Source: Paragordius varius (Eukaryota > Animalia > Nematomorpha). From it: a DNA stretch of 64,000 nucleotides. The DNA lies in NCBI GenBank assembly GCA_964247055.1, contig OZ176055.1, positions 8,680,001-8,744,000 of the forward strand. The letters are read 5' to 3'. The translations under genes and the position numbers were made by a program. Positions 1 through 64,000 of this stretch are shown here, piece after piece; the stretch's first letter is position 1, and each line of letters starts with the position of its first letter. Below the pieces are notes generated by a model that did not search any database, was not told the DNA's origin, and saw only the letters and a program-made list of their open reading frames with translations.

Positions 1-749
1 AAGTCTATTTATTTCGTAAAATACATCAATGTTTTCCTAAATCAGTACATTTTATCTTTTATTATAAAAAATGAATATGATAAAAATAGCCATTTCCATG
101 AGTTCAAATATCGAAATTCATCATTGAGAATATAAATAATGAAATTCGGAAATTCAACTGATATCAGAATGCAAATGTATAATTATTTAAATTACCTAAA
201 TTTATTTTCTATACCAAAATACGGGTGGCATGCATGGTCAATTTTGAAAACTTTTATAAAAAAATATGATGATATTAGAGTTAGCTCAACTATTGATAAT
301 CGTAATTTCGAATAAAAAAACCAAAATTAGTAATTTCTTCTGATTCCAAATCGACTTATAGGACTTGTTTAAATATTTTTTAAAGACGTTTTTAGGTCCT
401 ATATCAAGCCTTGCATATAGACACTAAAATTATATTAGCAAATATTTTCCAATTTGTATTAATCATATAATTGTCCCCAAACTAATGACAAATATTGAGG
501 CAAGAGACCTAACCTATAGAGATGGGCAATTGGGTATAATTTTTTTATGGATAATAAAAAAGACCAATTAATATTAAATATAAAAAGGCAATTAATTTTT
601 CTATATTAACTTATCGCATGCGGGATGTGCGGGTCTTTTGGAAAGTTTTCTCTGGCACAAATATAATTGTTAATTAATTATTTTAACAATTATTTATTTA
701 TTTTTTATGGTATTTAGCAAATTAATCGCGTAAAAAGTAAAGATGATAT

Positions 750-1364
750 TTATTCATAGTGATTGTTATTAAAATATTTGTGCAATTGTTTGACTTTATG
801 CCTTCTAGATAATCCGTGTTGGCGCATCATTTTTATTTTCAAATAATCTATGAATTTTATAATGATAAAAAAACTTGTATTTTGCATGGGAGATTCATAT
901 TTATTTGACATGTCAATGTCCCATCGCCGATATTGAAAATTTTCAAACTTTTTAACCATTTCGCGAAATTTAATATTATTTAACGGTTTGGTCATTTTAT
1001 TTAGGGTTTGATAAAACGTGACAAATATTTCATGCTGAGTCATCAACTTCAAATATATTGGGTTTAATTGGACACCCATGGTATTTTTCAAACTAATTTT
1101 AGGTTCGCATAGAAAAGGACGTCTCTGAAATTTATTATCAATGCTTCTTAAAACAATCAGTATCGCATGAACAATGGTTAATGTATCATTATTATCTTTT
1201 GGGTTTTGACAAATGATCATATAAAAATTGCGACATCTCCAAAACACAATATTTTCTTTGTTAAAATATTTTTCTTTACGAGTTTTATGGCAAATTAACA
1301 AAGGACTGTTTTGATATTCAATTACTTCCATATTAACTGCAATCAAATAAAATCGTCTGATCAA
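750..1364 (-). mobile_element. Possible internally deleted Mutator-like (MULE) transposase remnant
   Basis: Intronless 204-aa ORF. N-terminal KYFNKENIVFWRCRN resembles a FLYWCH-type zinc-finger segment. MSNKYESPMQ..IIKFIDYLK loosely resembles the TNNxxE..FIxxLK region of MULE transposases. No DDE core seen; motif similarity by eye only. Confidence 0.3.
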
Positions 1365-2221
1365 ATAAATTTATTACAGTATATATGCAATTGTATATCA
1401 TATGCGTTGACAAATAAATGAGGGAGCATATCTCCTATCAAATAATGCGTTATATCACAATTATAATTGCAAAAAATTAACATGAAAACATATTATTTTA
1501 TCATTATTTATATAAGTAACTCATTTCTAATAAAAACATTTAACTAAATTTGTAGTAGGTCGTCAAAAACATTTATCTTTAAAAGAACTAATATATTATA
1601 ACTTGTAAATTATTTGAAGATTCAAATTCAATGCTAATTAATACTAGAAATTGGTCCACATATGGGTTAAATTAATATAATAATAATTTTAATGCGCTAT
1701 ATCTTAAGTAATATACTCAAAAAAGTAATTATAAAAAAATAGAGAGTATTATATGTAAAATATCCGATTTGTCTTATATACATCTAATGTGTTTACTATG
1801 CTAAATTTTTTAATTAAATATATATATATATAATGATTTGATTTTGACTTATAATAGTAGGCTAACTTAAATATAAAAATTTCGTTGATATATTCAATGG
1901 AAAAAAATTAAAGAAAATAATTGCAATTATGCATACTTCCATAACAAAATAAAAGGATAAATGTCTTAAAAAGTTTTGAGTTTCTTTAAGTATGATGGTG
2001 TGTGTTTTTTTGATTTACCAAATGCGATAATATCATAAAATACTCTAAAATACATTAAACTATTACGTAAATATAAGGAAAAATAAGTTTTTGCACTATG
2101 AAAATAAAACTAGTTTTGATTTGTAATAATAAAGGCTACGGTTGTTAAATAAAGGAAAAAAAGAGATAAAAGGACTATCTATTGTATTTTAAAGTTTTCT
2201 AATTCAATTATTAATTAAGTG

Positions 2222-5200
2222 CTAATAAATGGTAAAATAGATAAACATGAATAGAGCAATGGCTATAATAAGCAAAAGATTAAGGTTAAGACATAATTTT
2301 GCTTTAGGTCCTTGATGCAGACTAGTCACGTGTTGTAAATGGAGTTCATATCTATTGGCATTTTCACGGGCTTGTTGTTCAGTGGTATCGGAGTAACCCA
2401 AAAACCAATCCCAAATCTTCAGCAGGGTTGATCTCGAGGGGTATTCTACAAGAAGAAATGACATAAAATATGAAATAAATAAGGAAACATTTTTTATTCT
2501 TCAAAAAAAAAACCGTTTAAGATTATTAACTAAAGCTTCTTGTTTCCAATTACAGTAAATTAAAATTATACGATATTTATTTCTAATAGACAATAATACC
2601 TATTTCTTGATTTATTAAAATAAAACTCATAGTTTAAAATTGCAAAGTATGGAACGGAATAGAGATGTAATCAATTATGTATTTTACAATTTTAATAAAA
2701 TAGCTTATATAGGAAAATTAAGTTTTAAAGTATGGTTATCTTTTGAAAAAAAAATGTATTTATATTTTAACGTTTTGCCCGTTTAATTTCAATTTTTACT
2801 GTATATATTTGGGTATTTACAGCAGGGCGAAGACAGTTTTAAAAGAAGCATTAAAAACAGGATTTCTAAGAATTAAAAAATGAAACCTGACTAAATATTT
2901 AAAACTCAGGAACCGGTTCCGTTAACTGATATATAGGTAACCCAATTATTATAAAATATTTTAAATATAGGTAAAAAAATTTAAGCAAACAAAGCAAAAT
3001 GTTATTTGCGAGTTAGTTATTTAAAAAAATTATAAGGACTATACAAAATAAATAAAAAATATAGTTTAGAAGTAGGCTTTTTGGTTTTTAAATATCGGTT
3101 TCATAAAAACAAATTCAGTTTTAATCTTTTATATAATCGATCACATAATTAATTTTATTTAGATAAATAAAATTTTTTACTAAAATTCGAAAATTATTCA
3201 TTAAAAAATGAGTATTATAATTTTTTTAAATTAAAATGTTAAAATATTTCCAGATATGTTATAATCATTAAATAAGCATATACGTTTTATCACAGTATTG
3301 TCTTTCAAATTTACAGCTTCTTTATTATCCATATCAGAGTTAGCTGAATTCTTTATTATAGTTGCCTTTTTTATATTATTATTTTTATTGTTATCATTTA
3401 CAAGTCCATCTTCATTTGTATTTAAATGGCCATTCTTTTCGCGAGATTTTCCATTAGAAACTATTTTGCTATATATAATGAAAAATAAATTAAAGTAAAT
3501 AATATTTTAACTTCAACACTTCATTTCCTTTAGAATGGTTTTATATCCCAAAGCGAGTAAAAAAATTCGAATAGTATTTAAATTAAGCCAAATTTAAAAA
3601 TATACTTTCTTTAGTCTCTTTTATGCGCATTATACAAATTTTTTTTCAAAAAAATGTTAAATAGTTAAAATCCTAATCTCAAACCTTTTTGCCGCCATTT
3701 TCTATAAATTAATCGCTTATGCGACAGGCAAAAATGATATAATGATTAAAAAATGTAAATAATTAACTTCAAGAAGCTTTCAAGCTATATTTAACGAAAA
3801 AACTTGACTTTTGATTTTAAAATCAGCTGTTCATTTTAATCGTGTTTTGGAACTGTCCCAATTTAAGGCTATACAAGTCACACTGTATTTTAAACTAAAA
3901 TAATTTTAAAACCGTAGTTTATTAACAAAAATGAACTCGGGACATAAAACTACCCCAAAAAGTAAATTAGGAAAAAGTGAAAAGGTAATGAAGTGTTAAT
4001 GTAATTTTATTTAAAAAAACTAATATTTTATATATATAATTTACTTATTTTCAGGTTCAGAATCAACTCTGTAAACTATATCTTTAACTTCGGAGTCCAT
4101 TTCAACATCATCCGGTCGAGGTTGATCGTCAAATCTAACAATCAAACAAATCGTTCATACTAATATATTAGAAAACATTTTTTCAAGCCAAAAAATACGA
4201 ATTTATGTTACATATTTTCCATTCTAGGGTATTTCCACTTTTTTTACTTATTCTACAATGCATACGATTATAGATTTTACAGTTTAATTTTAACTATGAC
4301 GCCTTTACATAGAATTAAAAATGTTTCATTTTTTTCACTTTTACTATTTCGTCTCCATACACATCCATTTCTAAAGCTTAAAACTTTAATTTCTACTCCC
4401 CAAATTTTTAACTTTTTTACATAGGATGGATAATTCCATTTTGACACCATATATTTTTCCATTTTAAAGCATCCAATCTTTACTTATAATTCTTGCTCAA
4501 ATCAAATATTCACTTTTTTCTCATTTTTTACTATTTCGTCCATACATACATATCCATTTCTAAAACTTTAAAATTTGATTTCTTCTCCCCAAATTTAACT
4601 TTTTTACTTAGGATAGATAGATATACCATTTTAACACCATATATTTTTCATTTTAAATGGCTCAAATCTTTACTTAAATTACTTCCTTAAATCATTATAT
4701 TTACCTGCTCCAATACGTAGCACGAATCAAATATTTTTGGGCTTGAGGTTTTGTCCACAAACTAACGGCTATATTAACCAAGGCAGTTATCCAAAACAGT
4801 GCAATGGCAAAATACATGTAATGAAAACGTGAAACTAAGCCAGGTCTCCGATCAAACTGATGACTTCCACAAACCGGTTCAGGGTATACGAAATCAAGGA
4901 CCATACGTGTTATCCCTACACCCATACCTACCATAAGCGACCAAAAAGCACCCTGGCGAGATGTCGTAAAAAACGCATATTATAAATTAAAATTTAAATA
5001 TAAATTGGATTTCTATTGAATGTTTAAAATTGATTTGATAAATGTATGACTAAAAGAAGCAGAAGTTTAAGCATATCATAAATGTTTAGGGCAAAAATTA
5101 TGTGTAGTAAATTAAATCATATACACCGCCATAAGTATGTTTTGTGTTCAGGAATGAAAAAAATAATGTTTTTTAATTATATTGATTTGTTAGATTAAAA

Positions 5201-8200
5201 AAACTTTTAAACAATTAGGCATATCATAATTTGTGCTTAGGACTAAAAAATTATGTGTAGTAAATTAAATCATATACACCACCATACGTGTGTATAGAAA
5301 AAACGTAAAATCTAAATGTAAATTTCATTATTTTATGTTTAATCTTTTCTTTTTCTGTTTTATTGAATTGTTAGATTGATTTGTTAAAGAAATGATTTAA
5401 AAAACTATTTAGGTTAGGCATATCATAATTCGTGTTAGGACTGAAAATTATGTGTAAATTAAATTATATACAGCGCTATATGTGTGTATCGAAAATCTAA
5501 ATGTAAATTTCAATATTTTGTGCTAAATCTTTTCTTTCTGTTATAGTGAATTGTTAGATTAAAAAAAATTTAAACAATTAGACATATGATAATTTGTGTA
5601 TAAGACTAAAAAATTATGTTTAATTACGTACAGCGCCATATGTGTGTATCAAAAACGTAAAATTTAAATGTAAATTTCAATATTTTGTGTTTAATCTTTT
5701 CTTTCTGTTATATTGAATCGTTAGATTGATTTGATAAATAAATGGTTTAAAGAACTATTTAGAAAAGGTTGGGCATATCATAATTTGTATTTAGGACTGA
5801 AAAATTAGGTGTAAATTAAATAACATACAGCGTCATAAGTGTGTATAGAAAAAACGTAAAATCAAAATGTAAATTTCAATATTTTGTGGTCAGGAATGAA
5901 AAATATGATGCTTTTATGTTAAATAGATTTGTTAAATTAAAAAAAAACTTTTTAAACAATCCGGCATAATATTTTGTGTTAAGGATTAAAAATATGTCGC
6001 CCTATCGTAAAACATAAAATCTAATTATTAATATTTATGCTGTTCTGTAGTTTGTACTATATGGATTTGTAAAAGAAATTTTAATATAAGTGTTATTTCT
6101 ACCCCCACACCTATCATTAAAGATCAAAAAGCGCCCTCAAAATGTAATATATCGTAAAAAGTAAAATGTAATTTGAAATTGGATTTGTGTTTTGGCCTGA
6201 AAAAAAAGTTAATGATTTCATTCAAAAATTATTTCTTAATAAAATAAATCATGCATATGATTTACTAAATTATTTATATGGATTCGTTAAAAAAAGTTTT
6301 AAAGGGTATATCAGATACAATATGTGAAGAGATCAAAAATTAAACTTGTAATCTCTCCACAAGGGACTAAAAAGCAACAAAACATATATTTTAAAATAAG
6401 TTAAATCTACCTTTTCATTCGATCTAGGCCATAGTATAGCCAACAAGTAAACTGAAGCAATCGGAGGCGATAAATAAGCCGCTATTGATTGAATGTAAAT
6501 GTAGAGTTGTCCACCTTGAAGTGCTTGAATAACTGGAATCCAAACTATACCAATAACTGTCATTAACAGTATAAAAACTCTAAAAAGTGTGCAAAAAATA
6601 TTAATGATTTAAAAATTGAAATCATAAAAAAATGATTAATATTTTGCAAGAAAAAATGGTAAATTTCCTCTGATTAACAGTATAAAAAAGGTATTAAAAG
6701 TGCAAAAAATATGGTGATGGATTGATTATTAAATAAGTAAAAATTGAGATCACAATAAGTTTATTTAGTAAAATAAAACTATGAATACCGTAAATAACAT
6801 GATAAAAACTCTTAAAAAGTTTCCAAAAATTGTGATGGCAAAAAAACAAAAAAAGATTATGATTACTAAACCATAAAAAGCGGATGTTAAACAATAAATT
6901 TAGGAGTTATTTGGTAAAAAAATTAAACCCTAAAAAGCACAAAAATGATGAATTAATGCTAAAACCGTAAAATTTTTAATTGTTAAATAATTTATTATCA
7001 AGAGAAAAAATGGAAATCCTAAAAAGCATAAAATAATTAAATGTTAAAAACGAACTAAAATATAATGATTGATCAAGAACGATAAAATTTTAACACAAAA
7101 CATAAATCAATTAGAAAAAAGAAAATAATAATTCAAAATAAAAACCATTTGTATGAAGTAAGTGTTTTAAAATAAACAATGTACTCTACTTTAAAATAGC
7201 CCGATTTATCTAATACATTTCTTTTCAGTCCTTATCAAATATAATTTTTTATATATTATCAATATTTATAATATACCATTTAGAATTCAAATTAACCCTT
7301 GAACAATTCAAATTCACCCTTGGAGAATTCATATTCACCCTAAAAATAAATAATGTGTTTTCGGGCTAATATAACTCATTATTAACAAAAAATATATTAT
7401 TATAGCATATTTTAGTATTTTTTCAGTATTATTAATTTTAAACGTAATATCTTATTTTTAAATATAAAAAAATTAGTTAATTTTTAATCATAAAGAAACA
7501 CATAATTTATTTTAGGGTAAATTAGAATTGTTCGAGGGTGAATTTATAATTGTTCAAGGGTAAATTTGAATTGTTCAAGGGTAAATTTGAATAGTTTAAG
7601 GGTGAATTTGAATTGTTCAACGGGAATTAGAATTGTTCAAGGGTGAATTTAAATTATTCAGGGAATTTGATATAATTGTTCATATAAATTGTTTAAGGGT
7701 AAATTTGAATTGTAAATGGTATATTAAATAAACTTTAATTTATTGGAAATAAAATATACCTTCCAGTGATTAATAATTCACGGACAGTAGCTTTTGGTCT
7801 CAAAATTTTCCAAATATCCATGGTAAAGAGTGTACTAGCACTATTGAATATTGAAGTTAAATCGCTCATCAAGGCGGCCAACATAACGGCTAACATTAAA
7901 CCTTTAGCACCTGATTGGCAATTTCAAATAAAATTATGAAAAAAATTGGTTTTATTAGAATATTTAGCATTAAAAGCGTATTTTGATAGGATGATATTTT
8001 TAAGTGAAACAAGTCGTGAATTTGACTAAAAAGTCAAATAATTGTGATTGATAAAATATAAACGCCAAACATAGCATAAATGTGTTTTGATTTAAAAATT
8101 AGGACCTAAAATATGTTTTAATTTGATGGGTTAATTCACAAGTCATAATGATTCCATTATTTTAATATTCAATTGAGTTATTATAATGATACATAAAATC

Positions 8201-11200
8201 TAGCTAGTTGTTGATAAAATATTTAAAACCATAATATATCATATATATATATATTATATATATATATATATATATATGTGATAAAAGCATAATATAAAAG
8301 AAAAAAAACCTAATTAATTAATTGTTATAAACGTAAAAATGTGGTCTTAACATCAAAAATTTAATTTTATTATATGTAAAAAAATCCTTTAAAATATTCA
8401 TTTATAACCATATCATTACCTGTAGGTAGGAGATTTAAAACAAGAGTGGGGTAAGCTAAATTGCTACATCCCGTGGGATTTCCACAAATCCTTGAGCAAT
8501 CTTCCGGCGAAGCACACGCGACAATATCTGAACAATCAAAAATGTCATTTATTATTTGTTTGTTATAAAACGCAATCAATTGCATTAAAAATAGAAAGGA
8601 AAAATTGAAATTATACGGACAAAACGTAATTTTTTTCAAAAGAGACAACCATACTTTTTTGAACCTTAATTTAACCTATATCAAAAACATTTAATAACAA
8701 GCATAAAATATGTAAACAATTTGTTACTAATATACATCTCTATTGTATACATTGGCGTTTAAAACAATGTGTTAAATTTAAAAAAATCATGATTTATATA
8801 TGGTTGTATTTTGGAGAAAAATATTTGTCTTTATATTTTTACCTTTTGTCCGTATAATTTCAAATTTTAATGTAAAAGGAATGACATAAAAAAGTAAGAC
8901 GCATTTTTTTGTAAAAAAACTAGACTATTCAACGTTAAAACTTATTCTTTATTAAATTTTGTGCGTATACGAAATATATATAATATAATGTATTATTTTT
9001 TAATTCCATTTTTTAATTGTAGCTCAAAACGATACGTAGGATAAAAAAATTAAGGTCGATTTAAAAAAAAGCATTGTTGTCTTAATTTTTATTTATATTT
9101 TTTAGATTTTTTTTCAGTCTAAAATAAACAGCGCCCATTAACTATATAATTATGCTAGGTATAAGGTGCTTTTTTCATTTAAATAATATATATTAGTTTA
9201 TTGTTGAATTAGATTCATTAAAATGACACTCAAATATACATACAAACTAATTAATTTGTGCTTAAAACACATGTATTTTATAAGGAGTTATATTAAATCC
9301 TTATAACCAAAGCTTCATTTAAATATGGAGAGAAATAGCTGAAATTTAGTAAAAAATTAGACGACATTATAAGTAAAAATACTCAACAATCCAATCATTT
9401 TAAAAGACCGCTTTCATATAAATTTTTAATTAAAAACCAATTATTATATAAAAAAACTGAAAATTATAATAAAATAAGAAAAAAATCTAGAAAATAAAAC
9501 CAGTAAAAAGGACTCGACTAATCATGCCTGGCAAGATTATCATGAAAAGCGGTAGCATTTTAAGGTAACCCGCAAATAGCGTTCCACCCTGAGCATGAGA
9601 TATATCTTTGGCAGCTAGTGCACGTTGAACCATCATCTAAATTAATTAAATAAAAGATTTTAAAAAAGAAAATATAAATTTTAGTTATTATCAAATTTAA
9701 AAGATGATATAGATTTTAATATGACAGTGATCTTTTAAAACCCTTAAAAATTTTATACAACCTGAATGTTAATTAAATTGAAATGTATAATTAAAGGTTG
9801 TTGTGACTAACTTAAATCTCGTTATGTAACACAAAACGATAGGTGGCGTAGAAAAAATCAAGCATCAAAAAATATTGTTTTATTAATAAAAAAACATATT
9901 AGTCTTGTAATTTTTATGTTTTGTCTTTAATTCAATGTCTTTAAAATCAATTTTTCCCAACTTATATTTACTTAATCAGCTCAATAATAAATACAAGCGA
10001 TCGTTTGTCCATAATAAATTAATATTTGATAGCGCTTTTTTATCAATAAAAAACCAATTTTTATTCAGCATAGTTTTAAAATTCTCTGGAAATCTAATCC
10101 AAAATATTTTTCAAGTTAATTTTTGAAAAACCAGATCAGCGCACTAATACTATTTGTCCAAAAATAAAATCAGGCCATTGTGGAAAAACGTGTCATTCAT
10201 GATTTAATATTTATACCAATGGCAATTAATAGAGAAAAATCTCTTAAAACCCAATTTTAACTTTTATCAAGTCAAAGTTTTTCAATATATTTTCGTAAAC
10301 CCCAAATTAAAAACCTAATCAGTGTACCTATAATAAATACTAGCGGTAATTTCCAATAAAAAATATTGCTTTTTTAAAACAATGGTCATTCATATCTTAA
10401 ATATGGGCCATGTGTTCCCCCTTCCCCACATTTATATCATTATGAAATATAATCCTTGTAAAACCATTAAAACGTAATAAAATCTTTCATAGCGCATAAG
10501 AAAATTCTATAGTAATCCATTCTTAAAATATTTTTGAACTTTAACTTTAAATAAAAAAATAACCTGATCGACGCACCCAGGCCAAGTTGTAAAAAGGGTC
10601 ATTCATAATTCAATATTTTATATGCAATGACAATTAAAAAATGTAATGTCCCTTACACATGCAAGTTTTTACTCAAAACTTTCTGAAATCCAATTTCCGA
10701 ATTCTCAAGGTACTCTCTGAAATCCTAAATTTAAAAGATAACCTGATCAGCGCACCAATACCATATACTAGCGGTCCTTTGTCCAAAAATGAAACCAGAC
10801 AGATGTGTAAAAAAAGGGTCATTCATAATCAATAATATGCAATGACAATTAAAACAAAATGTCCCTTTAACATGCAAATTTTTACTCAAAACTTTCTGAA
10901 ATCCAAGTTTTTACTCAAAATTCTCAAGGTATTCTTTGAAATCCCAAATAAAAAATAACCTGATCAGCGCACCAATACCAAATACTAGCGGTCGTTTGTC
11001 CAAAAATGAAACCAAACCAAATGAGTTAAGGGTCATACATAATTCATTATTTATTCAATGGCAATTAAAAATATGTCCCTTAAACATGCAAGTTTTTACT
11101 CAAAACTTTCTGAAATCCAAGTTTGTAATTCTCAAGGTATTCTTTAAAATCCTTAATTTAAAAGATAACCTGATCAGCGCACCAATAGCAAATAGTAGCG

Positions 11201-14200
11201 GTCGTTGGCCCAAAAATAAAACCAAACCAATGTGTATAAAGGGTCATACATAATTTAATACTTTTTATGCAAGTTTTTACTCAAAACTTTCAAGAAATCC
11301 AAGTTTAAAATTCTCAAGGTATTCTTTGAAATCCCAAATAAAAAGAAAACCTGATCAGCGCACCAATACCATATACTAGCGGTCGTTTGTTCAAAAATGA
11401 ATTTTTATGAAGTTTTTACTTAAAAGTTTCTGAAATCCAACCTTAAAATTCTCAAAATATTCTTTAAAACCTAAATTTAAAAGATAACCTGATCAGCGCA
11501 CCAATACCAAATACTAGCAGTCGTTTGTCCAAAAATGAATCCAGGCCATGGCATAGTTGGATCATTGGCCGGTCTCAACATTTGCCAAGCATTTGCTCGA
11601 GGTAAGCCACATAAAGCGAGTTCAGCTTGCTGTTTTATACTGCTATTAAGGACTGGATTATGTAGCAATTCATTAAGGGAGGTGCGTAAATGCGAAACTG
11701 AAGATAAATTGTAAGTAGCTAGTAAATAATAAAAATGTTAGACATATATGGAAAATAAATTGGAAAAATGGTGTATATTAAAAAGCTTTAATACATTTCA
11801 ATTTCTTTTATGAAAAGGAATTCAAAATATGAAAAAACCAAGGATTAGACTTGTTTTTGGTTAAAATCTCATATATTTTTTAAAAACAGTCCTCCTTGAT
11901 CAAATAATTCCAAATTCCGAATTTATAAATTTGGTAAATAGTTTAAGTTAGATAAAATTTAAAATTAAGCTAATTATTTTCGTAATGCAAACTATTAAAA
12001 GATGTAAAGTATAAAATTGATAGTGATGCCTATTTTTCTGGAAAAAACAATGAAATACGTTATATTCAACCAATAAAACATTAAAATGTAGATATAGAAA
12101 CTAAAAAGATAAAAAAATGTATTTTACCCATTGTGGTTGAAGGGTGTGAAAACCTGGCAATTGGTGGAAAGATGGATGTTTCATTGTTCGATAAACTAAA
12201 AACAAACACCAAATTATAAGTATATTATAGGTTTAAAAACACATATAAATACGTATTTTAAACTAATTCAACGCAATAATTTAACAAGATTTTCGAATAT
12301 ATAAGCAAAAAACTCAATTTTATAAATACATAATAATTTTCAAAATATATCGATATTTATGAACATAAAAAGCATGCAGGGAACCCCTACGTAATATTCC
12401 AAATAATGACATATTATTTGTATCATGACCCACCCTTTTTTTACAAAAAATAAATGACATTAAAGTTTTCTGTTTAATCAATATTTAATTAAATTTATAA
12501 TAAAATAAATTAATATAACTAGTTGTAAGAAATAAATTTTTTTTAAAAAAAACAATTAAATTTATATTTTTTGTTATATTTAGCACATTTATAAAGTTCC
12601 AATAACCTTATCAAATAAACTCATTATGGACAAATTCCAATGTATATAACAAATTTTCTATGTCATTAAAACAATTTACACAAAATAAAGTGTTTTTTAA
12701 AAAAACTCTACCTTAAAGGTATTGATTGTGATGTATATAAGGAGGTATTATTGGTATTAGATTGTAGCAAAAAGGGTGATATAGTTGTTGTATTACCCAA
12801 AGAATTTGCAAAAAAATGCGCAGATTCAAGAAAATTTATAATGTTTAGCGTGGAATTTGGAATGGCTATGCCATATTTTTCACGTAAACCGCGATAACCA
12901 CCAACCCGGTCAAATGCTATATATAGATATTGAAAAATTTTATGAAAAGAAACAGTAAATTAATAATATAAATATATTTTGAACGACTATATAGTAAGTA
13001 CATTGTTTCTGGCTCATTCATATATTATATACCATTTGCACTTCAAAAGTTTTTTTGAGCACTTCAAGTTAATACACTTCAAGTTGATCCTTAAAAACTT
13101 CAAAGTGGTCCTTGAACATTTTAAGTTGGTCGTTTATCATTAATCTATTTTATCGTTTTTCACCTATTTTCTATTATTTTACATAAAATTTAAATCAATA
13201 TCAACTTTTAATCATTGAGAAACCGTATATCTTTATTAATATTTTATTTTAATATAAAATATCAACACGTAATTATAAAATATATAAGTTTTTTGGATTA
13301 TTATTTATTTCATTGAAAACATTCAAATTAATAATTAATTGCAAAAAAAATACTTTGAAACAAAAAAGTGGTTTTTCAATAAAATTTTTAATTTTTAAAT
13401 GCATAAATATATAATAAATAAAGAAAAGGTTAATAAATAAAAAAATAAATGCAAAAATTATGGTTAAATAGAAATTTATAAATTTTAAGGACCAACTTGA
13501 ACTGTTCAAGGACCAACTTGAAGTGTTCAAGGACACTCTTGAAGTGCAAATGATATATTTGAGCGGCTATAAAGTTTCACATAAATTGGCAAACACAGTA
13601 GTGTATATAAAAAAACAACAAAATGTTGAAATTAAACAATTTTTTCCTATCCTATTCTACCTTACATTAATAATTTTATTATGTAAAAACAAAATTTTTA
13701 TAATACACATACTACTGTTTTTCCAATTGGCCAATATTCTCCTAGTTTGCTAATAAAAACTAAACAATGTACATGCTTATTATATTTAATATTTTTTTCT
13801 ATAATTTAATTTTTTTAATTCATATATAATGACCCATTTAGAACTATATAACCAAAAAATATGGTAATTCACTATAAAAAATATAAAAATCGACTAAAAA
13901 ATAAACGAAAATTTATCATTCAGAACGGTCATAAAAAATTAACGACCATGTAGGATTTTTTATTATTTCACATGAATAAATCAGCCAATATAGGCAATAT
14001 TAATATTGTATAAATTAAACTTACAAAAACTAATAACAATTAAAGCTCTCTAAAAACTTTTTAAGGTAAAAACTACAATAATGTCTCAAATGAGTATAAT
14101 ATACCAAATAAATTAAAAACAACAAAATAAGATAAACAAATTTTAATGCATCCTATAATAAAAAAATATAGAGAAATAATGTGAATTATCATCAATTGTT

Positions 14201-16273
14201 TGATAATGGATTTGTTAGGTTTCATTTAAAAAATATTTGCTAGGTTCCAACATATGTTTCGTAAAAAGCAAATAAAAGTTAAATATTAGTAATTTAATGT
14301 TTCCCACCTAGTAATAAGGTGTTCTTGAAATATTTATTAAAAACAAAAAAAGAGATAAATATTAAAATAGATGTTTAATAAACAAGTTAGTAAAAAAGAA
14401 AGCATTAAAATGCTAAAACGCTAATCAAGACGCAATATTACATTTTTTTACATAATATATAAATAATATATTATATTTGCATAAATTAAACATCATGAAT
14501 TATGAAATAGCCTATGGGTAAATGTCTGTATTAATTATAAGAGCAGCGTATGATAAAAAAACAACAAATGGTTGCAATTAAACAATTTTCCCTATATTTC
14601 AACAGCAATTTTATTATAAAATATGGACAGACTATTTTTCATACCATGCGTTACTGTAATTAAATGAAAAAAAACGTCGAAATTTATCTATATATACCGT
14701 ATACAGTCAAGATAATGCTTCCAATTAACATAATGATAGTTTGAAGAGTATCGGTATATATGACAGCAGCCAATCCACCTTTACAAAAAAAAATAAAAAA
14801 GAGCTAAAAATCAAATAATTCAAGTAATAAATAGCTTTTTTGTGCATAAATAGGGACTACATACACATTTTTTTTAAAAACTTAAATTTAATAATATAAC
14901 CATCTATCATTGGTTGGTATAAAAAAATTTTTGTAAAAAAAATTATCCCCAAAAATTTTTTGTACCGTTTGTAACACACAATTTTGTACAAAAAATAATC
15001 AGTTTAAAGTATTCGCATAATCAACTCATAAAAATAATTCAGCTTCCAAAAATATGTAATTATAATACGTTTTTCAAAAATAAAAAATCTTACCTGTAAC
15101 CGTGCATAAACACGTTAGAAAGAGAATAAATAGGATAGATGGATAGAGATTCCAATGCAAACTTTGTTGTATGAATAAAGCACCGGCATACAAATTAACC
15201 TTAAATAAAAGCGGTTAAAAATTAAAACAAATCATCTTTAATAAATTTATACAGTATAAATGTTAAAATTATCAAAACAAAATATAAAAAGTAACTGACA
15301 AACATTGGGTATATAAAGAAGGCAAGAGTTATTTTTTAATGTTTTTATTTTGTGTGAAGTATATGATATATGGGTTACAATTTAAAAATATAGAAAGGCA
15401 TGTGTTGCCATTTTGAATTTATTTCTTTCGTATTTCGCAACGCCAAACGATAGGTTATATTGTTTAAAAAATATGGTTAGTTCTTTACAAAAATGGATAT
15501 GTGTCAATTACTTTTTACATTTTGTTTATATGATTTTAATTTTTACTGTATTATTTTTAGTATCCACTGTGATATATAAAACACCAGCTAAATATAGATA
15601 GATAGATAGATAGGAGGCCAAAACCAGGAAAGTTAGGCATAAAAATATGGAAAAAGCATTAGAAAAAATACCGAGATTTTCGTAAAAATGTATAAAAGCA
15701 TAGATAAACACGCTAAATAGGTTCGAATGCGCCTCCCTCCAAAACGTCGATTCATATATTCTGGTAAGGTACATACCTTAAATATAAAAATAAAAATTAG
15801 TTTAAAAAATAAAAATAGGTAACTAAAAAAATGTATAAAACTTTAATAACTTACTCCGCTTGCTATAAATACAGGTAGGAAGACCCATCCTAACATTTGT
15901 ATCAAAATACAGGCCTAGAAAATGTTAAAAAATAATTATCTTACATTGATTTCAAATGCACCAACTGATAAACCAGTACTTGCACCTGATCCAGCTAACC
16001 CAATGAAATGTTCACTTCCAATATTGCTGGCAAAGAGGGAAGCCCCGACCTAAATAAATTATAATTAACAATAAAATAAATACCGGTAGCCATGTCATAA
16101 GCCTTCCAGCCAAAAAATATCCACTTATAGTGCCACGATTGGCTCTGAATAAGCTCTATAAATATTATTAATAAAATTATTCTTACATAAAATCCAACTC
16201 CCAGCACAAGAATAAAGTAAAGAACAACTATAGCGATATCGCCAGTTTTTAAAAGTGAAACTGTTTCATTCAT
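2222..16273 (-). CDS. SLC5A3: Sodium/myo-inositol cotransporter (SLC5/SSS family, SMIT1-like), 18 exons, ~802 aa
   Basis: Exons (minus, transcript order): 16187-16273, 16084-16155, 15945-16049, 15855-15914, 15672-15776, 15094-15199, 14698-14778, 12712-12916, 12128-12195, 11489-11697, 9501-9636, 8420-8527, 7760-7910, 6411-6579, 4705-4952, 4045-4134, 3284-3468, 2222-2445. All GT-AG, phases consistent, total 2409 nt. Motifs: [76 protein letters not shown]. The SEHFIG and WPGFxxGQTxASxWYWCADQ forms are closest to SMIT1 among SLC5 members I recall. Confidence 0.93.
2551..2803. mobile_element. MITE family C copy (TIR TACAGTAAAAAYTGAAATTATACGGACAAAACGT)
   Basis: Inverted termini tacagtaaat.. / ..atttttactgta. 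Related copies at ~8597-8873, 17823-18104, 29103-29382, 32293-32589. Confidence 0.7.
4320..4685. repeat. Tandem duplication, ~190-bp unit, 2 copies (SLC5 intron)
   Basis: tttttactatttcgtc..catccatttctaaa..ccccaaattt..acaccatatattttt occurs twice. Confidence 0.75.
5065..6000. repeat. Degenerate tandem array, ~150-200-bp unit, ~6 copies (SLC5 intron)
   Basis: gcatatcataatttgtg..ggactaaaaaattatgtg..aaattaaatcatatacac motif starts near 5071, 5219, 5418, 5581, 5773, 5964. Confidence 0.75.
7272..7723. mobile_element. MITE family A copy (termini TATACCATTTACAATTCAAATTCACCC, 21-bp subterminal repeats)
   Basis: Inverted termini tataccattt.. / ..aaatggtata with 21-bp units TTGAACAATTCAAATTCACCC. Other copies at ~19864-20045, 21201-21457, 21895-22162, 24784-25136, 26552-26840, 28185-28539, 33786-34122, 34455-34743, 36703-37057, 54112-54412. 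Confidence 0.85.
8597..8873. mobile_element. MITE family C copy
   Basis: aaaattgaaattatacggacaaaacg.. / ..cttttgtccgtataatttcaaatttt inverted termini. Confidence 0.7.
10120..11480 (-). repeat. Tandem array of 7 copies of the SLC5 exon-10 3' end plus 5' splice site
   Basis: aacctgatcagcgcaccaataccaaatactagcggtcgtttgtccaaaaatga (reverse complement of [17 protein letters not shown]|GTT) recurs near 10129, 10313, 10561, 10740, 10958, 11168, 11349. The functional copy is at 11486. Confidence 0.9.
13028..13557. mobile_element. MITE family B copy (termini TATACCATTTGCACTTCAA, 21-bp repeats TTGAACACTTCAAGTTGGTCC)
   Basis: Inverted termini; second copy at 39116-39726. Confidence 0.8.
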
Positions 16274-16354
16274 AATAATGTAATTTGAAGCGAGCAATGA
16301 GATTGCAATTTTTTTGTCACACTAGGAACACATTTTCAACATGTTTCAAAAATC
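16274..16354. promoter_or_regulatory. Putative bidirectional promoter/5' UTR region, SLC5A3-like / KRR1
   Basis: Only 81 bp separate the two divergent ATGs (16273 minus, 16355 plus). Confidence 0.6.
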
Positions 16355-19600
<3,246 letters not shown>

Positions 19601-19863
19601 AAGAAGTCATCATTTATTATTATTATTATTATGCATTCTATGGCCAATATATATTTTATATGTGTCTTACATTTTTTTGACAAATAAAGAATAAATAAAA
19701 ATATAAATTTAATGATTGTGTTGTCTTTATATGAGTATATATATTCATATGGTTATGGAATTTTTTCATTTTTAATACAAAACAGCAAAACATAAAAAGA
19801 AAATATTATATAGGAAAACCATATATATTTTGATTAATTACATAAGTTTAATTGCAATTGTGA

Positions 19864-20045
19864 TATACCATTTACAATTCGAATTCACCCTAAAAATAAA
19901 TTATGTGTTTTCGGGCTAATATAACTTATTAATATGAAATAAATCTTTATGGCTTAGACTATTATAAAAAATATAAGTAATTTTTAATCTTAAAAAAAAT
20001 ATTTTAGGGTAGTTTAAATTGTTCGAGGGTGAATTACAATTGTGA
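19864..20045. mobile_element. MITE family A copy (short, between KRR1 and SLC6 3' ends)
   Basis: tataccatttacaattcgaattcaccct left terminus; degenerate right terminus. Confidence 0.7.
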
Positions 20046-20344
20046 TATATGATATTGAGTATATATAACCAATTTGCATCGCTATTCGATATTAAGCCAC
20101 TGAAAAAGTAGGTTTACCATTATATAGGTTTTTTATAAACAATCATTTTAATATCGTACTTTTTATGTTTTGTTTTTATAATTTAAGTTATATTCCTTAT
20201 AATATCATCCCATAATCAAACATTACTTCGTTGTTCTAGAAAAAAATCAAGGTATTTCTATGCCAAAACAATCATATAGTAAGTAGTCTTTACTTTTCAT
20301 AATTTGTCTTTAAATTATAAATAGTTATGTTATGTGTGCGTTTT

Positions 20345-23300
20345 TTAAATAATGGGTGTTTTAGGTTCCGTTCTTTCAAACCGTTGATAATCCCTCTTGG
20401 CTAAATTATAATCTTCGTTGGATAAATCATATTCTAACGGGTCTGCACCAGTAACATTGGCGTTGTTTTTACCATTTTCCATATTCATATTTATATTGTC
20501 ACCAGTTTTTTCTTCATTGACAGATGATGGGAAAGAAAAGCGTTGTTGAATTGAATCTCTATGCCTGAGTGGTGATTTTATACTAGCCAAAGTAAATCTG
20601 TGCCTATTAATCACACATAAGGATTAAGGAAAAGCTTATAAAATGTATATCGTCAGAATTAATAAAATGTAGTGTAATTATAAGGCGTATCTTAAAATCG
20701 ATATAGCCCATAATAGTGTGCTTGAAAAATTCAATAAAACCGTCGAGAAAAAGCATTAATCATGAGTAATAATAAATGTATGTGGTAATGAACAAATAAT
20801 TTGTAAAGACACAATCATACTTTTTATACCTTAATATTTTTATCAATAATTTAACGTTTTAGGTTGCAAAATTGATATATATATATATAGCGACGATATT
20901 AGTAACACTCTCAATTATAAAATTTAATTGTAATTTGCGTATTAAAAAAAAGTGAAAAAAATGGATGAAATTATAAAAAAAAGGTGTTTGGGTTTTTTTA
21001 ATTTTGTCAAACAATTTTAATTTTTACATCACAGAATGTTTGAGGCGCAAAACTCGAATTTTACTAGTCTAAATCTTTTTTTCGTAGCAAAAACAGTATG
21101 ACATCCAATAAAATAAAACTCTTAAAATATATTTTTTGTTATAAAATCACCTCTAATAAGATTAATTAAGATTCTAAAATATATGGTCAAAATTATTAAC
21201 TATACCATTTACAGTTCAAATTCACCCTTGAACAATTCTAATTCACCCTAAAATGCATTATGTGTTTTTTAAAAATAATTTTTTACATTTTTAAAAATTG
21301 AAATATTATTTAAAATAAAAATAATACTGAAAAACTAATATACCATGACATAAAGATATATTACATAAAAATGAGGAGTTATATTAGCCTAATAAATAAA
21401 TTATTTTCAGGGTGAATTTAAATCGTTCAAGGGTGAATTTGAATTGTAAATTGTATATATTTTTGTTATAACAATCACATCTTATAAATATATGGTTAAA
21501 AATATTTATTATATAGATTTTTAAGATTTATTTCATGCTAAAAAAATATTTTTGCAATATACTTCATTTCAGGAATGGCCATGTTTGAGAGTGCACTATC
21601 AGAAAAACCTGATTCAAACAGTGTACGCCTTCGAGAATTAGCCATAGCTTGGGGTGTTTCATACAAATTCTCTGATATATAAATTAGATTAATTTTATAT
21701 TTGGGTAAACATTTAACGTTATTAAGTTATTGAGCTATTTCCAACATTATAAAGTTTGTATTATAATAATTTAATACTGTGTTTGCAAAAATTTTTATTT
21801 AAAATATTTAAATATAATAACGCAAATAGGACAGCTAAAATAAAAACTGCCAAACAGTTATAGGATTAAGTATATATTTAAACATAAATATAATATAACA
21901 TTTACACCTAAAATTCACCCCTAAACATTATTTGCCCGTGACTATTTTAAATTTACCCTAAAATAAATTATGTGTCTTTAAGCTAATATAACTTATTACT
22001 AATATAAAATATTTCTTCAGACATAACTTATTATTATTCCTGTATTATGTTAATTCTAAATAGAATTTAATTTTTAGAAAATAATAAATTTTTCATATAT
22101 AAAAAATATAATTTATATTAGGGTTAATTTGAAATATTTAAGAGATGAGGTGTAAATGATATATTATATTCTAAAAAACAATCTTGGACGGACCATTATT
22201 TTTTATATGTTAATTTTTACATATAGGCTCAATTCTCAATTCAAAATCCCAATTAAAAAATTATACCATTTTCAAAAGTATCATTAATTTGTCGTCCAAA
22301 AACAAAATTTTGCATCATGTGTGATGGTGTTGGTTCTAATACATCAGTTCTTGAAACTTTTCGACTTTTTCTATTATTAGGCAATTCATTATTTGGGTAA
22401 TTCGATTGGCTTGGTCCCATATACCTAATCCCAGGTTCCGAAACTTTATAATACCTTTGTTGTGGAATGTTGTCATTTCGTTTAACCGATAAATCGTCTA
22501 CAGTTTCACGCGATGGATAAAAATTTGGATATCTCCTATTGCGTGGTAACATTGTTTCGCTTTGATTGGTTACCAGGGGTAGGGTGTTCTTAATTTTATA
22601 TAAATTAAAAATGGTATATTGTAGTTTTTTTAAAAATAATAGTTGGGTGGGTTTTTGACAAAAATAAAAAAATGATAATTGGTCTGACCCGTTTATGAAT
22701 GTTGTTTATTACGGTCTTATAACCAAGTCAACTAATAAAAGATGATCGATTATAAGTTTTGTAAATATTTTGTAAATACACACAACCATGAGCAAAAACA
22801 TTAACCGATTAAATGGGATTATAGGCTAATTAATAACAAATTTTTTCACTTAATTTTATTTTACAATAATTTTATTATATAACATGTCATGTAAATTATG
22901 TTCGCCCTTATTTGACTAGTTATTTTTGAAAACGGTCCAAGTAATGTATACACCATATAAGCGATTAGGCACATCCCAAGTCTACTAAATGGCAGTTATA
23001 GCATAAAATATTCACTTAATTTCAAACTAAATCTCACTGATTTAGTGATTATACATTGAAGAAAAAATCTAAAAATTAACTGATGTGTTTTTTAAAATAC
23101 CATTAATTTTAAATTTACTTACATAAAATAATAGTATTCTTGAAAATACCATACTTACGCAAAATAAAATAAAGGTATGATATACCGAAGTAGGTGTTTT
23201 ATGTTCAGCCAACGTTTCTGCTGCGAAATTTGAATAAATGTTAGGCAAGAGAATCATGTTTGAAGGAATATCAATATCCAAAGGCTGTAAAAAGGTATAG

Positions 23301-25610
23301 ACCCCAGGCTCATCAATTTTTGTCATCATATCTTTTGGTAGTTCCATAAAAACGACTTCTTTGTAACCTGTAAAAGAGCGCAGATTTTATAAACTTAACT
23401 TTAACATTTCAATTTTATTTATAAAAAGTGACGGCGTGGCATAATTAAAAATTAGGTAAAAATTGATAAAAAAAAATATGAAATTTGATTGTAGGTTTTC
23501 CATTTTTTAAATATTTTAAATCTGAACACTGTTTCAATGTATAAAAATATGTAAATTTATTAATGTCATATTATTAGTATTAATACTGAACACTTTCGGA
23601 CAAACATAAAGTGTTGTTCGTCTAACACAGTTTAAATTATTTTATCTGACACACATTTTAATTAATTTTTACAAATTTGTTTACCATTCCCATGTCGAGA
23701 ATAAATCATATATTTAAGATGCTTTTTTCGCAAAATATTATTTTTTAATAAAATTTATTTATGATTTATTGAAAAAAAATAAGGGATAGTAATTTTCATT
23801 AAAAATTAAATATATTATATAATTTTATTGATATAATAACATTTTTTATCATGTTATTTGGTAAATCCATAAAAACCACTACTATTTGTCCTTCAAAAAA
23901 CTCGAATTATTATTAAAAACTTTCAAGATAACTAAGCAAGGTGAAATTATAAATTTAAAAATTTATTAAATATAAGTTAGCTAGCCCCTATAATGACGCC
24001 AATAGTCAGTATATAATACATGGTTTAAAAAATAAAGTTATATAACTCAAAAAGTATAACTTGACTTAAAAATTGGAAAATTACATCAAACGCTGCTATT
24101 TTACAAAGCTTATCATTATGAAGAACTTATAGTAATTTTTCAGTGCATTACGATGTTTTTTTTACTCAAAATAAATTGATAAATTTTAATTATTATATTA
24201 CCATCAAACAAGGAGTATTTTCGTGAAGGTTTAATTTTAATAGCGCCAACATCTTCGATATTCTTTAATTTATCACCACTTTTGCCAGTCGGTGCATTCG
24301 GATTTATGAACAATAAATCCTTGATGCTTAAACTTGTCGATCCTAAATATAAAACAAATTATCAACAAAAAACAATCAATTATTTTAGATTTTTTGAAAA
24401 ATATAATTAAAAATAGAAAGAGAGATTTCCAATTGAGTATAAACTAAATTTACCCATTAATTTACAGAAATTTTAAACAAAAAAAATAACAATTAAAAAA
24501 CAAAACTACTAAATGTAAAACAAATATTTTTGAATAAAATATATTGAATAGATATATGTAAATTGGCAGTATATTTAATTTTATATTTAGGTATTGATTA
24601 AGAAGAAATAATTTTAATTTCGCCCACCGAAACTTTCGTAAATTATCATGAATCATTTCAAAGTTTCAAAATAAAATTTCCTTTTTTCCAAATATATAAT
24701 TTTAAGTTTTTGCTGTAAATTCCCAGTAATTATCAATCAACTTTTCGTATATTAAACAAAATAAACTCTGCAAAAAGAGTTAATATACCATTTACAGTTT
24801 AATTTTACCCTTGAACAATTCAAATTCACCCTTGACCAATTCTAATTCACCTTCGAACAATTCAAATTCCCCCTAATATTAATTATGTATTTTTGAGACT
24901 AAAAATAACCTATATTTTTTTATATTTTTAATAAAAGAAAATTTGTATGTAATCAAAATAATGCTGAATAAATAATAAACATTCTCATAAAAAAATATTT
25001 AATTTTAATGATGAATTATATTAGACCGAAATTTTATAATTCATTTTTAGGGTAAATTTGAATTGTTTAAGGGTAAATTTTGAATTGTTCAAGGGTGAAT
25101 TTGAATTAAGGGTGAATTCGAATTGTAAATGGTATATATTTTACCAGATTGATTGACTAAATCAATGATTTCACGAGCTTTTTTATGGACGGCTTTATTT
25201 AGGATTTGATGATTTGAGCGTTGGATTCGAAAGGCAATTTGTTGAAGTAATTGATGATTTTCCGTATAGGGTCCCCATTGCGAGGTGGGACTTATACATT
25301 TTATAAGACGCTACACCACATACATATAGTGCAAAAAAATTATTTTTTTAACATATTATAAAAATGTTGCCTAAAACAATAAATTTAATATAATTTTTAT
25401 TATTGATTGAATTTTGATAATAATATTTTAATTCATATTATATATTATAGATTTTTAAGTATAAATTAGGATAGCTAATAATAAAACCTGATATTAAAAA
25501 ACCATATGTAAAGAATTAAATTATTATTTAAAATAATTTAAAAAATAAAAATGCATAGAACAATTGATGTACTAAATAACTTTTATTTGTGTTTTACTCA
25601 TAAAACTAAA

Positions 25611-25661
<51 letters not shown>

Positions 25662-28600
25662 TATATCGATGTGTGTGTGTATATATTTTAGTATTAAATT
25701 AAGATTAATAATAAAATAATCCGATTATCAAAAAAACAATATAAAATTAGTTTTTATTATTTATAAAAAAAACTGATAATATAAACCGTTGCATAAGACT
25801 TCAAATTTTAACACCGATGATTAACCTTAAAACTAATTTTCTTTAAAATAGATCGCATTTCGAATCAATTTCAATTTAATATGACATTTAATACATTAAG
25901 TAATAATATATTATTAAAAATATTTCTATTTCTAATAATTATAAAAAGTAAAATAAAAAATTTCAAAACCAGAAAACGATCTAAAAAATCAATTTTAGCC
26001 ATACCTCTTTAAGCATTTCAAATTTGGTTTTAGTTAGAAGGTTGGTTGGTTCCTTCTTAGTTCCCAGGCGATTACGTGATTTATTAAAGAATAGCTTTGA
26101 GGATGGTTTATTGGTGGTTATTTGATCCAACTCTGTTGTATTGTTGGCATCAGTAGGGTCATCATCATCATTCAAAAAATGGGCATGATGATGAGATTGC
26201 TGTCCTTTAACAACCTTGGCATAATTTTCGTTTTTTAATTTTGCGACACTCTCAAGTATTATGTCACCGTGTAGGGATGAACGATTTTGTGAAAGGTTTC
26301 GCGTAGTTCTATTGCCAACATCATCTAATGGGGGAAAAAATGTAGTTTTTGTTAAAGAATTGGCTTATATTATATTGGAAATATTGAAATTTCAAAAATT
26401 AAATCATTAGATTTTTTAAAAAATCTAAAATGTGTTAGTGGTTTAATTTTTGCAAATTCCTCATTCTTTGCAACATTTAATTCAACGTTAAAACCTTATT
26501 AATATTTGATTGAATTTTGAATTCTATTTTGATTCTCATGATGAAAATATAATACCATTTACAATTCAAATTCACCATTTTACAATTCAAATATACCCTC
26601 AAATAAATTGTATGTTTTATTTAGATTAAAATTTACCTATTTTTTTATATATTTTTAAAAAATAAATGTTTTAAACTAAAATAATACTGAAAAAATAATA
26701 AATTATGTCATAAAGATATATTTCATATCAATAATGAATTATATTATTTCGAAAACACATAATTTTTATTTAGGGTGAATTTGAATTGTTTGAGGAGGAT
26801 TTAAATTGTTAAAGGGTGAATTTGAACTGTAAATGGTATATCTTTTGGGGTATTTTAGAATTTATGTGTAAATTTATATGAGGCTAACTTATAAATTGTA
26901 TCTAAAATCAAAATATATATTTTTCAAATAAACACCATAACACTAAAATAAAAACTGGTATTTGACCAAAAAAATGACAATTTTTACCCAAATTAGTTAT
27001 ATATACCTTTAAAACTACCTAAAATGGTTTTTCAAAAAAAAATTTCTTTGCTAAATATAATTATTTCTAAACATCATACTATTTGGTGGTAACGGATGAA
27101 TACTGTTTGAGTTTAGAGATCGGGTTGATTTTCCCCCCACAAACTTTTTACCACAACACAATGCATTTTGCAAACATGTAGCTATTCGTTGAAACCATGT
27201 TTGACACCAATGTTTATAATTATGTTTGGTTTTAGGGGTAGATTTAATCAATTTATTATTTTCTTGATTATACCTATCAAAATTTAAAATATTTAAATTA
27301 TAAATAATGTCTGCCATTGGAAAAAAGATTTTATATAAAATTGTTTTACTTTTGCCGTATTTATATGAGATTTAAAAACAGAAATATGAAAAAATTAGTA
27401 CTTAACAAACAACAATTTAAGTTTGCATTCAAGACTAATTTTAACAAACATATATATTTGAATAAAAAAAGATAAGGTTTATAAAGGTATACAGTAAATT
27501 AAATAAGTAAAAAAATAAAATACGAAAATAATAGGGACAGTTGACCCATCAAACTTAAATTTAAGAGTATTTTGAAATATTATAAGGAACCAAAATCAAT
27601 AAAAAAAATTCAATATTCATTTTTTAAACATATTTTTAATGAAATATTTATAAACTATAACATTAAATTTAAAATGTATAATAAAAAATATATAAATAAA
27701 ATTTATATTTTACCCTTGAAATAAGGACGGTTCAATCGTAAGGAAATAATATATAAAGTAAAATATGATGATTAGAATAGGGAGGATTGATAGGATCCAA
27801 GCAGCTATATTGACTAATTTGGAGAATTGTGATCCCCTTATAACTATCAAATCTCTGAAAAACATTAAAATATTTATATACAATTAAATTTTTAAAAATT
27901 TTCAATTTTAAATTATTAAAAATAATTGAATTCTTCAAGTTTTTCTCATTTAAAAAACAGGTATATAGAAAATTTATTTGTCAAAATCCATATATTATAG
28001 TATACGATTAAAAATCACCTGAAAAAAAACTTTATAAAAAAATAATGTTATAATTTTTTATATCAAAACTACCAAAAATCATGTTAAATTACTGGACAAA
28101 TTTTTTAGCTCTAAAAAAATTAATATAATAAAAAAATCATTTTAACCGCCCACAAGGCCCCTACTAAGTTTTCAAATAATTACTATGTACAATTCAAATT
28201 CACCCTCGAACGATTTAAATTCACCCTTGAACAATTCAAATTCCCCCTCGAACGATTCAAATTCACCCGCAGATAAATTATATGTTTTTTAAGATTGAAT
28301 ATTACCTCTATTATGTAATTTTAAAAATAAAATTTTGTACTAAATTAAAATAATACTGAAAAAATAATAAATTATGCCATAAAGGTATATTTTATATTAA
28401 TGAGAAGTTAGTTATATTAGTTGGAAAACACATAATTTATTTTTAGGGTGAGTTTGAATTGTTCAAGGGTGAATTTAAATCGTTCAAGGAAGGGTGAATT
28501 TGAATTGTTCAAGGGTGAATTTGAACTGTAAATGGTATATTATATATATTTATATCATTTTTAACGTTTTTAGATATCATTTTTTTTAGAAAGAAAGAAT

Positions 28601-31600
28601 TAGTAAAACTAAAACTAATAACCTGTTATCAAGGATTGATACAATGAGTATAATAAGTAGGACCAGGGGTGTTATATAACTCCAAAAAATGTACCATATC
28701 GGTCTCAAAGGATGCCTCAGTATTATACGTATATCAAGGAGTAAATGATTAGCTCCATATATCCAAGCCACTATAATACATTCCAGAATTCCAATTACGA
28801 TGAGGGACCAAGCTGTAGATTCGAAATCGATGAATTCAATGAATTGAATCCCAAACTTTTGTAGATATAAAAAAAATTTGAATATAAAGTAATTAACTTT
28901 GGTTAATTTAAGACAAAAAAAGTTGATAAAATTAAAAAAATTTAATATAATGTTGGTGTTTTTAAGATTTAAGAGTAGTTATTATTAATTGGACATAGAA
29001 AAAATTACATTACAAATTGACAAATCCTAATATTACACCAATTTTTCGTCATAAATATATATATGCTTACTAAAACTGGTAAGTATGTATATTCAAATTT
29101 CTTACAGTAAAAAATAATTATAAGGACAAAACGTAAATATTTAAAGACAAATATTTTTTTCAAAAGACAACAACCATACATTTTCAAACCTTAATCTTTA
29201 TATATACTATTTAATTACAATTGTATTATATAGATTTGATTGTGTTAGTAATATATATCTCTATATCCCACTTTGTCATTTTAAACAATAAATTTTAAAA
29301 AAATCAAGAATAAAAAAATATGTTCGGAAAAAAAATATTTCTTATTTTACGTTTTGTCCGTATCATTTTAATTTTTACTCTAAAATTAAAAATTAAATTT
29401 AACCCAAAAAATTTTTTAATTTTGTTGGGTTCTCACTTTTAGAATTATAGAATTTAAAATATTGGTTTTAATGAAAAGTTGTATTATAAAAAAAGCTTTA
29501 AAAACAAATAATAAACTTATATTTATTTTTATTAAAACACTCAGAAAAACTTTTTAACAGCTATATAAATGTCCTTTTATTTTTTTTATAATTTATTAAC
29601 CACTGGCTAAAAATGTTTAAAACATAAAAAAATTAAAATAAATATCATTAATCAAGAAAATCGAAATTATTAAATCTAACATTTAAGGTACCTTAGAAGC
29701 AAAAACTAAGCCAGTAAGGAACAAAACTATTGACGTGCAAAATATAATCCTAAGCGGTTTTTGAAAATGAGGTATCCTTTCATCCATGATAGAGGTTATT
29801 AGGGTTTTCACACAAAATATTTGACTGTTAATGCCTAATTGAGTTATCGTAGCAAACACTAAAAAACCCCAAAGCGGTGATATGGGAAACGTGGTTGATA
29901 TGATAGGATACATTGCAAATATGAAACTAGGATCTAATAAAGGTATAAAAGATGTTCTTTGCCATTTTATAATTTTATAATTTAGCTCTCTATCTGAAAA
30001 AAAAGAATAAGGTTAAAAATATATTATATATATATATATATGTTAAAAAACTAAACTAGAGTAAAATATTCAAATAATTATAAAAAGATTTTTATAAATG
30101 TTCTATGCCAAAAAATAGTGCTTAAACATATGTTGAGATTTGTATACAATTTATAAAAGAACAAACCATATTTGAAAGATTATATAATAGCTAAAAAAGT
30201 ATGATGGCTTATAAAATCTAACATCCAAAATATTTTAAAAATAAAAAATAATCAATGATACGACAGAAAATTTACATCTTTGAATGTTACTATTTTATTA
30301 TTTATACAATATTAAATAGTAAATACATATGCAAAAAAAAGTTAGTTTCAAAACTTTTTGAAATTCCTTCCAACCCATAATTAAAAGAAAATTGAATTGT
30401 AACTTAATCGAAATTAAACATGACAAGCGTCCTTTAAGACATTATATGCGACCCGCAAAAAATTGGAAAATCCATTATTTGCAACAGTATGCTCATAAAA
30501 TCTTAGTAAAATTGATATTTCTTGTAAAAAAATTAAACGTAAGTCTATCCAAAACGGCGAGAACTAGAAAATATTGTTATATTGTGTTTGCGTATTAGCC
30601 TTAGTTTTGAAATATACTAAAGAATGATATATATATATATATATATATATATTTAAGCGAATAATGATGAACAATTCCTATTAATCTCAAAATGTATCCA
30701 GATCCGTAGACTTGGCTACTACGGTCACATCCAAGATAACGATAATTGGATAAAAAAATAACGCTTTTCAAGCCAAACAGGCAAAACAGAGTTCGTTTCC
30801 AGCAATAATATGGGACAATTAACATTATCCAAGATCTCTACAGGCTAAAAACCTAAAAGTCGGGGACTGGTTAAACAAAAAATCCTTCAATGCAATGATG
30901 AAACCAACAAATAAACCCCTCACAACAGGATTTCCAAGGGAACCCTTGACAACAGCCATCTATCTATATATCAATCAATCTATAAATACCCATTCATATA
31001 TCTCAAAATGCGATCAAAGAAACAATCTGCGTTGTATAATACCGCTTCCAAATTTTAAATTATAAAACGGCAAGATACTCACATTCTTAAAACTATGAAA
31101 AATTACTCGGTTGAACTACCAGCGAAATCCGGCCGACCTTATACCACATGGCTCAACACAATAACTAAAGACCTCGAATCGCTTAATTTAAATCTAAAAT
31201 TAGGCAAATCAAGAGAAGATTGGAAAAAACGGGTGTACCGTCATTTAATGGCGAATCCCCATACAAATGAATGATGATGATGAAATCAAACTTTTTACAC
31301 AAAATGTTAACTTAACTTTTAATTAGCCAAATATATTAATAAATTAACCTTTAGGAGCAACTTCATCGAAAGGGATACACGTGTTAAGGGATACATAGGC
31401 CACCATTCCGAAACTTATAATACCAACAATCAGGGCAGCTAAAACATTAACGCATGGGACTATGAGGACATCCCTCAACAAATTATTGAAGAAAGAATTA
31501 TGACTAGCCATCATAATGATAGGACCCCAGCCCACAAAGTTGGAGAAAAAGCATTGAACAGCTGCATCGTGCCAAACCTACATCATAGATTTTATACAAT

Positions 31601-34600
31601 ATATGTTTGTGGAAAAAAATGTATAAAAATTATTAATATATTAACTAAATAACCAAATATTAAAATTCTATTTAATTATACTTGGAAATTACTTTTTTAA
31701 TTTGGGCAAAAAACAGCAAACAAAAGAGTTATAAACCGAAATTTTTACATGGACAAAGTAATTAAATATAAAGGGTATACATTATAATAGGTGGTAAATT
31801 TAAAAAAAACACTTTAAGCTTATAAGAAATTTTAACATATTTCCATTTTCTATCATCCGAATCAAAGTAACGCATATATATATATATATATATATATATT
31901 TAAAATTCAATTATTTTCATTTTTAATTGATCAAAGAATTTAATGCAAAAAAAAAATTAATATTTATATGAAATGTTATGAAAATTAATTTATTTTAACA
32001 TTTTATTTGCAAAAAAGCTTAAATTATCAATATAAAAATCCAAAAATACTTCAGCAGATAGTATTCTCCGATCAGGAACAAAAAATTTAATGATGCCTGG
32101 TCTCGAACCGGTTAGTGCTTGAACCCGAATCATGATTACAATGAATAGTATGAAGGGATAAAGGCAGGCCACATAAGCTACCTAAAATTGTAAATTTTTA
32201 TAAATATTTAATTTTATTAACTAATTTTATATATAAAATGAATTATAAAAATAAGAGGAGTTGGAAATATTTAATATTTAACCGTAATAATATACGGTAA
32301 AAATTGAAACTATACGGATAAAATGTAAAAATATAAGACAAACATTTTTTTTCATACGACAATCATACTTTTTTAAACCTTAAATTATCCTATGGTACAT
32401 TTAATAACAATCGTAAAATACATGATTGATTGTGCTGCCAATTTACATTTCTATATTATACTTTGTAGTTTAAACAATGAAGTTATAATTAAAAAAAATC
32501 AAGATTAAAAAATTATGGTTGTCTTTTAGATAAAAATATTTGTCTATATATTTTCACGTTTTGTCCGTATAATTTCAATTTTCACTGTAAGTTAAATTGA
32601 ATTTGGTTGTTTATATATTTAGCGTTGTAATTTTAGGTATTTTTTATAATTGCTATTACTGTTAAGGTTGAGCCTTATAATTCTTTATTTTTTTCTGTAA
32701 AATTAGATCGAAGTACTTATTTTCACGTACAAAAGTGTTTTATACCAACAGATAGAATCATAAACCTGATTTTTTATTCATTAATTTGGACAATGTAAAA
32801 AAACAATGCAATTTAACAAAAATAATGTTGCCCTTTTTTTATGAATTTAAATACGTCAAATTGCGTGAAAACATGGTTTTTTTTATTCAATATTAACAAA
32901 AACTCAATTTTTCGCATTAATTTTAAAATTAATTATCAAGATCAATACAAATATCAATTTAAGGGTAGGAATTAAAATTTTTATAGCAGTTATTTTATTC
33001 TAATTTTTCAACATTGTCACTAATATTGATCAAATTTTATAACTTAAAACTTTGGAAAAACAAAATTATTCCCATGTTCACAAATAAAAGTTTTGATTTT
33101 AAGTTATCTATTAATAATATATTAATACTTTTCCCGAAAATTTGTGGCCTTTAATAAGCATCAGGAATACAATAATCCATATAAAGAGTGAACCAAGCGC
33201 TAATTGCCAACTAAGTTTATATTCGGAACCCTGGACGTTTCCCATAAAAACTCTAAAATAATTATAAATGAAAAAAGTCAAATGATAAATATAACTAAAT
33301 ATTTATATTTAACAAAAATTAAATTAAATTATAAAATAAATAGGGCATATAATTGTTTAGAGGTTATGTTTAAATACAAAAAATGATTGTATAAAAAAAT
33401 ATGGGATGAAATTTATACATAAGATTGCATGAATATTAGTTTGATCTCGTTCGTAAAAGCTAAATTGCCCAAACTGAGTTGTCGATTATTTATTTAAAAA
33501 TTTGTGAGAAAAAAACCAAGCCACATCTTAAATATTATATATTTTTTGGCTTTTATTTATTTTTTGAATATTTTAAATAAAAAAACAATTTCAAATACTA
33601 GTAACGTCCCTTAATTAGATATATTTTATTCAAAAAAATAATTCAATTGATCATTATATCCAATTCTTTATAAACAACGTTTGCCTTAGTAATAAATTGT
33701 TGCAGTTAAATTTTATTTGTATGCATACATCTAAAAAATCAATTTAATCATAATTTTTCATATATATTATGTTTTTTTAAAAATATAGACCATTTACAAT
33801 TTTTCCTTCAATTCAAATTCCCCCTCAAACAATTCACATACCATTAAGCAATTCACATTCACCTTTAAACAATTATTCACCCTAAATATAAATTATGTGT
33901 TTTTGAGCTATTATAACTTATTATTAATAAGAAATATATTGTTATGGCATAGTTTATTACTTTTTCAGTATCATATTAATTTTAAACGAAATTTTATTTT
34001 TTGAAAATATGAAATATAGGCAGTTAATTAAAAACACATAATATATTTTTAGGGTGAATTTGAATTGTTCAAGGGTGAATTTGATTTGAATTGGTTAAGA
34101 GAGAATTCGAATTGTAATTGATAAATATATGACAATAATTTCATAATTTATTAATTTAAATTATATGCTAAATTTATAATCTAAATATGTTATAATAACA
34201 ATAAACATATAAATTATCCAAATTTAAGGGGGTTAAATGCACCACCCTTATAAAATTGTGTTAATAACTATTTCATTTATGCAGTAAAAATTAAAATTAT
34301 TAAGACAAAACATATGCAAAAAACACTAAATTTTTGATGAAACCATATTTCTTGAAACCATTTTTATTGAACTTATATCGTTTTGGATTGTTGCGATATA
34401 GAAAATAAGGGTAGAAAATGGTACTAACAAACTCAATTTTATATTTTACAATAATATACTATTTACAGTTTAAATTCACTCTTGAAGAATTCAAATTCAC
34501 CCTAAAATAAATTATGTCTTTTTCAAAGTTAAAATTACCTATATTTTTTAATGTTTTTAAAAAATCCAATTTTGTTTAAAATTAATATAATATTGAAAAA

Positions 34601-37600
34601 AATAATAAACTATGCCATAATAATAATTTTCATATTAATGATGAATTAAGCCCGAAAACACATAATTTATTTTAAGGGTAAAATTGAATTGTTCGAGGGT
34701 GAATTTGAATTGTTCAAGGGTGAATTTGAATTGTAATGGTATATCTTATTTGTATACAAATAATAATCAAGGTTTAATTATATATATATATATTGTTCGC
34801 GACAAAAAAATAATTAATTTTTACTACCGTATATGTTTTATCTATTTAATTTTATGGTAAAAAGCTTAAAAATTTGAAGAAAAAAAACTTCATATATTCT
34901 TCGGTTGAAAGGATAGGGTCCTGGCTATAACCTCCATAAACTGTACCATTATACGATACATTCCAAAGACTTATCCCATGCTGTTTTACCCGTGTACGAT
35001 TAAATAGGGTCATGTTTAACACTAAATTCCTTATATGACTTTTTTTAAGTCCTGTCCGCGTGAAAAAATGCCTCCGGTTAAGTTTAGATGAAGGAGCTAT
35101 CATTGTACCATTCCTAGATATCTATCATATTAAATGCTTTTTATGTGTTTTCTATTTATTTTATGGAAAAAAAATGTAATATAGCATAGCGTTTAGGATA
35201 AATATATAGAAATTATATTATTGATTCATACTTATATAAATCAATTAAATATCAGGGGGATCACCGATTTGATTATATTAAGTTTTGAAATTATTAGGTA
35301 AAAGCTTAAAATGAAAGTACATACATCTGAACTAATCTTAATAATAAATAAAATGCATATACAGAACCCCTGTTATAATGCACTTTTTTGATTTTTAAAT
35401 AAGGTTTCTAATTTTTATATAATTGTTCGAAATTGAAAACACCCCCCCCTACCCCACAAACCATCATAATGAGCCAAAAATAAGAGAAGAAAAAATGAAT
35501 TTAATCATCGTTTTATTAATTTTCTTTCCCAATATCTAAAGATTATTAATAATTTAATTTTTGAAATATTAATTTTAACTCTTTTGTAAACAAGGGTAAT
35601 GATGGGGATAATGACCCATGTGTTTTTTCCTTACAATCAAGTTCATTATCGGTAATCCACAGTATAACATAAATTGAAATATTTTAAAATTATTTTATTG
35701 CTAATATACAGTATGCATTTTAAGGGTTGCTTATTTCACAGTATAGTTGGGCAATTTGCAACACACAGTAGTATATGAAAACAAGAAAGGTAAAAATTGT
35801 TTATTAAAGATTTTGTTGTTTTTTCAATACTACACTACTGTGTTGCAAATTGTCCATATAGTGTGAAAAAAGTAACCTGTATTCTGTATATATTTCCATA
35901 AATATTTTCCAAATGTTTCTGTTTAAATAAGAAATTACATATAATACATATACAATATGAAATTCAAATAAACATTATTACATACATAGTAAACTATTTT
36001 CAAAAAGAATCAAGACAAAGTTGCATTTAAGTAACAATACAAAATCAATATTAAAATTTTGGTTTTTGGTTTTTGATTTTTTTTTAATATTAAAAAACTG
36101 GAGAAAAAAACCATTTATCAAAATTTTTATACTTACATTCGATGAAAGTGAATGATTAAACAAGGCCGAATCCGGTAAAACTGGTAGGTAGGAGGGAATA
36201 CAATTAGCTAGGAAGCCTTCCTGCGTTACCAAATCAGGAGGGTGTCCATAATAATCGTAAACATATTTTTTATTGCTCGCATTTTTTTTCTGTTGTTTCC
36301 GTGCAAAATATTCCAATGTTCGATTGAGTGGTCGGATAGATGTATGATAAGCCGTAGAATAAAGGGCGGCATCATTGTTCAAAACCGATTGTTGGAAATC
36401 AACTAAGCTTATATTTGAATCGATAGCACGTACGAAACGGACAGAGGCGCAATCTAATACGTTAACGATTATTAAAAAAGTAATTGGTTGAACCGTAATT
36501 GCATTTACCATTAATTGGATGGGACATTTTTATCTTTATGATTTTTGTCAATGAATTAAACAGAACATATTTTAAGTATAATACTAAACAAAACAACAAA
36601 TTTTTCTGTACCTAATGCATAGACCAATTAATTAAATAATGGAAAATTTACAAGTTTATCCAAGATTTCAATGAGTAAATTGCTTATTTTGTAAGCCTAT
36701 TATATACCATTTACAGTTAAAATTCACCCTTAAACAATTCAAATTCACCCATGAACAATTCAAATTCACCCTTGAACTATTCAAATTCACCCTTGAACAA
36801 TTCAAATTTACCCTTGAACAATTCAAATTCATTTATGAACAATTAAAATTCACCCTAAAATAAATTGTGTTTTTAATTAAAAATTACCCATATTTTTTTA
36901 TATTTTTAAAAAATGAAATTTCGTTTAACATTATTATGATACTGAAAAAATAATAAACTATGCCATAAGATATAAGCCCGAAAATACATAGTTTATTTTT
37001 AGGGTGAAATTGAATTGCTCCAATTGTTCGAGGGTGAAATTGAATTGTAAATGGTATTATCAATCGATAAAGTTAAATAGTGTATAGAAAAAATAAAAAC
37101 TTTAAATAATCAACATTTTAGGGATGCAAAATGGAAAAAATTGACTTGTATTTGTGAGCGCATATCGAATACTGCTAAGATTGGTACTAAATTATGATAA
37201 TTAACGATAACAAATCAACATTGCTATTTAGGAGAATAAAGAAATAGTTTTTATTTATTCAATGTGTAATTCATACCTTTATAAATTATTTTTACACCTG
37301 GTATATTCTTTAAATTTAATCAAAAAATTAATGAAATAATCTTTCCTAGTGCATTAATGTTCAAAAATTTTTGTATTAAAATCGTGGATACGAATGTATA
37401 ATATAACGCAAATGTAAAAACGATCCAAACAATTTTTGTATGTGTTGTGGAAAAATGGATATTTTAAACACAATTACTAAATATAGCCATCACATGACTG
37501 AACAAATTTTTTCGAAATATTTTGATCCTATAATTATAATAAACTTACCTAAAAACCCACTTAAATTTGCTTGCTTCTCTTTCTGAGTCAGAAGAATTTT

Positions 37601-40600
37601 AGTAAAAGAACTATCTATAATGTATCCCGTTACAGTTTCGGCCTCTGCTTTAGCCTGGGTGAGTTTAAATTTATAGATCAAAAATGCGTAAATGATTCAA
37701 GTCTTGTTTTGTCTAAATTTTTATAAAAACTAAAAATAAAATTTGTAATAACACATGTAAGCAGGAAACGTGGACTTTGTTAATATTGATGAGGGATTCC
37801 TTTCAAAATTATTCGATCGAGTGAAAAGTACGGAATCTCAGTCTTTCTTTATGTAATGTAATGTAAGGCACATTCTTTGCTGTTCCACAGACAAAACATG
37901 CAGTGGTAATTACGGAAATTACCTCCTTCCAAGCCCACAAGCATTAATAATGCATCAAAATGTGATTTTTTAGCTACTTTGAAATCAATAGTTTTTTAGA
38001 GATACGTATGTGCTTATTTATGACAATAATACTTATGCGTTAAAGCAAGAAATTAATTAAAATTATAAACCTCACGACTGGATATTATTTATGGATTCGA
38101 ACACGGTTAAAAAATATTCATAATTTTAGGTAGACTTAATAATGATATTTTTGAATAAAAAGGGTAACAAAAATCCTTTAATAATTGTGTATTCCAGGGA
38201 GCAGCCAAAGAATACTATGTAAACTCTTCAAAAGACTCCTAAGGTGTGTAAATTACACAAGGGATGATCTATAGAACGTTATTGGTGACTTTAAAGTAGC
38301 AATTATATGCGCTATTAATGCTTGCGGGCTTGAAAAAATAAGGGTTCCTTTTATATCAATACATGTTTTATCTAAGGAACAGCACAGAGCGTTTTTCGAA
38401 TTGCATAAAGGAAGACTGTGCTTCCAGAGTCTTCACAATTAGATCAAATAATTGTGTAAGGGAATGCCTCATCGATATTAACTAATTTTAAGTTCCCTGC
38501 TTACATGTGTTATTAGAAATTTTTTCAGTTTTTATAAAAAAAAACCTGGAAAAACAATATCTGAAACATTTACACATTTTCGATCTATAAATTTAAACTC
38601 ACCCAGGCTAAAGCAGAAACTAGAGTGGTAACGGGACCGGACCCATGTTCAAAATATATACAGATAGTTCTTTTATAGAACTTCTTCTGAACTCAGAAAG
38701 AGAAGCAAGCATATAATGCTGCCCAAAAATTTGATTCCGAGTTTTTAGGTATGGAATTTATATTATGAATAATTATAGAATCATAAAATCGCTCCGATAG
38801 GAATAGCAGAATTCTAGATTAAAATCTCAAAAAACCGTTTTAAAATCTCTAAGGTGATTACGAAATATCAAAATTAAATTCAATTATAATTTCAAGTAAA
38901 ACCAAAAAAAACTACCTTCAGTATTCCACCAATTATAACAATCTTCCCATGGTAATTTTTCTTGCAATGAAGCAAATGTATACAGTATACTGTATGAGCT
39001 TATCATATTAAAGTACATGGAAGCCAGAGTTGATATAATTAACATGGCATAACCGACACCTATTTTAATAAGGATAACAATTTATAAAAACTTTAATAAA
39101 ACGATTTAATTTTGTTATACCATTTGCACTTCAAGAGTGTCCTTAAACATTTCAAGTTGGTTTTTGAACATTTCAAGTTGGTCCATAAACATTTGAGGTT
39201 GGTCATTATTTCAAGTCTTAATCAAGTTGGTCCTTGAACACTTCAAGTTTGACTAACTTTTTGAATTTTATTAATTAAATCGTATATCATTCATTAATCA
39301 TTTTTAACCTATTTTCTTGATTTAATAAACTTTAAATCAATTTCAATTTGAATTATTGTGAAACCTTAAATCTTTATTAATTTCTTAATACCTATTTTAA
39401 ATATTTATAAGATTGTAACACATAATTAAAAAATAAATAAGTAGTTTTCTGGGTTATAAATTACAATTTTTCACTAAAAACATTTATAAGGTAATAATTT
39501 TGTTAAATTGGAAAAAATTAGTGAGAAACAAACAAACTGATTATTAAATAAAAAAATATAATTAAAATATAAATTAATAATAAAAAAATTTAGGTTAAAA
39601 TATAATAAAATAAAAACATGCAAAATTATATGGTTAAATCCAAACTAAATTCTTTTAAAAGACTAATTTGAAATGTTAAAGGACCAACTTGAAGTGTTCA
39701 AGGATACTTTTGAAATACAAATATATAACCTAACATTCATCAAAAATATATTTTTAAGTCACAATATATGCCATGTTTGACTAAACTTTATTAATTTTTA
39801 AACAAGAAACAATGGTTTTGCTATCGAAGTGACCGTGAAACAAAATATGAAATATAGATTAGATAAGAAATATTAAAATGTTATAAAATTTTTATATTTT
39901 TAAATTATACTATATGAATTTATATTATGGCTATTACCATAAAAATTTATTTAATAATTTATAATTATAAGCGTTAAATGTTTTATGCTAAAAAACTTGA
40001 ATTCAAGGTTAAGGCCCGCGTACGTTATTTAAATATTTTATTTTAATGGTTTCCAAAATCTTTTCCAAAACCCTTATTTTTCACAAAAGATTGTATTTTT
40101 AAGACTAACATATCATAAAATAATCAAAAATTATATCATATTTTTAACTAATTTTTAGGTAAACTTTTGCATAGCGATATAATTAAGTATAAAATGCGTT
40201 ATAATTTATGAGTGTGAGGTTAATGATAAATATTTTAAAATGCCATTATTAAATTGTAATAATAATATTAATTAACCAAACCCAAAGGCATGTTATGTAA
40301 ATATGTATAATTACCAGATAATATTATCAAAAATATTAATTAATTTGTAATTATACATAATCATTTAACCGTAAATATATTTACATCACAAGATAATTAA
40401 AGAAAAGTGAATATTTAAAATATTTTATTTTTTCTAATTATATGATTGTAACCTTATATATAAAATGAAATAATATTAATCATATCATACAAATTAATCA
40501 TATGCTATAAATGTAACTAAAAATTAAAATAATGGGTGGATAAATCTTAATAGTGTTAAAATCTAAAAATAAAACCTTTCATTGATGGGCATATAACCCA

Positions 40601-40990
40601 AATGGCTAGGGGTCCTCGACTAGAAAATTGACCAAGCGAAACTTCAAGAAAGAAAATAGGGACAATCACGACAACATTCAAAATAATGTAAGCAATGACA
40701 AAAGATCCTAAAATTTATATTTTTTATATCAAAATAAAACCTCCACCGTGTCGATAAGCTATATATGGGAATCTCCATACATTGCCCAGCCCTAATGATA
40801 AATGAATACACGCTAGTAAAAATCCATAAGTGCTTTTCCAACGCTTACGAAAGATTGCATCATCCTCTAATTCAGTGCTAACGGTCGATATAGAACTCGA
40901 TCTTATTCTTTCAGGGGACGATTCACCAGTTACTAGAATCGGGATAGATTTAAAATCGGCGTTCTCATCTAAATTTAAATCTAATGCCAT
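20345..40990 (-). CDS. Atypical SLC6 (sodium:neurotransmitter symporter family) transporter, 20 exons, ~1300 aa, with enlarged EL2 and very long C-terminal tail
   Basis: Exons (minus): 40741-40990, 40576-40707, 38916-39059, 36137-36453, 34889-35121, 33129-33252, 32050-32181, 31349-31577, 29692-29933, 28623-28855, 27714-27854, 27402-27434, 27080-27273, 26005-26324, 25145-25310, 24202-24342, 23186-23367, 22267-22588, 21563-21671, 20345-20603 (3903 nt, phases consistent). Motifs: GLGNVWRFPY..GGG, LEVSLGQF, LPWEDC..WWNT, VWHDAAVQCFFS, PISPLWG, AWIYG, C-terminal PTSQWGP. The 33-nt exon 12 and the exon 5 acceptor are the least certain junctions. Confidence 0.88.
21201..21457. mobile_element. MITE family A copy
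   Basis: tataccatttacagttcaaattcacccttgaac.. / ..gggtgaatttgaattgtaaattgtata. Confidence 0.8.
24784..25136. mobile_element. MITE family A copy
   Basis: Both termini intact; ends only a few bp from the exon-15 donor of the SLC6 gene. Confidence 0.85.
25618..25682. repeat. (TA)n/(TG)n microsatellite
   Basis: Direct reading. Similar (TA)n runs near 8240-8296, 30625-30650, 31875-31898, 56357-56380. Confidence 0.9.
26552..26840. mobile_element. MITE family A copy
   Basis: ataccatttacaattcaaattcac.. / ..gaactgtaaatggtata. Confidence 0.8.
28185..28539. mobile_element. MITE family A copy
   Basis: 21-bp repeats on both arms; right terminus gtaaatggtata. Confidence 0.8.
29103..29382. mobile_element. 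MITE family C copy
   Basis: tacagtaaaaaataattataaggacaaaacgtaaa.. / ..ttacgttttgtccgtatcatttt. Confidence 0.7.
30695..31285 (+). mobile_element. Two 5'-truncated non-LTR retrotransposon (RTE-like LINE) 3' fragments
   Basis: ~30695-30880 reads IRRLGYYGHIQ (RRLxWxGH-like). ~31065-31270 reads KSGRPYTTWLNTITKDLE..SREDWKKRV and is followed by a (TGA)n tail at ~31272-31283. Both are typical LINE ORF2 C-terminal features. Confidence 0.65.
32293..32589. mobile_element. MITE family C copy
   Basis: tacggtaaaaattgaaactatacgg.. / ..gttttgtccgtataatttcaattttcactgta. Confidence 0.7.
33786..34743. mobile_element. Two adjacent MITE family A copies (33786-34122, 34455-34743)
   Basis: Shared termini and 21-bp subrepeats. 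Confidence 0.75.
35707..35880. mobile_element. MITE family D copy
   Basis: tacagtatgcattttaagggttgcttatttcac matches the copy at 19015. Confidence 0.75.
36703..37057. mobile_element. MITE family A copy with about six 21-bp repeats on the left arm
   Basis: tataccatttacag.. then tandem ttgaacaattcaaattcaccc units; right end gtaaatggtat. Confidence 0.85.
37520..38785. mobile_element. Element with ~180-200-bp long inverted repeats enclosing a degenerate endonuclease-like remnant
   Basis: 37520-37695 is the reverse complement of 38567-38785 (core ctgctttagcctgggtgagtttaaatttatagatc). The interior, with stops and frameshifts, shows QETW, IIVYS, VIGDFK, SQLDQIIV in the order expected for an APE-type LINE endonuclease. 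Confidence 0.55.
39116..39726. mobile_element. MITE family B copy
   Basis: tataccatttgcacttcaagagtgtcc.. / ..ggaccaacttgaagtgttcaagg. Confidence 0.8.
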
Positions 40991-41128
40991 TATGTAAACA
41001 ATGTGTTTTACAACATGTTTGTGTTGTGTTATCTTTTGTAGGCTAAAATGTAAAGCATATAGCGATAAAAATTAGCATTGATAAAAATGTGGCTTTTTTA
41101 AAATTTAATATAAACTTTATATTTTTTA
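40991..41128. promoter_or_regulatory. Putative bidirectional promoter region, SLC6 / sulfotransferase
   Basis: 138 bp between divergent ATGs (40990 minus, 41129 plus). Confidence 0.55.
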
Positions 41129-44100
41129 ATGATGGAAAAATTTGAAAATATATTATCATCACCCAGTGTCTCAAATATAATATTGGAGTCACGCTATAAA
41201 TATTATTTAAAGGGTATAAATGATTATCATTTCCAACGAGGAATTCTTTTTACCCAATTAATCAATAATACTGTTCTGGAGGACTTAGAAGCTATCAATA
41301 TATCAGAAAAAGATGTTATAATATTAACCTATCCAAAATCGGGTAATTATCTATTTTTTATAATTTTCTAAAAAATATCACGCAATGATAGAACAACTTG
41401 GAAACTAAAAAACTTTTGAAAGGGTTTTATATATTGGTAGTGACACTAGATCGTATTTTAATTAATATTATTAAAAAACTGCTGAAAGAGATGTTATATA
41501 AATTCATTCTTCTATCCTAACGAAAATTATATGAATAACACTGCGTCTGGTGTCGAAGGATATTAAAATAACGTGACGAAATATACGTTTTATGATAAGA
41601 AAATGAATCATCTCATGATTCATTCGGTTTGGCCCTTACAAGTGATATGATAAAGCTATTTACACCTTTGTGGTAAGAGCTTCATATCAGAAAAAGGCAA
41701 AAGTTGAAAAGTCAAATCCCAAAAAATCTCTATTAAAAACTCCCTAAAAATAGCAATATTTTTAAAAAAAATTAATTTTAGATGTAAGCTCTGAAACTAG
41801 CAAATTGCATTTCTAAAAAAGGCTAATTTTCCTAATATACGGGCAAAAGTGCCGGGATTGAGCAATAATTGAATATTATATATATATATATATATAGTAA
41901 AATTTGACCTAAAAATATTTTTTAAAAAAATGGACACTTTGTACAAAACTTATATTTTTAGCAAATTTCGTTAAAGCGTATCTCATGCTATGTTGACACA
42001 TGATGGGAATGGTAAAAAAATGCTTTAAGATATTATAAAAACGCATAATAATTTGAATACTTTTTTATTTTTTTAGAATTTCAATTTAACACTTGGCAAC
42101 ACATTTCAGTTTGATTTTAATGAGTTGGATACGCCAGGCTTGTTTAAAATTAAAACAATATGGAATAAATTAAAACATGTCAAAAGTTTGCATTATATAA
42201 CATTATCAACCGAAATATAAAAAAAATAATAAAAAACACCTGCATTTATTAAGAGGTAACACCCAAAGGTAAAAATTTAGCAAACATGTCATGTCTGTAT
42301 AAGCTAAATATAAAAATGATTCAAAATATACCACTCTTTCTGTTAATATATATAAGGTGATTTTAATAAAAAAGTACACCTAATTTTGGCATAGAATCAA
42401 ATAAACACGATATTTTGCAAAAATGTTGTAAAATAAATATGGCGTCGAAGTAGTTTGATACGGAACTTTTTTCCAAAACTAAATTTTATTAATATATTTT
42501 GGCTTATTAAATTTTTATTATCAGGATAGTAGCATAAATTTTGGATGGAACCGTTTCCAATAGTTTTTTAAAAATATCAACCTAAATATTCTGGGCTATT
42601 TAGATAACCCAATTTGAATCGTAGTGTTAAATTGTTCACATTTAAATTTTCTGAAATTTTTGTAAAAAAACTCAATTTATATATAAAATAAATATGAAAA
42701 TAACCAAATATTTTAATCAAAATTCTGAGATGATAGAAATGTTCAGCATCATCGTATATAAAAAATGTTTTTATAATATCTTAAAGTGTTTTCTATGTCG
42801 TTTTCATCATCCCTCAACATAGTTTGACGTACACTTGAACAAAATTTTGCTAAAAAAATTAAATTTTTGAAAAAACTAATCATAATTTTAAATTTTTAGT
42901 TGATATTATAATTTAACATTATTTAAAATTTTTATCCCGCAATCCCGGCATTTTTGCGTTTATTTTAACACTTGGATACAACACAATCATTTCAGTCCTT
43001 CGATTTAAATTGGGGTGGACTGTTTAAAATTAAATAATTTAAAAAATATTGATTGAATTGAAACAATGGCAAAAATTTACACATATATAACAGTAATAAA
43101 CCGAAATATATAAATTTTATTCAAAAATATCTAATATTACTTATTTTTAGAAAACCTTAAGGTATTAATTTAGTCAACATGACATATGTGCATTAGCTAA
43201 AAAAATAATATAAAAATTAACCACTTTTTCTGTTTTTATCAATGTTAGATGGTGATTTAACTAAAAAATTAAAAATCAAATAACCATGATATTTTGCGAA
43301 ATTGTTGCATAAAAATGGCGCCGAAGTAGTTTGATATGAAATTTTTTTTCACAGCCAAATTGTATTTAGATATTTCAGCTTATTTAGATATTATTAGGAT
43401 AGAAGCATAAATATTAATTTAGACCGTTTCTTTCAAAATTTTTTAAAAATTTCAATTTAAATATAGTCTGGCGTGGTACCCCAATTTGAATCGCAGTGTT
43501 AAAAGCCAATTTTTTAAAAAAATTGGACTTTAAGAGGGCACATCTAAAAATTAAAAAGTTTTAATACAAATTTTTATATGTAGTTTATAATATAATTTAG
43601 TGATTTTGAAATGAAGCCTTTAGCTCTCTCTAAAAAAATTATTTTAAAAAACGTTCGCTCTTCTGATATCAAGCGAGCACTTAGCACAAAAGTGTAAATA
43701 ACTTTCAAATCACTCGTAAGAGCCAAAACCAAAAGCACCTTGATACTCCTAAAACATTTTGCTTCATATATATATTTCATCATGATAGTTTTTATGCTCC
43801 CCGATGGAGCCATATTTACGTCTGTGGTTTTCTTTAAGTGTTAAAGGTAAGATATTTAAAAAAGAACTGTTAAAAAAAATTTATTGATCAATTTTTTTAA
43901 AAATAAATATAAATCAAATTTATAAAATTATTTGATGGGCAATTGGAAATTATGTTATTATACAATCAATATTAAATAATAATTTAAGCAATAAAATTTG
44001 TTTTAATAAAACTATATGGGAACCTATTGGATTTAAAAACCGGAAACGAACTACTTCCGAATTTAGATTGTAACCGGGGTTTAAACCAAATGAAACCGAT

Positions 44101-47100
44101 TCCTGTTGAAACTAAGGACCCTGGTTCCGGTGTCATGTTGTTCTAATTCTGGTTCGAAACCCTGAAAATAACCCATATCGGTTTATTAAAAATTATAAGG
44201 TATGGTATTTTATAAGTGATCCTAGGGGATAATTTACATAAATATATTATAATCCATACCATTTAATTAATACTTGTTAATTTACGTGAAAATGTTACAT
44301 ATTCCAAAAACATTAGGGTACAGGTATATTCATAAGTTTTTAACGGTTTTTTATTAACTTATAATTTAAAGGGACATTTATTTATTATATTTAAAATAAT
44401 TTAAATCAGCTGCTACACATTTCGCTCATATCCCATGTAGTGCATAAAACCACAGAAAAGTAGATTGATTGTGGCAAACCGTTCGTCAAGCCATTTTCCA
44501 ACTTTTTCAAACTTATAAAAGGGTTGCCCTGCGAAGGTGCGCCCCATTGATGCAAAGTTGTATAAGTCAAATTACCGGTCAGGAGAATCCAGTGAATTCA
44601 GAAAAATCGCCATCGAAACGAATTTAAAGTCTCTTTCACTGGTTTTGTTGTGTGAGACGAAGCATTGTCTTGCAGAAAAATACTTGATCATGTTTTCTGG
44701 CTCATTCCAATTATTATAGATAAATGCATGGTTTTAAGGTATTTTAGCGATAATACTGTATATTGACAATTTGACGGGATTTCAAAGTTTTTAATACACC
44801 TACTGATCTGGTCCCACCTGACAAAGATCATGGTTTTCTTGCCGAAGCGATTTGACATTATTGTGGATATGAAAGCCAAGATTTTTTCGCTATGAATTTA
44901 CAAAATAATTTTTATCACCCTTCCCAATTCGATGCAAAAATAAGTTTTTTTCGTGACTTTGAAGCAAGATTTTACAAATTACTTTATTTTCGATTTGGCG
45001 CTCATTCAACTTATGTGGGACTGATTTAAAGAGTTAATTGGTATTCCCCAATGTTTGTAGACATCTGTTGGTTTTTGTGAATCTTGTAATGCTGCTGCCA
45101 ACCACCGTTAAGCTTCAGTTGGATAATCGTCTAATATGCCTTTGGTTGTCTTTGCAGTTGTGCGATTTATTAGAGCGCCCACGCTCTTTCACATGAAATC
45201 ATAACTTATTTCGAGACCATGTTTTTTATATGTTAATCGATAGAGCATGTTCATCATATGTGTCTGCCAGCAAACGATAACTTTCAACAGGCTATATCCT
45301 GATGGCAATACTTGAGGCAAATATATTTTTTGCCATAAAATTCGTCACAATTGCTGATTGATAAAAAGACGCTAGTTTTTGGTGAAGTCTACTTGTGTTT
45401 GTTGTCGTTTAATGTCAAAAGAACAAATGGTATGTATCAAATCATCGTCATTTCTTTTCAACGACATCTTCTCTTACTTAAGCCGGTAATAACTTTGACT
45501 ACACCTGGTATGAAAACTTTTTGGTATATAATATCGGAATAATTTATGGAATTAGAAAACAGTTACAATAAATAAATTTCATATAAATTTGAGTATTTAA
45601 AATTTTTTATAAAAATATATTTTTTTTACAATAATTTTAACTAAAATTAATTAAATTTGAGCCATTTTACAAAAAATTGAATCGGAACCATTTATTGACA
45701 AGCAAAAAGCAGGTGCCAGAGTTTCGTTTGGAGAGTTTCGGAAACGCTTTTATAGAACTGAGTTAAAAGGGGAAAACGACTTCAGACTGAAATTAACTGG
45801 TGAATAACATTATTAATAAACAGTCTAAATTTTTTATATATTTATACATATTCAGGTACAACATGGTTGTCAGAATTAATATCGCTTATTTTATCAAACT
45901 GTGAACCAGATAAAATTGCCAATACCGATGTGTCTGAGCGTGTAATGCGTTTAGAAGGATCACCCATAGATCGTCTAAATGAGAGAAATGGTGATTTTAA
46001 AATATTCCACAGCCACTTGCCTTACAATATGTTACCCGATAATTTTAGCAGAGCTAAAGTAATTAATTTACAAAATATGATCAACTACAAACATTTATTC
46101 CAAAAGAAAAGCTGTAAATTTTTTACATTGTATGTCCTCTTTTTAAAATTATTTAGATTATTTATTTGGTACGTAATCCAAAGGATGTGGCTGTGTCCTA
46201 TTACCATCACCACAGAATGGCAAAACATTTGGGCAATTTTGATAAATCATTTACGGAATTTCTTAGCCTATTTATGGAGGAAAAGGGTGAGAATATGATA
46301 GCTTATTTTCTAATAATTAATAATTAGGATAATTGCTTAAATGATCCAGCATGTGAAAAAATAAACAGTAGATACTTAGGAAAATATTTAATTGAGGATT
46401 TTAAGGAGAAGTTTTTTAAAAAGTGTCTACGAATCCAAAAATGAATTCATTATAGATCAGCATATACCATAAAATGCTAAAATTATAAAAACTACAATAT
46501 TTTAATTAATCATGATCTTCTTTTAAATATTTCGTTAACAAAATTAATATAGTATGATTGTTTCATAATAAAGTTAAGTGAATTATTTAGATTTTGATAT
46601 AACTACAATATATTTTAGTTCATTGGGTATACATTAATTTATTTCTCGTAACTTGTATTTTTTAGTTTGTATGGGATCCTGGTTTGACCACGTGCAATCG
46701 TATTGGAACCACAAAACCAATATTAATTCATTATTCCTGCGTTTCGAAGATATGAAAAAAGTAAATATTTGAGGATTGATAATGAACATCAAATGGAGGC
46801 GTTAGATTGCAGAAAACATACCAATTGATTTGTATTGGCCATCATAACTGTTTCTCATTTAATATAGTTAACATATTTTTTAAAATTTAATCAATCTGTT
46901 AGCATTAAAAACAATAATCAATTAAAATATAAATGAAAAAAGGGATGAGTTTTTTTAGGTTTCAAATTTTTAAGTAAACTTGGAAATGGCTTTGAGAAGC
47001 AACATTAATAATATACCTCTTTACTAAGATAAAATCGTGGTTACAAAAATCATATCGTTTGATATTAAATCATTAGTAGCTATTCTCTCAGTGGCTGGTT

Positions 47101-48356
47101 ATCTTCTGAAATTAACCAGTCAAAATATAAACTTATGTTTATGTCGTAAAACATAATAATGAAAGAAAACTTAGATTAGAAAATTTGTAAAATAATTTTA
47201 CCAAATTTTAGTGCAATTCATATTAGTTAAATGTTATATAAATTTGGAATCGGTGTGCTTAATTTTTTATTTTTTTACAAATGTTGTATTCATAAAAAAA
47301 TGTAACCGTAATTATATACACTTCATGATTTAACCCTTTTTGACTGGGTCACTGCAAAGCGTGATGGGTAGAGCGACTAGAAACCCAATTTAAATTTTAT
47401 CAAAAAATTTACCACCATTTTATATATATTTACTAATTATTGCAAATATATTGATTTATTTATTTATAGGATTTACCCCATGTTATACGGGAGTTAAGCC
47501 AATTTCTTGATTTAAACGTAACTGAAGACCAAATAGAGCTTGTGGCAACCCACTGTTCATTCGAAAATATGAAAATTAACGCCAATGTTAACCGCGATAC
47601 AGTCCCATTATTTGATAAAAGCAAGAGTACGTTTATGAGAAAAGGTTTGTGAATATTGCTAAAGAGTCGTTAATATATACAAACTAAAGTAGAATCTAAG
47701 AAAATTTATTACTAATACTTTTATAATTTTTTAGGTATCACTAACTATATGTTTATCAAGTAAATCGATACTAATGCCATTTAAAAAAAAACGTTTTTTA
47801 ATAAGTACGAAATTAAGTATAGCGTACTTAAAATATACCGGAATAAAAAGAAATTAGCCATTTCTATCTTTTTGTTTAATTCTTTAATTAAATTCAGTTT
47901 AATACCGGGTTTATTACTAGTGAAAACACAGAAACCGTTTATTTATGGTTAACCAACCCCACGCGATTTTTATTTTAAATGAAATTCAATAATGTTAAAT
48001 GCGGAGAGCCTCACATTTATTGAAATATCCTTTTTAAAAAATTGAATGGCTTTAAGCACTCATATGCTATGATTGGTCGCAATCGGCATTCGAGTTGGAA
48101 ATTGTATTAGCCCAACAGTTTGCCCTTAAATATTTTTATAAATTTTTGTCTGCAAAAAAAATTACTGATACTTTTTTAAACCTTTTTTATTTTTCTAAAC
48201 AAAATAATTTTAAACATTTATAGCTTATATTTGGGGTTTATAGGGGAAATTGGAGATTGGAAGCACTACTTTACACCGACAGAAAGCGATTTGTTTGATC
48301 TGCTCTACCAATATAAAATGAAGAATATTGATCTTGATGATATGATTTACGAATAA
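41129..48356 (+). CDS. Cytosolic PAPS-dependent sulfotransferase (SULT1-like), 6 exons, ~309 aa
   Basis: Exons 41129-41342, 45856-46058, 46157-46286, 46666-46760, 47470-47644, 48244-48356 (930 nt). 5'-PSB loop TYPKSG|TTWL is split by the 4.5-kb intron 1. Also catalytic His in HSHLP, 3'-PB RNPKDVAVSYY, GSWFDHV, RFEDMK, FMRKGEIGDWKHYFT. Confidence 0.93.
41700..43750. repeat. Complex non-coding repeat (direct ~600-bp duplication plus inverted segments); relative at ~52520-53360
   Basis: ttaacacttgg..aaaatggcgycgaagtagtttgata..cccaatttgaatcg occurs at ~42085-42630 and ~42965-43500. 41930-42050 is inverted relative to 42760-42860. Shared segments recur at 52800-53300. Confidence 0.6.
44321..45508 (-). 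mobile_element. Degenerate mariner (Mos1/mauritiana-like) transposon in sulfotransferase intron 1
   Basis: Interrupted frames read ESYRLLADTYDEH, VPHKLNERQIE..FLHRI, NRFGKKTMIFVRWDQ, FASMGRTFA..KWLDERFA, collinear with Mos1 transposase. Termini TA-CCAGGTGTAGTCAAAG (45510 end) and TA-CAGGTATATTCATAAG (44319 end). Confidence 0.85.
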
Positions 48357-49196
48357 AAAAAGAAAATCACCCAATTCAATTTTAACCCTTACGATTTATG
48401 CAGATAATAACGTCTTTATAATATAAATAACATATCACACCTGTTAATATTTTTATTGTCCAAATTAATCACCCGCATTAAATGTATATTTTAGTTTTCC
48501 ACCATCAATTAAAATAAATATTTCCGGACCCACAAAATTAAAAAGCATATCTTTTTCGGTTATTACGTATTATTCAAAATTATAATTTATATTAAGATAA
48601 TCTGCTATTGTCTATTACGTTAAATAAAAATTAATTTGGTCTGGTCTCTATATAAAATTTTATACATTCTTTTTTTATTCTTCTTAAGGTGTGTAAATAT
48701 TGATAATAGCATTAAAGCAAGCGATGCGCATTAATATGTTACGTTACATAGTGACTAATTAACCTTTTAATCCCCCTACCCCCTCTCCATTTCTCTACTT
48801 AATGCTGAGCTAAAACGTTCAAGTTTAAATTTTATTGCATAAACTTGCTTAGAATAATAATAAAATGAAACATTGGTATTGACTACTTAATCGCTAATAC
48901 GATGGATAAATTATATTGTCATCACAATTAAAATTAAAACTGATTTTACGTAATTAAAAAAATAACATTGTTACTCTAAATGCATTTTTCGACCTTGAAC
49001 TAGAAGACAATCTTTCCGGCTCTAATGGCTGTTTATTGAAATAAATCTTACTCTATTTGCATAAATGGGTCATTTTCTTTTTAATTAATGTAAATACCTA
49101 CCTATTTTTAATAATGAATATTGTACTCACAATCTATAAAAGGTCGATGGATAACAACTTTAATTAGTTTGTAAAGTTTATGTGCGTGAGAGAGAA

Positions 49197-52100
49197 ATGG
49201 TTATAATCAGGGGATATATGATCATTGTATTCTTAATTGTGCTTTTATTAATTACACCTTCTAATGGCATCCGGATATATCCCTTTCTTGAAAATGAAAT
49301 TTTCAATCGCGAAATGTTTGCAGAGGAAATGCCGTTATGGAGAAAAAATGGTCATTACGAAATCAAGCGTTCACGGGGATTAGACGAATTGCCGATGAAT
49401 GATAATATTCAGTCTGTACCTGGAGCTAAATGCTTATCGATTCCAATGAATAAATTGGATTATTATATGGCTACCCTTTGGCTATTTTGGATTGGTAACA
49501 GTGATCCCGGTGACCATGTATTTTTCTTACCGGATGAAATGAAGTTTGTCAAAAATCCCGATTACAATCCATACATGGTACAGCAACTCGAAAAATTCAA
49601 GTCGGGTGAAAGTAATTGGCATAAAATACTGAATATACATAACCTTTTTAATCATCAGCAGCCAAGATCTCAAAAAGATCGTATTCGACGGTCTCTTCGA
49701 TCGCCATCATTGGATCCTTCGGAGCAGAATCTAATGGAAACGGTTTATGCCCTTTTATCTGACCTGAAGACAAAAAATGTTAAATACCGCAAAAATTCAA
49801 TGATCATTCAAAATCGAACGACCCCTTATGAAAGGTTTGAGCTTTTTTAACTATATAAATATATCATATTAAGGGTTTTCAATGGTGTTGCTTAAACATT
49901 TGGTGCCCGCTCACTGGCAGAGGGTTTTTGTGGAAAAAATAAGTAAAAGGATTAAACAAACTGGTAAAAGAGTTATTGGAATTAGTTTTGATTATGACCA
50001 ATTAATAAAACATTAATTTTTATATTAGACCACGGTTTTCAGGTTTAAATGAGCATTAGGGGTTTAAAATAGTGGCTCATGTCGGTATGTACAATAATTT
50101 AATTATATTTTGGTTAAAGTAGAAATTCATAGCAACTTTATTATATAAATTCTGTAAATATCAGGTGTAGTCATAGATTATAATGTTTATGGTAAAAAAA
50201 CATGTAATTTTGAAAGGAAACAATTATTTATTTTATTCAAAATATTTTATATCACTTCTACACATTTTGCCCATCTCTCTGGTAATAATGGAATTGACTG
50301 CCAAAAACCATTTATCATGTCTTTTTTCAGCGCCTCCAAAATTATGGATGCGCTGCTCTATGAGGGCTAGCCTCATTTGAGTGAATCATTAGTCAGATGG
50401 CGCTGGGGAGGAATGTTAAGCGGGTGCAAAAAAATTCCCATCGAAGTGTTTTTAAATAGCCTTTCACTGGTTTTGGGGTGTGAGACGGATCATTCTCATG
50501 CAGCAAATATTTTGCTATATCTTCTGGCCAATTCCGTTGTTTTCCCATTATAATTGGTTTAATCGGGGATAGTTTTGTGTATTCACTGTTTCACTGGGTT
50601 TCAAACGTTAATAATACATTATTCCTTAGCCTCACCAGACACAGAGCACAGTCTTCTTGCCAAAGCTTGGCAGGTGAAAGCCACGAATTTTTAAATTTGG
50701 ATATATAAAATAAAGCCATCTCTTATAACCCGTCCCAATTCGAAAGAATGATACTTATCCTGACGACATTCATTCAAATTGTGTTGGAGACATTTACCAA
50801 GTTTATTGGTCTTTTTCCTCGTATGCTATTGATTGTTTTTTGTGATGTAATAATTCTGATATTTTTTTTAAGTTTGAGTCGGGTCATCATCCAATAACTC
50901 TTGCCCTTTGGCGTCTTTGCAGTGTGTAATCTACCAGAGCGCTCACGCACTTTCACGTGAAATTATAACTTTAAATATTTTGAGACCATATATCATATAT
51001 GAGCGAAAGAAAACTTTCACCATATGTTTCTGCCAGCAAACGATAACTTTCAACAGTCTTTTTTATGGCAATGGTTGCAGCAAATTTTCCTTTTTAGCCA
51101 CAAATTCCGACATGATTGAGTGATAAAAAATTATAACGTTACTTGTGGTCAACTCAACTTGTAGGTGTTTGTCGGTTAATATCAGATTAACAAAATGGGA
51201 TATGTATCAAATTAATCTACCTTAAAATTCAATCAAAATCTCCGTTCACCTTCTAAATCTTTTTTTGAAGGAAATATGTATATTTAAGCGATATTTGGTT
51301 TCAAACAATAAAATTATAAGATGTAGAAAGAGCGGTTCCAACTATGTAATATATCATAGTTCGAGCAAGAATTAATAGTATTAAATTCGCTTTTGCAGTT
51401 TGCTGAATTTTAATATAATTTCAATGTGTTGAGAGCTTACATATAAACATTTGTAGGGCACAATATCGGCTTTTTTGCGTTGATATTAAGCCCACTGCAT
51501 ACACGGGTTTCAAAAATATTTAACTTTTGGAGTATAAAATTTATAACAGGCAATATTTTCCTTTTAGATATAATTTTAACATACTAGCAAAATAATTTGG
51601 TTTCAGGCATTTTGATTTAGTTAAAAATAATATTTAGCATGAAGTGGGCTAAGTTTGCGATTCAGAGCAACAAACACGATAAGTGTAGAAATATCTTCCC
51701 CAAATGATTCGTATTAAAATCATTACTATAAGAATCCTGATATTCTTTACCATATTCAAAACAACGACTTATATTCATTATAAAATAATAATAATTTAGC
51801 AATGCATATTTAAAAATATAATACCACAGATCAGTTTTTAATTTAAATTTCTAATTCGGTGTGTTATAGTACTAACCTTACTTATTTTATACGACGCCAA
51901 AACATTTTAAATTTAAATATTTTAGGAAATACCATGGGTCATTTTAAAAATATACGCTATGGTATTTTAGACACATTATCAAAAATTTTGATGTATTGTA
52001 AAAAAATATCCGGCATTTTTTCTAAATTTTTCATAGTTCATTACTAAAAAACTGGCAACTCAAATTTCACTGATAAAAATATATACAATTAACTAAATAA

Positions 52101-54844
52101 ATTAGCAGTAAATTTTGATATTAAAAATAAGCAGCCTTTGTTTAAATAGGTTGGGGCACTGAATTTGAGATTGTGCTATTTCAAAATCTGTAAAAAATAA
52201 AGCTGTTTGCTTTGTTAATTGATTGATTTCCAAAAAATCAATGTCAAATGGGAACTTAGCACATTCGACTCTATTAAGCTTTAACTGCTAGAGAAACTTT
52301 ATAATTATTAATTTTGTCGGACCCTTTATTTTTATTAACATTCTCCGTATGTTTGAACGCATTAATAACAACCTCTTCTGCAGTTAGTACGTCCGTCCAT
52401 ACAAACTGCGGAAATCGGGGAAAAAATAGCCATATGAAATATATATTCTGAGAAATGTATTAGGATTATCATGATCCTTCTGGTTTTAGTCATGACGAGT
52501 GATATAAGAAAGTTATTTATGCTAAGTGCTCCATATCAGAAAATGGCAAAATTTGCGCACATTATTTTAAATAACTTTTGCTTCATTCCAAAAAATATCA
52601 CTAAAATATATCATTAAATAAAAGAAAAACAATGTTTTCAAAAAATTGTGATTTTTAGATATGGGCTTTGAAAGTCCAAAATTTTTTTGCCCTTTCTAAA
52701 ATGAGCTAGTTCTCTTAAAATAAACGCAAATATGAAAATCCTAAATGTTAAATTTTGATATTAACTAAAACTGTTTTTTTTAAAAAAATGCATACTTTTT
52801 TTACAAAATTTAAATTTTTTGTTGAAGCGTAGTTCATATTTTGAGGCATGATGGAAACGGTTTATAAAGCTGTAAGATGCCATAAAAATACTTTTTGTAT
52901 ATAATTCGATGCATTTCTGTCACGTCAGAAATTGATCAAAATATTCGTTCAAAATTTTGAAGCAAACAAACTTTTAAATAAAAATTCTGAAGCGGAAATG
53001 TTCATCATCGAATTATATAGAAAAATATTTTTACAAAATCTTAAAGTGTTCAGTATGCTTTTTTCAAAAATATTTTTAGTTGATATCGACATTTAGCATA
53101 TACTATAATTTTAATGGCGCAATGCCGGCATATTTGCTTTTATTTTTAGAAAACTAGCCCACTTTAGGAGAAGTAATTTTGGACTTTGGGACACATCTAA
53201 AATTAAAATATTATAAAAATCTTGTTTTGCTTTTTATAGGTAGTTTATAATATATATTAGTGATAATTTTTGGAATAATGCATTTAGCTTCTACAAAAAA
53301 AATTATTTAAAAAAATATGCACAAATAGAGCACATACCAAAAAAGTGTATATAACTTTCTTATAACACTCGTAAGGTCCAAAAGCACCATGATAATCCTA
53401 TCAGAATATATAAATATATATATTTCATCAGATTATATTTCTGTTGACACTGTGTATATTGGATCCATAAATGAGACTTGTTATAATCGAACTGTTGATT
53501 AACCATAATTTCGTTTTTGTCTGAGTAAGAAATCAATGTTTGATAATAATTATGATTTAACCAAAAATTTAGCATAACTTGATGTGTTTACAATTTTTGA
53601 TATTTAGCAAAATGCACGTATCTAAGCGCTCATTTTGTCCTTGGATTTATGTTAACAATACGGACCATAACCGATGGCCCAAGCGTTTTATTGAAGTTGA
53701 ATGTATGCATAAAGCTGGCTCTGAATGCGGGACCAGTTATAGCGAAAGTGATAACACTAATGCTGAAAATGGGGTGTCGAGACCGCTTGCATTGAGCAAA
53801 AGTGAATGCCAGCCCGTATATTATGAAGCTAAAGTACTTTATGTACAGGTATATATTTTCTATTTTTGAAATCATAAATGGTTGATCTATTTTCATATAC
53901 TTTTTAATAAATTAATCGGGTAAGTATATCTCTATCTCAATATTTTGTACACATTACAAATTTTTATTGTTAGATATCCCTGTTTTAAATTTTTAATTAT
54001 GTTGAGATGTCTGGTTTTGTGTATTCTTCTCTTCTGACGACTCTCACCGAACACATATATTAGTTGATTTTAATCCATAAGTGATCCACTTATTAAATAA
54101 TTTTTATCATATATACCATTTACAGTTCAAATTCACCTATGAACAATTCAAATTTACCCTAAAATAAATTATGTATTTTTTAGATTAAAAACTACCTTTA
54201 TTTTATAAAATTTTTAAGATATGAAATTCTGTTTAAAATTAATTTAATGCTGAAATAACAATAAGATATGTCGTAAATATATATTTCATATTGATGAGTT
54301 ATATTATCCCGAAAACACATAGTTTATTTTTAGGGTGAATTTGTTCAGGGGTGAATTAAAACGAGGGTCAATTTGAATTGTTCAAGGGTAAATTTGAATT
54401 GTAAATGGTATATTAATAAAAAACCGGGTAACATAATCAAATTGAAAAAATGAAAGTCTCGCTAACTCCAACTATTTTTGAAATAACATGATTTGATCTG
54501 TCAAACACAACTTTCTTAATATACTTGTTCTATGTCAATATATTTAGCCGTGTGAACCCGCCGTACCTAAACTGTTAGATCATCGTTATGTTAGTGTTAA
54601 AGGCGATATGATATCCCTGAAAATGGCATGCGTTTGTACGTCAAAACGTACGCCTCTAACGCGTGATGAAGTATACATCAAGGACAAGGTTATTGATTGG
54701 AAAAAGGGTTTGCCAGGTACTGACCGGTTATTTTCTAAACGTGCAAAAAATGAAATTTATCCTCGATTTGGTTTGGCTGCTCCATCCCGACACATATATA
54801 ATGATTATGCTGATATGTCTATGCGAAATGGAGATGGGAACTAG
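49197..54844 (+). CDS. Secreted IL-17-like cystine-knot protein precursor with long pro-region, 3 exons, ~391 aa
   Basis: Exons 49197-49834 (phase 2; alternative ATG 49218), 53608-53848 (phase 0), 54548-54844; total 1176 nt. Signal peptide MIIVFLIVLLLITPSNG. Domain KRSFCPWIYVNNTDHNRWPKRFIEVEC..C..CQPVYY..VL..C..ACVC matches the invertebrate IL-17 pattern RSxCPW..DxNRxP..C..CxPxxY..CxC. Joining exon 1 to exon 2 rests on phase compatibility and the signal peptide. Confidence 0.72.
50161..51240 (-). mobile_element. Second degenerate mariner copy (IL-17-like intron 1)
   Basis: PSFGKKTVLCVW, SSPAPSD, LPERWAKCVESDIKYFE* with stops and frameshifts. TA-TCAGGTGTAGTCA terminus at 50159; the other terminus was not located. 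Confidence 0.85.
52520..53360. repeat. Copy of the non-coding repeat family seen at 41700-43750
   Basis: gttgaagcgtag..catgatggaa, gaaatgttcatcatcg..tcttaaagtgtt, ggacacatctaaaattaaaa, tagtttataatata..tagtga segments are shared. Confidence 0.55.
54112..54412. mobile_element. MITE family A copy (IL-17-like intron 2)
   Basis: tataccatttacagttcaaattcacc.. / ..gaattgtaaatggtata. Confidence 0.85.
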
Positions 54845-56514
54845 GAAAAATAATGAATATTTACTCTGAATTTTAAAACAATATGACTACATATATTTTT
54901 TGTTGTTTTTTAATTATATTTTAAATGTAACCATATAATTAATAAATTGTGATCATCGTATGATCAATAATTTTATTATTTTTATGATCCGTATATTTAT
55001 AGTAATGAGTATATTTTCGAATTTTGATTTCGTAAAATTAGACAAGTTGCAGTAACTTTAAACAGAAATGCGCAAAGCTAGTTAGCAAATATGATATTTT
55101 AAATATGAATTAAATGCCTATATGGTTTATAATATACGTGACACAAGCACTTAGTCCAAAAATTATAAGTGTTGGTTAAAATCTGACATTTTAGTCGAAA
55201 AACTTCAATTAACATTTGTAAGTAAATTTATTTTAAAATTTTGGGCATCGAAATTCGTTTAACCTAGTTTTTATTATTATAAAATTTGAAATATTGCATG
55301 CATAAATATTATAATATTGTATATTTATACTTCAAGACCTTTTTAAGGTAGTTGTATGCCTCCAGGCCATAATTTAAATATTAAAATATTTTTAGCATTG
55401 GGCCTATTTAATAATATGCTTGCTTTTGGCTTTTAGGCGCATGATACAATAAAACGCATTTTGGAAATAATTCTCGTCTCAAACTTGTTCGCCGCCATTT
55501 TTTTCTTATTTTCTCGCTAATACAACTGGTAAAAAGTATAATGTTATAAAATATAAATAACTAACTAAAAGCTTTATAAGCATGATATGATTTGCGACAT
55601 TTTTTAGGTTATCTATTGGGGTTTCTAGAACTTAAAAAACTGTATAAATTCTAAGTTTTATTAAAATGCAGGAGAGGGTTGAGTAATTATATATTATCCA
55701 ATACATTAAAAACTGTAGTTTGTTTTTTTTCAAGCATATCATCACATAAAATATACTCGTTAACATCTTTCGATTTATTTTAAGAAAAACTGGCTCATCT
55801 TAGAGGTAAAAATGAGAAAGTTTTACAGTTTTGCTTTTTTGTTTATGATATTTTTATTATGTTTATTGGATTGAAGAATTCAACTTCAAATAATTTTAGC
55901 CACAATCGGGGCTGATTTTGGATTTTTTGGTATGCTTCGTTTAAAATAAGATATTTCTTAAATGACTGCTGACCATAAGAATGCAAAACAAATTTCTAGC
56001 CTTACATATATATATATTGGTGGTTTGTTGCATAAAACGTAATATATCCATTGTTGTATATAAATGGGCTCATAAGTTTGCCAACATTAAATAAGCCTTT
56101 AGTGAACTAATGCTAAAAATATATAATCTAATAATAACATATTTATAATAACAAATAAAATGGGCTCTCCGAAAATCATGACGTGTTTGTTCAGGTGAGC
56201 AATGTAACATTTTCATTGAATTTTAATATTTTAAATTGGAAATTAATTTATGTTTAATCAATAAAAAATATTTTTTCTTGAATTATATTAGATCGCATCT
56301 GCGTCAACATACAAGGTCACATGTATCTCATTAATATTTAATTATATAAAGATCCATATATATATATATATATATATATAAACAGCTATTTTCAATTAAA
56401 TATGCATGGCCCCAAAATTGCTAAATTTAGTTTTTGAGGGCGTTTATAAGGTTTATATTGATATATCAAACATTTCCGACTATTTTTATTTTTTTAAAAA
56501 ATATTTTCAGCAAA

Positions 56515-59500
56515 ATGAGAATTCCTGTCTTATTACTTTTATTTATGGTTATGATTGCGGATGCTTGCTACATTACAAATTGCCCAGGAAAGCGCAAGAG
56601 GGCATTTGATTCCGCATTTACTATCCATAAAAGATTCCTTTACAATCAAATTCACGAAGTATATTTTCCTATTTTTTTTAATAGCTCTTGAAACAGAGCT
56701 CGTTATTTACTCTTTTGAAACTTTATCTTGATTTATACCACACTAGCTTGCCATATACGTATGATAAAAATTATTGTTCATAGACTAAAGTCAAGGATAA
56801 GAGGGAGACTGTTTTAGTGGACCTAGAACCATAAGCTTATCTTAAAACCGTTTTGAACCTTTTACTTTTGATGATGTTTCTTATATCAGAATTTCTATTC
56901 GGAAGTAGCTTCGTTAATTTTGTTTTTTTTTAGTCAAAGCATATATTTTAGAATTTAATTTTAACTGACTGGTTTGACTGCATTTATTAGCATCCAAACC
57001 GGATACTATGTTTTGGGAGTCTTCATTCTATACATATATGTAACATAATACGCCCTAGCACAATCAATATTTTTAACCTGATAATCATTTATAAATAAAT
57101 GAAATAACTTTTTGCCTAGTAAACCCTTACCTTGCCCAATTATAATTGGTTTAATATAGTTGTAAAAATTTTAAAGGCATACTCATTCGTTTAATTTTTT
57201 TGAAAGGGAAGGGTAGAATTAGCATTCCATTACGCCCACGCAAAGAATTAAAATATGGTAATTATTTTATGATTGTCTAATACAATGTTTCTGGAACAAA
57301 TTTTCACTTTTTCAACCTTTAAAATAGTGGCTAATACACTGTTTACCGGGATAATATATTAAATTATTTAATGATACGCTTATTTTTAATGCTGAAGAAA
57401 TGTTGTTAAAACTTTTAAAAATGATGGAAATGTCTATTGGTTATTAGTAAACTATGAGTTTAAACAGCAGTAATAAAATTTTATATTACAAATTGTTATA
57501 ATTTGACTGGCATATTCAGAAATATAAATTTGTATTTAATATCGTATTTTGCTCTCAGGAGATTTCAAATGTTGCATCAGATCTATGTTCTTAAATAAAT
57601 ATGTAATAGGATTGGAACTGATTGGTTAATCGTTCATATGGGCATTCGTAACCGTGACTGCGCTCGGGATAAACAAATAATATTACATATACCAAATCTT
57701 TTTAGTAATTTATATGTAGAGTATTGGCAGAGGCAATATCCTGGAAAATGTGTGGGCCTATTTAAATTATAAAAGGGAATAATTTTGTGTTTTTTGGATT
57801 AGCTTTTTTGCCTCACCCATGTGATGGGGCTAAGGATCAAATATTGGCCTAGATGCATAAGATCCATTCGAATTTAACGATTGAGTTTTCTGATATTTTA
57901 ATGAAACTGGTCGAGTCATTTTTTAAAGTTGTCCCTCAGTTTATCCCGGCCTTCCCCCTGAATGTGTTTTGGAACAATGGGTTTTTAAGCAATTAAGAAA
58001 TTGTGTAGGCCCATTCGAATTCAAAAATGTAACATAAATTTTTATAAATACGCCAAGAATAAGTCATTTATCTACCCGTCGTTTAGCCCGACCTTCCATT
58101 TGAAAATAAGGGTTTATCTACAATCTGCATTTTCCCATAAACCTGTACGCCCTATCAAATTTAATAGTAAAATTTTTTTATTTTTTAAATGCACCGAGGG
58201 TGGTAGAGCCATTTTACGTATTAGCCACTCATACCCACCTCGTCCTACTTAATAAAGGAGTTTTTATAATAAGTGAAGGCTTTTAACTTATTTTCAGAAA
58301 ACGTGTAGGCCCATTTAAATACAAAAGCAAAATTTTATTCCATTATGGATGTTTAGTTCATTTTCATCCTCCTTATAATTTCCTTAAATCAAGTTTTTTG
58401 ATAAAAAATTAAATCATCCCAAAATTCAAAAGTAAATTTGGAAATTTATAAGGACATATGAAGAGGTTAATGGCCCTATATATTTATGAACTAAAAGATT
58501 ATTGCTGATTTTGCAATTAGGCGCAAAGTAGGGATTCACCCTCTGTAAATTTACATCGAATTAAAAATTGTGCGAAACACATTTCTAGGTTTCGTATAGC
58601 CTCATTATCGTATTTTATTGCAGGGAGGTCAAATCCCTTGTTATAGCCCTAAAATGTCCCAACTTTTATCTAAATACTATAATATAAATAAAGTTTTACC
58701 ACTTTGGGAAATAAAATATTTATAAATTGACAATAAGTGTCTTCTTACAGAGTTTTAATATGAGCATATTTGTATGATGCAATAATATTAGTGAATGTGA
58801 AACCCCGTAAAGATATGGTAAGTATTTTTAGTGATATTTTAATAATTTTTATCTCCGCTCATGGTATCGCAAATTTTATTAGGCCAATTCACTAATTATT
58901 TTTAAGATCAAAATCATGCGACACGCGATAAAAATATTAAAAAATGGTAACTTAAAATTACTTTTATGTACTATATTAAATTTTTAATTTATCGTATATT
59001 AAACTGTGTGTAAAAAAAATTTTAATTGTAAAAAAAATTTTAACAAAAAAATTTTTTTTTCATGAGATAGCTTATGACCAACGTATTCATTTGCCGCAAA
59101 ATTTTTTATTTATTGACAACCTAGTTTTTGAAATATTAAGAGAAAATCGCAATCGGGCAAAAAGTGAAAATTAAGGATAATTCAAAAGAATGATAAAATC
59201 TGAAATATTATCGTTTATTATCATTTAAGGAGATATTTTCAATATATAAATAGCCTAAAATCATATAGTTAGCGTTTCTATAAAATTTCAGGTCAAAAGA
59301 TGGCGTTTTTCTTTTTTCACACTTAAAAGACTAAAAAAATTTAATAAAACTATATTAAAATAATTTTTTTTAATTATTTACTACCTAAACTCACTATTAA
59401 AATTTTAATATTCATATTTTATTCAGGAAAACTTCTATATCAAAATAAAACCAAAAATATTGTTTTTTATTTTTGCATTTTTTTGTGGTTTATGAGTGTA

Positions 59501-62213
59501 TTAAAAATTTATACTGTTTTATTTTGGATTCTTACATGAGTGGGAATTATTAAGTATATAATTTTTGCTAAATAGGATTTAATATTAGTGAAATATCAAC
59601 CAACAATCCGTACAAATCCAAATACAAATATTAATTTGTTATAAAACAGACTTAAAGGAAATTGTAAGGATTGTTGGTTGATATTCAACTACTTTTAAAT
59701 CCTATTTTGCATAAATTATAAACTTAATAATTCCTAATCATTTAAGTTCCAAAATAAAACAGTATAAAATTTTTATACACTCATAAACCAGATGATAAAA
59801 AATGCAAAAATAAAAAACAGTATTTTTGGTTTTATTTTGATTTTGAAGTTAATTTTCCTGAATAAAATATGAATGTTAAGTATTTAATAGTGAGTTTAGG
59901 TAGTAAATAATTAAAAAAAAATATTTTAATATAGTTTCATTTAATTTTTTAGCCTTTTAAGTGTGATAAAAGAAAAACGCCATCTTTTGACCTGAAATTT
60001 TATAGAAACCCTAACTATATGATTTTAGGCTATTTATATATTGAAAATATCTCCTAAAATGATAATAAATGATAATATATCAAATATCATTATTTTTTGA
60101 ATTATCCTTAAATATCCTTAATTTTCACTTTTTGCCCGATTTCGATTTTCTCTCAATATTTCAAAAAAGGTTGTCAACAAATGAAAATTTTTGCGGAAAA
60201 TGAATGATCATAAGCTATCTCATGAAAAAAAAAATTTTTTGTTAAATCAAAATGACCCTCTTTTTTGCGCACAGTGTTATGTGCTTTCAAGCGGAAAATC
60301 TAATAGGCTATTTTTCATTTTATATAACATATATTAGCATTTGTGTGTTGACTAATTATCGTTAATGACTACATTTATACGCGGTCAGGTACACTATTTT
60401 TTGATTGCAAACTTATTACATATAATAACCAATTCAATCATTTATTATTATCAAGTAAGCATTTTAAATAATTGAAAATTTCCCTTAAAAATTTATTTTT
60501 TATGACACTCTATAGTAAATTATTTTCCTATTCCAAATTTTTTAATGCATCGATTCGCAACATTAAACAAAAACTCTATATTCTCCACATTTTAGTTGTT
60601 TGAATCTTTATTTAGTTTTGATATTCACAGCACCTTTTATTCGTTGCATTCATTTCGCTCATATGCCGTTGAAAATCTTGATTTATATTGAAAAATGCAT
60701 CGTTGCATATTTCATTGGATTAAACGCCATCTAACCTTTGTTTCATTGTTTCCTCTTTGTCAAACCCTCTTTCTAATAAGTCAGAAATTTATTTGAAAAT
60801 CCACCGGGAAAACTATAATTTTTTAACATAAAACAGATAACTTAAACAGTAAATAATCCTGATTAATGAAGTATGACCGATTCGTTAGATATTTATGAAA
60901 ATTTTTGATTTAAACTAGGACAGAAAAGTAATTTTCGATTTTGCCTGATAGAATTGCTTTAAAGGTACGCTAATCAAAAATAAGTGAATTTCCTTAAGAT
61001 TACGCATACAATCAGGATCAATTTTCAAAATATAAACCAAAGTTAAATCTTCTCGGAGGAATAGAATGTAAACGTGAAATAGAAAATTGTATAAACCATA
61101 TAAATATTAAACTATGAGGACAAAAATAATTTAGATTTTATTTTTTACATCCAGTGTCCTTCGTGTCAAATCGACGGGAGTGAAGGAAAATGCTTCGGCC
61201 CCAATATTTGCTGTAATGATACTAATGGTTGCCATATTTTACCAATGGGACAATCAAATCCATGTGCTATCGAAACATCGCTAGATGAACCATGCCAACC
61301 CGTTGGAAAGGAATGTGCTGGAAGCCTAGGTGGCTGTATAGCTGGTCTTTGTTGTACTCCAGGTGCGATTTTTAATTACTATTTTTTGTTTTTATAAGTT
61401 CTAATAAGTTATGGACTGTTTTATTTAACTTCTTCTAAAGATTTTTTATAAAGTATTTATATCGGGACCATTCTGTGGTTCTTCATTCTCAAAATAAAGT
61501 TTTAAGGAGATTTATTTCTCACTCTATGTACTTTTAAATTTTTGTGAAAAGATACATCAGCCAACGACGGCATTTTGAAGCAGTTTGTAAGCTTCTATGA
61601 ATTGACTTTTTTTTAAACACAATGTAAAATGATATTTTTATAATTTTTAAACATTATTATTGAATTAATATTATCAGATAATAAAAATTTTCAATGACCA
61701 AGTTTTGTTTGAAAAGCTATATACCATTCACTATCATTTATTAATAATCCTTAATCATCGCAAACGCCTTTCAAAATGCTTGAAGGTAGTTTATTTTGAC
61801 TGCGTGACACAGTTTTACATAAAGATACTATCAAAATGATTTAACTTTTAATTTTCTTAGTGATTTTTTAAATAGTTTTGCATAAATATTTATATTTTGA
61901 TGACCGAAGTTCAAATGAGACTCTCTGGAATATTAATTTGTCATTCTAAATGTTGAGCCATGTGATTGGTTCGCCATTGATTTTTATCAAAATAAATAAG
62001 CCCAAAATGGATTAGACATTTATACTTTTTTGTTCCCTTTCAATATTTGTCCTTTTTATAATGATAAAAATAATAGTTGACATATGTCTGTCAATTTTCT
62101 TAAGACTGCGTGCGTGGTGACAAAAAGTCTACCAAAGTTTGACAGTATCCAAATAGCTTATTTAAACATTTTTAGATGGGTGCTTGCGAGATATATCATG
62201 CATACAAGAATAA
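56515..62213 (+). CDS. OXT/AVP-like: Oxytocin/vasopressin-family neuropeptide-neurophysin precursor, 3 exons, ~129 aa
   Basis: Exon 1 56515-56658: signal MRIPVLLLLFMVMIADA + CYITNCPGKRKRAFDSAFTIHKRFLYNQIHE. Exon 2 61155-61362: CPSCQIDGSEGKCFGPNICCNDTNGC..CAIETSLDEPCQPVGKEC..CIAGLCCTP (neurophysin core). Exon 3 62176-62213: DGCLRDISCIQE*. 390 nt total. Intron phases 0 and 1 fall at the positions known from vertebrate OXT/AVP genes. Confidence 0.93.
59003..60275. mobile_element. ~1.27-kb foldback / long palindromic non-autonomous element in neuropeptide intron 1
   Basis: Arms ~59003-59612 and ~59665-60275 are reverse complements throughout (catgagatagcttatga/tcataagctatctcatg, ggtcaaaagatggcgttttt/aaaacgccatcttttgacc, atatcaaccaacaatcc/ggattgttggttgatat). 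No ORF. Confidence 0.85.
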
Positions 62214-62557
62214 TGACATGGTCCAGACGCTAGCGATTTTTTTAAATTTCAAATCATTTATTTAAAACATATAAAAAATTTAGAATCAATTGTATATCAC
62301 ATGTGTTAATGATGTTTACATATCAATAAACTAATCTATAATTGCAATATATAATAGTATTAATTAATATACATATAAATATGGGGGTGATTAGCAAAAT
62401 TGCTGCTTATAAAATGCCGTTTTTAAGGTTTTAAACCCGATTCAGCTTTATACTTTTTTTGTCTCTCTTCATGCAACAATCTATAATAGAGCAAGAGGAA
62501 AAGGGCATTTCTTCCAATTTTAACACGTAACTTTATTGATGAGAGCTAATTCATTTA

Positions 62558-64000
62558 TTATCTACAACCACATCCTACCGCAACCATGTCTTGATAATTT
62601 TTAAGGACAACTTTTTCATATTCATCCAAATATAGCATAGAGATGGGACTCAACTCTGTAGCTACGCAACATACCGTAGGAGCTAAATTACGGTTAACCG
62701 AATTGACGAGCGTTTGAATTATGGCATGATTAGTGGAATTGAGGTGGTCAGATAGGGGAAACGGGCAATCCCCTCCACAGAAAAAAGCATGGTACCCAGG
62801 AGGGGCTACAATCCAGTCGTTCCATCCCACATCGCTGAAATCAACGTAAAGCGGGTGTCTCCTACAATTGGCTGGGCCATATTTTCGTCTGTGCTTACGC
62901 ATAGTAGCAAATTCAGAACCTTCGAATGTTTTTATATTGCGTTTACTACGAGCATGTGTGTTGTGCCCTAGCTTATCATCATTATCGCTATTGGCTTGAG
63001 TATTAGGATCATGATGGAAAGTAAGTAAGAAGGGATCCTCAGACGTGTATATAACCGCGTGGCTGTTTGAAACTGTTTGATTTTGTGAAGTTAGCGAGTC
63101 ATGAGAATGATTAGATTGATAAAATTTTGAGTGATGTACATCAAAACATTTTACATGGGATGGAACAATGTCCAAAATGAAGCCTTTATTGTGATCTGGA
63201 TGCAAGGACCAATCCTCGATAGATTGAGTTACATCAAAAGATTCCCAAGCAAACGCATTGGTTAAATGCATGAGTTTAGAATCGACCAATTTGACATCTA
63301 TAAATTTTTTGGGTAGCAAGGGTTTGTTATTCAAGGTATTGTTTATGAATGTTTGAGCTTTTGGCCAATTTTCACGGCTTAACACTTGATAAAGGTCTAG
63401 GCGATAACTCATGAGCTGACTATCATTGAAACAAAACGGTGGTACAAATGTATTTTTGTGCCAAAACAAATTGTATAGATAAAATCGTATCTCAGCCGCC
63501 ACAAGGTTGGGTGGTAGCGTAGAGGTATTGTAATGTATGTAACGGCTGTAGGAGGAAAATTCGTTTTGCACTAGTTCTTTTGGATCAAACTCTACATCTA
63601 AACAGTTAAAGAAAATTTTACTATAAAATATTTTGGTTTTAGAATTCTACAATAATTTTAAAAGGTCGTTTTAAAATTAAATAATTTTAATGCCTTATAT
63701 TAAAACCAAAAAAAATATTCATAGAAGTAAACAGATATTTACCAGTTTCGTAAATGGTGTAAGCTTGGTTCGCACCATTTTCCGACAATTTATGTAATCG
63801 ATTTGGCATGGGAAGATTGTATATATTATCATATTGCTCAGATTGAATTAAATATTGAATCATGGGCGATAGGGTTGTTTGATTCTGTTCGCTGTTATCG
63901 AGTAGCAATTCTTCCATTTTCGCTGACTGAGCAATGGCTAAATTGTATTTGGCCAGCTGAATTCGATATAATCGAACAAGGTATTCGGGAATACGGATAT
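62558..64000 (-). CDS. BMP2/4: BMP2/4 (decapentaplegic) TGF-beta family ligand, 5'-truncated by the window edge
   Basis: Exons 63743->64000 ([10 protein letters not shown] prodomain motif) and 62558-63597, separated by a phase-1 intron 63598-63742. Furin site RSKR. Mature domain [89 protein letters not shown]. Confidence 0.97.

Follow-up and report, generated by a model that had tools for sequence, protein, structure and literature searches.

An intact vasopressin/oxytocin-type precursor gene with a seven-residue hormone segment, CYITNCP

The window analysed here is a 64-kb stretch of genomic DNA with a G+C content of ~25%. It contains a complete three-exon gene on the + strand, and all coordinates below are window positions on that strand. 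Exon 1 (56515–56658) encodes the signal peptide, the hormone segment and the N-terminal arm of neurophysin. Exon 2 (61155–61362) encodes the neurophysin core, and exon 3 (62176–62213) ends in the stop codon at 62211–62213. Intron 1 (56659–61154) is 4496 nt long and in phase 0, while intron 2 (61363–62175) is 813 nt long and in phase 1. Both have GT..AG ends, and the exon and intron boundaries were checked by script. A candidate polyadenylation signal, AATAAA (62325–62330, a motif match only), lies 112 nt past the stop codon. Intron 1 carries a high-copy palindromic repeat at ~58960–60340. A BMP2/4-type ligand gene is placed tail-to-tail with the hormone gene, 344 nt apart, and the other neighbours are an ORF with an IL-17 domain and partial sequences of a sodium:solute symporter and a sulfotransferase. 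All these neighbours are bilaterian genes. The AT-rich genome is best read as that of a bilaterian, probably an ecdysozoan.

The stop-free translation of 56515–56658 reads MRIPVLLLLFMVMIADA-CYITNCP-G-KR-KR-AFDSAFTIH-KR-FLYNQIHE, and a GT donor is next at 56659. The first 17 codons (56515–56565) encode the signal peptide MRIPVLLLLFMVMIADA, which is hydrophobic in its core, with small residues in positions -3 and -1. Its cleavage is placed after A-D-A, just ahead of hormone Cys1, by the -3/-1 rule rather than by a predictor. An earlier reading of this locus from the letters alone (the sequence-only reading) had called the signal peptide intact, and this 17-residue leader agrees with that. Right behind it, the codons at 56566–56601 are exactly as that reading had quoted them, and their translation confirms CYITNCP-G-KR-KR. 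The hormone segment CYITNCP (56566–56586), recognized by translation and pattern search, consists of a six-residue Cys1–Cys6 ring plus Pro7. One Gly codon follows at 56587–56589 and presumably provides the amide; canonical precursors have x8-G9-G at this place. The tetrabasic processing site K-R-K-R occupies 56590–56601, so that an amidation and processing signal, G-K-R-K-R, is present at 56587–56601. An extra spacer, AFDSAFTIH, then leads to a further K-R site (56602–56634), and the neurophysin N-terminal arm FLYNQIHE (56635–56658) ends the exon. The distance from Pro7 to the first neurophysin Cys is 24 residues, compared with 15 in the related precursor on contig L001 and 17 in rotifer precursors. 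Cleavage at the extra K-R would free a nonapeptide, AFDSAFTIH, with a computed [M+H]+ of 1008.479.

The hormone segment has most of the features expected of the family. The hormone follows the signal peptide at once, and the Cys1–Cys6 ring, Asn5 and Pro7 are present. The absent feature is positions 8 and 9, that is, the variable residue and the Gly of the nonapeptide Gly-amide; Pro7 passes through one Gly into KRKR. The segment is two residues shorter, in frame, than the C-x4-C-P-x-G-GKR norm, as the sequence-only reading had proposed. Pfam Hormone_4 aligns with only profile positions 1–7 of 9 and scores 14.8 bits, under the cut-off of 17.1. A degenerate CYITNCP pattern has a single match in the window, and with GKR added it gives 0 matches in 100 shuffles. 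A pattern search of the 64-kb window found no second hormone-coding segment. A micro-intron or an alternative donor that would restore a nonapeptide is excluded. There is no GT within 56549–56658, and the plain reading of the hormone therefore stands; the only GT-AG pairs inside exon 1 would remove the hormone itself.

The neurophysin part of the gene is well preserved. Exon 2 comprises 69 codons and one further nucleotide, encodes 12 Cys and is assigned by Pfam, PDB matches and alignment A1. It matches Pfam PF00184 (neurophysin) with 37.4 bits (E=4.6e-9, cut-off 27.2) and the solved bovine neurophysins in the PDB with E=1.8e-7 to 2.8e-6; these searches were run exon by exon. Exon 3 completes an Asp codon and continues as GCLRDISCIQE-stop. 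It supplies the last two neurophysin Cys and is without a copeptin-like tail. The neurophysin cysteines of exons 2 and 3 (12 + 2) make up the full family set of 14, and with PF00184 above threshold they uphold the claim that the neurophysin cysteines are intact. Alignment A1 shows no variation in any Cys column or at the pocket Glu. The window gene retains the CFGP motif, together with the Glu and Leu of the hormone pocket, in both the HMMER alignment and alignment A1; this Glu and Leu line the pocket of bovine neurophysin, where neurophysin–hormone crystal structures have established their roles. All 16 cysteines of the precursor, its frame and its splice sites are intact. Intron 1 (phase 0) interrupts the gene directly ahead of the first neurophysin Cys; intron 2 (phase 1) follows two codons and one base past the second Cys-Cys pair. 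Both positions and both phases recur in the canonical precursor on L001, and the intron positions can indeed be called intact, as had been claimed. The three-exon layout with these intron positions also agrees with vertebrate genes. Together, the observations place the gene, intact, in the oxytocin/vasopressin family of neurophysin-associated genes. It is real and, judged from its sequence, very probably functional.

An exhaustive HMMER search with exon 2 gives five hits, three of which are true relatives. The other two were rejected, P0001 as a bacterial SpaA-type repeat protein and P0005 as spurious. The nearest true relatives are a neurophysin of Priapulus caudatus (P0003, assembly GCA_000485595) and a priapulid-like one on L001, a 2.4-kb Logan contig. 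Both are 47–48% identical to the window core in the HMMER search and 44–45% in alignment A1, and they are 58% identical to each other. Over any relative found, the identity of the neurophysin core is 42–48%. L001 encodes a signal peptide, CFIINCPPG, GKR and ten residues, and then has an intron before the first neurophysin Cys. A G-C-H-I/L motif is common to the window gene and the priapulid-type precursors. Although L001 has the same intron positions and phases as the window gene, it carries a canonical nonapeptide and GKR. The annotated Priapulus product, unlike the window gene, is without the hormone exon, and a pattern search of the Priapulus locus (L002) found no hormone-coding segment. 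A word-indexed protein search with exons 1 and 2 gave no candidate, its reach with exon 2 (69 aa) being at most ~121 aa and full precursors having ~130 aa. The synteny route through the adjoining BMP gene gave best matches of 39–52% identity from many phyla and no locus of a close relative. With a priapulid neurophysin as its nearest match and with ancestral introns, the gene looks vertically inherited.

The short hormone could be produced artificially if six bases had been lost in sequencing or assembly. Four runs were compared with the window as Logan contigs, not as raw reads, and both this and the ends of contigs near the site in runs X1 and X4 give such an error some room. However, the 6-nt assembly deletion that the sequence-only reading had itself raised is not seen. 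Run X3, which comes from another study and has another organism label, provides a 201-nt contig on 56548–56748 that spans the entire hormone and processing site with 0 differences and 0 gaps. Among the differences listed for the four runs, there is no insertion or deletion at 56566–56601. The local sequence is not repetitive, being neither a homopolymer nor a microsatellite. The reading frame and the downstream processing site are preserved, and the ungapped alternative (G-K-R-K-R for x-G-G-K-R) requires no deletion at all. We regard an error of this kind as highly improbable.

The same comparison reveals a second haplotype, found in X1 and X4 at single-copy depth. Its contigs end within the first hormone codons, at 56574 in X1 and at 56567 in X4, and these ends may mark a polymorphism there. 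Among the runs listed, no RNA-labelled one contains this stretch. Five exon differences are among those listed for the 352 nt of exons 1 and 2, corresponding to ~1.4%. Those at 56518 (A>C, signal peptide) and at 61196 and 61223 (exon 2) are silent. Those at 56533 (T>G, Leu to Val, signal peptide) and 61251 (Gln to Glu, exon 2) are conservative. None of the five falls on the hormone, the Gly, the basic sites or any cysteine. In contrast, allelic contigs of intron 1 differ from the window by 51 substitutions and 13 gap letters in 388 nt, by 39 and 16 in 365 nt, and by 55 and 69 in 805 nt, which amounts to 7–13% divergence plus indels. The difference between ~1.4% in the exons and 7–13% in intron 1 argues for purifying selection and against a decaying copy. 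The exons look selectively constrained.

This constraint also bears on whether the gene is the main one of its kind. It might instead be a divergent extra copy, newly specialised or decaying, that accompanies a canonical nonapeptide gene at another place in the genome, and in that case the short hormone would say little about the main vasopressin/oxytocin (VP/OT) signalling of the animal. Such duplications occur: Adineta and Rotaria have two precursors each (bioRxiv 10.1101/2024.07.20.604414 supplement), and duplicated precursors are found in several arthropods (PMC5153645). The sequence examined here is one 64-kb window, and a neurophysin only 42–48% identical to the relatives found would suit a divergent copy as well. 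The intact frame, splice sites, 16 cysteines and pocket residues speak against it, as do the low and mostly silent variation of the exons next to that of intron 1 and the lack of a second hormone-coding segment within the window. We consider an extra copy unlikely, but worth keeping in mind.

The nine-residue Gly-amide format has been held in this family for ~600 million years. In a survey of arthropods, the 121 complete tabulated peptides are all 9 or 10 residues long and include x8 and, as a rule, Gly9 (PMC5153645). An invertebrate review gives peptides of 9–11 residues, with tunicates reaching 13–14 (PMC7181382). The shortest family peptide that we found is the 8-residue venom conopressin ba1d, CFLGNCLN (PMC8066144). 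It too has fewer than nine residues, but it carries Leu7 for Pro7, is one residue longer than CYITNCP and is a component of venom rather than the product of an endogenous hormone gene whose neurophysin is shown to be intact. In the searchable literature, members have 8–14 residues, and we found there no 7-residue member and no short-form CYITNCP. The same literature shows no link between Nematomorpha and vasopressin-type peptides and no hairworm member. As predicted from the gene, CYITNCP would be shorter than any family member known so far.

The sequence CYITNCP itself is familiar as part of longer peptides. It is found in CYITNCPPG of the centipede Strigamia maritima (PMC5153645, PMC7181382) and in the conopressin CYITNCPRG of Conus bayani (PMC8066144). 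CYITNCPWG first turned up in a fly transcriptome, where it was taken for a rotifer contaminant (PMC5153645); later it was listed from Brachionus, together with CYITNCPIG from Adineta and Rotaria (bioRxiv 10.1101/2024.07.20.604414 supplement). Because of these rotifer peptides, a rotifer origin of the window was weighed, but it is not favoured, as the searches gave no close match among Brachionus proteins. All of these CYITNCP-containing peptides of other animals have x8-G9 and a single GKR. The arthropod inotocins and other VP/OT-type peptides, such as CLITNCPRG-amide and CFITNCPPG-amide, have the I-T-N-C-P core in common with the window peptide, and the first seven residues of the Strigamia peptide, CYITNCPPG-amide, are identical to it. 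Their precursors also have the same order as the window gene, namely signal peptide, hormone, basic site and neurophysin. However, the arthropod peptides keep x8 and usually Gly9, whereas in the window gene Pro7 passes straight to the amidation Gly. In the rotifer precursors (CYITNCPIG-GKR in Adineta and Rotaria, CYITNCPWG-GKR in Brachionus) the CYITNCP part is identical to that of the window gene, and both have 14 Cys and place a His two residues ahead of the first neurophysin Cys. The rotifer precursors, however, keep positions 8–9 and have a single GKR, while the window linker exceeds theirs by seven residues and contains one additional KR. The nematode nematocin (CFLNSCPYRRY-amide) is likewise an ecdysozoan departure from nine residues in a neurophysin-associated precursor (PMC7181382). 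It has 11 residues and a diverged ring, while the window gene combines a conservative ring of the arthropod and rotifer type with a shortened tail.

How the short form arose can be read in more than one way. The sequence-only reading described the gene as two codons short. The hormone is indeed shorter by two residues, but a deletion as the origin does not follow, since substitutions fit equally well. In an ungapped alignment, x-G-G-K-R of the norm corresponds to G-K-R-K-R in the window gene. Point changes, a loss of six bases, or such a loss combined with a duplicated KR are possible routes that fit the sequence equally well.

From the textbook route of processing, the best prediction for the mature product is CYITNCP-amide. 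The signal peptide would first be removed and a Cys1–Cys6 disulfide would close the ring. Neurophysin would then bind hormone residues 1–3, through the free amino group, Tyr2 and Ile3, for packaging into secretory granules. Neurophysin recognizes only the free amino group and residues 1–3 of the hormone, and these residues (C-Y-I) are unchanged in the window hormone. A prohormone convertase would cut at KRKR, and a carboxypeptidase (carboxypeptidase E) would trim the basic residues. In the next step, an amidating enzyme would use the single Gly to give CYITNCP-amide; Pro-amide ends are made by the same route in TRH and calcitonin. The computed monoisotopic mass of the disulfide-bridged CYITNCP-amide is 809.320, with [M+H]+ at 810.327. 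In the animal itself, the finished peptide would act as the endogenous ligand of a VP/OT-type G-protein-coupled receptor, and this receptor would need to be activated by the ring and Pro-amide alone. A functional VP/OT-type precursor gene, whose short hormone is processed to CYITNCP-amide and serves as a receptor ligand, is the reading that we think probable, with some reserve.

The gene may also be expressed with a different product, either the Gly-extended free acid CYITNCPG (computed [M+H]+ 868.333), should amidation after Pro be inefficient, or a peptide from other cleavages among the three basic sites. The predicted mature form comes from general processing rules only, and the linker is odd, with its tetrabasic site and an extra KR nine residues on. 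Against a different product, all family members listed here carry the standard amidation signal of Gly plus a dibasic site, and Pro-Gly is amidated in the precursors of TRH and calcitonin. A carboxypeptidase removes successive basic residues, so that a cut at either KR of the tetrabasic site would lead to the same Gly-ended intermediate. A Gly-extended conopressin, CYITNCPRGG, does occur beside the amide in Conus bayani venom (PMC8066144), and we give a divergent product of this sort a small but real chance.

If CYITNCP-amide is the product, the question moves to the receptor. In the structure of the human oxytocin receptor, the ring lies deep in the pocket and residues 7–9 point toward the extracellular loops (PMC9293896). 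With the ring buried and residues 7–9 facing the loops, a ligand of ring plus Pro could still dock, and its action at a VP/OT-type receptor is structurally conceivable. On a conventional receptor, a peptide without positions 8–9 would be expected to be a poor agonist; the amidated C-terminus matters for activating the human receptor. CYITNCP-amide could thus either need a tail-independent receptor or act as a weak agonist or blocker. The short hormone would suggest that the extracellular contacts of its receptor have changed. An intact, constrained gene for the ring and proline only would be a natural experiment on the need for positions 8–9, and CYITNCP-amide would give a minimal natural scaffold for ligand design.

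Some consequences depend on the animal being a horsehair worm. In that case, the gene would be the first VP/OT-type gene described for the phylum within the searchable literature. Nematodes are the sister phylum of horsehair worms, and with the shortened peptide beside the 11-residue nematode one, the evolvable part of the hormone in this clade would prove to be its tail rather than its ring. A horsehair worm might also release the peptide into its insect host, where it would be a partial agonist or blocker at the host inotocin receptor. Such a release could play a part in the changes of water-related and locomotor behaviour that infected hosts show, but we consider it very doubtful. The host ligand, CLITNCPRG-amide or similar, has the I-T-N-C-P core in common with the window peptide.

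The linker of the oxytocin/vasopressin-type hormone precursor carries an extra nonapeptide flanked by dibasic sites, AFDSAFTIH-KR (window 56602–56634), whereas canonical precursors have no such nonapeptide. As judged from the sequence, processing may set AFDSAFTIH free as a peptide in its own right, with an [M+H]+ of 1008.479. The second-haplotype contigs of sequencing runs X4 and X1 stop at 56567–56574, within the first hormone codons. These contig ends may reflect a polymorphism, or only a branch in the graph. Upstream of the start codon of the hormone gene, a TATAAG motif lies at 56445–56450 (65–70 nt away) and an (AT)n microsatellite at 56358–56380 (about 135 nt away). A T>A polymorphism at 56444 directly adjoins the TATAAG motif.

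Within intron 1 of the hormone gene, some 1.3 kb of sequence (58960–60340) forms an almost perfect palindrome, the inverted arms of which are nested and show 83–95% complementarity. Its depth in the contigs of X1 and X4 is about a thousand times the single-copy level, and it is present too in runs X3 and X6, which bear two other organism labels. The palindrome has the look of a foldback or MITE-like element present in very many copies.

The 2.4-kb Logan contig L001, from SRR31406938, encodes an unannotated canonical invertebrate precursor with CFIINCPPG-GKR (1878–2370). The neurophysin it encodes shares 58% identity with the Priapulus one, so the source of this contig is probably another scalidophoran. 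At the Priapulus caudatus locus L002 (KQ715817.1, 79279–113629), the annotated neurophysin product has 114 residues, begins with MRCGPGG and lacks both signal peptide and hormone. A pattern search of the fetched 34 kb also found no hormone-coding segment; the public gene model is therefore probably truncated.

The hormone gene has a BMP2/4-type TGF-β ligand gene as its tail-to-tail neighbor (62558–63571, minus strand), with 344 nt between the two stop codons. The ligand gene matches the Pfam TGF_beta and propeptide domains, and its top database relatives are just 39–52% identical. An upstream exon of this gene is probable near 63687–63917. An IL-17-like gene had been proposed at 49197–54844 in the sequence-only reading, and a Pfam IL17 domain match (E = 5.7e-6, above the cut-off) in a plus-strand ORF at 53579–53866 agrees with it. 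Sub-threshold Pfam matches suggest a candidate sulfotransferase exon at 45867–46298 (plus strand) and a candidate sodium:solute symporter exon at 8370–8648 (minus strand). The segment at 15995–16297 (minus strand), with no match in the Pfam search, is similar by eye only, suggesting a further candidate symporter exon.
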